Shown: one piece after another, positions 1 to 64,000 of the stretch
How the letters are laid out: each line of letters begins with the position of its first letter
How positions within the stretch are numbered: the stretch's first letter is position 1
Assembly: GCF_055900595.2 (NCBI RefSeq)
Contig: NZ_CM148325.1
DNA length: 64,000 bases
Direction: 5' to 3' (one strand)
The notes under the pieces: model-generated
The model's database searches: none
Told to the model about the DNA's origin: nothing
The model's input: the letters and a program-made list of their open reading frames with translations, nothing else
Program-made: the position numbers and the translations under genes

Positions 1-241
1 CGGCGGTGGTTAACTCACCGCTTAAACAGAGCAGTAACACCTGTTCGCCTGTTGATGGCCGCCACCACGTCCGGGCATCACCGGCGCGTAGCGTCAGCCA
101 CGGTATCCAGTTGGTGGTCAGTTCACCAGTGTGAATGCGTACTCGATCGCCCTTCACCTCTTCAACGGTGCCGGTACGGATCAGGTTTTCAATGCGCCGG
201 TGCAGCTCGGCGAGGTTGGCTGGGTGGTTTGCGTCGCTCAT
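1..241 (-). CDS. Baseplate assembly protein V (gpV-like), N-terminal part; 3' end outside window
   Basis: Reverse-strand translation from ATG at 241: MSDANHPANLAELHRRIENLIRTGTVEEVKGDRVRIHTGELTTNWIPWLTLRAGDARTWWRPSTGEQVLLL, which resembles the P2 gpV N-terminus as recalled (IRTG, TWW-PS-GEQVL). Confidence 0.7.
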   Translation of the reverse strand, partial: MSDANHPANLAELHRRIENLIRTGTVEEVKGDRVRIHTGELTTNWIPWLTLRAGDARTWWRPSTGEQVLLLCLSGELTTA

Positions 242-305
242 GCCGGAATCATTGGGATTCGCGGGCGAAGAGGGAAGGGCTAAGGCTTGTAGGATAATGG
301 GCTAC

Positions 306-333
306 AAGTAAAACGCCCCTGAGTAGGGGCGTT
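306..333 (-). terminator. Hairpin plus T-tract downstream of hicB
   Basis: Stem aacgcccct/aggggcgtt with a 4-nt loop, followed on the - strand by TTTTAC. Confidence 0.45.
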
Positions 334-347
334 GAACGAAAAAGAGC

Positions 348-683
348 TTAACCGTGCGCAGCCTTCATCAGTGTATCGTTAATCCACTGGTTAACGCTTT
401 TACCGGAGACTTCTGCCGCAACGTTAATGGCAGAGTGAATTTCAGGTGGAATACGCAGGCTGATTTTTCCGCTGGCCGGACGCAACGGCTCCCGGCCCCG
501 TTCCTCGCAGTAAGCCAGATAGTCGTCTACCGCCTCTTCAAACGCTTTACGCAGATCGGCAACATTATCGGCATGAAAGCCAATGACATCCCGAATGCCT
601 GCAACGTGACCAACAATGCATTGATCTTCATCGCTGTATTCAATTTTTGCGGCATAGCCTCTATATGTCATGGTATTCATCAT
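348..683 (-). CDS. hicB: HicB-family antitoxin (RNase H-like fold plus C-terminal RHH)
   Basis: 111 aa. C-terminal ribbon-helix-helix-like segment ISLRIPPEIHSAINVAAEVSGKSVNQWINDTLMKA. 4-nt ATGA overlap with the upstream hicA. Confidence 0.75.
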   Translation of the reverse strand: MMNTMTYRGYAAKIEYSDEDQCIVGHVAGIRDVIGFHADNVADLRKAFEEAVDDYLAYCEERGREPLRPASGKISLRIPPEIHSAINVAAEVSGKSVNQWINDTLMKAAHG

Positions 684-943
684 GGTGTTACCCCTACAGC
701 TTCAAGGAATGTTCTGGCATCGCGAACCTGATAGGCTTTCGCTTCTTTTTCCGGGTGTGGACGATGAAATGAAGCCACAACCTGATTAATTTCAAACCTG
801 ACGCGGGAACCGTTTCCTTCCGTAGCAATAGCCCCCAAAGCAATAAATAAGGCTTCTATTTTTCGCCATTCCAGCGTGACAGGTGTTGGCGTAGAAAAAA
901 CAGCTTGTAAGGTTTTTTTATGTTTGGCGCTTAACGTATTCAT
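680..943 (-). CDS. hicA: HicA-family mRNA interferase toxin
   Basis: 87 aa. Pattern GNGSRVRF...HRPHPEKE...VR..RTFLEAVGV fits the HicA signature (GSH-x-F, HxP, KE, lysine/arginine-rich C-terminus). Immediately upstream of hicB. Confidence 0.7.
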   Translation of the reverse strand: MNTLSAKHKKTLQAVFSTPTPVTLEWRKIEALFIALGAIATEGNGSRVRFEINQVVASFHRPHPEKEAKAYQVRDARTFLEAVGVTP

Positions 944-992
944 ACAGGGTATTTTCCATAAGTTATTTTATTCTTCCGCCAAGATATAATGA

Positions 993-1013
993 TGATATCA
1001 TTTTTTGATATCA
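993..1013. promoter_or_regulatory. Putative hicAB operator: two copies of the palindrome TGATATCA
   Basis: TGATATCA at 993-1000 and 1006-1013, in the AT-rich region just upstream of the hicA start and downstream of the S stop. Confidence 0.45.
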
Positions 1014-1015
1014 TT

Positions 1016-1462
1016 TCAAGTCAGGAAGTGAACGATTAGCGCCTCTATCTTTCGCACATCCTCCGCCGAAACCCCCAGCAACTGCCTTTGTGCGTAATCC
1101 ACCTCCAACCCGTAGCGATTTACCCGATCGCGCAGGCCATACTGATGAACGGCGGCCATATGTCGAACGCTGCTGAGAAACGAAATGGTTACACCCTGCC
1201 CATCGCCTTTTCCTTTCATATAGCGTGCGGTACGCAGCTTACGGAACATCTGGCGGCGGATCTTTCCTTTTTTACTGCGTAGCTGGGGCTTACGGGGGGC
1301 GAACGATGAGCCGTCCGGGTTTTTCTGCGCGGCTATCCGCTGGCTTTGTGACTGGCGCAGGCTGCGGGCGATTTCCCGCGCCAGTTGGGTTCGGCTTGCC
1401 GGGGAGAGCTTTACGAGCAGGCCATCGGCCCAGCGGTGGAGTTGTTGCAGGTCTTCGCTCAT
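1016..1462 (-). CDS. Tail completion / virion morphogenesis protein (gpS-like)
   Basis: 148 aa, about the size of P2 gpS, in the expected position after R. Confidence 0.7.
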   Translation of the reverse strand: MSEDLQQLHRWADGLLVKLSPASRTQLAREIARSLRQSQSQRIAAQKNPDGSSFAPRKPQLRSKKGKIRRQMFRKLRTARYMKGKGDGQGVTISFLSSVRHMAAVHQYGLRDRVNRYGLEVDYAQRQLLGVSAEDVRKIEALIVHFLT

Positions 1463-1920
1463 CAGGTGCTCACAATCGTTTCACCGCGACAGGCGATTTC
1501 CCAGCCGTTGTAACCGCTTTCTGGCTGCTGGTCGTTACAGTGCTTTGCTTCCAGACCACCGTCGCGCTGGCGAACAATGACGCGCTCGGTCAGCGCCAGT
1601 TTGATGCTGATATCGTAGCTTTGATGGTCGATGGCTTCGGCCTCAAACTGAAACGCCTGCTCGCGCAGGTCGCTATTGGCGAAGGCTTCCTGCTGGTGAA
1701 GCGACATCCAGCCGACCAGTAGCACCATCAGCGTATCGGGATCGGCGGCGTAGTCGGTGATCAACAGTTCCAGCGTGTACTGGTATTCAAAACTGGTGCT
1801 GCGCCCTGCGGTGGCGACGATCCGGCCCTTATTGATAAAGATCCGCAGCGCGTCCGGGTTCTGCTGTAGATGCGGGACGCTGGCGGCCAGCAGTTCACGG
1901 ATGAGCTGCGCTTTGTGCAT
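1462..1920 (-). CDS. Tail completion protein (gpR-like)
   Basis: 152 aa, in the expected position between the lysis genes and S; start/stop overlap with S. Confidence 0.7.
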   Translation of the reverse strand: MHKAQLIRELLAASVPHLQQNPDALRIFINKGRIVATAGRSTSFEYQYTLELLITDYAADPDTLMVLLVGWMSLHQQEAFANSDLREQAFQFEAEAIDHQSYDISIKLALTERVIVRQRDGGLEAKHCNDQQPESGYNGWEIACRGETIVST

Positions 1921-2170
1921 CGATACGCTCCTGACAGCTAATCGTCATATCCACCTGCGCAGCGCACTGGTGCCACGCGTTTTCAGTGTCCAGCAGTGCG
2001 CGGCTTAAATCTTCATTACTCTGCGGTTGCAGCGCCGGAAGCTGGCAGGGCCTCAGTTTCGGGCAATTGACGGTAAGCCGCACTGCCGGTAATGGTGGTG
2101 TGCTGGTGCAGGCGGATAATATCAGCGGGCAAAGCAGTATCAGCCCATTCACGAAGCTGTTGATTTTCAC
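1895..2170 (-). CDS. o-spanin (Rz1/LysC-like outer-membrane lipoprotein), starting inside the i-spanin gene in another frame
   Basis: 91 aa with signal peptide and lipobox (LILLCPLILSAC-TS). Starts within the 2016-2465 ORF and runs past its end into R. Confidence 0.6.
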   Translation of the reverse strand: MKINSFVNGLILLCPLILSACTSTPPLPAVRLTVNCPKLRPCQLPALQPQSNEDLSRALLDTENAWHQCAAQVDMTISCQERIDAQSAAHP

Positions 2171-2465
2171 GTTTCAGTTTCTCCAGTTGCTGATTGCGCT
2201 GCCGTAGCTGGTCATGGGCGGCGGCGGTTTGCTGTTGCAGCGTCAGGTATGCCTGCTGGTCGGCGTCGGCCTGTTGCTGGAGTTCGTCCAGTTCCCGCAC
2301 TTTTGTCATCAGGGATTCGGTCAGGCTGGCAATCTGAGTGTCGGCCAGCCTGATGTGCTGCTGCTGTTCAATAAGCTGTTCCTGCTGCGTCATACGCTGC
2401 CAGTTAGTCCAGAGCAGCATCACACCGAGCAACAGCAGCGGCGCGGCTTTCATCCAGCCCATCAT
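2016..2465 (-). CDS. i-spanin (Rz/LysB-like)
   Basis: 149 aa. N-terminal TM segment, then a Q/E-rich coiled-coil-like region. Overlaps the endolysin stop. Confidence 0.65.
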   Translation of the reverse strand: MMGWMKAAPLLLLGVMLLWTNWQRMTQQEQLIEQQQHIRLADTQIASLTESLMTKVRELDELQQQADADQQAYLTLQQQTAAAHDQLRQRNQQLEKLKRENQQLREWADTALPADIIRLHQHTTITGSAAYRQLPETEALPASGAATAE

Positions 2466-3052
2466 GCTGCCGCCTTACTGAATTTTTCGAAGGCGACCGC
2501 CAGCTTAGTATCGTACTGGTTGCGTTTGTACTGTGGCCCGTTGTAGCGGCGGGCGAACTCTGGCCAGTTCTGTACCTTCATCGCGTCGTGGATCTTCGAA
2601 TTGGCCTCAACAAAGCGCACGAAGGTATCAAGCTGCATCTGCTCGCTGTCGTTCATCTGTTTTTCAAAGTCGGCAGCAGAGGTGTAGCCCAGCGTTTTCC
2701 AGTGAAAGCCCATAATCTGGAACAGTCCCCAGCTTGCGCTCTCAATGGCGGCGGCGCTGTGGATCTGTTTCGCCAGATTCAGACGGTAGTGCTCACGGCT
2801 TCCGCCCTGATAGCCGCCTGCGCTCTTGTTCACCAGATCCGGGTAATTCTGCGCCAGCCGGTCGGCGTCCAGTCCGTGGCTTTTTAACTGGCGGTACATG
2901 ACGTGGCGTTCAAACAGAATAGCTGGGCGGCCATCGGGCAAGAAGCCGTGAGATCGGGCTTCAACCTCCTGCACTGCCTGTAATGTCGCCAGCGGGATGC
3001 CCAGATACAGCGCGGCGGCCTGCTGCTGATCATGAGTGAGTGTACGAGTCAT
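2462..3052 (-). CDS. Endolysin, N-acetylmuramidase family (DUF3380-type)
   Basis: 196 aa containing the GLFQIMGFHW motif typical of this muramidase family. Lies in the lysis cassette. Confidence 0.7.
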   Translation of the reverse strand: MTRTLTHDQQQAAALYLGIPLATLQAVQEVEARSHGFLPDGRPAILFERHVMYRQLKSHGLDADRLAQNYPDLVNKSAGGYQGGSREHYRLNLAKQIHSAAAIESASWGLFQIMGFHWKTLGYTSAADFEKQMNDSEQMQLDTFVRFVEANSKIHDAMKVQNWPEFARRYNGPQYKRNQYDTKLAVAFEKFSKAAA

Positions 3053-3344
3053 GGCGTGGCTCCTTCGGGTGGTGACGTAAGGGTTTAATCAGGCTGGCGA
3101 CGTTGCCGCGTGCGGCAGTCAGGCAAATCAGCAGCACGATGTTGATGGCGGTTTCGGCGATAAACACGTAGCGGTACAGGCTGAAACAAATCAGTACCGC
3201 CACTGATGCGGTGCAGCACATCAGCAGCCACGCCAGCCAGCTATACAGCGGGCGATAGGTAGTACCGTGAACGCGGCGATAGAGGAACAGACGGATGGTA
3301 ATCAGCAGGCAAATAATGGCGTTAAGGCTCAGGATTAGTTTCAT
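3030..3344 (-). CDS. Small membrane protein of the lysis cassette (holin/antiholin-like)
   Basis: 104 aa, strongly hydrophobic with about 3 predicted TM segments. ATGA overlap with the upstream holin-like gene. Confidence 0.5.
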   Translation of the reverse strand: MKLILSLNAIICLLITIRLFLYRRVHGTTYRPLYSWLAWLLMCCTASVAVLICFSLYRYVFIAETAINIVLLICLTAARGNVASLIKPLRHHPKEPRHDSYTHS

Positions 3345-3718
3345 TTGCGTCCCCTTAAAAAGTCGAGCAGTTGACCGGGGTTATCCAGTTGTCGGATGGC
3401 CCATAGCAGCGCCTTGACGGTAAGCGCCGATGAGAGCAGCGCCCCGATACCGGGGGAGACTTTTTCCGTCAGATGTTGCGGCAGATATCCGGCGACCAGT
3501 GCAGTGAACAGGTCGGCGGTCAGCAGGCCGATCACAAACGCCACGCAGAAGAAAATGATGCGCAGGAACAGGCCGATCTCTTTTTGCGAAATCACCAGCA
3601 GCAGCGCGCCACACAATGCGCCGAGCACCACCGGAGCCTGTAGCGTCGGGAACAGCGTGGCAATGGAGAATGCGCTTACGGAAGCGGCGACGACGGTGCC
3701 GGTTACGGGTTCGTTCAT
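3341..3718 (-). CDS. Holin-like membrane protein
   Basis: About 125 aa taking the ATG at 3718 (MNEPVTG...); the track's longer form needs a GTG start. Multiple TM helices. Located directly after X. Confidence 0.55.
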   Translation of the reverse strand: MNEPVTGTVVAASVSAFSIATLFPTLQAPVVLGALCGALLLVISQKEIGLFLRIIFFCVAFVIGLLTADLFTALVAGYLPQHLTEKVSPGIGALLSSALTVKALLWAIRQLDNPGQLLDFLRGRK

Positions 3719-3720
3719 AG

Positions 3721-3924
3721 TCAGTCCCACAGGTTGATTCGTTGACGTTCGGCGGCGGGAGCCTGTTCAGGTACGTTCACCGCCGTACCGTGCGGCAGGC
3801 GCAGCGGCAGTTCGCATAGGCGCGGGTTGTCGCGGTAAAGCCGTTCGACAATCCCGGCAGTGCGCCCGAAGGTGCGCCAGCAGAGCTGGTCGAGCGTTTC
3901 GTTTTGCAGGCTATAGACAATCAT
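3721..3924 (-). CDS. Tail protein X (gpX-like)
   Basis: 67 aa, the same length as P2 gpX. Sequence MIVYSLQNETLDQLCWRTFGRT.... Confidence 0.7.
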   Translation of the reverse strand: MIVYSLQNETLDQLCWRTFGRTAGIVERLYRDNPRLCELPLRLPHGTAVNVPEQAPAAERQRINLWD

Positions 3925-4038
3925 GGTGTTTCCCGCGCGGCGTCAGGTGATGCGGGGATGGTGGCACAGGGGCGGGAAGTGAAGGGAAGGCTTCCGCTTG
4001 TAACTGAGGACAGTACAAGCGGAAGCGATTGGCGAGGG

Positions 4039-4359
4039 CTATGCCTCGTCGCTGTCGGTATTGATGATTTTCAGTTCAGCGGACTTCTGGAGCTGGATCA
4101 GCGCCGGGATCAGAAGCGCGGTAGCCGACAGGCCGTGCCCTAACTGGCACAGGCTTTCAGCGGAGAATTCCAGCACGTTGCTGTCGGCAAAGGAGACGAA
4201 GGTTTTACCCAGAAAATGCAGGCCGTGACATAGCCCGGCATAGCACTCTTCGCTGCTGTTGGCCAGTTGCAGAGTATCGTCGGCGTTCAGGTGTGAAATA
4301 TCCAGCTTGCGGATCGCGTCCGCCAGTTCAGAGGACAGAATATTGGTTTCAGGCACCAT
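4039..4359 (-). CDS. Hypothetical protein, 106 aa, acidic C-terminus
   Basis: Strong SD (GGAGGT, 5-nt spacer) before the ATG at 4359. No family recognised by eye. Last of three small genes in the L-X island. Confidence 0.55.
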   Translation of the reverse strand: MVPETNILSSELADAIRKLDISHLNADDTLQLANSSEECYAGLCHGLHFLGKTFVSFADSNVLEFSAESLCQLGHGLSATALLIPALIQLQKSAELKIINTDSDEA

Positions 4360-4525
4360 GGCGCACCTCCAGCGGTTTGCAGGAGACGAACACCAGCGGG
4401 AAACCCGCCAGCAGGCCGCGAGCCTCTGTCTCTGTTGTCGCCAGTACGGATACCAGACGCAGTGGCTGGATCTCGCGCAGCAGGCGGTTGGAACGGGCGT
4501 TCAGGAAGGTGTAGAGCTTAGGCAT
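4352..4525 (-). CDS. Hypothetical small protein, 57 aa (not in ORF track because <60 aa)
   Basis: Hand translation: MPKLYTFLNARSNRLLREIQPLRLVSVLATTETEARGLLAGFPLVFVSCKPLEVRHGA. SD GGAGGT 4 nt before the ATG at 4525. Overlaps both neighbours by 8 nt. Confidence 0.5.
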
Positions 4526-4694
4526 GGTTCACCTCCTCTACCGGGGTGCTACGTGGGGGATTGAACGACTGAGCGATAACGCTCAGTGCCTGCTTACCTT
4601 CGGGATGCGCAAGACGGTAGTAAGTTAACAGGACTTGCTCCTGTGGGCTGAGATCGTCCCACGTGAGAGTTGTGTTACTATTAGCGGTAGCCAT
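4518..4694 (-). CDS. Hypothetical small protein, 58 aa
   Basis: ATG at 4694 preceded by GAGGT (MATANSNTTLTWDDLSPQEQVLLTYYRLAHPEGK...). The track's longer form starts at 4757 without a good SD. Confidence 0.5.
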   Translation of the reverse strand: MATANSNTTLTWDDLSPQEQVLLTYYRLAHPEGKQALSVIAQSFNPPRSTPVEEVNHA

Positions 4695-4836
4695 AGCATT
4701 ACCTCGATTAATGTTGTGGTTAGATGCCTTGGCAGTGTTCGCGCACTGTCGGGGCATTGTTATTTATGTCATGTGATAGTAATGTGTCATCACACAGTAC
4801 TACATTAACCTGAGTGTGATTTAGGTGTCAATACAC
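4695..4836. promoter_or_regulatory. AT-rich divergent promoter/operator region between the two island operons
   Basis: Inverted repeat TGTGAT...ATCACA (tgtcatgtgatagtaatgtgtcatcacacag) and further GTGTGA copies between the start codons at 4694 (-) and 4837 (+). Confidence 0.45.
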
Positions 4837-5004
4837 ATGAATGAAAGAAGAGGAAATCCTCCGTTTCAGTTTCGACTCGATCCTGAACTGAGAAACGCGA
4901 TGGAAGAAGCTAAAAAGCAAGATGGTGATGAATCACTGGCTGCGTGGATTAAGCGAATTATCAGAAAAGAGCTTCAGTCACGGGGTATAGAACCAAAAGA
5001 TTAG
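4837..5004 (+). CDS. Arc/MetJ-type ribbon-helix-helix DNA-binding protein, 55 aa
   Basis: Hand translation: MNERRGNPPFQFRLDPELRNAMEEAKKQDGDESLAAWIKRIIRKELQSRGIEPKD, matching the RHH pattern F-x-L-R-L-x-x-E-L...SLN/A.I..RL. First gene of the + operon. Confidence 0.55.
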   Translation: MNERRGNPPFQFRLDPELRNAMEEAKKQDGDESLAAWIKRIIRKELQSRGIEPKD

Positions 5005-5050
5005 CAGATAGGTATATACTTTGAATAAAGAGTATTAGAGGTAAAAAATA

Positions 5051-5239
5051 ATGGCGAAGAATAGCAGTCCTGCCAGCCGATACGGTATCAAGGTCGTAAA
5101 AAGAGACAGTATGAGCGGGCAGTTTGTACCCGTCGAAATGAAGCTGGACGGCCCGGAAGGTGAGCGTGTGATTAAAAAGTCGGCAGAGCGTATTTATGCC
5201 AGACACAACAAAGTCATTAAGGCGCTGGCTAACCGATGA
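5051..5239 (+). CDS. Putative antitoxin partner of the Doc toxin (family not recognised; not Phd/YefM-like)
   Basis: 62 aa. SD AGAGGT upstream. Stop overlaps the Doc start (ATGA at 5236-5239), a typical toxin-antitoxin coupling. Confidence 0.5.
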   Translation: MAKNSSPASRYGIKVVKRDSMSGQFVPVEMKLDGPEGERVIKKSAERIYARHNKVIKALANR

Positions 5240-5613
5240 TTGATGCACATTTGGTGATTGGAATTCACGACTTTATTCTTGCTCATGAGCCGGGATTGGT
5301 TGGTTATCAGGATGCTGGCCGGGTCGAGGCAACACTGGCACGGGTGGATAACCGTATTCTGTATGAGCAGATGAATGATATTTTCCAGATCGCCGCATCT
5401 TATGCGGTTGCCATCGCCAGAGGGCACGTTTTTGCTGATGCCAACAAGCGAACGGCACTGGTGACGGCGTTGACATACCTTGATATGCAGGGTGTGAACC
5501 TCAAGCGAACACAAAAGCTGGAAGATATTATGGTGGATGTGGCTGAGGGAACGCTAAATCTGGATGATTTAGCCGATATTTTCTATACCCTTAGTGATGT
5601 AAATGCTTCCTGA
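5236..5613 (+). CDS. doc: Doc (death-on-curing) family toxin, Fic fold
   Basis: 125 aa. Conserved Doc motif HVFADANKRTA (HxFx[DN][AG]NKR). Size and layout parallel P1 Doc. Confidence 0.8.
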   Translation: MIDAHLVIGIHDFILAHEPGLVGYQDAGRVEATLARVDNRILYEQMNDIFQIAASYAVAIARGHVFADANKRTALVTALTYLDMQGVNLKRTQKLEDIMVDVAEGTLNLDDLADIFYTLSDVNAS

Positions 5614-5618
5614 CGTTA

Positions 5619-5643
5619 CAGCCCGACAGATCGGGCTGTTTTT
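5619..5643. terminator. Bidirectional hairpin terminator between the convergent Doc gene and the 78-aa gene
   Basis: cagcccga-caga-tcgggctg followed by TTTTT on + strand; A-run on the other side. Confidence 0.6.
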
Positions 5644-5645
5644 AA

Positions 5646-5882
5646 TTATGCCGCCTCAATACCCGCGTTGGTTAACATATAGTGGCCCCAGTGGTTTTTT
5701 TTCAGGTAACCGGCCAGTTCCATCTGCGTCACAATAAATTCAGCGTTAACCATTTCTATACCTGCGTAGTCGGCCAGATCGCGCAGCGGCCATGTGCTGC
5801 GAACGCCGACGCTAACTATGGTGTCTCTGATGCGGCGAGCGGTATCGGTCATTGGGCGGGTTCTGGCTGCCTGAATAGTCAT
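5646..5882 (-). CDS. Hypothetical protein, 78 aa, possible winged-helix DNA-binding protein
   Basis: ATG at 5882 with SD AGGGGA. Sequence ...LRDLADYAGIEMVNAEFIVTQMELAGYLKK... Lies directly after L on the late strand. Confidence 0.45.
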   Translation of the reverse strand: MTIQAARTRPMTDTARRIRDTIVSVGVRSTWPLRDLADYAGIEMVNAEFIVTQMELAGYLKKNHWGHYMLTNAGIEAA

Positions 5883-5998
5883 GGTATTTTCCCCTGTAGA
5901 TTCTTTCTGTTAGGTCAGACACTAACTCTGGTGGGGAAGGGGCATCCAGCGTTCAGATGAGGCGATACGGTGATGCGCATCGCATATCCGTACTCTTT

Positions 5999-6466
5999 TT
6001 ATACCAGAACAAACGTACTGCGCGGCTTGCCCAGAATATCCCGCACGGCGAAGCGGGCATCGCGCGCCAGATCGTCGGCGGTGCTTTCCTTCTGTTCCGC
6101 CAGTTTGCTGCCGTGGGCGGTGGCATCAAAGTTACGGTAGCGTTCCAGCAGGTTTGCGTGCGTCAGGCTGTACACCGCGTAGCGGTAGCGGTGCAGGTTA
6201 ACGCTTTCGCCGTCCAGCCGTTCGGTAGTAGTTTCCACAATGCCGGTTGTGCCACGGCTTTCCTGCTCCAGCCGCCATTCCCGCAGGTCGTCGTTCACGC
6301 TGGCCAGCGCAATCAGCAGCGCCTCGCGCAGCCGTTCGTTGGTGATGGTGCTGTCCAGCCGTTGGGTTGCACGCAGATGTTGCGTATCGATATTGGGAAA
6401 GAAAGGGTGGTTGCTGATAACCAGCCCCGGCAGACTGGCGGCGGGGGCAACCTGAATAAAGCTCAT
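5999..6466 (-). CDS. Head completion/stabilisation protein (gpL-like)
   Basis: 155 aa from the ATG at 6466 (MSFIQVAPAASLPG...) with SD GGAGA. Position after small terminase M. The track's longer form begins at an upstream alternative start. Confidence 0.7.
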   Translation of the reverse strand: MSFIQVAPAASLPGLVISNHPFFPNIDTQHLRATQRLDSTITNERLREALLIALASVNDDLREWRLEQESRGTTGIVETTTERLDGESVNLHRYRYAVYSLTHANLLERYRNFDATAHGSKLAEQKESTADDLARDARFAVRDILGKPRSTFVLV

Positions 6467-6551
6467 TATATTCTCCCTGTTCGGCGGTGGACGGCGGGCG
6501 TTGCAGTGGTAAAACCACGCGCGGCCAGCCGTGCCGCCGGTCGTGAGGGTC

Positions 6552-7205
6552 TCACTCGGTAGGCTGACTGTTGCGAATTTGTCGCTCCAGTTGCTCAATC
6601 AGCTTTTTCACGCCGACGTTCTCATCCAGTTGTAGCGCGCGCTGGAACTGCGCCAGCGCCTCCTGCGGCTGGCTTTCGCTGTGTGCCAGCCCCAATGCCT
6701 TGTGCAGGCGAGCGCGAACCTGATCCGGCATGTCCTGATCGGCTAACAGCCCGGCAAAGGCCAGCAGGCTGTCCAGCGCCGCAAAGGTACCGGCGGTAAG
6801 CTGTTTCAGGGTGGTGTCGGCGACCTCTTCAGCCACCATGCAGGCGGTCTGCCGCTGGTACTGATCCGGCGTTACCCAGCCGTGTTTCAGGGCGTGTTCC
6901 GCCATGGGGTAGGCAGCGGGAAAGTCGCCGGTATCCAGCGTCCAGAGCAGCACCGTCATAAACACATCGTCCTGCTGTTGGCTGTCGGCAGCCAGAACGC
7001 CGCTTACCCATGGCTGGTAATCGGGCAGCAGTTCACCCTTAACCTCGATTTTGCGTTCAATGGACTGGATCGCTTTCAGGCGGCGTTTATCGGTTGCCAG
7101 CTTTGCCAGCATCAGTTCATAGCCGCTGGCGTAGGTCTGATTTTCCTGTTGATTTGCGGCCTGCGCCTGATAGCGCAGCAGGTGGCGGCGGGCAGGCGTC
7201 ATCAT
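6552..7205 (-). CDS. Terminase small/endonuclease subunit (gpM-like)
   Basis: 217 aa, in the P2 late-operon position between N and L. Confidence 0.65.
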   Translation of the reverse strand: MMTPARRHLLRYQAQAANQQENQTYASGYELMLAKLATDKRRLKAIQSIERKIEVKGELLPDYQPWVSGVLAADSQQQDDVFMTVLLWTLDTGDFPAAYPMAEHALKHGWVTPDQYQRQTACMVAEEVADTTLKQLTAGTFAALDSLLAFAGLLADQDMPDQVRARLHKALGLAHSESQPQEALAQFQRALQLDENVGVKKLIEQLERQIRNSQPTE

Positions 7206-8221
7206 GCGTCTTTATCCTCAAACTTGATGTTTTCAAACAGGCAACCGCAGCCGAAGTCTTCCACCACAAAGGCATCGTTGGAAGACTCGAAGTTCTCTAC
7301 CCGGTCACGTTTGGGGTTATCAATAATGGCGCGGCGGCGGGTGCCTTTCTGGACATAGATAGACAGGTTACTGAAGGCGGTGACCAGAATGGTGTTGTGC
7401 GGGAAACCCGGCACGCGCACGGCAGGGCGACTGCCGATGGTTTTCTGGCTGACCAGAATCTGCCCCGCCAGTTTTTCGCTGTTCTCATTGTGCTGGTTGA
7501 GGATCGGGAAGTATTTGTCGTGCAGGACGCCACGGCCACAAATGGCGACCAGATCTGCGCCGTCGACATGCCATTCGTCAATCAGGTTTTCTTCGCCGTC
7601 ATTGACCATGGCGTCCAGATTCTCATAGTCGCCGCCTTTGCCAATGATGATTTTGCCGGAACCTTCCACACCTTCGTTCATGACGCGTTCCGGGGCGTGA
7701 TCGCGATACTGCTGCAGCCAGCCTTTGTTAACGTCCTGCAGAAGGGGGTAACGCTGGAAGTCGGTCTGGGCTGCAACGAGGATACCGTTGAAGCCAATCA
7801 GGATGCGGTCTAATCCCTGTCGCCGGGTGATGCTGTCGCGCACGCGGATCTGAAAATCTGGGTGGGCGGCCCATGCGTCCAGTTTGGCGTATTTCAGCGC
7901 GGTATCGTAGTTGGTTTTTTCGCAGCGGTAGCGGTTAGTCGTCATTGACGTGGGGTCGACGGGTTCACGTTCACGCTGACTGGTATCGGTACGACTGGCC
8001 GTGGGGCGATCAATGCCGATACCGACTTTTTCACCTTCCTGATCCACCACTTCATGGACGTTGATTTCGGTCAGGAATTCTACGGACGCCTGAATTTTGG
8101 TTTCCAGCGTCTGCTGTACGGAAGGTTCTACCGTGAATTCGACGGCGGCGCTCTGGACACCGGACAGCCCGGCGACGGTTTCAACGTAAGCGTTGTATTT
8201 TAAGCGGGTTTCGTTACGCAT
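7202..8221 (-). CDS. Major capsid protein (gpN-like, P2 family)
   Basis: 339 aa, close to P2 gpN in size, in the position after scaffold O. Confidence 0.75.
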   Translation of the reverse strand: MRNETRLKYNAYVETVAGLSGVQSAAVEFTVEPSVQQTLETKIQASVEFLTEINVHEVVDQEGEKVGIGIDRPTASRTDTSQREREPVDPTSMTTNRYRCEKTNYDTALKYAKLDAWAAHPDFQIRVRDSITRRQGLDRILIGFNGILVAAQTDFQRYPLLQDVNKGWLQQYRDHAPERVMNEGVEGSGKIIIGKGGDYENLDAMVNDGEENLIDEWHVDGADLVAICGRGVLHDKYFPILNQHNENSEKLAGQILVSQKTIGSRPAVRVPGFPHNTILVTAFSNLSIYVQKGTRRRAIIDNPKRDRVENFESSNDAFVVEDFGCGCLFENIKFEDKDA

Positions 8222-8231
8222 CGGGGGTTCC

Positions 8232-9059
8232 TTAACAGTCGGTTTTCAGGTCGGTGTTGCCACCGGTGGCAGGCTGGCGCGGCGGTGTGGCCGGTTGTTT
8301 TGCAAGCTGAGTTTTCAGCGTGGAATAATCGGTCTGTAGCTGCTGATGCTGCGTTTGCAGCTCAGACAGCTCAGCGCGAATTTGGTCGACCTGTTCGCTA
8401 CAGAACGTCGCTACTTCCTCCACCGCCAGATGCACGTCGTCCCGTTGCTGGTCGTCGTGGTTCTGCTTTTTACTTAACAGCGCCTTGATGCGGGTAAACA
8501 GAGATTCGCCGCTGCTTTCCTCCACTTCTTCAAACTCCAGTTCAATCTCTTCTGCCACGCTGAAAATGTTCTCCGGCGAGCGTTTACGCGCCGCCAGCGG
8601 GTTGCTTTGCGCGCTGGCGCAGAAGGAGAGCATTTCGGTGCCGAGGCTGGCCGGATCGTCGGTGACCGCCAGCCCGACCAGATAGGCTTTGCCCGTGTCG
8701 GCAAATTTCGGATTGACTTCCACCGAGGTATAAACCTTCTGCCCTTTGCGGTTCATTTCGACCAGCGAATCCGTTGGGGCCAGACGCGCCAGCAGCGCCA
8801 GTTTGCCTTTCAGGGGACCGTCTTCGGCGATCTCTTCTTTCTTCACCATCGCCACGTCGCCGTAGCGCTGGAACGGGCCGTCCGGCAGGATGCCTTTCAG
8901 GTGCTCCAGATTAATGCGCGCGCCGTACACTTTTGGGCTGTATGTATCGGCCATTTGCTCGATCCACTGGCGTTCAATCGTGCGCTTGTCGCAGGTTGCG
9001 CCTTCTACGGCGATACGCACCCATTTAGAGAGCAGTTTTTTCTTTGGCTTTTTGTCCAT
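8232..9059 (-). CDS. Capsid scaffolding protein (gpO-like)
   Basis: 275 aa with an acidic/coiled-coil C-terminal half. First gene of the O-N-M-L operon, divergent from the terminase. Confidence 0.75.
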   Translation of the reverse strand: MDKKPKKKLLSKWVRIAVEGATCDKRTIERQWIEQMADTYSPKVYGARINLEHLKGILPDGPFQRYGDVAMVKKEEIAEDGPLKGKLALLARLAPTDSLVEMNRKGQKVYTSVEVNPKFADTGKAYLVGLAVTDDPASLGTEMLSFCASAQSNPLAARKRSPENIFSVAEEIELEFEEVEESSGESLFTRIKALLSKKQNHDDQQRDDVHLAVEEVATFCSEQVDQIRAELSELQTQHQQLQTDYSTLKTQLAKQPATPPRQPATGGNTDLKTDC

Positions 9060-9214
9060 AACGTTCAGTCCCGGCGTTGGCTAAATAAGCGAATGGTCGG
9101 GTAGTCCTCCGCTATCAGGCAACGGGCTTCGCTTGTAATCATCCGGGTTACAAGCGGCATTGCTACGCGCAGACAGCGGCTTGTTTACGCTGACGGCAGA
9201 AACGAGAGGACGTT
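9060..9214. promoter_or_regulatory. Divergent late promoter region (P-type and O-type promoters)
   Basis: 155-bp intergenic gap between the divergent terminase (+) and scaffold (-) genes, as in P2, where Ogr-activated late promoters sit. Confidence 0.4.
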
Positions 9215-10999
9215 ATGCCGCCAGACATCGAAAAACATCTGCTTGCCCTTCAGGACGAAGATCCACGCCGTAAAGCCCGCTATCTGTACTGGCAGGGTTT
9301 TCGCATTGCGCGGATCGCTGAACTATTGGGGGTGAAAGTTACCACGCTGCATAGCTGGAAGCGGCGCGATGGCTGGGACGAATCCGCCCCGCTGGAGCGG
9401 GTGACGGCGGTGACCGAAGCGCGGCTGATCCAGCTCACGGTGAAGGAAAATAAGGAGGGAAAGGATTTTAAGGAGATCGACCTGCTCTGGCGGCAGATGG
9501 AGCGCGGGGCAAGGGTTGAACGCTATCAGCAGGGGGGCAATGAGGTCGACCTGAACCCTGCTCTTGCGAAGCGTAACGCCGGGCCGCGCAGACAGCCGGA
9601 AACCAACCATATCAGCGAGGAGCAGGCGGAGAAGCTGAAACAGTTATTTCTGGACGGACTGTATCCGCACCAGAAACACTGGTACCGCGCCGGGCTGGAA
9701 CACCGTATCCGCGATATCAACAAGTCGCGCCAGATTGGGGCGACGATGTTCTTCGGGCGGGAAGGATTTATGGATGCGGTGGAGAGCGGGCGCAACCAGA
9801 TCTTTCTCTCGGCCTCCAAAGCGCAGGCGCACCAGTTCCGCCAGTACATTGTCGATTTTGCTCGTGAGGCGGATGTTGAGCTGAAGGGCGAAGTCATTCA
9901 CTTGCCGCATAATGATAGCCGGATGTATTTTCTCGGCACCAATGCCCGCACCGCCCAGACCTATCATGGCAACCTGTATCTGGATGAATACTTCTGGATA
10001 CACCGCTTTTTGGAACTGCGCCGTAACGCGGCGGGGATGGCCAGCCAGAAACGCTGGCGGCAGACCTACTTTTCCACACCGTCCAGCATTACCCACGAAG
10101 CCTATAAGTTCTGGACAGGGCAACTGTTCAACAAGGGCAGGCCGAAGAGCGAACAGATTCGACTGGATATCAGCCATCGGGCGCTGGCGGCGGGGCGTCT
10201 GTGTGAAGACGGCCAGTGGCGGCAAATCGTCACCGTTGAGGATGCCATCAATCAGGGTTATGACCTGTTCGACCTTGAGCAACTCAGGCTGGAGAACTCG
10301 CCGGAAGAGTTCGCCAACCTGTTTATGTGCCAGTTTATCGACGATACCGCATCGGTATTCCCACTAAGCATGTTGCAGGGTTGCATGGTCGATAGCTGGG
10401 AAGTCTGGGACGACTACAAGCCGTTTGCCCTGCGTCCGCTCGGCGAACGCTCGGTGTGGGTGGGGTACGATCCCGCATTAAGCGGTGACAGCGCCGGGTG
10501 CGTGATGGTCGCGCCGCCGGTCATTGAGGGCGGCAAGTTTCGGGTAATTGAAAAGCACCAGTGGCACGGGATGGACTTCGCGGCGCAGGCGGAAAATATC
10601 CGCAAAATTACCGAGCGCTATAACGTGACTTACATCGGTATTGACGTGACCGGCATCGGCCACGGCGTGCATCAACTGGTGAAACAGTTCTTCCCGGCAG
10701 TGCAGGCATTCTCTTATTCCCCAGAAGTGAAACAGCGTCTGGTGCTGAAAACGCTGGACGTTGTCCGTAAACGCCGACTGGAGTTTGACGCCGGATGGAC
10801 GGATCTGGCGCAGGCGTTTATGGCAATTCGCAAAACCCTGACTCCGTCCGGGCGTCAGGTGACCTTCGAGGCCAGCCGTTCGGAAGAAGTCTCCCACGCG
10901 GATCTGGCATGGGCGTGTATGCACGCCATTATCAATGAACCACTGGAAAGCTCCGGCGGCGCGAACAGCGGGCGGGGCTTAATTAAGGTGTACGGATGA
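9215..10999 (+). CDS. Terminase large (ATPase) subunit (gpP-like)
   Basis: 594 aa, similar to P2 gpP in size. N-terminal HTH-like region; Walker-A-like KSRQIGATMF. Confidence 0.75.
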   Translation: MPPDIEKHLLALQDEDPRRKARYLYWQGFRIARIAELLGVKVTTLHSWKRRDGWDESAPLERVTAVTEARLIQLTVKENKEGKDFKEIDLLWRQMERGARVERYQQGGNEVDLNPALAKRNAGPRRQPETNHISEEQAEKLKQLFLDGLYPHQKHWYRAGLEHRIRDINKSRQIGATMFFGREGFMDAVESGRNQIFLSASKAQAHQFRQYIVDFAREADVELKGEVIHLPHNDSRMYFLGTNARTAQTYHGNLYLDEYFWIHRFLELRRNAAGMASQKRWRQTYFSTPSSITHEAYKFWTGQLFNKGRPKSEQIRLDISHRALAAGRLCEDGQWRQIVTVEDAINQGYDLFDLEQLRLENSPEEFANLFMCQFIDDTASVFPLSMLQGCMVDSWEVWDDYKPFALRPLGERSVWVGYDPALSGDSAGCVMVAPPVIEGGKFRVIEKHQWHGMDFAAQAENIRKITERYNVTYIGIDVTGIGHGVHQLVKQFFPAVQAFSYSPEVKQRLVLKTLDVVRKRRLEFDAGWTDLAQAFMAIRKTLTPSGRQVTFEASRSEEVSHADLAWACMHAIINEPLESSGGANSGRGLIKVYG

Positions 11000-11976
11000 A
11001 TAACTCAATGGCTTTCACCTTCGGTGAACCTGAAGCCCTGCTGGACAGGCGGGAAATACTGAACTATCTGGAGTGCGTGGACTTTGGCAAATGGTATGCG
11101 CCGCCGGTGGATTTTAATTCGCTGGCGCTGTCGTTCCGCGCTTCGGCGCATCATACCAGCCCGATCTGCGTGAAGCGCAACGTGCTGGTTGGTACCTTCA
11201 TACCTCATCCGTTGTTGACCCGGCAGGCGTTCAGCCGCCTTGCGCTGGACTATCTGGTATTCGGCAATGCCTATCTGGAGCGGCAGGATAACCGGCTGGG
11301 CCAGCCGTTAACGCTGGTGCCTGCGCTGGCGAAGTATGTCCGGCGCGGCAAGGCGCTGGACAGCTATTTCTTTGTTCAGCCCGGTAAAGTGGATCATGAG
11401 TTTGCGTCGGGCAGTATCGGCCACCTGCTGGAGCCGGATATCAATCAGGAAATCTACGGCCTGTCGGAATACCTCTCTGCGCTGAACGCGGCATGGCTGG
11501 ATAACTCCGCCACGCTGTTTCGCCGTCGTTACTACAAGAACGGCAGTCATGCCGGTTTCATCCTCTACCTGAGCGACCCGGCCCACAACGAGGCGGATAT
11601 TGGGGCGTTACAGGAAGCGCTAGCGAACAGCCGTGGCCCCGGCAACTTCCGCAATCTGCTGATGTATCTGCCGAACGGCAAGCCAGACAGCGTAAAGGTT
11701 ATCCCGATTGGCGAGGTGGCGGCGAAAGATAACTTCTCCGATATCAAGAGTGTCAGCCGTGACGACCAGTTAGCTGCGCACCGGGTACCACCTGCGCTCA
11801 TGGGCGTGGTACCGAGTAACGCCGGTGGCTTTGGTGATGCCATCAAAGCGGCGAAGGTATTCAACTGCAATGAGATCGAGCCGCTACAGGAACGGTTCAA
11901 GGAGCTGAACGACTGGCTGGGGCTGGAGGTTATTCGCTTCAAAAAGTACCGCCTTGCCGACGACGATTCAGAGTAA
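10996..11976 (+). CDS. Portal vertex protein (gpQ-like)
   Basis: 326 aa, translationally coupled to the terminase (ATGA overlap); position as in P2 Q. Confidence 0.65.
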   Translation: MNNSMAFTFGEPEALLDRREILNYLECVDFGKWYAPPVDFNSLALSFRASAHHTSPICVKRNVLVGTFIPHPLLTRQAFSRLALDYLVFGNAYLERQDNRLGQPLTLVPALAKYVRRGKALDSYFFVQPGKVDHEFASGSIGHLLEPDINQEIYGLSEYLSALNAAWLDNSATLFRRRYYKNGSHAGFILYLSDPAHNEADIGALQEALANSRGPGNFRNLLMYLPNGKPDSVKVIPIGEVAAKDNFSDIKSVSRDDQLAAHRVPPALMGVVPSNAGGFGDAIKAAKVFNCNEIEPLQERFKELNDWLGLEVIRFKKYRLADDDSE

Positions 11977-12021
11977 CCCCACCAACGACCAGCTCACTAT
12001 CAGAGCCACCATGCGCCATTC

Positions 12022-12046
12022 AGCCCGCTTCCTGCGGGCTTTTTTA
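12022..12046 (+). terminator. Rho-independent terminator after the portal gene
   Basis: agcccgc-ttcct-gcgggct followed by TTTTTT. Confidence 0.65.
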
Positions 12047-12295
12047 CGCCTTCTCACCGCCAGAATCCCCGGTCAGCACCGCCAGCGCGCGGTTGTGACC
12101 CCGCCACGCCTGCGCAGTAAATAGATCGCTTTTTTTGCACTGGTGCGTAAGCGTCGGAGCGGGCCATAACGGGAGGGCGTGGTCGGGTTGCAGTTGCAGC
12201 AGAATCATGCGGATTTATACGCCCTGTGTATGCGCCAGAGACGATCGGGAGGGCAATGCCACGATCCTTTCGGTATTTTTGGATCGCCTGTCGGG

Positions 12296-12581
12296 AAAAG
12301 GTAACCTCAGTAATTAGCAGTAAAAATAATGCTTATTCTATTGTTTATAAAAGAGAAATTTGGTTACCCCTAAAAGGTAATCTGAGGTAACCCAAAAGGT
12401 AACCTGTTTTATATTTTCATATAAATCATGATGTTACAAATTAGAAGACATCACTATTATAAAAGGTAACCTGATTACGCTTTGGTTACCAAAAGATTAC
12501 CTTTCTCTGTTTTTGAAAAATCCTTTTTATTCATTAAGTTATTTTGATTTTTCGTTGCAGGTTACTAAGGTTACCTTTTTC
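12296..12581. repeat. Array of about 9-10 copies of (A)AAAGGTAAYC in both orientations; candidate protein-binding sites
   Basis: Direct copies near 12296, 12372, 12385, 12394, 12461; inverted copies near 12362, 12484, 12497, 12560, 12570. AT-rich; no ORF of 60 aa or more. Confidence 0.6.
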
Positions 12582-12850
12582 CGAAGTCCCCACGGACTTT
12601 GGTATATATAGATAGGTTAAAAAGTAGCCGTTATGTTTGCCAGCTATTTACTTCCCATTCTTCCACTGGCCAGCATGTTAATATGCCCGGTAATGATAAC
12701 TAGTTGCCATTGGGTTACTTTCTTCTGTGGACGGTAAAACTGACGGTAAATTGGGTTGTGGGTCTCGATTTAGATTAGTAAAATCAAGTGATTAAGTCGA
12801 CTGTAGATAATCGAGTGGGAATGATTTGATCCCTGCACTATGAATTAGCA

Positions 12851-12880
12851 AAACCCTCTGTTACTACAGAGGGTTTTTTA
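12851..12880 (-). terminator. Hairpin terminator downstream of yfgI (bidirectional shape)
   Basis: aaaccctctg-ttacta-cagagggttt flanked by T/A runs. Confidence 0.6.
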
Positions 12881-12917
12881 TACTCACGAATCATAGGATT
12901 GAAGTTACTGACATCGC

Positions 12918-13457
12918 TTAGTTAAACCAGCTGTCCGATTTGTTTTCTTCTGCTTTGCCCACGCTTTTCATCAGATCGCGACCGCCTTCAGTCATATTCC
13001 TGTTTGCGTCAGCTTCAGATTGCACCACATCGGTTTGCGCAGCTTTGTGCTTCAGTTCCTGATCGATAAATTCGTTTTCTCGCTTAACGCGGGCTTCTTC
13101 TTTCGCCAGCGCCAGTTTTTGTTTCTGAATCTCTAAGCTGCGTAGCTCATCTTCATAACTTTGATCGCGTTTCTTGTCCGCAGTGGCTTCGGCGTCCAGT
13201 TTATCCTGACGAGCTTTCTTATTCGCCGCTGCCGTTGCCGCTCTTTTATTAGCCGCGGCCTGGGCGTTTGCGCGACGTTGCTTCTCTTGCTGGATTTCCC
13301 TGTTGCGCTCCGCGACCCATTCGTCATGCTGCCTTTGCTCTTCGTTTTTACCTTGCTGTTCCGCTTCTGCGACAGCAGAGAGTTGATCCTGCAATGATGA
13401 GGCGATAGCCGGATAGCTTAAGGAGGCTAAGATGGCGCAAAGAAAAACTTTCTTCAT
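12918..13457 (-). CDS. yfgI: YfgI, secreted protein of unknown function
   Basis: 179 aa with signal peptide (MKKVFLCAILASLSYPAIA); K/E/A-rich. Recognised as E. coli yfgI by sequence and neighbourhood. Confidence 0.85.
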   Translation of the reverse strand: MKKVFLCAILASLSYPAIASSLQDQLSAVAEAEQQGKNEEQRQHDEWVAERNREIQQEKQRRANAQAAANKRAATAAANKKARQDKLDAEATADKKRDQSYEDELRSLEIQKQKLALAKEEARVKRENEFIDQELKHKAAQTDVVQSEADANRNMTEGGRDLMKSVGKAEENKSDSWFN

Positions 13458-13472
13458 GACTCCTCCTGATTA

Positions 13473-13991
13473 TTAGCTCTTTTCAGGACATTTGGTATTT
13501 GGCTGAATACGCGTTTCGTTATACGTCGTGGTAATAACAACGGCTAAACCTGTCGTAAACTGGCACTCTTTACCCACCTGGGTGGAGGTATACACTTTGG
13601 TGCCTTCCTTATACGTTAGAGAAACACCTTCCACTAAGGTTTTATCATTCACCATAGAACCTGCTGCCGCGCCAACAGCTCCGCCGCCAACTGCACCTGC
13701 CGTCGTTCCGGAATTGCTGCCAGACCCCACGTTGTGGCCGATAACACCGCCAGCGACTGCACCAATAAGCGCGCCGAAGGCTTGTGCGTTTCGTTTATTT
13801 TGGGAGTTGTCTACGGCAACTTTTGCGGGAAGAATGGAAATAATATTAACGGTTTTAGTTTCTTGTTTGGTATTCAGTTGATCGGTTTGATAAACATCGG
13901 CGGCATGATCATCAGCATTTGACTGGCATCCTGCCAGAGTGAATGACGCTAACATTGCCACAGGCAGAAGACATTTTTTAAATTTCATCAC
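13473..13991 (-). CDS. yfgH: YfgH, outer-membrane lipoprotein (glycine-zipper)
   Basis: 172 aa with lipobox LAGC; GxxxG-rich segment. Confidence 0.85.
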   Translation of the reverse strand: MMKFKKCLLPVAMLASFTLAGCQSNADDHAADVYQTDQLNTKQETKTVNIISILPAKVAVDNSQNKRNAQAFGALIGAVAGGVIGHNVGSGSNSGTTAGAVGGGAVGAAAGSMVNDKTLVEGVSLTYKEGTKVYTSTQVGKECQFTTGLAVVITTTYNETRIQPNTKCPEKS

Positions 13992-14301
13992 TATTCCTTG
14001 TTATACACATTACGAAAAATAAGACATTTAAGATCATCAAAAGAGGAAAGTAAATGTATTGCGTATAAAGGAATAGATTAAATTTATTAAAATTCATGTG
14101 GAAAATAATTTATAAAAATACATCATTAAAACATATGTATTAATTTTATATTTATTTCGCAGCCAAACAGGATAAACATCAGTCAGGACAAAGACGTAAA
14201 ATTTAAGATGAAAGAATATCTGCCGCTTTGATAATCTCAAAGAGCAACTGCATCCGACAGCGAGGTGCCGTTATGTTCAGTGAAGGTGGAGAAGGTAACC
14301 G

Positions 14302-14493
14302 CTAACGTTGTACCGGTGATTCGACGGAGAGTGTGGATTGTTGAGCTTCTTTTTTGCTCTGATGGTGCTGCCAGGCACCGACGGACGAGTAGATAAAGCG
14401 GCCAAAGAAGAAGATAAAGCTGATGAGCAGTACGATACGGGTCATGCGACTGTTAAATCGGTGTCGTTTTCGCATACTGGTTGCCTGACTCAC
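14302..14493 (-). CDS. yfgG: YfgG, small membrane protein
   Basis: 63 aa, one TM helix; position between yfgH and pdeF. Confidence 0.75.
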   Translation of the reverse strand: MSQATSMRKRHRFNSRMTRIVLLISFIFFFGRFIYSSVGAWQHHQSKKEAQQSTLSVESPVQR

Positions 14494-14844
14494 AAAAGGT
14501 TCCTTGAAGTATGTCCCACATCGTGGACGGTACTTACATTAAGGCACACCAGGACAAAATGGTCAATTCTTCATTATGTAAAAAAGCGTCAGTGGATACA
14601 TATTTTAATGTTATGGAAGTTAATTTAATTATTTACAGTGATGATGTAATAATGATGAATTAACATGATAAACGTAATAATTCATTAATCAGGGTTATTT
14701 TGTTTGATATATATCAATTGGAACTTTCATATGACACTTAGAATCAATGCTCTCTATAGTGATGAATAATCATCATTCGAAGTCAGGTGGGATGCCTGTC
14801 TGAATACACCTCCTTCAGGATGTGGGGGATTCTGCTGAGCATCT

Positions 14845-17088
14845 ATGAAACTGAATGCAACTTATATAAAAATACGTGATAAATGGTGGGGGCTTCCGCT
14901 GTTCCTGCCTTCTTTCATCTTGCCCGTTTTCGCCCATATTAATACTTTCGCGCATATTTCTTCCGGTGAGGTTTTTCTCTTTTACCTGCCTTTGGCACTG
15001 ATGATCAGCATGATGATGTTTTTCAGCTGGGCGGCATTGCCAGGTATCGCTTTAGGGATTTTTGTTCGCAAATATGCAGAGCTGGGTATTTACGAAACGC
15101 TCTCATTAACAGCTAATTTTATTATCATTATCATTCTCTGTTGGGGCGGTTACAGGGTCTTTACTCCCCGGCGTAACAACGTTTCACATGGTGATACCCG
15201 TTTAATTGCCCAGCGTATATTCTGGCAGATTGTATTTCCTGCAACGCTGTTTCTAATACTTTTCCAATTTGCTGCGTTTGTTGGATTACTGGCGAGCAGA
15301 GAAAATCTGGTCGGCGTCATGCCCTTTAACCTCGGGACCTTAATCAATTATCAGGCCTTGCTGGTAGGTAATCTGATTGGTGTCCCGCTGTGCTATTTCA
15401 TCATTCGGGTGGTGCGAAATCCGTTTTATTTACGTAGCTATTATTCGCAATTAAAACAGCAGGTTGATGCCAAAGTTACCAAAAAAGAGTTCGCGCTCTG
15501 GCTACTGGCATTAGGTGCGTTGTTGCTGCTGTTGTGCATGCCGTTAAATGAAAAAAGCACAATTTTTAGCACCAATTATACCTTGTCATTATTGCTGCCC
15601 CTGATGATGTGGGGAGCGATGCGCTATGGTTATAAGCTGATTTCGCTGCTCTGGGCGGTCGTGCTGATGATCAGCATCCACAGCTATCAAAATTACATTC
15701 CCATTTATCCTGGCTATACCACGCAGCTGACCATAACCTCCTCCAGTTATCTGGTATTCTCTTTTATTGTCAATTATATGGCTGTACTGGCAACCCGTCA
15801 GCGAGCGGTAGTCAGACGCATTCAGCGGCTTGCGTATGTGGACCCGGTGGTTCATTTGCCAAATGTTCGCGCCCTGAATCGCGCGTTGCGTGATGCCCCC
15901 TGGTCTGCGCTTTGTTATTTACGCATCCCCGGCATGGAAATGCTGGTTAAGAACTATGGCATCATGCTACGGATTCAATACAAGCAAAAACTTTCTCACT
16001 GGCTGTCACCATTGCTGGAACCGGGTGAAGATGTTTATCAGCTTTCGGGTAACGATCTCGCGCTGCGACTGAATACAGAAGCGCACCAGGAGCGCATTAC
16101 CGCACTGGATAGCCATCTCAAGCAATTTCGTTTCTTTTGGGATGGAATGCCGATGCAACCGCAGATTGGCGTCAGTTACTGCTATGTGCGCTCGCCAGTG
16201 AATCATATCTACTTACTGCTGGGAGAGCTAAATACGGTCGCCGAACTTTCCATCGTGACCAACGCCCCGGAAAATATGCAGCGTCGCGGGGCAATGTATT
16301 TGCAACGCGAATTGAAAGATAAAGTCGCGATGATGAATCGGCTACAGCAGGCGCTGGAACACAACCATTTTTTCCTGATGGCCCAGCCGATTAACGGTAT
16401 GCGTGGTGATGTCTACCATGAGATCCTTCTGCGCATGAAAGGTGATAATGATGAACTGATCAGCCCCGACAGCTTCTTGCCGGTCGCGCACGAATTTGGT
16501 TTATCGTCGAGTATCGACATGTGGGTCATTGAGCATACGCTGCAATTTATGGCTGAAAACAGAGCGAAGATGCCCGCTCACCGTTTTGCGATTAATCTGT
16601 CGCCAACCTCGGTATGTCAGGCTCGTTTTCCCGTTGAAGTCAGTCAACTGCTGGCTAAATATCAAATTGAAGCGTGGCAACTTATTTTTGAAGTCACCGA
16701 AAGTAATGCTCTGACCAATGTTAAGCAGGCGCAAATCACCTTGCAGCATCTTCAGGAATTAGGCTGCCAGATTGCGATTGATGATTTCGGCACCGGCTAC
16801 GCCAGCTATGCGCGGCTTAAAAATGTGAATGCCGATCTCCTTAAAATTGACGGCAGTTTTATCCGCAATATTGTGTCAAATAGTCTGGATTACCAGATAG
16901 TGGCGTCGATTTGTCACCTGGCGCGAATGAAGAAAATGCTGGTAGTGGCAGAGTACGTTCAAAACGAAGAGATCCGCGAGGCGGTGCTTTCTTTAGGGAT
17001 AGATTATATGCAGGGTTATCTTATTGGTAAGCCGCAACCGTTAATTGATACGCTGAATGAAATCGAACCCATTCGCGAAAGTGCCTGA
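14845..17088 (+). CDS. pdeF: Cyclic-di-GMP phosphodiesterase PdeF (YfgF): membrane MASE1 domain, degenerate GGDEF, EAL
   Basis: 747 aa. N-terminal multi-TM region and C-terminal EAL-type region (DDFGTGYAS motif). Confidence 0.9.
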   Translation: MKLNATYIKIRDKWWGLPLFLPSFILPVFAHINTFAHISSGEVFLFYLPLALMISMMMFFSWAALPGIALGIFVRKYAELGIYETLSLTANFIIIIILCWGGYRVFTPRRNNVSHGDTRLIAQRIFWQIVFPATLFLILFQFAAFVGLLASRENLVGVMPFNLGTLINYQALLVGNLIGVPLCYFIIRVVRNPFYLRSYYSQLKQQVDAKVTKKEFALWLLALGALLLLLCMPLNEKSTIFSTNYTLSLLLPLMMWGAMRYGYKLISLLWAVVLMISIHSYQNYIPIYPGYTTQLTITSSSYLVFSFIVNYMAVLATRQRAVVRRIQRLAYVDPVVHLPNVRALNRALRDAPWSALCYLRIPGMEMLVKNYGIMLRIQYKQKLSHWLSPLLEPGEDVYQLSGNDLALRLNTEAHQERITALDSHLKQFRFFWDGMPMQPQIGVSYCYVRSPVNHIYLLLGELNTVAELSIVTNAPENMQRRGAMYLQRELKDKVAMMNRLQQALEHNHFFLMAQPINGMRGDVYHEILLRMKGDNDELISPDSFLPVAHEFGLSSSIDMWVIEHTLQFMAENRAKMPAHRFAINLSPTSVCQARFPVEVSQLLAKYQIEAWQLIFEVTESNALTNVKQAQITLQHLQELGCQIAIDDFGTGYASYARLKNVNADLLKIDGSFIRNIVSNSLDYQIVASICHLARMKKMLVVAEYVQNEEIREAVLSLGIDYMQGYLIGKPQPLIDTLNEIEPIRESA

Positions 17089-17126
17089 ACAGCGAGGGCC
17101 GACATTTCTTGTCGGCCCGCAAAGCA

Positions 17127-20739
<3,613 letters not shown>

Positions 20740-20910
20740 TACCACTTTTACTCCGTTTTATTCACGGGACACTGCCTGGATATTATGGCGAGCAATATTG
20801 GCAGATGTCCAACTATGCCAGAAAAGGGGGAAAAAAACTGCTGGAGCTTGCGATTTACAGGTGAATTGAAAAACGCCAGCGGCAGAGCTGGCGCTTTAAC
20901 TACGGGGGCA

Positions 20911-21548
20911 TTACTCGTCGGCAGCGTAGCCCTGCGGCGGCAGACGTTGACCATCCAGCCACGCGGCGTTTTCGTGCATTTTCAGACGACCATCGGCAAA
21001 CCAGCTAATCACCAGTGGATAAATAGCGTGTTCCTGGGTTTGCACGCGGGCGGTGATGTCATCCTCCGTATCACCAGCAAATACCGGGACTTTCGCCTGT
21101 AAAATAACCGGGCCACCGTCCAGTTCATCGGTGACGAAATGCACCGATGTACCGTGCTCTTCATCGCCATTTTCCAGCGCCTGACGATGGGTGTGTAATC
21201 CGGGATATTTCGGCAGCAGAGAAGGGTGAATGTTCAGCAAACGCCCGGCATAGTGGGAGACAAACGCCGGGCTGAGAATGCGCATAAAACCAGCCAGCAC
21301 GACCACATCGGGTGCGTACATGTCGATTTCATGAATCAACTCCCGGTCATAGGCTTCACGACTGTCAAACGCGCCGGCGATGAGCGTATGCGTTGCAATA
21401 CCCGCCTGGCGGGCGCGTTCAAGGCCGAACGCGTCGGCCTTATTGCTGAAAACTGCCCGTACGGTGCCTTTAATTTTATTGGTTTTGCAGGCGTCAATAA
21501 TTGCCTGCAAATTACTTCCGTTGCCGGAAATAAGCACCACAATATTCA

Positions 21549-21549
<1 letters not shown>
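20911..21549 (-). CDS. purN: Phosphoribosylglycinamide formyltransferase
   Basis: 212 aa (MNIVVLISGNGSNLQAIIDA...), downstream of purM. Confidence 0.95.
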
Positions 21550-22604
<1,055 letters not shown>

Positions 22605-22648
22605 TTACTTGCGGTAGAAAAATAAAATTCGGCGCAATTCTAACAGGG

Positions 22649-22664
22649 AAAGCAAACGTTTGCG
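22649..22664. promoter_or_regulatory. PurR operator (PUR box) in the purMN promoter
   Basis: aaGCAAACGTTTGCga, a palindrome matching the PurR-box consensus, about 65 bp upstream of purM. Confidence 0.7.
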
Positions 22665-22910
22665 AGACTGCTTTACACAACCTTTTTGCACTTCATTTTC
22701 CCAAGCGCGCGGCGAAAGAATAGCTGCACTGTGGCAAAGAAGAGTTTTTGGATGGAATAATATTCTTTCATAACCACATGAATATAAAGTAACTTTATCT
22801 AAAACCGTTATCATTTTGACTCAAATCAACGAAAATAATATTGCCGCCTTGAAGAAAGGAGGTATAATCCGTCGATTTTTTTTGTGGCTGCCCCTCAAAG
22901 GAGAAAGAGT

Positions 22911-23537
22911 ATGAAGATCGTGGAAGTCAAACACCCACTCGTCAAACACAAGCTGGGACTGATGCGTGAGCAAGATATCAGCACCAAGCGCTTTCGCGAA
23001 CTCGCTTCCGAAGTGGGTAGCCTGCTGACTTACGAAGCGACCGCCGACCTCGAAACGGAAAAAGTAACTATCGAAGGCTGGAACGGCCCGGTAGAAATCG
23101 ACCAGATCAAAGGTAAGAAAATTACCGTTGTGCCAATTCTGCGTGCGGGTCTGGGGATGATGGACGGTGTGCTGGAAAACGTTCCGAGCGCGCGCATTAG
23201 CGTCGTCGGTATGTACCGTAATGAAGAAACGCTGGAGCCGGTACCGTACTTCCAGAAACTGGTTTCTAACATCGATGAGCGTATGGCGCTGATCGTTGAC
23301 CCAATGCTGGCAACCGGTGGTTCCGTTATCGCGACCATCGACCTGCTGAAAAAAGCGGGCTGCAGCAGCATCAAAGTTCTGGTGCTGGTAGCTGCGCCAG
23401 AAGGTATCGCAGCGCTGGAAAAAGCGCACCCGGACGTCGAACTGTATACTGCATCGATTGACCAGGGACTGAACGAGCACGGATACATTATTCCGGGCCT
23501 CGGCGATGCCGGTGACAAAATCTTTGGTACGAAATAA
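22911..23537 (+). CDS. upp: Uracil phosphoribosyltransferase
   Basis: 208 aa from ATG at 22911 ([20 protein letters not shown]...) with SD AAGGAG. Confidence 0.95.
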
Positions 23538-23552
23538 AGAATAAAAATAATT

Positions 23553-23583
23553 AAAGCCGACTTTAAGAGTCGGCTTTTTTTTG
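23553..23583 (+). terminator. Rho-independent terminator after upp
   Basis: aaagccgact-ttaag-agtcggcttt followed by a T-run. Confidence 0.7.
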
Positions 23584-23622
23584 AGTAAAGCGCCTATAAC
23601 ACATAATACAGAGGATAATACT

Positions 23623-24912
23623 ATGACGCGCCGTGCTATCGGGGTGAGTGAAAGACCGCCACTTTTACAGACAATCCCGCTTAGTTTGCAACATTTGTTC
23701 GCCATGTTTGGTGCAACCGTCTTGGTGCCCGTCTTATTTCATATTAACCCGGCGACTGTACTGTTATTTAACGGTATAGGAACGCTGCTGTATCTCTTCA
23801 TCTGTAAAGGGAAAATCCCGGCTTATCTTGGTTCCAGCTTTGCCTTTATTTCACCGGTATTGTTACTGTTGCCGTTAGGGTATGAAGTCGCGCTGGGCGG
23901 CTTTATTATGTGCGGCGTGCTGTTCTGCCTGGTTTCTTTTATCGTGAAGAAAGCGGGGACCGGCTGGCTGGACGTGCTGTTTCCACCTGCGGCAATGGGC
24001 GCAATCGTTGCCGTCATCGGTCTGGAGTTGGCGGGCGTAGCTGCCGGTATGGCAGGTTTACTCCCGGCTGAAGGGCAAACGCCAGACTCCAAAACCATCA
24101 TCATCTCCATTACCACGCTGGCAGTCACGGTTTTAGGTTCCGTGCTGTTTCGTGGTTTCCTGGCAATTATCCCGATTTTAATTGGCGTGCTGGTGGGCTA
24201 CGCGCTCTCTTTCGCAATGGGAATTGTCGATACCACGCCGATTATTAATGCTCACTGGTTTGCGCTGCCAACTCTCTATACGCCGCGCTTCGAGTGGTTT
24301 GCCATTCTGACTATTCTGCCAGCGGCGTTAGTGGTTATTGCCGAACACGTAGGGCACCTGGTAGTAACGGCTAATATCGTCAAAAAAGATCTGCTGCGCG
24401 ATCCAGGTCTGCACCGTTCGATGTTTGCTAACGGCTTGTCGACCGTGATCTCCGGCTTCTTTGGCTCCACGCCAAACACCACCTACGGGGAAAACATTGG
24501 CGTGATGGCGATCACCCGTGTTTACAGTACCTGGGTTATCGGCGGGGCGGCGATTTTCGCTATCCTGCTTTCCTGCGTCGGTAAACTGGCTGCTGCTATC
24601 CAGATGATCCCATTGCCGGTGATGGGCGGCGTTTCGCTGCTGCTTTATGGTGTTATCGGTGCTTCCGGTATTCGTGTTTTGATCGAATCGAAAGTGGATT
24701 ACAACAAAGCACAGAACCTGATCCTGACTTCCGTGATTTTGATCATCGGTGTCAGTGGCGCGAAGGTAAACATCGGCGCGGCGGAGCTGAAAGGTATGGC
24801 GCTGGCGACCATCGTCGGTATCGGCTTAAGTTTGATCTTCAAACTGATTAGTGTGCTGCGACCTGAAGAAGTGGTGCTGGACGCAGAAGACGCGGATATA
24901 ACAGACAAATAA
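23623..24912 (+). CDS. uraA: Uracil:H+ symporter
   Basis: 429 aa from ATG at 23623 ([16 protein letters not shown]...); polytopic membrane protein. Confidence 0.95.
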
Positions 24913-25006
24913 TGTACCGACCGGGCAGTGTTGCTGCCCGGTTCAAACATCATGGGATTCTGTGGTAAACTTCTCGCGATTTTGTGAAATCCTGGTTGAG
25001 GTATCT

Positions 25007-25708
25007 CTGAACACACCGGCACAGCTCTCTTTGCCACTTTATCTTCCTGACGACGAAACCTTTGCAAGTTTCTGGCCGGGGGATAACTCCTCTTTACTGG
25101 CCGCGCTGCAAAACGTGCTGCGTCAGGAACATAGCGGTTACATCTATCTCTGGGCACGCGAAGGCGCGGGGCGCAGCCATCTGCTGCACGCGGCTTGCGC
25201 GGAATTGTCGCAGCGTGGCGATGCGGTGGGCTATGTCCCGCTGGATAAACGCACCTGGTTTGTTCCGGAAGTGCTCGACGGTATGGAGCATTTGTCGCTG
25301 GTCTGTATCGACAACATTGAGTGTATTGCAGGCGATGAGTTGTGGGAGATGGCGATTTTCGATCTCTACAATCGAATTCTGGAATCGGGTAAAACACGGT
25401 TGTTAATCACCGGCGATCGTCCACCGCGGCAGTTGAATCTGGGATTACCGGATCTCGCGTCGCGACTCGACTGGGGGCAGATCTACAAATTGCAGCCTCT
25501 TTCTGATGAAGATAAGTTGCAGGCGCTACAGTTACGCGCGCGTTTGCGTGGTTTTGAACTGCCGGAAGATGTGGGGCGTTTCTTGCTGAAGCGGCTCGAC
25601 AGAGAGATGCGCACGTTATTTATGACGTTGGATCAGTTGGATCGTGCGTCGATTACCGCGCAACGTAAGCTGACCATTCCGTTTGTGAAAGAAATTCTGA
25701 AACTGTAG
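25007..25708 (+). CDS. hda: DnaA-inactivating protein Hda (RIDA)
   Basis: 233 aa if initiated at the CTG at 25007 (.[18 protein letters not shown]...); the track's ORF starts at 24962. Confidence 0.85.
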
Positions 25709-25744
25709 ACAAGACGTTTATTGTCGGATATGCACCCATAGTAT

Positions 25745-25792
25745 TCGTCGGCCGGATAAGACGCGGCAAGCGTCGCATCCGGCAATGTGCTT
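25745..25792. repeat. REP (repetitive extragenic palindrome) element
   Basis: gccggataagacgcggcaagcgtcgcatccggca type sequence between hda and arsC. Confidence 0.7.
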
Positions 25793-25813
25793 CAACTAGC
25801 GATGGAGCACTTA

Positions 25814-26173
25814 TTAACCCACGATTTCCAGCACCTGCTCCGGTGGACGACCAATTCGCGCTTTGCCATTCGCGACCACAATCGGGCGCTCCATTAGCTT
25901 CGGATTATCCACCATTGCCTGAATCAGCGCCTCTTCGCTAAGCGAACTGTCAGCCAGGTTCAGTTCTTTATAAAGATCCTCTTTCTGGCGCATCAATTCA
26001 CGAGCGCTATTCATTCCCAGCATTTTCAGCAAATCGCGCAGCGTTGCCGCATCGGCGGGTGTCTCAAGGTAGAGCACCACTTCTGGCTCCACGCCGTTTT
26101 CTTTCAGCAGGTTCAGCGTTTCCCGGCTCTTTGAACAGCGTGGGTTATGGTAGATTTTTACCTGTTTGGTCAT
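25814..26173 (-). CDS. arsC: Arsenate reductase-like protein (ArsC/Spx family, YfgD)
   Basis: 119 aa with the N-terminal Cys motif (YHNPRCSKSR). Confidence 0.85.
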   Translation of the reverse strand: MTKQVKIYHNPRCSKSRETLNLLKENGVEPEVVLYLETPADAATLRDLLKMLGMNSARELMRQKEDLYKELNLADSSLSEEALIQAMVDNPKLMERPIVVANGKARIGRPPEQVLEIVG

Positions 26174-26193
26174 TGTTCTTCCTTTAATGCGAA

Positions 26194-27657
26194 TTACATC
26201 TTGGTATAAGGCTTAAAGCGTTCTTGCAGCTGGCGCAACTGGTCGATGCGCGCATCGTAACGCGCTTGTTGCAGGCTGCCTAATTTCACCTGAGAACTGG
26301 CGCTACTCAACAAGGAAATGGCCTGATCGAGTCGCCCGGCGAGCGCATAACCTTCTGCTCGCGCAGCCAGTTCCTGATCGCGGTTATTTAGTGCGGCTTC
26401 CGCCTGTGCCAGTAAATCCCAGCCGTTGCTGTCATCTTTATTGTTAAAAGTGTAGCGATTCAGAATATTGGCCGCTTCCTGTGGTTGCCCCCCTTGCAGA
26501 TAAGCGTTCGCCAGGTTGAGCTGCAACACCGGATTGGTGCGCAAATCGCGGGCATTTTTCAGGCGATTGATAGCGTCATTGGCTTTGTTTTGCCCAAGAT
26601 CGATATCGGTAGCCAGATCGAGATACCATGCGTTGCCAGGTTCTGCCGCCAGTAACGGTTGCAGCGTTTTACGCGCTTCGTCGTATTTATTGGCTTCCAT
26701 CGCCTGTAAAGCACGACCATATTGCGCCGCTCGTTGCTGACGAACGTTTCCTTTCGCCCATTCATCCAGCAAATCACTGGTGAGCTGATTACGTCCGGAA
26801 TTATACATCCCCAGTGTGCGCGCTTTCGCCAGATAGAAATCCTCCGACGACTGCACCACCATCGGGCGCATCTGATTAGCACGGTTGCGGGCATCTGCCA
26901 GACGACTTTCCGGCAACGGGTGAGTCAATAAAATTTCCGGCGGACGCGAGGAGTAACGCGCCTGATCGAGCAATTTTTCGAGGAAGGTTGGCATCGCCTG
27001 CGGATCGAATCCTGAGCGTTGCAGCACCTGAATACCAATGCGGTCCGCTTCCTGTTCATTTTGCTGGGTGAAACTGATCATACCCTGGCGCGTTCCCGCC
27101 AGCGTACCGGTTAGCGCCGCCATCCCTGCTTGTGGACTGGCCATCGCCAGTAAAATAGAACCTAACGCCCCGACCCAGGTCAGTGGTGCGCTGCGCTGCT
27201 GATCTTCCATCGCTCGCGCCAGGTGACGTTGGGTGACGTGGGAGATTTCGTGCGCCATAACTGAAGCCAGTTGACTTTCGTTATCGGAATAACGGAACAG
27301 GGCAGAGTGCAGCACCACGTTGCCGCCAAAGAAAGCAAAGGCGTTAATTTCGTCGTTGTTGATCAGAAAGAAATGAAACGGTGTCTTAACCGAATTGGCA
27401 TGCGAAACCAGACGCATCCCCAGCGAATTAATATATTGCGTTAACAGCGGGTCATTAATTAACGGCGCGCTGCCGCGTAGCTGGCGGACATAATAGTCGC
27501 CCATCTGCATTTCCTGGCCAATGGAAAGCGTGCTTCCTGCGGAGGTTCCCATATCCGGCAAGGTGTCTGCGCTGTCGGCAAACGCCGGGGCTACCTGACC
27601 AATGGTCATAGCAGCAATGAGGGTTGCAACCAGGTTTTTTTTCAACTGCCTGAACAT
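26194..27657 (-). CDS. bepA: Periplasmic beta-barrel assembly-enhancing protease BepA (M48 metalloprotease with TPR repeats)
   Basis: 487 aa with signal peptide, HEISH zinc motif and C-terminal TPR-like repeats. Confidence 0.95.
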
Positions 27658-27869
27658 AACCTCTATCCTGTATTTCTGAAGATAGTCATTTGACCGATAC
27701 TGTGAAATATCGTTCCCACCGCGCCGCCTTTGAGTGTAACGGCGAAGATTAGCCCACTCAAATGACTTTTCAGTTTCCTGAATCCGTCATAAAAAGCGAA
27801 GTCTTTTTTGTGACATTTCGATACAATCGCGGATCGCAATCCCGCTCTTGAGGTTCAGGGAAGGTCTTT

Positions 27870-28931
27870 ATGCTCGAAATGTTGATGCAATGGTATCGCC
27901 GCCGTTTTAGCGACCCGGAAGCGATTGCCTTGCTGGTTATTTTAGTTGCCGGATTTGGCATTATTTTTTTCTTTAGTGGCCTGCTTGCTCCGCTGTTGGT
28001 GGCTATTGTGCTGGCCTATTTGCTGGAATGGCCAACCGTGCGCCTGCAATCTATTGGCTGCTCCCGCCGCTGGGCGACGTCGATTGTATTGGTGGTTTTC
28101 GTCGGTATATTGCTATTGATGGCGTTCGTGGTACTGCCTATCGCCTGGCAGCAGGGCATCTACTTAATTCGCGATATGCCGGGGATGCTCAATAAGCTTT
28201 CTGACTTTGCCGCCACGTTGCCGCGCCGCTATCCGGCGTTAATGGATGCGGGCATTATTGATGCAATGGCCGAAAATATGCGCAGTCGGATGCTGACCAT
28301 GGGCGATTCGGTGGTGAAAATTTCCCTCGCCTCGCTGGTCGGTTTGCTGACCATTGCCGTCTATCTGGTGCTGGTACCATTGATGGTCTTCTTCCTGCTG
28401 AAAGACAAAGAGCAGATGCTGAACGCCGTTCGTCGGGTGCTGCCACGTAACCGTGGACTGGCAGGACAGGTATGGAAGGAGATGAATCAACAAATCACCA
28501 ACTATATCCGCGGCAAAGTGCTGGAGATGATCGTGGTGGGGATCGCCACCTGGCTGGGATTCTTACTCTTCGGGCTGAACTATTCGCTGCTGCTGGCGGT
28601 GCTGGTCGGCTTCTCGGTACTTATTCCGTACATTGGTGCATTTGTGGTGACCATTCCGGTGGTTGGCGTGGCGCTATTCCAGTTTGGTGCTGGCACGGAA
28701 TTCTGGAGCTGCTTCGCGGTGTATCTGATCATTCAGGCGCTGGACGGCAACCTGTTAGTACCTGTGTTGTTCTCCGAAGCGGTTAACCTGCATCCGCTGG
28801 TCATTATTTTATCAGTAGTGATCTTCGGTGGTTTGTGGGGATTCTGGGGCGTATTCTTCGCCATTCCATTGGCGACGCTGATCAAAGCCGTGATTCACGC
28901 CTGGCCCGATGGTCAAATCGCGCAAGACTAA
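27870..28931 (+). CDS. perM: AI-2E family transporter-like inner-membrane protein PerM (YfgO)
   Basis: 353 aa polytopic membrane protein. Confidence 0.85.
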   Translation: MLEMLMQWYRRRFSDPEAIALLVILVAGFGIIFFFSGLLAPLLVAIVLAYLLEWPTVRLQSIGCSRRWATSIVLVVFVGILLLMAFVVLPIAWQQGIYLIRDMPGMLNKLSDFAATLPRRYPALMDAGIIDAMAENMRSRMLTMGDSVVKISLASLVGLLTIAVYLVLVPLMVFFLLKDKEQMLNAVRRVLPRNRGLAGQVWKEMNQQITNYIRGKVLEMIVVGIATWLGFLLFGLNYSLLLAVLVGFSVLIPYIGAFVVTIPVVGVALFQFGAGTEFWSCFAVYLIIQALDGNLLVPVLFSEAVNLHPLVIILSVVIFGGLWGFWGVFFAIPLATLIKAVIHAWPDGQIAQD

Positions 28932-28967
28932 TCTTCAGCCCGACGAACTGTTTCGCCGGGCTGATTT

Positions 28968-29816
28968 TTAGGGTTCCTGACGTAAATAAATAGCCCGATA
29001 ACAAATACTCACCAGCACTGCACCGCCGATAATATTACCCAGCATCACCGGGAGCAGATTGGCGGTAATAAAATGGCTGACCGTCAGTGCCTGAAAATTG
29101 TCTGCGCTACTGTGCGCCAGTTGCCAGAAGGAGGTAGGGGCGAAATGGCGAATGGCAATGGCGAACGGAATCACAAACAAATTGGCGATACAGTGCTCAA
29201 AGCCACTGGCGACAAACAGGGTGATGGGCAAAATCATGGCGACGATTTTGTCGCATAATGAACGTCCGCAATAACTCATCCACAGCGCCAGACAAACCAT
29301 CAGATTGCACATAATGCCGAGGCTGACAGATTCAGTAAATGTATGATGCATTTTGCCCTCGGCGCAGTGTAAAACCGCGACTCCCCACATCGCGTTTTCA
29401 CTCATCACCAGCCCGGAAAACCAGATTAACAAACTGAAACAGGCAATACCTGCCAGATTACCGCAGGCCACCAGAAGTGCATTAATCAGCCATGTTCGCA
29501 AGCTAATAACGCCCCGACTTTTTGCCATCACCGTCATTACCGACGAGGTGAACAGGCTGGTGCCGCAAACCGCCAGCAAAATAAAGCCGAGTGTAAAGCA
29601 AAGGCCACCCACCAGATGGGTTAATGCCTGTGAAGACGGGGCATCGGCGATAACGGTAAGGTAAAAAGTAAATCCGATCGCCATAAACACGCCTGCGGAC
29701 ATCGCCATTAAAAAGACCGACACTTTGCTGCGGACAATTTTATGGGCGGCAATCCGTTCAGCGATTGCCGCTTTTCTGGCGCTCAACTGCAAGTCGAAAG
29801 AGAGTTTGTTTCTCAT
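28968..29816 (-). CDS. focB: Formate channel FocB (FNT family)
   Basis: 282 aa membrane protein immediately downstream of hyfR. Confidence 0.9.
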   Translation of the reverse strand: MRNKLSFDLQLSARKAAIAERIAAHKIVRSKVSVFLMAMSAGVFMAIGFTFYLTVIADAPSSQALTHLVGGLCFTLGFILLAVCGTSLFTSSVMTVMAKSRGVISLRTWLINALLVACGNLAGIACFSLLIWFSGLVMSENAMWGVAVLHCAEGKMHHTFTESVSLGIMCNLMVCLALWMSYCGRSLCDKIVAMILPITLFVASGFEHCIANLFVIPFAIAIRHFAPTSFWQLAHSSADNFQALTVSHFITANLLPVMLGNIIGGAVLVSICYRAIYLRQEP

Positions 29817-29837
29817 GCATACTCCTGCAAAAACAGA

Positions 29838-31853
29838 TTACAACACCTCGCGAACCGAGATCCCCAGCCGCTGCATTCGTGATAGCAGCGTGGTGCGCTT
29901 CATCCCTAATCGCGTCGCCGCGCCACGGGGCCCGGCAACAATGCCATTGGTTTCTCGCAATACCTGAACAATGCGCTGACGTTCTTCTTCGTCATTCTCT
30001 GGCGTCGTCGGGTGCAGTAACTGCGCCATTGAACTGCGAAGCGCCGAATTTTCATTTAACGTCGGCAGTAAACGGCTTTGGCGGACATTAAGATGTAAAT
30101 TCAGACTGTTACCGCGAGTCAGTAATACCGCTCGCTCAATCACGTTTTCCAGCTCGCGCACGTTGCCCGGCCAGTCCCACGACATCAACTGGCGTAGCGC
30201 TTCTGTTGGAATGGCATCAATTGTGCGATTCATATGGCGCGCCATTTTTTGTGTAAAATGTTTTGCTAAAAGAGGGATATCTTCCGGACGGTCGCGTAGC
30301 GGCGGCAATTCCAGTGGAAAGACGTTAAGTCGATAAAAGAGATCGCTGCGAAACTGGCGATCTTCTACCATTTGCCACAAATCACGGTTGGTGGCGGCAA
30401 TGACTCTGACATTCACCGGGATCGTTCTACTCCCACCGAGACGCTCAATTTCCCGCTCCTGTAATACGCGTAGCAGTTTGGGCTGAAGTTCTAACGGCAG
30501 ATCGCCAATTTCATCGAGAAATAACGTGCCGCCATCGGCAATTTCAAAACGACCACGATGAGTGTTAATCGCGCCAGTAAATGCCCCTTTGTCGTGACCG
30601 AATAACTCACTTTCCAGAAGACTGGCGGGGATAGCGGCGCAGTTGATTTTGACCAGCGGCTTGTCGCGTCGCGGGCTCAGTTGATGGATCGCCCTGGCGA
30701 TCACCTCTTTGCCGGTTCCGGTTTCACCACAAATCAACACCGTACTGTCGCTCTTCGCCACAATATCTACCTGCTGGAGTAAATCTTCCATTGCCTGGCT
30801 TTGGTAGATAATGTCACCGACGCCCAGATTCGAAAGGAGCTGCTCGCTAAGCTGGTGATTTTCTTGCTGTAAGCTTTCCTGCAAATCGGTCATGCTACGC
30901 CAGGCATCGGCATTGCCAACGGCAATAGCGATGCGATCGGCAATATGTTGTAGTAGCTGGCAGTTTTCCTCACTAAAGAGAGTGGGAGAGGTATGCGCCA
31001 GCAACAATGCACCCGGTGTATGGTTGCCAAAGGTGAGCGGTATAAGGAGCGCAGATTCGCAGCCGTTAGATGCAAGTAAGTGTAATAACGGGTCGCGTTG
31101 CCAGAGAAACAGATCGTCTGCACGGTGCGTCAAGGTCGGTTGTCGGGTTTGTAGCGTTTGTGTCAGCAATACACTTTCGCCAGGCATACAGCGTGGCAGA
31201 CACGCACAATGTGAGGCAGAAAGATCGCTGCACCACAGGCTGAACTTCTCGTTCTTTCGATGATCGCCCAGTACCATACTGACTGAAGCCAGACCGAAAA
31301 AATGATGGATCTCACGAGCGACGTCAGCGATCAGATCGTCGAGATCAAGATGTGACAACACTGCATTAGTGATATCCACCAGTACCCGATGATGATCGCG
31401 ATCTTTCTCCAGCAAACGCAGCGCCACCTGCTGTTCTTCATCATTGAGCCATGATTGCAGAACCGGAGTGATTATGTGTGCCAGCCAGTTAAACAGTGTG
31501 CAATCCAGGGGAGTAAAACGACTGCCGTGGGTGCGAATAAAGCGTAGCTCCGCCATTCCACTACTGCCGAGAAGGACGGCGTGGCGCGAATAATCGACCA
31601 TCTCGCCCTGATACTCTGTTGTTGCCGTCACATCGCTGCCATCATCATGGTAGCGGTAATAGAAGTTGCTTTTGAGAACATGCAGTTCAATAAGTTGTAC
31701 CGGGCTGAACGGCGGCGGCAGCGGGATGAAGGCGCGTAATAAAGACGCCTTGCCGTGTTTCTGCGCTAACCGCTCCGCGAGCATTCCGTTTACCGCTTCA
31801 ATTGTTATTCCTTGTGGCGGGGCAAACATCGCCTCGTCTGACATAGCCATCAA
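29838..31853 (-). CDS. hyfR: Sigma54-dependent transcriptional activator HyfR (FhlA-like)
   Basis: 671 aa. AAA+ sigma54-interaction motifs (GETGTGKE, GAFTGA) and C-terminal HTH. Confidence 0.95.
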   Translation of the reverse strand: MMAMSDEAMFAPPQGITIEAVNGMLAERLAQKHGKASLLRAFIPLPPPFSPVQLIELHVLKSNFYYRYHDDGSDVTATTEYQGEMVDYSRHAVLLGSSGMAELRFIRTHGSRFTPLDCTLFNWLAHIITPVLQSWLNDEEQQVALRLLEKDRDHHRVLVDITNAVLSHLDLDDLIADVAREIHHFFGLASVSMVLGDHRKNEKFSLWCSDLSASHCACLPRCMPGESVLLTQTLQTRQPTLTHRADDLFLWQRDPLLHLLASNGCESALLIPLTFGNHTPGALLLAHTSPTLFSEENCQLLQHIADRIAIAVGNADAWRSMTDLQESLQQENHQLSEQLLSNLGVGDIIYQSQAMEDLLQQVDIVAKSDSTVLICGETGTGKEVIARAIHQLSPRRDKPLVKINCAAIPASLLESELFGHDKGAFTGAINTHRGRFEIADGGTLFLDEIGDLPLELQPKLLRVLQEREIERLGGSRTIPVNVRVIAATNRDLWQMVEDRQFRSDLFYRLNVFPLELPPLRDRPEDIPLLAKHFTQKMARHMNRTIDAIPTEALRQLMSWDWPGNVRELENVIERAVLLTRGNSLNLHLNVRQSRLLPTLNENSALRSSMAQLLHPTTPENDEEERQRIVQVLRETNGIVAGPRGAATRLGMKRTTLLSRMQRLGISVREVL

Positions 31854-31879
31854 CAGTCCTTATTAATGAGAAATCCTTC

Positions 31880-32293
31880 TCACGCAATTTTTCTGGCCAT
31901 CAGATAGATGGCCGGTTCCTGCACAATTTCATCCAACAGATGAATGAATTGAATGCTACGCGCCTGCCACACAGACGTCGCGTCATCTGCCAGTGGCGCG
32001 AATGCCCTGGTCAACAGGGCGGTGTGGCTGGCGTCAATAACAATCTCACCAAAGGTCATCACCCCCAGCATCTTACGTCGGGCTTGCTCCTCTTCGACCT
32101 GTGCAAGCCAATCTTCGTATTCCGTCTGTGGGCAGCGGAAGGCGACATTCAGACAATCAATCACGCCAACGTGATGACCGATAGCCAACGAGTAATACAT
32201 TACCTGGGAGCTGTGTTCCGGCATCTCGTCGCTACTGGCGATAAATTTTTTTCGCAGCGTCCAGAAAACAATTTCCCCGCACTCCTCAGCCAT
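31880..32293 (-). CDS. hyfJ: Hydrogenase-4 component J (HycH-like maturation protein)
   Basis: 137 aa; operon position. Confidence 0.85.
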
Positions 32294-33044
32294 GTAACCC
32301 CCGGAGAACGCGAAAGAGTTGCTGAACGATACTATTGAGACGCGGATCGTCGGCTTCGCGCAACCAGGTGTTAACCCGATTTCCTGTAGGATCGTCGCTT
32401 AAATGGCGCAGGAGCCGATCGCAAATTTCTCGCCCCTGACGATAGCCCGCCAGCCGCCTCGCTTCTCGCTCAATGGCGATACGCTGTGATGGCGGGATCT
32501 GCGGCCACAGCGGTTGCATGGTCACCCCGGTGGGATCGCGATAATCCACCGCGTGAATCTTCTGTTGTAGCAAACCGAGCGCCACGGCGAAACCGTGAAT
32601 GGTGGCGGCCGGTGTTGGCGGACAGCCGGGGATCCAAACATCAATGGGGACAATGGTGTCGCTGCCGCCCCAGACGCTGTAGAGATCGTGGAAAATACCG
32701 CCGCCGACACCGCACGCGCCGTAGGAAACACAGATTTTATGATCGGGGGCAGACTCATATGCCCGAAGTGCAGGCATACGCATCGCCCGGGTGACTGCGC
32801 CAGTAAATAACAAAATATCGGCGTGACGCGGTGATGAAACAACCTTAATGCCAAAACGTTCTGCGTCGAATACTGGTGTGATGGCGGCAAAAATTTCGAT
32901 TTCGCAGGCGTTGCAGCCGCCGCAATCGACGCGATAAACGTAGGCCGAGCGACGGATATCCTGTAACAAATGCTGCTTCATCTTTTGCGTTTGTTCGTCC
33001 AGCGTGATGGGCTGGCTGACATGTTGCGTAAGCACTGGACTCAT
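32286..33044 (-). CDS. hyfI: Hydrogenase-4 small subunit (NuoB-like)
   Basis: 252 aa with the NuoB-type Cys cluster ([10 protein letters not shown]...GCPP). Confidence 0.9.
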
Positions 33045-33586
33045 AGCTGCTCCTTAGCCACCCGGGGTTCATCTGTGTCGTCGTTGATCAGCGTCGCGCG
33101 TTGTTTGCATTCCGGGCAGACGCTCGCTTGCGCCCACAACATTTCGCGGTTTTGTGGTGCATTTTGTTGCTGTGCCAACAGTTCTGCAGCCAGTGCGACG
33201 GTTTTTTGCGGGGCAAACGGGCGTTCGCAACGGCTGCAACGTTGTAGATGGAACGTCGCGCGGGTATAGAGATCGGCTTTATTGGTGACGGTCAGTTCAA
33301 AGTTATTGGTAAGCTGAATGGCTCTGGTCGGGCACACTTCTTCACAACGTCCGCAGTAAATACAACGCCCCAGATAGAGCTGCCAGGTGCGCGTATTTTG
33401 CTGGTCGTCGGTCTGGATAGTCAGCGCATTTGCCGGACAAGCACAGGCGCAGGCACCGCAGGCAATACATTGGCTGGGCATCAGGTCCGGTTTCCCGCGA
33501 AAGCCTGGGCTGACCTCCAGTGGCGCGAAGGGATATTTCACCGTCGCGGTTCCGGCGCGCATAATAGTTTTCAGTAACTTCAGCAT
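33041..33586 (-). CDS. hyfH: Hydrogenase-4 ferredoxin-type subunit (2x[4Fe-4S])
   Basis: 181 aa with CxxCxxCxxxCP motifs. Confidence 0.9.
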
Positions 33587-33595
33587 TTTCTGTCC

Positions 33596-35311
33596 TTACT
33601 TCAGCGGCGAACGGTTACGATCAATGCCGTAGCGTTCGATCTCTTTATACGGCACGGTTTTTGACTGGCGCTTGCGCACATCAACCAGCGTCACACGGTC
33701 GGTACAGGAGTAGCAGGGATCAAGGCTACCGATAATCAGCGGTGCGTCAGAAACGGTATTGCCGCGCAGCATGTAACGCAGCACTGGCCAGTTGGCGTAG
33801 GTGGCGGCACGACAGCGCCAGCGGAACAATTTTTGGTTATTACCGAGCATGCTCCAGTGCACGTCTTCACCGCGTGGCGCTTCAACAAAGCCCAGCGCGA
33901 ATGCGTGAGGTTTATAGCTAAAGCCTTCGGTCAGCAGTGGGGTATCCGGCATGTTGTCGAGGGCAAATTCCAGCATTGCCAGCGAATCAAACGTCTCTTT
34001 GACACGGACCATCACGCGGGAGAAGACATCGCCGCCGGTAAAGGTAAACAGCGTTTTTGGAATATTGCCGTAGTCGGCGTAGGGGTGATCAAAGCGCAAA
34101 TCACGGGCAAAACCACTGCCACGGATCAGCGGCCCTACGGGGCTATAATCACGGGCGATTTGTCGGTCGAGAATGCCAATGCCCTGAGTGCGTTGTTCCA
34201 TATTCGGCGTGGCAAGCAGCATCTCTACCAGCTCCGACACGTCGGCGCGCATCTCGCGCACCAGTTTCATCGTTTGCAGACGTTGCTCTTTGAGAATATC
34301 GCGGCGAACACCACCAATCAGATTCAGACCGTAGGTTTTACGCGACCCGGTCAGCAATTCCGCCATCGTCATCGACTTTTCCCGCACGCGGAAAAATTGC
34401 ATAAAACCGGTATCAAAACCAACAAAATGGCAGGAGAGGCCAAGATTGAGCAAATGACTGTGCAGCCGTTCGACTTCCAGCAGAATCGAACGAATGGTAT
34501 GCGCTCGTTGTGGCACCTCAATCCCCAGTGCATTTTCAACCGAGTTGGTATAGGCCACACTGTGGGCAAAACCGCAAATCCCGCACACGCGGTCCGACAA
34601 GAAGGTCACTTCGTTGTAGCCCATCCGCGTTTCTGCCAGTTTCTCCATGCCGCGATGGACATAAAACAGGCGGTAATCAGCATCGACAATTTGCTCGCCA
34701 TCCACAAACAAGCGGAAGTGACCTGGTTCATCGGAGGTGATATGCAGCGGGCCAACAGGGATCACCCGCGCATCGCTGTTGCCCTCGTTGATAAACGGAT
34801 ACGTTTCGGTATCAGTCGTCGGTTCAGGGCGCAGTCGATAATCCATCGCGTCTTTGCGCAGCGGATGCATATCTTCCGGCCAGTCATCGGGCAACACCAG
34901 GCGACGCTGATCCGGCAGGCCAACCGGAATCAGCCCGTACATATCGCGAATTTCTCGCTCGCCCCAGACCGCGGCAGGGACGCGCGGTGTGACTGACGGA
35001 AACTCCCGACTGTCGGCATCGACCAGTGCCTTCACCACGATCCAGCATTTTTCGGCCCCTTCCATTGAAAGGGCATAATAAACCGCGTAATGACCGTTAA
35101 GTGTCCGCTCGTCGTTGCCAAACAGGACCGGAAGCCAGCCATCATGTTGATAATAAAGATAATGTACAACGTCAGGCAGCAGATTTATTTTCACCGTAAT
35201 GGTGACCTGTTCAGGCGTTTGTCGCTCTTCATCCAGCACCGCGCCGGGGAACTGCGTTTTCAGGGCGGCGAGAATCGCTTCGCCACGATTTGACGATGAA
35301 TTAACGTTCAC
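33596..35311 (-). CDS. hyfG: Hydrogenase-4 large (NiFe) subunit
   Basis: Start assigned to the GTG at 35311 with SD GGAGAAA ([14 protein letters not shown]...). Overlaps the hyfF stop. The exact start is uncertain. Confidence 0.85.
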
Positions 35312-36881
35312 TGTGTTTCTCCGAAACAGATGCGGTGCCTGAAGGCAAAAAATCATGCCAGGTGCTACGTTGTGCAGGCAGGTCGTGCGTCCCTGAGAGG
35401 ACTATAGTGGAAGCGCCCGCCAGGATCCTGATGACAGGTTGTGGAATATGCGTTCCCATCGCCAGCATCATGACCAGCAGAATCACCATTGGCGAGGTGG
35501 TCAACCAGCCAAGTTCACCCCGGTTAACGGCCTGCGGCGGTTTCGCCATTAATACCCGCGCAGCCATCCGTACCAGGCCCGCCAGCACCAGCGTTAACAG
35601 CAATAACAGCAGGACGATAATCAACAGGTGATTACGAGCCAGTCCGGCGGTAACGGTCATAAATTCGCTAAGAAAAATGTTGAAGGGCGGCATCCCGGCC
35701 AGCGCCAGCGCACCGCCGCCAAACAGCACGGCGGTAAATGGCATGATTTTGAGCATTCCGCAGACGACGTTGAGATCGCGCGTGCCGTACTTGAGCAGTA
35801 CATTGCCGGAACCGCAGAACAGCAGCGTTTTTGCCAGACTGTGGTTTAAGGTGTGCAGCAGCGCAGCAAAAATTCCCAGCGGCCCGCCAATGCCTAGCGC
35901 CACCGCGACCAGTCCCATGTTCTCCACGCTGGAGTACGCCAGCAGACGCTTAATGTCCCGCTGTACCAGAATGAAAAATGCCGCCACGGCAACCGACAAC
36001 ATGCCGAAGATGAGCAACAACCGGTTGGGGAAATCGCTGCCGATGGCCTGGCAAATAATGATGTAATAGCGAATCAGCACCAACAGCGCGCAGTTCAGCA
36101 ATACGGCGGAGAGCAGGGCGCTGACCGGACTCGGCGCTTCACTGTGAGCATCCGGCAGCCAGGCGTGCATGGGAAATAGCCCGGTTTTGGTGCCAAAGCC
36201 AATTAGCACAAACACAAAGGCCAACAGCATTAATGTTGGGTCAAGCAAGGACGATTGCTTAAGAACCTCGCTCCAGAATATCGCCATTTCTGCCTGCGGC
36301 ATAACGCTGGCGGCGTTGGCGTATACCAGCACGGTACCGAACAGACCAAAAGCGACACCAACAGTACAAATAATGATGTACTTCCATGCAGCTTCCAGAG
36401 ATGAACGCTGACCGTAAATGCCTACCAGAAACGCCGAGCTTAAGGTGGTGGCTTCGATTGCCGCCCACATCACAATCAGGTTATTGCTGGTAACAACCAG
36501 CAGCATGGTGAACAAAAACAGATGGAAGAAACCGTAGTAATCGCACAGCGTAACGGGTGAAAGCTCGCCGTGAGCCACTTCATGACGCATGTAGCCAATC
36601 GAGTAAACACCGGTGAGAAAGCCAATCACACCAAGAATGGCGAGGAACAAACCGCCCAGACCATCAATATGAAGCCACAGTCCCGCAGCGAATATTTCTC
36701 CCGCATCAGCGGCAGTTTGGACCACCCACAGTGCCAGAATCAGCAGCAGTGTGATCCCTAAGCTATGTAGTACTGTCACCGTGCGAGTCGCAGAGTATCC
36801 CCGTTTCCGGCAGGCAAAACAGAGCAGCGAAAAAAGCAGCGGCGTGAGCAGGAGTAAAGCGAACATCACAGAATAACTCAT
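35301..36881 (-). CDS. hyfF: Hydrogenase-4 membrane subunit F (NuoN/L antiporter-like)
   Basis: 526 aa polytopic membrane protein. Confidence 0.9.
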
Positions 36882-36885
36882 CTCA

Positions 36886-37536
36886 TTATCCCTTCAGCGC
36901 GGTCAAGTTGTTCACGTCCAGCGTGCCGTGGGTACGCCATATTTTTCTTGCCAGTAACACCATCACAATGACGGCGAAGATGGCGTCGGTAGCGATACCA
37001 ATTTCCACCAGTTCCGGTGCACGCCAGGCAAGAAGCGCCAGCACCAGATGGGAGCCGTTTTCCATCAGGCAGTAACCAAAAATTTGCCGCAGGATATTGC
37101 GCTGGCTGACAATGCACAGCAGGCCAAGCAGAAAATGACCTAACGCCACCGCCAGCGCCGGTTTCAGCCCGGTAGCCATCGGTAGCTTCACGGGCTGAAC
37201 GACAAATGTGCAAAGCAGGACAATTAATGCCGCGAGCAATGCCATCATTGCCGGACCGAATAACGCTTTTTCCGGGAGGTTCTGGGGAATATTTCGTGCA
37301 GCGTAAATCATGATTAACGGTACCATCAGTACTTTGGTGATAAAGGCGCTGGCGGACCAGATCAGCAGTTGCTCTGCGGCGAACAGGCACGAGAGGGTGG
37401 CGAAAATAGACACCAGCACCAGCGACTGGCAGGCGTAAAATCCGCATGACAGGCGATAGCTTTTGACACTAATCACAAACAGCGATGTCAGCATCATCAG
37501 TCCCGCCAGATTATTTACGATCATAGAACCGGTCAT
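36886..37536 (-). CDS. hyfE: Hydrogenase-4 membrane subunit E
   Basis: 216 aa hydrophobic protein. Confidence 0.85.
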
Positions 37537-37547
37537 TCATCATCTCC

Positions 37548-38987
37548 TTACTGCAACCAGGTCGCGGCGAATACGCTGGAAATCAGCGACATCACAATTA
37601 GTACAATCAACACCAGGCGCATTGATCCTGGCAGCGGTGCGGCAGCGGCGACGGCTTCGCTCGGTTTGCCAGGCACGACGCGACCAAACCAGCGAATAAA
37701 CCAGGCGAAACTGGCGACCGATTCAATCATCAGCAGAATCATGGCGGGCAGCAGGATCCAGTACTCCACTGACAACGAAAAACCGGCAGCAAACAGTGGG
37801 AATTTACTGAAGAAGCCGTTGAACGGCGGCACGCCAGTAATCGCCAGCGCGGCCACGCAGAAACCCACGCCTGGCAACGGCAGGGTGTGCAATACGCCAC
37901 GCAGGCGCGGCAACAAGCGCGTGCCGCAGCTGTAACTCAGCGCACCTGCTACAAGGAAAAACAGGCTTTTAGCGAACGCGTGGTTGACGATGTAGGCGAT
38001 GCTGCCCTCCAGTGCCAGCCGCGAGCCGAAGATGGAGAGCGACAAGCCGAAGAACATCCAGCCAAGTTGAGTGATGGTCGACCAGGCCAGCAACCGCTTC
38101 ATATCCTGCTGCGGCAAATACATCAGGAAGCCGTAAAGAATGGTGACCAGTGCCATGACCATGCCAATGCCGCCAATCACATGCGGGATATTGCCGCCGT
38201 CGATAATGGCGCGGGCAAAAATGTAAACGCCCACTTTCACCATCGATGCGGCGTGGAGATAGGCGCTGATCGGTGTTGGCGCTTCCATTGCATCCGGTAG
38301 CCACGCTTGCATCGGTAGCTGGGCCGATTTTCCCCACGCGGCAAACAGGATGCCGCCATAAACCAGATAACGTGCGTCGCCGTGTAACTCGCTCATCGCG
38401 CTAAGCGCAAACGTTCCGGTCTGCAAAAACAGCGTGGCGGCGGCAAGATACAACCCCAGCGAACCGATATGAGTGATAAGTAACGCTTTTAGTGCTGAAC
38501 GTTGCGCTTTATCGCTCTGGTAATAACTGATCAACGCCCAGGAGCAGCCGCCCGTAATTTCAAAAAACAACAACTGACCGAGCAGCGTCGAGGAGAGTAC
38601 CAGTCCCGCCATCGCGCCGATAAAAACCAGCAAAAATGCGTAATAACGATTCGTGCCGTTATGCGGGTGTTCGCGATTTTTATCCGTCAGATAACCCGTG
38701 GAGTAGATCGTGACCAGCAAACCGAGGAACACCACCACAAACAGAATCAGCGTACTCACGCGATCAATGACCAGGCCAAACAACGCCACATCCCCCACGT
38801 TGACCAACGTCAACGTGACGGCAACTTTATCGGCCTGATAAAACGCGGAGATCAGCGACAACATGCACAGCGTGGTCAGCGCGGCGAACAAAATCCCCCA
38901 TTCGGCGGCCCGACGTTGTGGCGAAAACGAAACGACCAGTGCGCCGATAAAAGGCAGCAATAACGTCGTCAGAGCAAGATTTTCCAT
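37548..38987 (-). CDS. hyfD: Hydrogenase-4 membrane subunit D (antiporter-like)
   Basis: 479 aa polytopic membrane protein. Confidence 0.9.
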   Translation of the reverse strand: MENLALTTLLLPFIGALVVSFSPQRRAAEWGILFAALTTLCMLSLISAFYQADKVAVTLTLVNVGDVALFGLVIDRVSTLILFVVVFLGLLVTIYSTGYLTDKNREHPHNGTNRYYAFLLVFIGAMAGLVLSSTLLGQLLFFEITGGCSWALISYYQSDKAQRSALKALLITHIGSLGLYLAAATLFLQTGTFALSAMSELHGDARYLVYGGILFAAWGKSAQLPMQAWLPDAMEAPTPISAYLHAASMVKVGVYIFARAIIDGGNIPHVIGGIGMVMALVTILYGFLMYLPQQDMKRLLAWSTITQLGWMFFGLSLSIFGSRLALEGSIAYIVNHAFAKSLFFLVAGALSYSCGTRLLPRLRGVLHTLPLPGVGFCVAALAITGVPPFNGFFSKFPLFAAGFSLSVEYWILLPAMILLMIESVASFAWFIRWFGRVVPGKPSEAVAAAAPLPGSMRLVLIVLIVMSLISSVFAATWLQ

Positions 38988-39003
38988 ATTCCGTCAGTGC
39001 TCC

Positions 39004-39951
39004 TTACAGACCGGTTAACCAGAAGACCCAGGCAAGCGCAGCAAGGCTGAAGCCAAGCCAGGTCACATGGTGAATGAGTAAAAAACGCCCGCGTGCCAGC
39101 GTGTTTTCTGCGATAGAGGCCAGAACAAAAATCAGCAAAACCTTGAGCAGCGTAACGACAAGTGAAGTCAGCAGGCAGGTGAGAGAAAGCTCTTGCGCGC
39201 GCCCAAAGGGCAGAAACAGGGCCACAAACAGTGCTGCCATCACGACCTGTTTCAGCCCCAGCCCCCATTTCGCCAACGCCAGCCCGGCACCGGAATATTC
39301 GGTCAGCGGGCCTTCCTGTAATTCCTGTTCTGCTTCAGCAACATCAAAGGGAATTTTTCCCATCTCAATGAAGCAGGCAAAACCACAGGCCAGTAACGCC
39401 AGTACGGTGGTTAGCGGCGAGTTCCAGCCCGTCGCCAGCGTCTTGCTGATCATCTCGATATGCGTGGAATCCGCTATCAGCGCCAATACCAGCAGTGAGA
39501 GAATGAGCATGGGTTCGACCAGAATGCCGAGCGTCAACTCGCGACTGGCACCGACACCCGCAAACGGACTTCCGGTATCCAGCCCGGAAAGAGCAAAGAA
39601 AAAACGAAACAGGGCAAGAAGATAGATAAGGGTGATCAGATCGCCGCCGCCCGTAAAAGGGGAAACAGTAATAAATAGTGGTAGGGCCATCGCCAGCACC
39701 AGCATGCTGCTGATTAATACCCACGGCATCAGGCGGAACATCAGACCTGAAGATGTCGGCGCAACTTCCTGGCGTTTAAACAGTTTGTGGATATCGCGAT
39801 AATCCTGCCAGATCCCCGGTCCGCGACGGGAGTGCATACGCGCGCGTATCTGCCGGGAAATCCCCGTAAAAAGCGGGGTTAGCGCCAGCAGAATCACGGC
39901 CTGTGCTAACGCAAAAATGATCAGATATCCGTCGCAAAGAGTTTGTCTCAT
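39004..39951 (-). CDS. hyfC: Hydrogenase-4 membrane subunit C (NuoH-like)
   Basis: 315 aa from ATG at 39951 (MRQTLCDGYLIIFALA...). Confidence 0.9.
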   Translation of the reverse strand: MRQTLCDGYLIIFALAQAVILLALTPLFTGISRQIRARMHSRRGPGIWQDYRDIHKLFKRQEVAPTSSGLMFRLMPWVLISSMLVLAMALPLFITVSPFTGGGDLITLIYLLALFRFFFALSGLDTGSPFAGVGASRELTLGILVEPMLILSLLVLALIADSTHIEMISKTLATGWNSPLTTVLALLACGFACFIEMGKIPFDVAEAEQELQEGPLTEYSGAGLALAKWGLGLKQVVMAALFVALFLPFGRAQELSLTCLLTSLVVTLLKVLLIFVLASIAENTLARGRFLLIHHVTWLGFSLAALAWVFWLTGL

Positions 39952-39961
39952 GGTGATTTCC

Positions 39962-41980
39962 TTAGACGGCAATAGCGATTAGCAGCACAACCAGTGCGGC
40001 GACCACATACAGGCAATAGAGACGAAAGTCGCCGCTTTGCAGATGCTGTATTTCTTTGGCCAGCCGTTGGGTGGCGCTCACGATGGGGCGGATCACCCGC
40101 TCATCCCAAAAGGGTTCTGTGCTCTGAGCCCTGGCGGTGATGTGCGCGAGACCTTTGTTCAGCCTCAGCGTAGGGTCGAGCTGTTGTCGTAGACGAAATA
40201 GCGCAGAAAAGACCACACGCAGCGGCTGCATCACGCCATTGCCTGACGGGGCCATCGCATTTTCCCAGCCGTAGCCGCATGCCCAGGCATCTCCTGTGCG
40301 ACGAAACGCTGCGCGGCGCGAACGACACCACAGCCAGTAAAGGCCAGGCAGCAAAGGCATCGCCAGTAGTAACAGCAACAGTAATGAGGGAGTGACCCGT
40401 GTATGAAACGTGCCGGGTACAAGTGCCATTCCGCTGGCGACAGTGACGGAAGGGGTATTGGTAAACGCATGGGCAATGTGCATTATCTTCGGTGCCAGCC
40501 AACTGGCACTAAGCGCAATGAATACGCAGAGTGCCGCGAGCAGTAGCATGGCGACGATCATCGTATTTGGCACTTCCTGTGCCTCTTCAGCGTGTGTACT
40601 GCGCGGCGCACCACAGAAAGTAATGCCGTACATTTTGACGAAGCACATTACTGCCAGCCCACCAGTGACTGCCAGCATCACCATAGCAATAGGACCCGCA
40701 AGTTGTAGCGCTACGGCTTCCACACGACTTAGTGAGAACAGCGACTGCCAGGTGTACCATTCGCTGATAAAACCATTCAGCGGAGGAATGGCTGATATCG
40801 CGAGGCAACCAATCAGGCATGCTGCGGCTGTCCACGGCATCCGTTTTGCCAGTGCCCCCATTTTTTCCATGTCGTGGGTATGCAAACGCGAAATAATCGC
40901 ACCCGCGCCGAGAAATAGCAGCCCTTTGAACAGCGCATGGTTGAGCAGATGAAACAGTGCGCCGAGCAGTCCAACCACGGTGAGCAGCGGGTCGTGCAGT
41001 GACAGACCGACCATGGACACACCGACCGCCAGCAAAATAATGCCGACGTTTTCGACGGTACTCCAGGCCAGCAGCCGTTTGATATCCTGTTCCGCCAGCG
41101 CATACAGCACGCCCAGGAGCGCGGAGATTGCGCCGATCGCCATCACCAGAATGCCCCACCACAGCGGCAAACCCGTTTGCGCCAGCAGATCCATCGCCAC
41201 TTTCAGGATGCCGAAAATACCGATTTTGACCATTACGCCAGACATCAACGCCGAAGCGTGCGATGGTGCGGCAGGATGAGCGCGCGGCAACCAGCTGTGC
41301 AACGGCATCATCCCGGCTTTCGCGCCAAAACCGAAGAAGGCCAGCAGGAACACCGCCGACGCCAGCCCCGGAGAAAGTGAAAGCGTGCGGAAACTGGCAA
41401 AATCGAGGTTGCCGCTTTCGCGCCACATCAGCAAGAAGGCAATCATAATCAGCACCGATCCGGCGTGGGCGATAAAAAAGTAGAGCATGCCAGCGTTGAT
41501 TGACGTTTTATCCTGCCTGGCAATGACCAGAAACCAGGAAGACAGCGACATCATTTCAAACAACACGATGAACCAAAAAGCGTTGTCCATCACCAGCAGG
41601 GCAACCATCGATGCGATGAAAAGATTCATAAAGAAGCCCATCGCCGCCGCGCCTTTGCCCTCGTATTCGCGCATATAAGTCAATGAATAGAGCGAACAAA
41701 CCACCACCAGCAAGGAGATAACCAGCACCATAAATGCCGAGAGGCTATCCATTCGCAGGGTTAAATCGGCAAAGTCAAAAGGCGTGGCAAAACGGGCGAC
41801 TAAAGTTACGCCTGCATGTAATTGCGTAATTCCGCTGATGATGCCAATCGCGCCGCCCACCAGCGATGTGATGCCGGAAAGCTTAATAGCCAGTCTGTCC
41901 AGACCGAGTAAAAACAGCGAAGCCAGACTGGCAAACAGATAGAGGATCAGCGACCAGGTTAATAATTGCAGGGCATCCAT
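39962..41980 (-). CDS. hyfB: Hydrogenase-4 membrane subunit B (NuoL-like)
   Basis: 672 aa polytopic membrane protein. Confidence 0.9.
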   Translation of the reverse strand: MDALQLLTWSLILYLFASLASLFLLGLDRLAIKLSGITSLVGGAIGIISGITQLHAGVTLVARFATPFDFADLTLRMDSLSAFMVLVISLLVVVCSLYSLTYMREYEGKGAAAMGFFMNLFIASMVALLVMDNAFWFIVLFEMMSLSSWFLVIARQDKTSINAGMLYFFIAHAGSVLIMIAFLLMWRESGNLDFASFRTLSLSPGLASAVFLLAFFGFGAKAGMMPLHSWLPRAHPAAPSHASALMSGVMVKIGIFGILKVAMDLLAQTGLPLWWGILVMAIGAISALLGVLYALAEQDIKRLLAWSTVENVGIILLAVGVSMVGLSLHDPLLTVVGLLGALFHLLNHALFKGLLFLGAGAIISRLHTHDMEKMGALAKRMPWTAAACLIGCLAISAIPPLNGFISEWYTWQSLFSLSRVEAVALQLAGPIAMVMLAVTGGLAVMCFVKMYGITFCGAPRSTHAEEAQEVPNTMIVAMLLLAALCVFIALSASWLAPKIMHIAHAFTNTPSVTVASGMALVPGTFHTRVTPSLLLLLLLAMPLLPGLYWLWCRSRRAAFRRTGDAWACGYGWENAMAPSGNGVMQPLRVVFSALFRLRQQLDPTLRLNKGLAHITARAQSTEPFWDERVIRPIVSATQRLAKEIQHLQSGDFRLYCLYVVAALVVLLIAIAV

Positions 41981-42597
41981 TAGCGTTGCTCCTGAGTGAG
42001 GGAAAGGGGATCCTCCCCGCCATTGGCAAACCAGCTTGCGGCAAGGCGCTGTTTTTCTTTCATCTGACGTTGCAGGCTATCGTCGGTGATCAGCCGTAAC
42101 GCATGATTCGGGCAAGCGCGAACGCAGGCCGGACCTTCTGGCAAGAAATCACACAGGTCGCATTTCACCGCGACGCTCTGGACACCCGGTTCCCAGCGCA
42201 GCAAAGCATGTTGGGTCGGCGCGTTTTCTTCGCCGTCTTTGAGTGAGCCGTCAGCCTGAAAAACATATTGCGCAGGGGCATTCACCGGACGGCTTCCTGA
42301 AGCGCTGATTGCGCCAAATGGGCAGACCACGGCGCAAAGCTTGCAGCCAATACAGAGGCTTTCGTTGAGTTGGATCGCATCATCTCTCTGGGAGATGGCA
42401 TTGACCGGGCAGACCTGCAGGCAAGGGGCTTCCTCACAGTGATGACACACGACAGGGGCAGTGAGTGTTGACGTCTTCGCCAGGGCCAGGCGCGGGTGTT
42501 GCTGTAAACCTTGCGTTTTATGCACGTCCGAACAGGCAGCGAGACAGGTATTACATCCTGTACACCACAGTGGTTCGGCCACCACAAAGCGGTTCAT
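41980..42597 (-). CDS. hyfA: Hydrogenase-4 ferredoxin-type subunit A (4x[4Fe-4S])
   Basis: 205 aa from ATG at 42597 (MNRFVVAEPLWCTGCNTC...); the start was chosen downstream of the putative sigma54 promoter. Confidence 0.9.
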   Translation of the reverse strand: MNRFVVAEPLWCTGCNTCLAACSDVHKTQGLQQHPRLALAKTSTLTAPVVCHHCEEAPCLQVCPVNAISQRDDAIQLNESLCIGCKLCAVVCPFGAISASGSRPVNAPAQYVFQADGSLKDGEENAPTQHALLRWEPGVQSVAVKCDLCDFLPEGPACVRACPNHALRLITDDSLQRQMKEKQRLAASWFANGGEDPLSLTQEQR

Positions 42598-42635
42598 GTC
42601 GGCTCCTTGAAAATGATATGAAACATTGCATTTCA

Positions 42636-42655
42636 TTTTGCATAAAGGATGCCAG
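42636..42655 (-). promoter_or_regulatory. Putative sigma54 (-24/-12) promoter of the hyf operon
   Basis: Reverse strand reads CTGGCATCCTTTATGCAAAA (GG-N10-GC), about 40 nt upstream of the hyfA ATG; hyfR is a sigma54 activator. Confidence 0.6.
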
Positions 42656-42849
42656 TCTGATTAATTTAATATATTCAATAAGTTATGTGTTAACTGGGTT
42701 CTGAACGGTACAAAAATGATGGTCATTAACGTTCAGCAATAAATGGATTCGACACCCGTGTCGCAGGGGAAAGCGAGAATGTGATCTTGATCACGAGAAG
42801 TGAGGTGTGCTGGCCGCAAGCGCAGCCAGCACTGAATGGAGCAAAGTAA

Positions 42850-43320
42850 TCAGGCGTGTTCTTTCAGCCAGTTCAGCACAACGTCGTGGTGATTGCTGGT
42901 TTTGAAATCGTCAAAGACATGTTCGATTTTGCCATCAGCGTCAATCAGGAAGCTGATGCGATGAATACCATCGTAGGTTTTGCCCATGAAGGACTTTTCA
43001 CCCCAGACGCCGAATTGTTCGCACACCTGGTGGTCCTCATCAGACAGGAGCGTAAAGTTAAGCAGCTCTTTTTCCGCAAAACGGGAGAGTTTTTCGGGTT
43101 TATCGGTGCTGATACCCAGCACATCAACGCCCGCTTTTTTCAATTCATCCATGTTATCGCGTAAGCCGCAGGCCTGTACGGTACAGCCGGGAGTCATGGC
43201 TTTTGGGTAAAAATAAACCAGAACACGCTGTCCCTGGAAGTCGGTCAAATTAACTTGTTCTCCGTCTTGATCCGGCAAGCTAAATTTCGGTGCGATATCA
43301 CCGGCTTTCAGTGGATTCAT
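42850..43320 (-). CDS. bcp: Thiol peroxidase Bcp (peroxiredoxin Q family)
   Basis: 156 aa with the peroxiredoxin active-site motif TPGCT. Confidence 0.95.
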   Translation of the reverse strand: MNPLKAGDIAPKFSLPDQDGEQVNLTDFQGQRVLVYFYPKAMTPGCTVQACGLRDNMDELKKAGVDVLGISTDKPEKLSRFAEKELLNFTLLSDEDHQVCEQFGVWGEKSFMGKTYDGIHRISFLIDADGKIEHVFDDFKTSNHHDVVLNWLKEHA

Positions 43321-43892
43321 TACTTAACTCCATCCTGTTCATCATGTGGGGAATAATTGACGACGTTTATACTGCCTTGTGCATTGAGTTCTGTACATAG
43401 GGCTTTAAACGCTTGCTCAATATTTGCTGCATCCGCAGAGGCGGGGCTGTGGGCGGTGATCTGAATATGCAACTGTGCAGCCCGTTCATTTTCAGCAGGT
43501 TGCGTGCGCGATACCAGCTCCGCAATGTTCATGTGGTGCGCGTCGAAAAGTGCCGTGAAGCGTTCAATTAAATGCGGGGAGTCTGCCACATCGACCTGAA
43601 CCCAGACAGATGCTGGCATTGGCGGACGCGGACGAGCCGTCGTGCGCTTCATCACGATTAAAAGATCCAGTTCGGCACCTTTCAACGGTAACGTTGATTC
43701 AATCAGAGTAATGGCATTCCATGAACCGGAAAGCAGCATGATAAACGTGAACTCTTCTCCCAGCATCGCCAGGCGACTGTCTTCAATATTACAGCCGCAA
43801 CTACTGACATGACGGGTGATGGTGTTCACAATTCCAGGGCGATCGGCACCCAACGCAGTGATCACCAGATAATGTTGCGATGACAGTGTCAA
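43320..43892 (-). CDS. gcvR: Glycine cleavage system transcriptional repressor GcvR
   Basis: 190 aa if initiated at the TTG at 43892 (SD AAGGAA 8 nt upstream; MTLSSQHYLVITALGADRPGIV...); two ACT-like domains. Confidence 0.85.
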   Translation of the reverse strand: MTLSSQHYLVITALGADRPGIVNTITRHVSSCGCNIEDSRLAMLGEEFTFIMLLSGSWNAITLIESTLPLKGAELDLLIVMKRTTARPRPPMPASVWVQVDVADSPHLIERFTALFDAHHMNIAELVSRTQPAENERAAQLHIQITAHSPASADAANIEQAFKALCTELNAQGSINVVNYSPHDEQDGVK

Positions 43893-44037
43893 ACTGGTTA
43901 TTCCTTTAAGGGGTGAGTTGTTCTTAAGGAAAGCATAAAAAAAACATGCATACAACAATCAGAACGGTTCTGTCTGCTTGCTTTTAATGCCATACCAAAC
44001 GTACCATTGAGACACTTGTTTGCACAGAGGATGGCCC

Positions 44038-44916
44038 ATGTTCACGGGAAGTATTGTCGCGATTGTTACTCCGATGGATGAAAAAGGTAATGTCTGTCGG
44101 GCTAGCTTGAAAAAACTGATTGATTATCATGTCGCCAGCGGTACTTCGGCGATCGTTTCTGTTGGCACCACTGGCGAGTCCGCTACCTTAAATCATGACG
44201 AACATGCTGATGTGGTGATGATGACGCTGGAGCTGGCTGACGGGCGCATTCCGGTAATTGCAGGGACCGGCGCTAACGCTACTGCGGAAGCCATTAGCCT
44301 GACGCAGCGTTTCAATGACAGTGGTATCGTCGGCTGCCTGACGGTAACCCCTTACTACAATCGTCCGTCGCAAGAAGGTTTGTATCAGCATTTCAAAGCC
44401 ATCGCTGAGCATACTGACCTGCCGCAAATTCTGTATAATGTGCCGTCCCGTACTGGTTGCGATCTGCTCCCGGAAACGGTGGGCCGTCTGGCGAAAGTAA
44501 AAAATATTATCGGAATCAAAGAGGCTACAGGGAACTTAACGCGTGTAAACCAGATCAAAGAGCTGGTTTCAGATGATTTTGTTCTGCTGAGCGGCGATGA
44601 TGCGAGCGCGCTGGACTTCATGCAATTAGGCGGTCATGGGGTTATTTCCGTTACGGCTAACGTCGCAGCGCGTGATATGGCCCAGATGTGCAAACTGGCG
44701 GCAGAAGGGCATTTTGCCGAGGCACGCGTTATTAATCAGCGTCTGATGCCATTACACAACAAACTATTTGTCGAACCCAATCCAATCCCGGTGAAATGGG
44801 CATGTAAGGAATTGGGTCTTGTGGCGACCGATACGCTGCGCCTGCCAATGACTCCAATCACCGACAGTGGTCGTGAGACGGTCAGAGCGGCGCTTAAGCA
44901 TGCCGGTTTGCTGTAA
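44038..44916 (+). CDS. dapA: 4-hydroxy-tetrahydrodipicolinate synthase
   Basis: 292 aa ([18 protein letters not shown]...). Confidence 0.95.
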
Positions 44917-44932
44917 AGTTTAGGGAGATTTG

Positions 44933-45967
44933 ATGGCTTACTCTGTTCAAAAGTCGCGCCTGGCAATGGTTGCGGGTGTTTCGCTTGTTTTATTACTCGC
45001 AGCCTGTAGTTCTGACTCACGCTATAAGCGTCAGGTCAGTGGTGATGAAGCCTACCTGGAAGCGGCACCGCTTGCGGAGCTTCATGCCCCGGCTGGAATG
45101 ATTTTGCCGGTGACCTCCGGTGATTATGCAATCCCGGTGACCAACGGTAGTGGTGCTGTCGGTAAGGCGCTGGACATTCGTCCACCAGCCCAGCCGCTGG
45201 CACTGGTTTCTGGCGCGCGTACCCAGTTCACGGGCGATACCGCTTCATTGCTGGTGGAAAATGGTCGTGGCAATACTCTGTGGCCGCAGGTGGTTAGCGT
45301 GCTGCAGGCGAAAAACTACACCATCACCCAACGTGATGATGCGGGTCAGACGCTGACCACCGATTGGGTACAATGGAACCGTCTGGACGAAGACGAGCAG
45401 TATCGTGGTCGTTATCAAATCTCTGTTAAACCGCAAGGTTATCAGCAGGCGGTTACGGTTAAACTGCTGAACCTGGAACAGGCGGGCAAACCGGTTGCAG
45501 ACGCGGCTTCCATGCAGCGTTACAGCACGGAGATGATGAACGTTATTTCCGCCGGTCTGGATAAATCTGCCACTGACGCCGCGAACGCTGCGCAAAATCG
45601 TGCCTCCACCACTATGGACGTACAAAGTGCAGCTGATGACACCGGTTTACCGATGCTGGTCGTACGCGGGCCGTTCAATGTGGTTTGGCAACGTCTGCCA
45701 GCGGCGCTGGAAAAAGTGGGCATGAAAGTGACCGACAGCACCCGTTCGCAGGGCAACATGGCCGTAACTTACAAGCCGCTGTCTGACAGCGACTGGCAGG
45801 AACTGGGCGCGAGCGATCCAGGCCTGGCATCCGGTGACTATAAACTGCAGGTTGGCGATTTAGATAACCGCAGCAGCCTACAGTTCATCGATCCGAAAGG
45901 TCATACTCTGACTCAGAGTCAGAACGACGCGCTGGTAGCTGTCTTCCAGGCTGCGTTTAGCAAGTAA
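44933..45967 (+). CDS. bamC: Outer-membrane protein assembly factor BamC (NlpB) lipoprotein
   Basis: 344 aa with lipobox LLAACSS. Confidence 0.95.
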
Positions 45968-46071
45968 AAATACAGGGCTGGAGTCATCCGGCCCTTTTTT
46001 CTGATATGATACGCAAACGTGTGCGTCGGCAGAAAAATGCGATTTTAGCGGTAATTCGCACGAAATTTGTT

Positions 46072-46130
46072 TGTCGGACGTAGGTCGGATAAGGCGTTCT
46101 TGCCGCATCCGACAAAACATCCGGCACACC
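46072..46130. repeat. REP element(s)
   Basis: gtcggacgtaggtcggataaggcgttcttgccgcatccgacaaaacatccggcac between bamC and purC. Confidence 0.65.
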
Positions 46131-46179
46131 AGACAGCAAAAGATTTTAAAACGTTAATTCACACCCAGGAGTGATAAAG

Positions 46180-46893
46180 ATGCAAAAGCAAGCTGAGTTG
46201 TATCGTGGTAAAGCGAAAACCGTATACAGCACGGAAAACCCGGACCTGTTGGTGCTCGAATTCCGCAATGATACGTCAGCAGGGGATGGCGCGCGCATTG
46301 AGCAGTTTGATCGCAAAGGTATGGTGAACAACAAGTTCAACTACTTCATTATGAGCAAACTGGCTGAAGCGGGTATCCCGACTCAAATGGAGCGTCTGCT
46401 CTCCGATACCGAATGTCTGGTGAAAAAGCTGGATATGGTGCCGGTTGAGTGTGTCGTGCGTAACCGTGCTGCTGGCTCTCTGGTGAAACGTCTTGGAATC
46501 GAAGAAGGTATTGAGCTGAACCCGCCGCTGTTCGATCTGTTCCTGAAAAACGACGCCATGCACGATCCGATGGTCAACGAATCTTACTGCGAAACCTTTG
46601 GCTGGGTAAGTAAAGAGAACCTGGCGCGTATGAAAGAGCTGACCTACAAAGCGAACGACGTGCTGAAAAAACTGTTCGATGATGCTGGTCTCATTCTGGT
46701 CGACTTCAAGCTGGAGTTTGGTCTGTACAAAGGCGAAGTGGTTCTGGGCGATGAGTTCTCCCCGGACGGCAGCCGCCTGTGGGACAAAGAAACGCTGGAG
46801 AAAATGGATAAAGACCGTTTCCGCCAGAGCCTCGGTGGCCTGATCGAAGCATATGAAGCCGTTGCCCGCCGCCTGGGTGTACAGCTGGACTGA
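46180..46893 (+). CDS. purC: SAICAR synthetase
   Basis: 237 aa ([28 protein letters not shown]...). Confidence 0.95.
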
Positions 46894-47060
46894 TTTTTCT
46901 ATTCATCATCTTGCCGTGCTGCTGGCACGGCAAGACAACCGCTCTCATAAGATGTGCATTGAACGCTCATTCCTCCGCCATTTCATCCCGCTTTCCTGTG
47001 GTAATCTTCCTCTGAACCACCTACGATCATTTCTATAATGAATATATTGCTGAGGTATCT

Positions 47061-47924
47061 ATGCGTTGGCAAGGGCGACGTGAAAGTGACAATGTTGAAG
47101 ACAGGCGCAATAGCTCCGGTGGTCCGTCAATGGGCGGTCCCGGTTTCCGTCTGCCAAGCGGTAAAGGCGGGCTGATTTTACTGATAGTCGTGCTGGTTGC
47201 AGGCTACTATGGCGTTGATTTAACCGGATTGATGACCGGACAGCCGGTTTCCCAACAGCAATCAACGCGGTCAATTAGCCCTAATGAAGACGAAGCCGCA
47301 AAATTCACCTCGGTGATTCTGGCAACCACGGAAGACACCTGGGGACAGCAATTCGAGAAGATGGGTAAAACCTATCAGCAACCGAAGCTGGTCATGTACC
47401 GTGGAATGACGCGCACCGGCTGCGGGGCGGGCCAGTCCATTATGGGACCGTTCTATTGCCCGGCGGATGGCACGGTTTATATCGATCTCTCCTTCTATGA
47501 TGACATGAAAGACAAACTTGGCGCGGATGGCGATTTTGCCCAGGGGTACGTTATCGCCCATGAAGTCGGTCATCATGTGCAGAAACTGTTAGGCATCGAG
47601 CCGAAAGTCCGTCAACTGCAACAAAACGCGACGCAGGCGGAAGTAAACCGCTTATCTGTGCGTATGGAACTCCAGGCCGACTGTTTTGCCGGTGTCTGGG
47701 GGCATAGCATGCAGCAGCAAGGCGTTCTGGAAACCGGCGATCTGGAAGAAGCGCTGAACGCGGCGCAGGCCATCGGCGATGACCGTTTACAGCAGCAAAG
47801 TCAGGGGCGAGTCGTACCAGACAGTTTCACTCATGGCACTTCTCAGCAACGCTACAGCTGGTTTAAACGTGGTTTCGACAGCGGCGATCCGGCACAATGC
47901 AATACTTTTGGTAAAAGCATTTAA
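47061..47924 (+). CDS. ypfJ: Putative zinc metalloprotease-like protein YpfJ
   Basis: 287 aa with N-terminal TM segment and HEVGHH zinc motif. Confidence 0.85.
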
Positions 47925-47938
47925 CTTTCGGGGCAGGG

Positions 47939-49954
47939 ATGGCTGAACTGACTGCGCTTCACCCATTAACAGCGCAAATGAAACGTGAAGGGATCCGCCG
48001 CTTGCTGGTGTTGAGCGGGGAAGAACGTTGGTGCTTTAACTGTGCGCTTAAGTTGCGTGATGCTTTACCTGGCGACTGGTTGTGGGTTTCACCGCAGCCA
48101 GTCGCTGAAAACCACTGTACTCCCTCGGCGCTACAAACTTTACTTGGACGCGAGTTCCGGCATGCGATATTCGACGCCCGCCAGGGCTTTGATGCCGCTG
48201 CCTTTGCGGCACTTAGCGGAACGTTGAAAGCGGGAAGCTGGCTGGTGTTGTTACTCCCTGTATGGGAAGAGTGGGAAAACCAACCTGATGCCGATTCGCT
48301 GCGCTGGAGTGATTGCCCTGACCCTATTGCGACGCCGCATTTTGTCCGGCACCTCAAACGCGTACTTACGGCGGATCACGACGCTATCCTCTGGCGGCAA
48401 AACCAGCCGTTCACGTTGACGCATTTTATTCCCCGTACTGACTGGCAACCCGCGACTGGCGCACCACAACCGGAACAACAGCAACTCTTACAGCAGCTAC
48501 TCACCATGCCGCCGGGTGTGTCAGCGGTAACTGCTGCGCGTGGGCGCGGTAAGTCGGCGCTGGCAGGGCAACTCATTTCTCGTATTGCGGGCAGTGCGAT
48601 TGTCACCGCGCCTGCAAAAGCGGCAACGGATGTACTGGCACAATTTGCGGGCGAAAAGTTTCGCTTTATTGCGCCGGATGCCTTGTTAGCCAGCGATGAG
48701 CAAGCCGACTGGCTGGTGGTCGATGAAGCCGCAGCCATACCTGCGCCGTTGTTGCATCAACTGGTATCGCGTTTTCCTCGAACGTTGTTAACCACTACGG
48801 TGCAGGGCTACGAAGGTACCGGACGTGGTTTTTTGCTGAAATTTTGTGCGCGTTTCCCGCATTTACACCGTTTCGAATTGCAACAGCCGATCCGCTGGGC
48901 GCAGGGATGCCCGCTGGAAAAAATGGTCAGCGAGGCACTGGTTTTTGACGATGAAAACTTCACTCACGAACCACAAGGTGACATCGTCATTTCCGCTTTT
49001 GAACAGACCTTATGGCGAAGCGATCCGGATACACCGTTAAAGGTATATCAGCTATTGTCTGGCGCGCACTACCGGACCTCGCCGCTGGATTTACGCCGCA
49101 TGATGGATGCACCTGGGCAACATTTTTTCCAGGCGGCTTGTGAAAACGAGATCGCCGGGGCGCTGTGGCTGGTGGATGAGGGCGGATTATCTCAAGAACT
49201 CAGCCAGGCGGTATGGGCAGGTTTTCGTCGCCCGCGCGGTAATCTGGTAGCCCAGTCGCTGGCGGCGCACGGCAGCAATCCACTGGCAGCGACATTGCGC
49301 GGACGGCGGGTCAGCAGGATAGCAGTTCATCCAGCTCGTCAGCGTGAAGGCGTTGGGCAACAGCTTATTGCCCGTGCTTTAAACTATACGCATGACCTCG
49401 ACTATCTTTCGGTGAGTTTTGGCTACACCGCGGAGTTATGGCGTTTCTGGCAACGCTGCGGTTTTGTGCTGGTGCGAATGGGTAATCATCGTGAAGCCAG
49501 CAGCGGTTGCTATACGGCGATGGCACTGTTACCGATGAGTGATGCGGGTAAACAGCTGGCTGAACGTGAGCATTACCGTTTACGTCGCGATGCGCATGCT
49601 CTCACGCAGTGGAATGGCGAAACGCTCCCCGTCGATCCACGAAATGATGCCGTCCTTTCTGAGGACGACTGGCTTGAACTGGCCGGTTTTGCTTTCGCTC
49701 ATCGTCCGCTATTAACGTCGTTAGGTTGCTTAACGCGTCTGCTACAAACCAGTGAACTGGCATTACCGGCGCTGCGTGGTCGTTTACAGAAAAACGCCAG
49801 TGACGCGCAGTTATGTACCACACTTAAACTTTCAGGCCGCAAGATGTTACTGGCCCGTCAGCGAGAAGAGGCCGCGCAGGCGCTGTTCGCACTTGATAAT
49901 GTTCGCACTGAGCGTCTGCGCGATCGCATAACGCAATGGCAATTTTTTCACTGA
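47939..49954 (+). CDS. tmcA: tRNA(Met) cytidine acetyltransferase TmcA
   Basis: 671 aa. Helicase-like ATPase motif (ARGRGKSA) plus GNAT-like C-terminal region. Confidence 0.9.
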   Translation: MAELTALHPLTAQMKREGIRRLLVLSGEERWCFNCALKLRDALPGDWLWVSPQPVAENHCTPSALQTLLGREFRHAIFDARQGFDAAAFAALSGTLKAGSWLVLLLPVWEEWENQPDADSLRWSDCPDPIATPHFVRHLKRVLTADHDAILWRQNQPFTLTHFIPRTDWQPATGAPQPEQQQLLQQLLTMPPGVSAVTAARGRGKSALAGQLISRIAGSAIVTAPAKAATDVLAQFAGEKFRFIAPDALLASDEQADWLVVDEAAAIPAPLLHQLVSRFPRTLLTTTVQGYEGTGRGFLLKFCARFPHLHRFELQQPIRWAQGCPLEKMVSEALVFDDENFTHEPQGDIVISAFEQTLWRSDPDTPLKVYQLLSGAHYRTSPLDLRRMMDAPGQHFFQAACENEIAGALWLVDEGGLSQELSQAVWAGFRRPRGNLVAQSLAAHGSNPLAATLRGRRVSRIAVHPARQREGVGQQLIARALNYTHDLDYLSVSFGYTAELWRFWQRCGFVLVRMGNHREASSGCYTAMALLPMSDAGKQLAEREHYRLRRDAHALTQWNGETLPVDPRNDAVLSEDDWLELAGFAFAHRPLLTSLGCLTRLLQTSELALPALRGRLQKNASDAQLCTTLKLSGRKMLLARQREEAAQALFALDNVRTERLRDRITQWQFFH

Positions 49955-50027
49955 CTCCTTCAATTTTCTCCCATGGTCATTGTGAGTCAGCGGCGTAAAA
50001 TTAATGACATCAGTTAAGGAGTTCGCC

Positions 50028-50729
50028 ATGAAACATGACCATTTTGTTGTTCAAAGCCCGGATAAACCTGCACAACAGTTGTTACTGCTTTTCCACGGTG
50101 TCGGGGATAACCCGGTAGCGATGGGTGAGATCGGCAGTTGGTTTGCGCCGCTGTTTCCTGATGCACTGGTGGTGAGCGTCGGTGGCGCGGAGCCGAGCGG
50201 TAATCCGGCGGGGCGTCAGTGGTTTTCGGTGCAGGGTATTACGGAAGATAATCGCCAGGCGCGTGTGGATGCCATCATGCCGACGTTTATTGAGACGGTG
50301 CGCTACTGGCAGAAACAGAGCGGAGTAGGGGCAAACGCCACGGCGCTAATCGGTTTCTCACAAGGCGCGATTATGGCGCTGGAGAGCATTAAAGCCGAAC
50401 CGGGTCTTGCTTCGCGCGTCATTGCCTTTAACGGACGTTACGCCAGCTTGCCGGAAAACGCGTCTACAGCCACGACAATTCACTTGATTCATGGCGGTGA
50501 AGATCCGGTTATCGATCTGGCGCATGCGGTTGCGGCGCAGGAAGCGTTAATCAGTGCCGGTGGTGACGTGACGCTGGATATTGTGGAGGATTTAGGCCAT
50601 GCAATCGACAATCGCAGTATGCAATTTGCCCTGGATCACTTGCGTTATACCATACCGAAACATTATTTCGACGAAGCGCTAAGTGGTGGCAAACCTGGCG
50701 ATGATGATGTAATTGAAATGATGCAATAA
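50028..50729 (+). CDS. ypfH: Esterase/carboxylesterase YpfH (alpha/beta hydrolase)
   Basis: 233 aa from ATG at 50028 (MKHDHFVVQSP...); GFSQG nucleophile elbow. Confidence 0.85.
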   Translation: MKHDHFVVQSPDKPAQQLLLLFHGVGDNPVAMGEIGSWFAPLFPDALVVSVGGAEPSGNPAGRQWFSVQGITEDNRQARVDAIMPTFIETVRYWQKQSGVGANATALIGFSQGAIMALESIKAEPGLASRVIAFNGRYASLPENASTATTIHLIHGGEDPVIDLAHAVAAQEALISAGGDVTLDIVEDLGHAIDNRSMQFALDHLRYTIPKHYFDEALSGGKPGDDDVIEMMQ

Positions 50730-50732
50730 TAG

Positions 50733-50818
50733 CCTGGTAGGCCTGATAAGACGCGTGAGCGTCGCATCAGGCATCGTTCACCATTGCCGGATGCGGCATT
50801 AACGCCTTATCCGGCCAC
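50733..50818. repeat. REP/BIME cluster
   Basis: Inverted REP units (gcctgataagacgcgtgagcgtcgcatcaggc ... gccggatgcggcattaacgccttatccggcc). Confidence 0.7.
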
Positions 50819-50823
50819 TTAGC

Positions 50824-51024
50824 TTACTTCTTCGGTTGATCCTTTTTCGGCCAATCGTCGTCATCGTCCCACTTATCGTTGAAATCACGATGCGGGGGAA
50901 GCTCCGGCTTGTTGGCGAGAAATTTCTTATGGTCGACGCGCTTGAGATCTTTAATCACGTTCAGCAGGACGCCAACCAAAAAGACAATCACCAGAATCCA
51001 CCAATATTTAGCCAGCCAGTCCAT
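50824..51024 (-). CDS. ypfN: Small membrane protein YpfN
   Basis: 66 aa from ATG at 51024 ([27 protein letters not shown]...); acidic/basic C-terminus. Confidence 0.8.
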
Positions 51025-51051
51025 GCTTATTTCCTCTTGCAGAACCACTCA

Positions 51052-52179
51052 TCAGGCGACGAGCTGTTCCATGATACGTTGATACATACGGGCAAGTAGC
51101 TGCAGGTCGGCAGCGTTCACACATTCATTAATTTTATGAATAGTGGCATTGACCGGCCCGAGTTCCACCACCTGCGCCCCCATGCGGGCAATAAAGCGCC
51201 CGTCGGACGTTCCGCCTGTGGTCAGTAGCTGCGGTTTAATTTCATTATAGTGCTCAACCGCGTTAACGACCGCATCCACCAGTTTACCGCGCGCGGTCAA
51301 AAATGGCTGCCCGGAAAGCCACCAATCCACCGTATAACGCAGTTGATGTTTTTCAAGCAGGGCAAGCACCTGCGCTTTGATCATCTCATCCGTCAGTTCG
51401 GTGCTAAAGCGGAAGTTAAACTGCACAAACAGTTCACCCGGAATAACGTTGTTACTGCCCGTTCCCGCCTGAATATTGGCAATCTGCATACTGGTCGCCG
51501 GGAAGAATTCATTACCCTGATCCCACTCAATAGCCACTAATTCATTAAGGAAAGGTGCTGCGCGATGTACCGGATTGTCAGCCAGATGCGGGTAGGCTAC
51601 ATGCCCCTGCACGCCATGAATGGTAAGGTTGCAGGTTAACGATCCGCGACGACCATTTTTCACCACGTCACCAACCACTTCGATGCTCGATGGTTCGCCG
51701 ACCAGGCAGTAATCGAGACGCTCATTACGCGCCATTAACGCTTCGACGACTTTTACCGTACCGTTGTGGGCACTGGCTTCTTCATCAGAAGTGATCAGGA
51801 ATGCCAGTCGACCTGTATGGTTGGGATGTTGCGCGACAAAACGTTCTGCTGCTACCACCATCGCCGCCAGTGAGCCTTTCATATCTGCCGCACCACGCCC
51901 GAACAACATGCCGTCACGAATGGTTGGTTCAAACGGCGGATTAATCCAACGGTCGGCGTCGCCAGGCGGTACCACGTCGGTATGTCCGGCAAAGGCTAAC
52001 GTTTCGCCCTGCCCACGCCACGCCCAAAAGTTTTGCGTATCGGCAAAGTCCATGCGTTCAACGGTAAAACCGATCGCCTGCAAACGTTCAATCAACAAAG
52101 CCTGGCATCCTGCGTCATCAGGACTCAGGGAAGGGCGGCGAATAAGCTGCTGGGTCAGCTCAATAACCGGGCACGACAT
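51052..52179 (-). CDS. dapE: Succinyl-diaminopimelate desuccinylase
   Basis: 375 aa M20 peptidase-family protein ([24 protein letters not shown]...). Confidence 0.95.
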
Positions 52180-52182
52180 AGA

Positions 52183-52557
<375 letters not shown>

Positions 52558-52919
52558 TTATGAGAATAAATACTCATTTAAGAGTGAAAACATTTTGCCT
52601 GCAAATGATTATCAGGAAATATAACATTATCGAAGTATTCAAATTAACAACTATTAAATAATATTAAACATTTTTAACGTAAACATTAAGAATATTCATC
52701 TTGTTATCTGTCTGTATTTTAACCAGAATTAAATAAGTATTAGATGCCGTATGAATATCTCGAAATGTTGCTGTGTATCACATACAAATCATCACCGCAG
52801 GACCATAGTATTTACATAAGGTTTGTCCCCCGGAGGTAGTCATCGCAGCAATCGAGTAAATTAGCTTCACCACGGTATATTGTTTCCGTAGAATACCCAT
52901 AATTATAAGAGAGGTTGTT

Positions 52920-52979
52920 ATGATTGAACGTGAACTGGGGAACTGGAAAGACTTTATCGAAGTTATGCTTCGTAAGTAA
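52920..52979 (+). CDS. ypfM: Small protein YpfM (19 aa)
   Basis: Hand translation MIERELGNWKDFIEVMLRK matches the known E. coli small protein; below the ORF-track cutoff. Confidence 0.7.
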   Translation: MIERELGNWKDFIEVMLRK

Positions 52980-53077
52980 TTCCTGAGACAAAGTACAAAC
53001 AGAAAGTACCTGCTGAACAGGTTCTTTATCGGAAAGTTGAAAAAGGCGACACATTAGTATGTCGCCTTTTTAATTGC

Positions 53078-56000
53078 TTATTCCGGGCGTGGCTTCAGCG
53101 GGAAGCGGCGGCGCACCAGCACAAAGAACAGCGGCACGAAGTAAATAGCCAGAATCGTGGCCGAAATCATCCCGCCCATTACGCCAGTACCCACCGCATG
53201 CTGGCCACCGGAACCGGCCCCCGTGCTGGTTGCCATTGGCAATACGCCGAAGATAAAGGCCAGAGAGGTCATCAGAATCGGACGTAAACGCTGACGGCAG
53301 GCGTGGAGCGTCGCTTCAAACAGGTCGTGGCCTTTTTGGTTCATCTCGTTAGCAAACTCGACGATCAGGATGGCGTTTTTCGCCGATAAACCAATGACCG
53401 TTAACAGGCCTACCTGGAAGTAAACGTCGTTTTCCAGCCCGCGCAGCCAGGTTGCCAGCAGCGCGCCGATAACGCCCAGCGGCACGACCAGCATTACCGA
53501 GAACGGCACTGACCAGCTTTCATACAGCGCCGCCAGACACAGGAATACCACCAGCAATGAAATGGCATACAGCGCCGGAGCCTGCGCGCCGGAAAGCCGC
53601 TCCTGATACGACATCGCCGTCCACTCCAGACCAAAGCCGTTTGGCAGCTGCTTCACTAACGATTCCATAATATCCATCGCCGTACCGGTGCTGACCCCCG
53701 GCGCGGCTTCCCCGACAATCTCTACCGCTGAATAACCGGTATAGCGTTCCAGACGCGGCGAGCCTGTTTCCCAGCGTGAGGTCGCGAAAGCAGAGAAGGG
53801 GACCATGCCACCATCTTTATTTCGTACATACCAGAGATTGATGTCATCTGGCAGCATGCGATATGGCGCAGCGGCCTGCACATAGACTTTCTTCACGCGA
53901 CCGCGATCCATAAAGTCATTCACATAGCTCGAACCCCACGCGGTTTGCAGCGTGTCGTTAATATCGTCGATAGCAACGCCCAGCGCCTGAGCTTTACGCT
54001 GATCGATATCAATCTGCAACTGCGGACTGTCGTCGAGGCCGTTATGGCGTACACGGGTTAACTCCGGATTTTCCGCCGCCAGAGCCAGCAACTGGTTACG
54101 TGCTGCCATCAGCGCATCGTGACCCGCACCAGCGTGGTCCTGCAACTCCATATCAAAACCCGCAGAACTGCCAAGGCCGCTAATTGCTGGCGGGCTGCTG
54201 GCGATAACGCGAGCTTCTTTAATCTTATTAAATTCCTTCGTTGCTCGTTCGATAATGGCAAACGAGGTGCCGGTCTTACTGTCGCGTTCGCTCCAGTCTT
54301 TCAGGCGGATAAACATTCGTGCCACGTTTTGCCCGTTCCCCCCGGGGCCAGAACCAACGGTGGCAAACACCGACATGATATTGTCTTTTTCATGGGTGAA
54401 GTAATACTTCTCGATTTGCTCAACGACTTTCAGGGTCTGTTGCTGAGTTGAACCGCTGGGTAATTGCACCGAGGTAGTGAACATGCCACGGTCTTCCAGT
54501 GGCAAGAACGACGTCGGCAAACGCAGGAACAGGAACACCATGCCGCCAAGCAGCAGGACATAAATCACAATCCAGCGCAGGCTACGGTGGAGAATTTTCG
54601 CTACCCCTTTTTCGTAGCGTTCGGCGTTACGATTAAACATCTGGTTAAACCAGGCAAAAAAGCCTTTTTGCCCGTGATGCTCACCTTTTTTCAGCGGCTT
54701 AAGTAGCGTGGCGCACAGAGCCGGAGTGAGGATCATCGCTACCAGTACTGACAGCACCATCGCCGCAACAATGGTAATAGAGAACTGGCGATAGATAGCT
54801 CCGGTGGTGCCACCGAAGAAGGCCATTGGCACAAATACCGCCGACAGCACCATCGCAATCCCGACCAGTGCCCCCTGGATCTGCCCCATCGATTTACGTG
54901 TGGCTTCGCGAGGAGTGAGTCCTTCCTCACTCATAATACGTTCGACGTTTTCCACCACCACGATGGCGTCATCCACCAGCAGACCGATCGCCAGCACCAT
55001 CGCGAACATGGTTAAGGTGTTGACGCTGTAACCGAAGGCGTAAAGTACGGAGAAGGTTCCCATCAACACCACCGGCACGGCGATAGTTGGTATCAGCGTG
55101 GCACGGAAGTTTTGCAAGAACAGATACATAACGAGGAAAACCAGGGCGATAGCTTCCAGCAGCGTTTTCACCACGTCTTCAATGGAGGCTTTAACAAATG
55201 AGGTGGTTTCATATGCCACCTTGTATTCCAGTCCATGTGGGAAGTACTGCGTCAGTTCGTCGAGACGATTGAGTACCAGCTCCGCTGTTGCCATTTCGTT
55301 CGCGCCGGAGGCCAGTTTTACCCCCAGCCCGGAGGCTGGCTTACCGTTGAAGCGGCTGAGATAATCGTATTTCTCTGCCCCCATTTCGACGGTGGCGACA
55401 TCGCCCAGCCTTACTTCTGAGCCGTCCTGATTCACCCGTAAGGTGATATCGCGGAACTGTTCTGGTGTTTGCAGCAGTGACTGGGCGTTAATGGTGGCGT
55501 TGAGCGCCTGCTTATCGACGGAAGGCGTACCACCAAGTTGCCCAACCGCAATCTGCGCGTTCTGTGACTCAATGGCATCAGTGACATCTTTAGCCGTCAT
55601 CTGAAAACTGTTGAGTTTCGCCGGGTCCAGCCAGATACGCATTGAATATTGCGAACCATAGGCATCGATATCCCCGACGCCATTCACGCGGCTTAATGGG
55701 TCCTGAATATTACTGGCAACGTAATCGGCAATATCTTGCTTATCCATCGAACCATCGGTAGAGACGAAGGCAATGGTAAGAATGTTGGTATCGCCGGTTT
55801 TACGCACCGTCACGCCCTGATTTTGCACCGCCTGCGGCAACTTTCGCATGGCTGATTGCAGCTGGTTTTGTACTTGCTGCACTGCTTCGTCCGGATCGGT
55901 GCCCGCTTTAAAACTTAAGGTGACAGATGCCTGACCGGTGCCACTGCTTTGAGACGACATATACATGAGATTATCGAGGCCGGTCATATTTTGCTCGATA

Positions 56001-56191
56001 ACCTGGGTCACGGTGTTTTCCAGCGTCTGAGCCGATGCGCCGGGATAGTTAGCGGTTACTCGCACATTAGGCGGTGCAAGATCGGGGTATTGTTCAACGG
56101 GCAATGAGAAAATCGCCAGGGTTCCTGTCAGACACAACAGGATTGCCAGCACCCAGGCAAAAATGGGGCGATCAATAAAGAAATTCGCCAT
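53078..56191 (-). CDS. acrD: RND multidrug/aminoglycoside efflux pump AcrD
   Basis: 1037 aa RND permease ([23 protein letters not shown]...). Confidence 0.95.
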
Positions 56192-56354
56192 TAAAAGAGG
56201 ACCTCGTGTTTCTGCGTATTGTTGTTGGCATGCCTTGCTTCACTGTAGCGGCAAGGTACGGACCAATCGTGGAGAAAAAAAGGAGTTAATGTAAATTATC
56301 ATGCCCTTTTATACTGAACCTTAAGTGCAAGTATTCTTTGGTCAGTAGGTGGCA

Positions 56355-58055
56355 TTACATTAGCTGGCTTTCCTCACCCTCCGCAGAGCGAAAGCTAATA
56401 CTCACTAACGTGCCGCCACCGGAAGGTTGTGAAAAAGTCAGCGTTCCACCCAGTCGTTCCGCGCGTTCGCGCATAATATTCAGACCATAGTGACCTTCGG
56501 GTTCTTTCGGTTCTCCGATGCCAATCCCGTTATCACGGATATAGACTGTGTGATTGCCGTCCGGCGCGGTGACGCAGCTGACGGCTATTTCGCTGGCGTT
56601 GGCGTGCTTCATCGCATTGAGTACCGCTTCGCGAATAATTTGCAACAAATGCACCTGCATTTGCGCATCCAGCGCCAGTGTTGGCAGACGGCAGTCGAGA
56701 GTCAGTTTTGCGCTGGTTTGATTTTGTAACGTATCCAGCATTTCCCGCAACGCGGAGGGAAGATCCGCTTGCTGCAGCGTCAGGCGGAACGTGGTCAACA
56801 GCTCGCGTAACTGTCGATAAGCATCATTCAATGCCTGGGAGAAATCGGCCATGATATTTTGTGCGGTGGCGTTATCTTCCGGTATCGAACGTTTAAGTAA
56901 CGTCAACTGGATACGTAAGTAAGAAAGCACCTGGGCCAGCGAATCATGTAATTCCCGTGCGATGGTGGCACGTTCTTCCATCAACAGTAACTGCTGAAAA
57001 TGCTTCTGCGCCTGATTAAAGTACAAACCGCGTCCCAGCATCGACGAAACGCTGTTAAGCAGCGGTTCTGATGATGACACGTGGCTATTTTGCCAGTGCA
57101 GTTCGCCGTAAACCGTCTCTTGCATCGTTACCGGTAAAATCTGCATCGGCAATTCGGGGTTTGGTTTCCCTTCACTAATCCGCCAGTTTTCACCGACATT
57201 CAACTCCAGATATTCAGCCGCTTCATTGTCGCGAACAATCTGCAAAATATGGCGGAAACAATGCACATCTATCTGGCTGGTGTTCAGCGCCTGCGAACAC
57301 TGATACAACACTTCCAGGCGACGCTTGGCCTCGTGGAGATCACGGGTTTTTTCTTCTACTGACGCTTCCAGCGAACGATACAATTTATGCAGCTCGCTCG
57401 ACATCTGGTTAAAGGTTTTGGCCAACAGTCCCAGCTCATTGGGCAGACTGGTATCCAGCGGCGGCGAATCGAACTGGCCGTGTTCAATACGCTGACTGGC
57501 GGTAACCAGCTGATTCAGCGGGGCAACCACCTGATGGCGTATGCGGCGCAAAGTAAAAAAGACCAGCGTGAAAATACCGATGCCGCCAGCCAGGGAAATC
57601 GCCACCACCAGCAGCATTTTGCGTTCAGCGTAGTGCTGTAAAGCCAGCACGAACAGGTCTATCTGATTAACATAATTATTAATATTGGCCTGATACCACG
57701 GCAAGTCGCCCTTGCTGAGCCGATTATTCATCTCCAGCCAGTTGGCATTCAGATGCGCATAGCGAGTTTTTACTGCCTCTGGCACATACCAGACGTTGAG
57801 ATTGGTTAATACCGGTGAATGCAGTGCCTGCTGAAATAACTGGCGATGTGCATTGAGTTGTGGACTGCCACTTTGCAAGTCGTAGCCCAGGCGGTAACTC
57901 TGCATACGCAGCGATCCGGCAATATTGATAGCCTCAGCGTCGCGCAAACTGCTCGCCAGAGTTAGCAGTGCGGTACCCGTGGAAAGAATCGACAGCAGCA
58001 CAATGTAAAAAAAGGCCCGGGCCAAACTGGCCGAGACGGGGCGTTTAACAATCAC
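56355..58055 (-). CDS. narQ: Nitrate/nitrite sensor histidine kinase NarQ
   Basis: 566 aa from a GTG start at 58055 (MIVKRPVSASLARAFFYIVLL...); HAMP, H-box and HATPase regions. Confidence 0.95.
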   Translation of the reverse strand: MIVKRPVSASLARAFFYIVLLSILSTGTALLTLASSLRDAEAINIAGSLRMQSYRLGYDLQSGSPQLNAHRQLFQQALHSPVLTNLNVWYVPEAVKTRYAHLNANWLEMNNRLSKGDLPWYQANINNYVNQIDLFVLALQHYAERKMLLVVAISLAGGIGIFTLVFFTLRRIRHQVVAPLNQLVTASQRIEHGQFDSPPLDTSLPNELGLLAKTFNQMSSELHKLYRSLEASVEEKTRDLHEAKRRLEVLYQCSQALNTSQIDVHCFRHILQIVRDNEAAEYLELNVGENWRISEGKPNPELPMQILPVTMQETVYGELHWQNSHVSSSEPLLNSVSSMLGRGLYFNQAQKHFQQLLLMEERATIARELHDSLAQVLSYLRIQLTLLKRSIPEDNATAQNIMADFSQALNDAYRQLRELLTTFRLTLQQADLPSALREMLDTLQNQTSAKLTLDCRLPTLALDAQMQVHLLQIIREAVLNAMKHANASEIAVSCVTAPDGNHTVYIRDNGIGIGEPKEPEGHYGLNIMRERAERLGGTLTFSQPSGGGTLVSISFRSAEGEESQLM

Positions 58056-58260
58056 ACGCGTCTTCTCCACATAAAATCATTAATGTTCCAGTTTGCTGAA
58101 ATGCAATTTAGTCAGTGATGGGATTATTTGATCTGCCACAGTTTATAGCGAAATAGTGACTTATTCTGGGCACATGAACATTGCCGATTCCCCTGTAAGT
58201 CGGGTAATAACAACACTCATATAAAGAATAAGGTTTTTACAACCAAAAAAGAAGGTCGTT

Positions 58261-60240
58261 ATGAATCGTTTTATTATGGCCAACAGTCAGCAATGTCTGG
58301 GTTGTCATGCTTGTGAAATCGCCTGCGTCATGGCTCACAATGATGAGCAACATGTCCTGAGCCAACACCATTTTCATCCCCGAATTACGGTTATCAAACA
58401 TCAGCAGCAACGTAGTGCGGTGACCTGTCACCATTGCGAAGATGCGCCCTGTGCCCGTAGTTGCCCTAATGGCGCGATCAGCCATGTTGATGACAGCATT
58501 CAGGTCAATCAGCAAAAGTGTATTGGCTGTAAATCCTGCGTGGTAGCTTGTCCATTTGGTACGATGCAAATCGTCCTGACACCCGTCGCGGCAGGCAAAG
58601 TTAAAGCCACGGCGCATAAATGCGACCTTTGTGCAGGTCGCGAAAGCGGTCCTGCCTGTGTCGAGAATTGTCCGGCGGACGCTCTGCAACTGGTCACTGA
58701 CGCCGCACTCTCCGGCATAGCGAAATCTCGCCGCCTGCGCACCGCACGTCAGGAGCATCAACCGTGGCATGCCAGTACTGGGGCACCAGAAATGCCGGCG
58801 ATGAGTAAAGTCGAGCAAATGCAGGCAACCCCCGCACGAGGCGAGCCGGATAAACTGGCGATTGAAGCGCGCAAAACTGGTTTTGATGAAATTTATCTGC
58901 CATTTCGCGCCGACCAGGCACAACGGGAAGCCTCGCGTTGCCTGAAGTGCGGCGAGCACAGCGTTTGTGAATGGACCTGCCCTCTGCATAACCACATTCC
59001 ACAGTGGATAGAGCTGGTGAAAGCCGGAAATATCGACGCCGCCGTCGAGCTTTCTCACCAGACCAACACCCTGCCAGAAATTACCGGACGCGTTTGTCCG
59101 CAAGACCGTCTGTGCGAAGGAGCCTGCACCATTCGCGATGAGCACGGAGCGGTAACTATCGGCAACATCGAACGCTACATTTCGGATCAGGCGTTGGCGA
59201 AAGGTTGGCGTCCTGACTTAAGCCATGTCACCAAAGTGGATAAGCGGGTGGCGATTATCGGTGCAGGTCCGGCAGGGCTAGCCTGTGCGGATGTTCTGAT
59301 CCGCAATGGCGTGGAGGTGACGGTGTACGATCGCCATCCAGAAATCGGTGGCCTGCTCACCTTCGGCATTCCTTCTTTCAAACTGGATAAGTCCCTGCTG
59401 GCGCGTCGCCGGGAAATCTTCAGCGCGATGGGGATTCACTTCGAACTCAATTGTGAAGTGGGTAAAGATGTCTCTTTGGATTCGCTTTTGGAACAATACG
59501 ACGCGGTCTTCGTTGGCGTAGGCACTTACCGTTCCATGAAAGCGGGTTTACCTAATGAAGATGCGCCGGGCGTTTATGACGCGCTGCCATTCCTCATCGC
59601 CAATACTAAACAGGTGATGGGACTTGAAGAGTTACCTGAAGAGCCGTTTATCAATACCGCCGGACTCAATGTCGTGGTACTGGGCGGTGGCGACACCGCG
59701 ATGGACTGTGTGCGTACCGCGCTGCGCCATGGCGCGAGTAACGTCACCTGTGCCTATCGTCGTGATGAAGCTAACATGCCTGGCTCGAAGAAGGAGGTGA
59801 AGAACGCCCGCGAAGAGGGGGCAAACTTCGAATTTAACGTCCAGCCGGTGGCGCTTGAGCTGAATGAGCAAGGTCATGTTTGCGGAATTCGTTTCCTGCG
59901 TACGCGTCTTGGCGAGCCGGATGCCCAGGGGCGTCGGCGTCCGGTGCCGGTGGAAGGCAGTGAGTTTGTGATGCCAGCAGACGCGGTGATTATGGCGTTT
60001 GGCTTCAATCCGCACGGGATGCCGTGGCTGGAGTCGCACGGTGTAACGGTAGACAAATGGGGCCGCATCATCGCGGATGTGGAAAGCCAGTACCGTTATC
60101 AGACCACGAATCCGAAAATCTTCGCAGGTGGCGATGCCGTGCGTGGTGCGGATCTGGTGGTTACCGCAATGGCAGAAGGACGTCATGCGGCACAGGGGAT
60201 TATTGACTGGCTGGGGGTAAAATCAGTCAAATCTCACTGA
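58261..60240 (+). CDS. aegA: Fused ferredoxin / glutamate-synthase-small-subunit-like oxidoreductase AegA
   Basis: 659 aa. N-terminal 4Fe-4S ferredoxin Cys motifs and C-terminal FAD/NAD(P) Rossmann motifs (GAGPAGL). Confidence 0.9.
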   Translation: MNRFIMANSQQCLGCHACEIACVMAHNDEQHVLSQHHFHPRITVIKHQQQRSAVTCHHCEDAPCARSCPNGAISHVDDSIQVNQQKCIGCKSCVVACPFGTMQIVLTPVAAGKVKATAHKCDLCAGRESGPACVENCPADALQLVTDAALSGIAKSRRLRTARQEHQPWHASTGAPEMPAMSKVEQMQATPARGEPDKLAIEARKTGFDEIYLPFRADQAQREASRCLKCGEHSVCEWTCPLHNHIPQWIELVKAGNIDAAVELSHQTNTLPEITGRVCPQDRLCEGACTIRDEHGAVTIGNIERYISDQALAKGWRPDLSHVTKVDKRVAIIGAGPAGLACADVLIRNGVEVTVYDRHPEIGGLLTFGIPSFKLDKSLLARRREIFSAMGIHFELNCEVGKDVSLDSLLEQYDAVFVGVGTYRSMKAGLPNEDAPGVYDALPFLIANTKQVMGLEELPEEPFINTAGLNVVVLGGGDTAMDCVRTALRHGASNVTCAYRRDEANMPGSKKEVKNAREEGANFEFNVQPVALELNEQGHVCGIRFLRTRLGEPDAQGRRRPVPVEGSEFVMPADAVIMAFGFNPHGMPWLESHGVTVDKWGRIIADVESQYRYQTTNPKIFAGGDAVRGADLVVTAMAEGRHAAQGIIDWLGVKSVKSH

Positions 60241-60307
60241 TAGCCTGCGCAGACAAAACTGACTTCACAGCGTAAGATAATTGTTCATTTCGCGCTGTGG
60301 AGTCGGT

Positions 60308-60883
60308 ATGACGCAACAAATCACCCTCATTAAAGACAAAATTCTCTCCGATAACTATTTCACCCTGCACAACATTACTTACGATCTCACGCGAAAAGAT
60401 GGCGAAGTTATCCGCCATAAACGTGAAGTTTATGATCGCGGTAATGGTGCGACGATCCTCCTGTACAACGCGAAGAAAAAGACCGTCGTTCTGATTCGTC
60501 AGTTCCGCGTCGCTACCTGGGTTAATGGCAATGACAGCGGGCAGTTGATTGAAACCTGCGCCGGGCTGCTGGATAACGACGAACCGGAAGTGTGTATTCG
60601 CAAAGAAGCGATTGAAGAGACGGGGTATGAAGTTGGCGAAGTCCGCAAATTATTTGAACTGTATATGTCGCCAGGCGGTGTGACTGAGCTAATCCACTTT
60701 TTTATCGCCGAATACAGTGACAGCCAGCGCGCTAATGCGGGCGGTGGTGTCGAAGATGAAGATATTGAAGTACTCGAGCTGCCGTTCAGCCAGGCGCTGG
60801 AGATGATCAAAACCGGCGAGATACGTGACGGTAAGACGGTGTTATTGCTTAACTATTTGCAAATGTCACATTTAATGGACTGA
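60308..60883 (+). CDS. nudK: GDP-mannose pyrophosphatase NudK (Nudix hydrolase)
   Basis: 191 aa from ATG at 60308 ([18 protein letters not shown]...); Nudix box [21 protein letters not shown]. Confidence 0.9.
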
Positions 60884-61008
60884 AAAATAACAATAATATT
60901 TCGTTGTTTATTATTGGCTCAATCCGATAAATCCGATTGAGCCGCGCTACCTGCGCAACGAAGATACGACTTGTGCTGTTTGTTTGAACTTCTGGGGTCG
61001 TACCGTCC

Positions 61009-62052
61009 ATGCGCTATCGCATTTTTCTTCTCTTTTTTTTCGCTTTATTGCCGACGTCTTTGGTGTGGGCGGCACCAGCGCAACGGGCATTTTCCGACTG
61101 GCAGGTCACCTGTAATAATCAAAATTTCTGTGTGGCGCGCAATACGGGCAATCATAACGGACTGGTGATGACCCTGAGCCGCAGCGCCGGGGCGCGTACC
61201 GATGCCGTTTTACGTATTGAGCGCGGCGGGTTGAAGTCGCCGGATGCGTCAGAAGGGGAGATAGCGCCACGGCTGCTGTTAGATGGCGAGCCGTTGGCGT
61301 TAAGTGGTGACAAGTGGCGGATTTCACCATGGTTATTAGTAACCGATGATACGACAACCATCACCGCGTTTTTGCAGATGATTCAGGAAGGGAAAGCGAT
61401 CACCTTACGCGACGGCGATCAGACCATTTCACTGAGTGGCTTAAAAGCAGCGTTGTTGTTTATTGATGCCCAGCAAAAGCGCCTCGGCAGTGAAACTGCG
61501 TGGATCAAGAAAGGGGACGAACCGCCGCTCAGCGTACCGCCAGCGCCTGCGCTAAAAGAGGTCGCGGTAGTGAACCCGACGCCGACCCCACTTTCTCGTG
61601 AAGAACGTAACGATTTGCTGGATTACGGTAACTGGCGGATGAATGGTCTGCGCTGTTCGCTTGATCCGTTGCGTCGTGAAGTGAATGTGACTGCGCTGAC
61701 CGACGATAAAGCATTAATGATGATTAGCTGTGAAGCAGGCGCGTATAACACCATTGATCTTGCGTGGATTGTGTCGCGTAAAAAGCCACTGGCCTCGCGC
61801 CCGGTACGGTTGCGTTTACCGTTCAACAACGGTCAGGAGACCAATGAACTGGAACTGATGAACGCAACATTCGATGAAAAATCGCGTGAACTGGTGACCT
61901 TAGCGAAAGGGCGCGGATTAAGCGATTGTGGCATTCAGGCGCGCTGGCGCTTTGACGGTCAGCGTTTTCGCCTGGTGCGTTACGCTGCAGAACCCACCTG
62001 CGATAACTGGCATGGACCAGACGCCTGGCCCACGTTGTGGATCACCCGTTAA
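61009..62052 (+). CDS. ypfG: DUF1176-family periplasmic protein YpfG
   Basis: 347 aa with signal peptide. Confidence 0.85.
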   Translation: MRYRIFLLFFFALLPTSLVWAAPAQRAFSDWQVTCNNQNFCVARNTGNHNGLVMTLSRSAGARTDAVLRIERGGLKSPDASEGEIAPRLLLDGEPLALSGDKWRISPWLLVTDDTTTITAFLQMIQEGKAITLRDGDQTISLSGLKAALLFIDAQQKRLGSETAWIKKGDEPPLSVPPAPALKEVAVVNPTPTPLSREERNDLLDYGNWRMNGLRCSLDPLRREVNVTALTDDKALMMISCEAGAYNTIDLAWIVSRKKPLASRPVRLRLPFNNGQETNELELMNATFDEKSRELVTLAKGRGLSDCGIQARWRFDGQRFRLVRYAAEPTCDNWHGPDAWPTLWITR

Positions 62053-62059
62053 ATATAAT

Positions 62060-62180
62060 AGCGGGAACATGTCAGCCTGATAAGACGCGTCAGGCCGGAT
62101 AAGACGCGGTAGGCCGGATAAGACGCGTCAGCGTCGCATCCGGCAATCAGCATCCGGCAATCAGCATCCGGCGATCACCA
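62060..62180. repeat. REP/BIME cluster (tandem REP units)
   Basis: Repeated gccggataagacgcgtcag / gcatccggcaatcagcatccggc units between ypfG and tktB. Confidence 0.75.
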
Positions 62181-64000
62181 TCAGGCACCTTTCACTCCCA
62201 GTACCTTATGCGCTTTTGCCACAATATTCTCGGCGGTAAAGCCAAAGAACGGGAACAGCTTATCCGCAGGAGCAGATTCCCCATAACCCGTCATCCCGAC
62301 AATTGCCCCTTTCAGACCAACATATTTGTACCAGTAATCGGCGATGCCTGCTTCCACCGCCACGCGAGCCGCAACGTTAGAAGACAACACAGACTCCCGA
62401 TATTCCTCATCCTGGGCGTCGAAAATATCGGTCGAGGGCAGGGAAACTACGCGTACATTGCGACCTTCTCCCGCTAATTTCTCCGCTGCTTGCAAGGTGA
62501 TTTCCATCTCTGAACCAGTGGCAATCAAAATAATATCCGGCTTGCCGCCGCTGTCTTTCAACACATAACCACCGCGGGCAATCTCTTTTACCTGATCTGG
62601 CGTACGTTCCACCTGGGCCAGATTCTGTCTTGAGAGGATCAGCGCCGTCGGCCCGTTGTGACGCTCGACCGCCAGCTTCCAGCCCACCGCAGCTTCCACC
62701 TGATCACACGGTCGCCAGGTGCTGAAATTCGGCGTTAAGCGCAGACTTGCAAGTTGTTCAACCGCCTGGTGCGTCGGACCATCCTCCCCCAGACCAATTG
62801 AGTCGTGGGTATAAACCATAATTTGCCGCGCTTTCATCAGTGCCGCCATCCGCGCGGCGTTACGGGCGTATTCAACAAACATCAGGAACGTCGCGGTATA
62901 CGGCACAAAGCCGCCGTGGTGCGCGATGCCGTTGGCGATGGCGGTCATGCCAAATTCACGTACCCCGTAGTGAATATAATTCCCCGCTGGATCTTCCTTC
63001 AGCGACACAGAACCTTTCCAGATGGTGAGGTTGCTGGGAGCCAGATCCGCCGAACCGCCAAGCAGTTCAGGCAGCATGGGCCCGTAAGCGTTAAGCGTAT
63101 TTTGCGAAGCCTTACGAGTAGCGATTTTCGCCGGATTCGCCTGCAACTCATTGATATATTTCTGCGTCGTTTTTTCCCAGTCTTTTGGTAAACCACCGCT
63201 CATCCGGCGAGTAAACTCTTCTGCCAGTTGCGGATGAGCCTTTTTATACGCGGCAAACTTCTCATTCCAGCTCTGCTGTGCTTTTTCGCCTTTTTCGCGA
63301 GCGTCCCAGGCGTGATAAATCTCTTTGGGGATCTCAAATGGCGGATGATGCCAGCCCAGTTTTTGCCGTGCCAATGCCACTTCTTCTTCCCCCAGTGGTG
63401 CGCCATGCGCCTCTTCCTTACCTGCTTTATTCGGCGAACCAAAGCCAATCACCGTACGGCAGATAATCAACGACGGCTTATCTTTTACGCTTTGCGCTTC
63501 AAGAATCGCTTCCTTCACCGCCTGCGGATCGTGACCGTCGATTTCATGGATCACATGCCAGTGATAGGCTTCAAAACGTTTTGCCGTATCGTCGGTAAAC
63601 CAGCCTTCGGTTTCACCGTCGATGGAAATACCATTGTGATCGTAAAAACCAATCAGCTTGCCCAGCCCCAGCGTGCCCGCCAGCGAACAGACTTCGTGAG
63701 AAATACCTTCCATCAGGCAGCCGTCGCCCATAAACACATAGGTGAAGTGATCGATAATTTCATGATCCGGCTGGTTAAACTGCGCCGCTAGTGTACGTTC
63801 TGCTATCGCCAGTCCGACCGCGTTCGCCAAACCTTGTCCAAGTGGACCGGTGGTGGTTTCAACACCAGGCGTATAGCCAATCTCCGGGTGACCAGGGGTT
63901 TTCGAATGCAACTGACGGAAGTTCTTCAGCTCTTCCAGCGGCAGGTCGTAACCGGTCAGATGAAGCAAACTGTAGAGCAGCATCGACGCGTGACCGTTGG
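62181..64000 (-). CDS. tktB: Transketolase 2, C-terminal ~600 codons; 5' end outside window
   Basis: Translation contains transketolase TPP-binding and C-terminal domains (…[10 protein letters not shown]… no; …[14 protein letters not shown]…); the ORF continues past position 64000. Confidence 0.9.

Follow-up and report, generated by a model that had tools for sequence, protein, structure and literature searches.

The window analysed here, a stretch of 64,000 nucleotides, is E. coli DNA, and the site under study belongs to the bcp-hyfA spacer, which is 252 nt long, with bcp on the same strand. The promoter in this spacer heads a complete hyfABCDEFGHIJ-hyfR-focB operon on the reverse strand, which specifies hydrogenase 4. 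The first gene, hyfA (41980-42597, reverse strand), encodes a 4Fe-4S ferredoxin-type hydrogenase 4 subunit of 205 amino acids plus a stop codon, as assigned from RefSeq, the Pfam Fer4 families and an MNRFV N-terminus. A Shine-Dalgarno sequence, AAGGAG (42603-42608, reverse strand), was read from the strand 5 nt before the hyfA ATG at 42597-42595. The longest open reading frame at this position (41980-42636) is larger, with 218 amino acids counted from an ATG at 42636-42634, and thereby carries an N-terminal extension of 13 codons, MKCNVSYHFQGAD (42598-42636, reverse strand). The same operon contains hyfR (29838-31850, reverse strand), a sigma-54 enhancer-binding activator recognised by its GAF domain (PF01590), its AAA+ sigma-54 interaction domain (PF00158, E = 4.8e-75) and a GAFTGA motif.

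A query of 501 nt (42400-42900) matched E. coli strain Z0117EC0005 at 100% identity and most other E. coli at 95-99%. Over about 26 kb, strain Z0117EC0005 and the window differ by 4 substitutions and one indel, the latter in hyfJ. This gene (31880-32293, reverse strand) is an intact ORF of 137 amino acids in the window and is given by RefSeq as a frameshifted pseudogene in Z0117EC0005 (16143-16555 of the compared sequence). The hyfA promoter of K-12 MG1655 (hyfAp) has the same bcp-hyfA spacer, core, distance to the hyfA ATG, Shine-Dalgarno sequence and operon content as the window, and the 16-nt core TGGCATCCTTTATGCA is identical in the two. Within the promoter stretch the window has C for A at 42655 and A for T at 42637 relative to K-12, and seven more substitutions are found elsewhere in the spacer. 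The C at 42655 presumably brings the window nearer to the consensus YTGGCAC than the A of K-12 does.

On the reverse strand, positions 42655 to 42636 read CTGGCATCCTTTATGCAAAA, and a pattern search of the window located TGGCATCCTTTATGCA as an exact 16-nt match at 42639-42654 on that strand. The GG of the -24 element is found at 42653-42652 and the GC of the -12 element at 42641-42640, separated by the 10 nt (CATCCTTTAT) that are expected of a sigma-54 promoter. An earlier note on this DNA had reported such a GG-N10-GC motif on the reverse strand about 40 nt 5' of the ATG at 42597, and both its sequence and its coordinates were correct. The core of the hyf operon's sigma-54 (-24/-12) promoter, CTGGCATCCTTTATGCA, was accordingly delimited at 42639-42655 (reverse strand) from the motif, a weight matrix, identity to K-12 and conservation. 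It can be parsed as TGGCAT-CCTTT-ATGCA and departs from the consensus in having T for C at -21, in missing the G at -20 and in having ATGCA in place of TTGCA. Its -12 C sits 43 nt from the hyfA ATG, which allows for a short leader, and the motif is intergenic and oriented towards hyfA, as a sigma-54 promoter of this gene should be.

The bare pattern TGGCAY-N6-TGCW was matched once in the 64-kb window where 1.24 matches were expected, which is not significant. With an RpoN weight matrix of 186 promoters, as printed in PMC7658346, the hyf core scored 12.2 of 21.1 bits and ranked 8 among the approximately 128,000 positions of the window, seven of which outscore it, and by itself the motif is a moderate match to the consensus. 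Once its spacer context is counted the motif is significant, though the bare pattern is not. When the 252-nt bcp-hyfA spacer was shuffled, 0.3% of the shuffles held a sense-strand match this good, and 0.09% held one located 30-80 nt from the start codon; the hyf core is the only match of such quality in the spacer, and it is on the sense strand. Bare-pattern statistics were dropped as a basis, being non-significant, and context-aware shuffles and comparative evidence were used instead. A promoter scan detected no sigma-70-like promoter between 42300 and 43000.

Five of the eight top-ranking matrix matches in the window are positioned inside hyf genes in the sense orientation (38151-38166, 35821-35836, 32569-32584, 31411-31426 and 30013-30028, all on the reverse strand). 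These sigma-54-like matches were considered as internal promoters; no site in hyfB, hyfC, hyfD, hyfF, hyfI or hyfR appears in the main-text high-stringency ChIP-seq tables. Intragenic TGGC...TTGC matches probably reflect the Leu-Ala-rich codons of the membrane subunits.

Andrews et al. 1997 and Skibinski et al. 2002 are said to have given the first descriptions of the hyfA promoter. In the latter work (J Bacteriol 184:6642), primer extension reportedly placed the transcription start 30 bases upstream of hyfA, and transcription reportedly depended on sigma-54 and on HyfR/FhlA. Several other papers credit Skibinski et al. 2002 for the FhlA/HyfR/RpoN dependence of hyf, and PMC7658346, citing Skibinski 2002 and Self 2004, describes the transcription of hyf as dependent on FhlA and RpoN. 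The K-12 site is OS23, a ChIP-seq peak for sigma-54 in Bonocora et al. 2015 (PMC4591121 Table 1), with the motif ATGGCATCCTTTATGCA, a FAT (fold-above-threshold) of 16 and a predicted start 31 bp upstream of hyfA; the flag 'C' given to OS23 in that paper denotes experimental confirmation in EcoCyc. In gSELEX, the peak in the bcp/hyfA spacer stood at 92% for the RpoN holoenzyme by itself and, once NtrC was added, was the highest of all at 100% (PMC8743547, Shimada et al. 2021). These binding data were obtained in K-12, the core of which is identical and from which the present strain differs in flanking bases. Control of hyf by sigma-54, HyfR and FhlA has thus been in the literature since 1997-2002 and was later confirmed genome-wide by ChIP-seq and gSELEX. 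The dependence on HyfR and sigma-54 that the earlier note had proposed is supported by the ChIP-seq and gSELEX peaks at an identical core and by a HyfR with a sigma-54-interaction domain encoded in the operon itself. We therefore estimate a probability of about 95% that the flagged sequence is the known sigma-54 promoter of the hyf operon in E. coli, making a 205-aa HyfA from a start near 42628. There is nothing new in this: promoter, sigma-54 dependence and activators were already established, as was a HyfA of 205 amino acids.

The transcription start was predicted by placing it 19 bp downstream of the motif centre, a rule that yields 31 bp to hyfA in PMC4591121 Table 1. Counted from the position of the -12 element, +1 would be at about 42628 (42627-42629, reverse strand), the exact nucleotide being a prediction from sequence. 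This is 31 nt 5' of the hyfA ATG and 8 nt 3' of the A that begins the upstream ATG. The predicted 5' UTR of 31 nt is unstructured on RNA folding (-1.4 kcal/mol). In the proposed mechanism, sigma-54 RNA polymerase would bind the GG (42653-42652) and the GC (42641-42640) in a closed complex that an enhancer-binding ATPase would convert to the open complex. The activator would be the operon-encoded HyfR, and the literature names FhlA with formate as a further one. The activator is presumed to bind the palindromes conserved some 80-135 bp upstream, probably assisted by bending of the AT-rich spacer DNA. Transcription from near 42628 would then give a 31-nt leader containing AAGGAG, and translation at the ATG at 42597 would give the 205-aa HyfA.

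An imperfect palindrome of 30 bp (42610-42639, with 14-nt arms that are 86% complementary) is centred on the predicted start and was considered as a regulatory hairpin or operator. It was rejected as a demonstrated element because it is specific to E. coli, folds as RNA no better than shuffles (z = -0.04) and has its 5' arm upstream of the start.

The earlier note had located the motif inside the N-terminal extension of the 218-aa ORF. This needs correction, as the -24/-12 elements (42653-42640) fall 4-17 nt upstream of the ATG of the extension (42636); they are within the stop-to-stop frame, the stop of which is at 42663-42661. It is the predicted start, and not the -24/-12 elements, that falls within the 13 codons. 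Since this start is downstream of the upstream ATG, the sigma-54 transcript cannot encode the 218-aa form, and the argument of the earlier note for the shorter protein is consequently stronger than was stated.

Annotation and homology agree with the 205-aa HyfA that the earlier note had preferred to the 218-aa form. RefSeq gives hyfA 205 amino acids and a start equivalent to 42597 in K-12 MG1655, in Z0117EC0005 and in every compared strain shown with a full hyfA. The 218-aa translation had 847 homologues; among the best 120 of these the query coverage was at most 94%, which equals 205/218, and the extension was covered by none. The MNRFV N-terminus, which aligns with residue 14 of the long ORF, was present in 18/18 aligned HyfA relatives, from E. 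coli to Aeromonas and the Pasteurellaceae. A strand read showed a perfect Shine-Dalgarno sequence before 42597 and none before 42636, and 5 aligned taxa have the block GGAGCCGA-ATG in conserved form. In E. coli no stop interrupts the frame between 42660 and 42598, and the in-frame upstream ATG was found in all 8 aligned E. coli sequences and, among the ten sequences compared, in E. coli only. In-frame stops take its place in E. fergusonii (-12), Hafnia (-18), Aeromonas (-6) and Trabulsiella (-42), and the stop at -12 excludes the extension in E. fergusonii. The 205-aa form thus has a ribosome-binding site and a conserved N-terminus, and neither was found for the 218-aa extension. The extension (42598-42636), which comes from the ORF list, is non-coding, promoter-proximal DNA and 5' UTR, as judged from the lack of homologue coverage, the indels and stops in relatives and the missing Shine-Dalgarno sequence. 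The 218-aa ORF is an artefact of picking the first start codon after a stop, because its ATG is outside the predicted transcript and without a ribosome-binding site and because the extension is unconserved; HyfA has 205 amino acids. In terms of annotation, the mechanical ORF of 218 amino acids should be cut back to a HyfA of 205, as reference annotations already have it.

Both proteins could in principle be made if the main sigma-54 transcript gave the 205-aa HyfA and a rare read-through mRNA from bcp allowed initiation at the ATG at 42636, resulting in a minor extended isoform peculiar to E. coli. Read-through is a relevant consideration here in view of the strong GC-rich hairpin just after the bcp stop codon (42807-42832, reverse strand; -22.9 kcal/mol, z = -5.1), which is not a canonical terminator: it was not called by a terminator scan and no U tract follows it. 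The hairpin is probably the 3' end of bcp or a terminator-like element that limits read-through into hyf. The presence of the in-frame ATG in 8/8 aligned E. coli sequences would also suit such an isoform, but low divergence within E. coli, together with the place of this ATG at -9 to -7 of the promoter, explains why it has been kept. With an ATG that has no ribosome-binding site and is not conserved outside E. coli, we regard a minor isoform as very improbable.

The known sigma-54 promoter with a 205-aa product also finds its counterparts in other taxa. The hyfA loci of the window, K-12, E. fergusonii, Citrobacter amalonaticus, Kosakonia, Trabulsiella, Hafnia, Dickeya, Proteus and Aeromonas (ten sequences, nine taxa) were compared by scanning 400 nt upstream of each hyfA with the RpoN matrix. 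In 10/10 sequences the sense-strand match that scored best was a TGGC...TGC motif whose -12 C is 42-64 nt away from the start codon, and in 8/10 this distance was 42-46 nt, as conservation of an orthologous promoter would have it. The position of the motif is held although the upstream genes differ outside Escherichia, Citrobacter and Kosakonia. In these three genera, where the bcp-hyfA spacer is syntenic and could be aligned, the TGGCA and TGC columns are invariant, and the region from the -12 element to the Shine-Dalgarno sequence is variable with single-base indels. Published conservation scores agree for Yokenella, Pectobacterium, Dickeya, Brenneria and Proteus.

These comparisons bear on the possibility that the motif arose by chance, that hyf is transcribed from a sigma-70 promoter or by read-through from gcvR-bcp, and that the mRNA includes the ATG at 42636 so that a 218-aa HyfA is made. 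The bare pattern at chance frequency in the window, the seven positions that outscore the core, bcp on the same strand with a hairpin that lacks a U tract, and the E. coli frame that stays open between 42660 and 42598 could all be cited in its favour. It is nevertheless scarcely credible, given that sigma-54 is bound here in K-12 in vivo and in vitro (PMC4591121, PMC8743547), that the motif keeps its position across ten sequences (nine taxa) whose upstream genes are unrelated, that no sigma-70-like promoter was found in the spacer, that the Shine-Dalgarno sequence is absent before 42636 and perfect before 42597, and that the extension is missing in all aligned relatives, with E. fergusonii having an in-frame stop at -12.

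As a sigma-54 promoter, that of hyf has close parallels in the promoters that precede hyf (formate hydrogenlyase-2) in Pectobacterium, Dickeya, Proteus, Trabulsiella and Hafnia, in which a sigma-54 motif is found 42-64 nt upstream of a hyfA starting with MNRFV. In comparison with the window these promoters match the consensus better (14.5-18 bits versus 12.2) and have other upstream genes (hyp genes, pirin, NUDIX), on account of which their spacers cannot be aligned with that of E. coli. The hyf of Proteus mirabilis was RpoN- and FhlA-dependent in a reporter assay (PMC7658346). The FhlA-dependent promoters of the formate regulon (hycA, hypA, fdhF and hydN) have the -24/-12 architecture in common with hyf, and like hyf they have a short leader (20-41 nt, PMC4591121 Table 1), an enhancer-binding activator with a GAF domain and TGTCG/CGACA half-sites in their upstream regions. 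However, the hyf core is weaker, with a PSSM score of 10.5 as compared with 12.4 for hycA and 14.1 for hypA (PMC4591121), the upstream blocks of hyf fit the published FhlA matrix poorly, and the hyf operon carries its own activator gene, hyfR.

Four blocks in the spacer (42673-42795) are conserved across Escherichia, Citrobacter and Kosakonia and are likely to be enhancer and accessory sites, to judge from the alignment. A conserved palindrome, CGACACGGGTGTCGAA (42748-42763, reverse strand), identified by an inverted-repeat search and by alignment at roughly -120 to -135 relative to the predicted start, is a candidate HyfR/FhlA enhancer (UAS). The CGACAC-N3-TGyCGA within it is conserved in 4 genera, and it has GTGTCGA/CGACA half-sites in common with the FhlA-bound hyc-hyp region of K-12. 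A second conserved block found by alignment, TGAACGTTAATGACCATCATTTTTGT (42710-42735, reverse strand; about -82 to -107), is possibly a part of the enhancer, and TGACCATCAyTTTTGT within 42735-42710 is invariant or nearly so in 5 sequences. CGACACGGGTGTCGAA and TGACCATCATTTTTGT, within 42700-42800, may together make up the enhancer. Between enhancer and promoter the alignment revealed an AT-rich element, YAA-N4-TTGAA (42673-42685, reverse strand), of which TTGAA is invariant. We take this element to resemble the IHF core, read as WATCAA-N4-TTR on the other strand with one mismatch. The fourth block is a CRP-like palindrome, CGTGATCAAGATCACA (42780-42795, reverse strand; consensus TGTGA-N6-TCACA), which was also detected by the inverted-repeat search and alignment and to which a function may be ascribed by resemblance; TGTGA-N6-TCACA is perfect in E. 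fergusonii and Citrobacter amalonaticus. IHF or CRP may accordingly have a role at hyf. The best match to the published FhlA matrix in the spacer was the CRP-like palindrome (10.2 bits), and the CGACAC palindrome CGACACGGGTGTCGAA matched it weakly (4.7 bits only), so the assignment of the enhancer stays inferential.

The promoter region (42580-42700) was found in 4297/5426 complete E. coli genomes and the bcp side, within the 42400-42900 query, in 5424, leaving 1129/5426 in which the hyfA promoter and 5' region are absent. Touchon et al. 2009 (PMC2617782) already tabulate hyfABCDEFGHIJ with the genes whose presence varies between E. coli strains. Among the complete E. coli genomes, 152 carry a mutated -24 GG. 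The allele TGACAT (GG to GA) accounts for 139 of these, an EDL933-type sub-lineage of O157:H7 with EDL933, ATCC 35150, ATCC 43890 and OK1 among its members, and TAGCAT (GG to AG), in another clade, for 13 further genomes; the loci compared for the alleles included those of O157:H7 OK1 and APEC20/16. TGGCAT is kept in O55:H7 TB182A and in O157:H7 strain 4276, and the GA change is therefore derived within O157:H7. On the RpoN matrix the score drops from 12.2 bits to 2.7 for TGACAT and to 5.9 for TAGCAT. Among the 186 promoters of that matrix, G occupies the first -24 G position in 184 and the second in all 186 (PMC7658346). A different lesion was seen in strain Res13-Lact-PEB14-36, where a 14-bp tandem duplication, CATCCTTTATGCAA, is located inside the promoter at the equivalent of about 42638-42651 in the window. 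It leaves one intact copy of TGGCAT-N5-ATGCA, 14 nt farther from hyfA. In the searchable literature we found no reports of -24 GG lesions or of a promoter duplication at this site.

In the literature, hyf of K-12 is described as poorly expressed or 'silent', from which it follows that the promoter is rarely active, and the lesions fit this description. A tentative reading, to which we would give slightly less than even odds, is that the hyf promoter is decaying in natural E. coli populations. If the lesions abolish sigma-54 binding, hyf would be transcriptionally dead in a major EHEC lineage. This would support the view that E. coli can dispense with hydrogenase 4, a 'silent' system on which selection is relaxed. 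The catalogue of lesions (GG to GA, GG to AG and the 14-bp duplication) may provide natural experiments on whether expression of hydrogenase 4 matters.

Elsewhere in the window, the sole Rfam match above its gathering score was naRNA4 (RF02564, nucleoid-associated noncoding RNA 4) at 50740-50816 on the reverse strand, with 89 bits.

Follow-up and report, generated by a model that had tools for sequence, protein, structure and literature searches.

A single REP palindrome flanked by separately repeated half-arms between ypfG and tktB of Escherichia coli

REPs are the most abundant and the longest-known repeats of Escherichia coli. They lie outside genes and are imperfect palindromes, 20-40 nt long, whose stem contains a bulge of two mismatched bases and whose 5' foot carries a GTAG tetranucleotide (PMC8266576, PMC3479197). 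A REP and an inverted REP with a linker between them form a BIME, which is often repeated as a module (PMC8266576, PMC3479197, PMC3333891), and the number of BIME copies at a locus differs between strains (PMC3333891). According to a 2026 preprint, any cluster of 1-12 palindromic units is called 'REP element' or 'BIME' by some authors without distinction (bioRxiv 10.64898/2026.03.23.713779). The prevailing view of REPs is that they are non-autonomous elements and that the RAYT/TnpA-REP transposase processes them (PMC3333891, PMC8266576). Long composite hairpins made of REP sequences are also formed by the REP doublets of Pseudomonas, the REPINs (PMC3116915, PMC3337134).

Here we describe the repeats that lie between ypfG and tktB in a 64,000-nt stretch of contig NZ_CM148325.1 (assembly GCF_055900595.2), referred to below as the window. 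The locus consists of one REP flanked by separately amplified half-arms and, for want of an inverted REP, falls outside the strict definition of a BIME. Elements of this kind have been described before, and the K-12 form is itself a known locus. Its weight for biology at large is small, given that the locus exists in K-12 and that variation of REPs and BIMEs among strains is already documented; the half-arm arrays and their polymorphism amount to a useful descriptive correction and not to a discovery.

One palindrome and two arrays of half-arms

ypfG and tktB are convergent and are separated by a gap of 128 nt, with the repeats extending over positions 62071-62187 (Table 1). The ypfG reading frame closes with TAA at 62050-62052 and its 3' UTR extends into the repeat. 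Tandem Repeats Finder resolves two adjoining arrays, one at 62071-62131 (period 19, 3.3 copies, score 94) and the other at 62136-62187 (period 14, 3.7 copies, score 83), and a separate repeat search of the window returned the same unit families at this site. With at most two mismatches allowed, the left-arm pattern GCCGGATAAGRCGC occurs 11 times in the window where 1.16 occurrences would be expected; the right-arm unit GCATCCGGCRATCA occurs 8 times, with an expectation of 1.49. Neither count was reached in any of 100 dinucleotide-preserving shuffles of the window, and because the REP-arm motifs are enriched in this way the repeats are not a product of chance. The gap contains no ORF of at least 40 aa in the ORF list of the window, on which ground a small-ORF reading was rejected.

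The core at 62109-62144 reads GTAG followed by GCCGGATAAGACGC-GTCA-GCGTCGCATCCGGC. Its parts are the GTAG at 62109-62112 and, at 62113-62144, an imperfect palindrome with a 7-bp foot (GCCGGAT/ATCCGGC), a two-nucleotide bulge (AA/GC), a 5-bp upper stem (GACGC/GCGTC) and a 4-nt loop (GTCA), giving GTAG-GCCGGAT-AA-GACGC-GTCA-GCGTC-GC-ATCCGGC in full. The left arm at 62113-62126 is the sole left arm to be followed by its own complement, at 62131-62144, and it is directly before this complete hairpin only that GTAG is found, L1 and L2 being preceded instead by GTCAG. The right half-units each comprise the REP 3' arm with 5 nt of flank, the first of them overlapping the right arm of the complete REP, and CGTC lies between the left and right arrays. 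From left to right, the arm cores thus read L L L R R R, with no second complete palindrome in the gap and no GTAG-REP on the minus strand. As six arm motifs yield one palindrome, annotators should not count arm motifs as palindromic units. At the far end the degenerate unit CCATCAGGCACC holds the tktB stop codon (TCA, which is TGA on the minus strand, 62181-62183) together with the last two tktB codons, and ATCAGGCA is located at this stop.

Table 1. Coordinates of genes, REPs and half-units in the window
Feature	Coordinates	Strand	Basis or remark
ypfG	61009..62052	+	DUF1176 protein; ORF and RefSeq annotation of matching genomes
tktB (transketolase 2)	62181..64000	-	3' end at 62181; runs past the window end; ORF and RefSeq annotation
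L1, left half-unit GCCTGATAAGACGCGTCAG	62075..62093	+	REP 5' arm and loop, without its own 3' arm
L2, left half-unit GCCGGATAAGACGCGGTAG	62094..62112	+	final four bases (62109-62112) are the GTAG of the complete REP
L3, left arm GCCGGATAAGACGCGTCAG	from 62113	+	left arm of the complete REP
Complete REP (palindromic unit)	62109..62144	+	inverted repeat; alignment to known REPs; naRNA4 hairpin match; predicted folds
R1-R3, right half-units	62136..62177	+	14-nt period; GCATCCGGCAATCA at 62136 and 62150, GCATCCGGCGATCA at 62164
Degenerate fourth right unit CCATCAGGCACC	62178..62189	+	present in every allele examined
Single REP, hda-yfgD (convergent)	25751..25783	+	K-12 REP182; 42 nt after hda
Degenerate single REP, bamC-purC	46080..46113	+	K-12 REP181; 113 nt after bamC
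Two-REP BIME, ypfH-ypfN (convergent)	50737..50819	+	K-12 REP180; 8 nt after ypfH

When the complete REP was aligned with the crystallised y REP GTAGGACGGATAAGGCGTTTACGCCGCATCCG (PMC3479197), with K-12 REP180 and REP182, whose sequences are given in the supplement to the 2026 REP preprint (bioRxiv 10.64898/2026.03.23.713779), and with the other REPs of the window, 19 columns were invariant. The Rfam model naRNA4 matches a single hairpin at 62112-62145 (E=1.4e-5) with 39 bits, the gathering score being 59.5. This model derives from the two-hairpin unit of REP325, and the score at ypfG-tktB falls below the gathering score because the second hairpin is absent here. Rfam has no REP family as such, and the REP325-derived model alone matched at this locus, below threshold; a GlsR20 match (E=1.3) was discarded as noise. 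The family is dispersed as well as extragenic: the window holds four REP loci, and about 250 kb of K-12 hold 13 clusters. Judged by its sequence, then, the core is a genuine REP of E. coli. With the palindromic units of types y, z1 and z2 it has in common the GTAG, the 7-bp foot, the two-base bulge, the GC-rich upper stem and an extragenic site in a 3' UTR, and it differs from them in that the locus adds extra half copies of the arms that are unpaired in cis. By the consensus types, the foot is y-like (GCCGGAT) and the upper stem z-like (GACGC).

In K-12, no intergenic REP cluster other than the ypfG-tktB element lies between REP178 (eutG/eutH) and REP180 (ypfN/ypfH), from which we infer by elimination that it is REP179. 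REP repeat_region features are absent from the RefSeq records, NC_000913.3 among them, and the part of the 2026 preprint supplement that was accessible has no entries for tktB, ypfG or REP179.

The first-pass annotation had reported a tandem REP/BIME cluster at 62060-62180, between ypfG and tktB. The repeats are indeed REP-like, as the Tandem Repeats Finder arrays and the motif enrichment over shuffles agree, the gene names are those of the RefSeq annotation of matching genomes, and the assignment to the standard extragenic repeats of E. coli is right as to family, the core having the GTAG, bulge and foot and aligning with known REPs over the invariant columns when the proposed alignment to the REP consensus is made. 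Its description of several palindromic units in tandem does not hold, since there is one complete palindrome only and the rest are half-arms sorted by orientation. The label 'REP/BIME' accordingly keeps its first half and, there being no inverted REP, loses its second.

Allelic variation among E. coli strains

The flanks of the ypfG-tktB repeats match in all but one of 5,426 complete E. coli genomes, and the window allele, with three left and three right units, is present at an identity of at least 99% in nine of the 5,426. Comparison of copy number among strains, the other check proposed in the first-pass annotation, proved to be the most informative one and reveals a highly polymorphic locus. 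In twelve alleles read base by base, the left units number from one to three and the right units from one to five. The window form L3R3 (gap 128 nt) is shared with the dog isolate Z0117EC0005; L2R2 (94-95 nt) is found in K-12 DH1 and in M19, L2R3 (109 nt) in strain F3, L2R4 (123 nt) in strain Z1323PEC0011 and L2R5 (137 nt) in strain C288. Alleles with a single left arm comprise L1R2 (76 nt), which is common in B2-type strains, and L1R1 (75 nt), from strain d1-58. A further class, with a gap of 102 nt in ST648 and SSGw2, has the REP and left arms swapped for a G-rich palindromic repeat that is unrelated to them and about 80 nt long, one 14-nt right unit being kept next to the tktB stop.

Allele classes were assigned from match lengths in two evenly spaced samples, together 98 chromosomes, of a genome collection that is itself biased; on this basis 56 chromosomes (57%) are K-12-like L2R2, 21 (21%) have one left arm, 15 (15%) carry the replaced form and 6 (6%) are expanded. 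An independent count of the REP-replaced class found it in 831 of the 5,426 complete genomes. The G-rich repeat of this class (...CCCCTCGCCCCTCTGGGGAGAGGGTTAGGGTGAGGGG..., at positions 505-600 of the ST648 sequence L008 and likewise in SSGw2) has a median of six megablast places per genome, and resembles the 'BoxC' repeat.

The 14-nt array is particular to this site. A 42-nt probe consisting of three 14-nt units matched beside tkt only, in 1,613 E. coli genomes, of which 132 had at least three perfect units, and the array is therefore a local product and not a dispersed repeat. Strains F3 and C288 have identical YpfG and TktB proteins and carry three and five right units respectively, so that the number of right units changes faster than the flanks. 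Being head-to-tail and variable in number between strains, the units make up a variable-number tandem repeat, and the length classes of the 98 sampled chromosomes are in agreement with this. They resemble the bacterial minisatellites that vary by slipped-strand mispairing in their short head-to-tail units, in the stepwise right counts of 2, 3, 4 and 5, and in the stepwise differences among strains with identical flanking proteins; they differ in that they come from a dispersed palindromic repeat and lie in a 3' UTR and not in a promoter or coding sequence. We know of no phenotype switch linked to the ypfG-tktB array. In practical terms, the array is a locus-specific, fast-changing length marker with possible use in fine strain typing, and it will produce spurious indel calls in short-read comparisons.

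A search of other species for tandem right arms with the pattern GCATCCGGC-N(3-9)-GCATCCGGC was set aside because the pattern is too loose: the matches listed are chance occurrences in genomes that are GC-rich and unrelated; Klebsiella contributes a single match to those listed, inside a coding sequence. Over 48 kb (window positions 15783-64000) the window is 96.6-97.3% identical to K-12 MG1655, so that its lineage is well separated from K-12; the nearest genome at the ypfG-tktB locus is the dog isolate Z0117EC0005, at 99.6%.

Origin, predicted folds and possible role of the arrays

We consider it likely that the locus represents a single REP whose arms were duplicated locally by slippage or template switching, and that its role, if it has one, is that of a generic 3'-UTR hairpin. 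The 5' arm, with its GTAG or loop-side flank, would have been duplicated into the 19-nt tandem array upstream of the hairpin, and the 3' arm with 5 nt of flank into the downstream 14-nt tandem array, which extends to the tktB stop. For both the rise of the arrays and their later changes, the most probable cause is a replication event at the hairpin, either slipped-strand mispairing or a template switch, which would account for the stepwise differences of copy number between close strains. The 19-nt duplicate in K-12 ends at the last base of the upper stem, immediately before the loop, which fits a switch at the hairpin. Flanking microhomology was not seen at this K-12 duplication, contrary to the prediction of simple slippage.

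It is very improbable that the locus is instead a canonical BIME, with several complete palindromic units in tandem and in alternating orientation. The sequence motifs are those of REPs, and the synonymous use of 'REP element' and 'BIME' by some authors would accommodate the name, but the arrangement is of another kind. The order of the 9-nt left and right arm cores was scored across the window and about 250 kb of K-12, where canonical clusters read LR, LRLR or, at REP325, LR twelve times over, with cores spaced 21-24 nt apart inside a REP and 22-34 nt apart between REPs. Same-arm neighbours at 14-19 nt occur only at tktB-ypfG, as LLLRRR in the window and LLRR in K-12, against the strict alternation of the sampled canonical clusters, and this is the sole cluster, one of 13 in the 250 kb of K-12, with same-arm cores no more than 25 nt apart; the other clusters flagged for same-arm neighbours are too loose for tight arrays, their gaps being 45-70 nt. 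A single left arm has its own right arm, the minus strand is without a GTAG-REP, and the two-hairpin naRNA4 model, which gives the true BIME at 50740-50816 a score of 89 bits, gives this locus 39. BIMEs, whether BIME-1, BIME-2 or atypical (for example REP325/naRNA4), do share with the locus their repeat family, tandem amplification at a single site and a copy number that varies between strains (PMC3333891), but they repeat a REP-linker-iREP module with alternating arm cores and a period of about 80-100 nt, whereas here half-arms of one orientation recur with periods of 19 and 14 nt and without an iREP. The composite hairpins of REPINs likewise contain two complete inverted REPs, thought to be the mobilised unit, and differ in this from half-arms nested around a single REP. 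Still further from the evidence are three readings to which we give almost no credence, namely an array of the CRISPR type, a miniature transposon and a low-complexity repeat formed by chance: short intergenic direct repeats with dyad symmetry could suggest any of the three, but the units abut without the unique spacers of similar length that mark a CRISPR, the neighbours are ypfG and tktB and not cas genes, terminal inverted repeats and target duplications are both lacking, and the motifs are REP arms enriched over shuffles. CRISPR and MITE or insertion-sequence readings were rejected on these grounds. The warning in the first-pass annotation against mistaking the repeats for CRISPR was thus well founded; its parallel warning against mobile elements stands as far as insertion sequences are concerned, with the caveat that REPs are themselves regarded as RAYT-processed non-autonomous elements (PMC3333891, PMC8266576).

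RAYT/TnpA-REP could in principle have built the arrays by cleaving at C|T beside the REP and rejoining the ends so as to add partial units. TnpA-REP does cut at C|T both before and after a GTAG-REP, and strand transfer can add units (PMC3333891, PMC8266576); moreover, the junction between left units in K-12 is GACGC|TGTAG, and the junction of the 14-nt units on the minus strand, GGATGC|TGATT, resembles the type-I site CC|TGAT of an iREP. However, the GTAG-REP is confined to the plus strand, where the right array is free of CT, the minus strand carries an iREP only, which the enzyme does not bind (PMC3479197), and the junctions of the left array in the window allele are not C|T. A CT dinucleotide within a 14-nt unit is in any case weak evidence, and we regard an enzymatic origin as unlikely compared with local duplication by slippage or template switching.

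The extra left arms can pair with extra right arms, and a nested hairpin is therefore predicted, with two tiers in K-12 and three in the window. The predicted fold has a free energy of -56 kcal/mol in ypfG-sense RNA (z = -4.5) and of -60.8 kcal/mol in tktB-sense RNA (z = -3.9), and in each case none of 200 shuffles was as stable. Its inner tier is the complete REP and its second tier pairs L2 with R2; the third, predicted for the window allele only, pairs GCCUGAU of L1 (62075-62081) with AUCAGGC (62180-62186) and so covers the tktB stop. K-12 is predicted to have the same nesting. The surplus right units of L2R4 and L2R5 are without a partner in the predicted folds, and L1R2 has two non-compensating changes in the foot that weaken its predicted hairpin to -24 kcal/mol. 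A terminator scan of 61800-62500 found no intrinsic terminator on either strand, and no U-tract follows the hairpin; an intrinsic (Rho-independent) terminator was accordingly rejected as a reading of the locus.

A REP between convergent genes may act as a 3'-UTR hairpin that impedes 3'-5' exonucleases, and the hairpin may also partially terminate or attenuate read-through in both directions. The role of the element, if any, would most likely be that of a 3'-end hairpin serving both the ypfG and the tktB transcript. In the 2026 preprint, about 60% of E. coli REPs are placed between convergent genes, such pairs showing higher expression, REP325 is described as a stabiliser and partial Rho-dependent terminator, and no consistent effect of REPs on mRNA half-life is reported genome-wide (Harris et al. 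preprint, bioRxiv 10.64898/2026.03.23.713779). The unmatched arm numbers of L2R4 and L2R5 argue against selection for the nested structure, and these, together with the decayed L1R2 allele of B2-type strains and the roughly 15% of chromosomes without the REP, suggest weak or no functional constraint.

A part in tktB translation termination would be the most interesting reading that remains. The array might tune TktB synthesis if a stop codon in or near a stable stem stalls ribosomes and leads to tmRNA rescue, with copy number setting the strength of the effect. Expression is reportedly lowered, through ribosome stalling, when a REP lies no more than 15 nt from a stop codon; in the window, the UGA of tktB (62181-62183) is inside the outermost predicted stem, and in K-12 the second-tier predicted stem begins about 9 nt past the stop. 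However, the complete REP hairpin lies about 23 nt (K-12) to 37 nt (window) past the stop, beyond the reported range, a ribosome should be able to unwind the short and interrupted helices of the outer tiers, and alleles that lack the REP are common, so that we consider such tuning improbable. We hold out equally little hope for the wider proposal that half-arm amplification is a distinct and overlooked form of REP evolution in which tier number serves as a heritable dial on two convergent 3' ends, termination at the tktB stop included. If it were true, a single REP would grow into a nested hairpin of adjustable height. Whatever its standing, the natural allelic series (REP absent, or with one, two or three tiers) could be used to probe the relation between hairpin size and convergent 3' ends.

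Other REPs and repeats in the window

The first-pass annotation had also listed smaller REP units after hda, bamC and ypfH. All three are present (Table 1), but 'smaller' is a misnomer for the unit after ypfH, which has two full palindromes against one at tktB. No other canonical BIME occurs in the window; this one is composed of a REP at 50741-50772 (GTAG, foot GCCTGAT), a 13-nt linker and an inverted y-type REP at 50786-50815. It scores 89 bits with naRNA4 (RF02564; gathering score 59.5), the sole match in the window to pass an Rfam gathering score, which demonstrates that units like naRNA4 also exist outside REP325.

At the REP between hda and yfgD, the tetranucleotide (25747-25750) is GTCG in the window and GTAG in K-12 REP182, a change by which, on the RAYT literature, recognition by TnpA-REP should be lost. 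The REP between bamC and purC is accompanied by an extra 3'-arm fragment, CATCCGGCA, at 46118-46126, 4 nt past the foot, which represents a second and smaller arm duplication within the window. Tandem Repeats Finder additionally detected a 27-nt unit present twice (28083-28133, score 65) and a 12-nt near-duplicate (28003-28026), both in a coding region by position.
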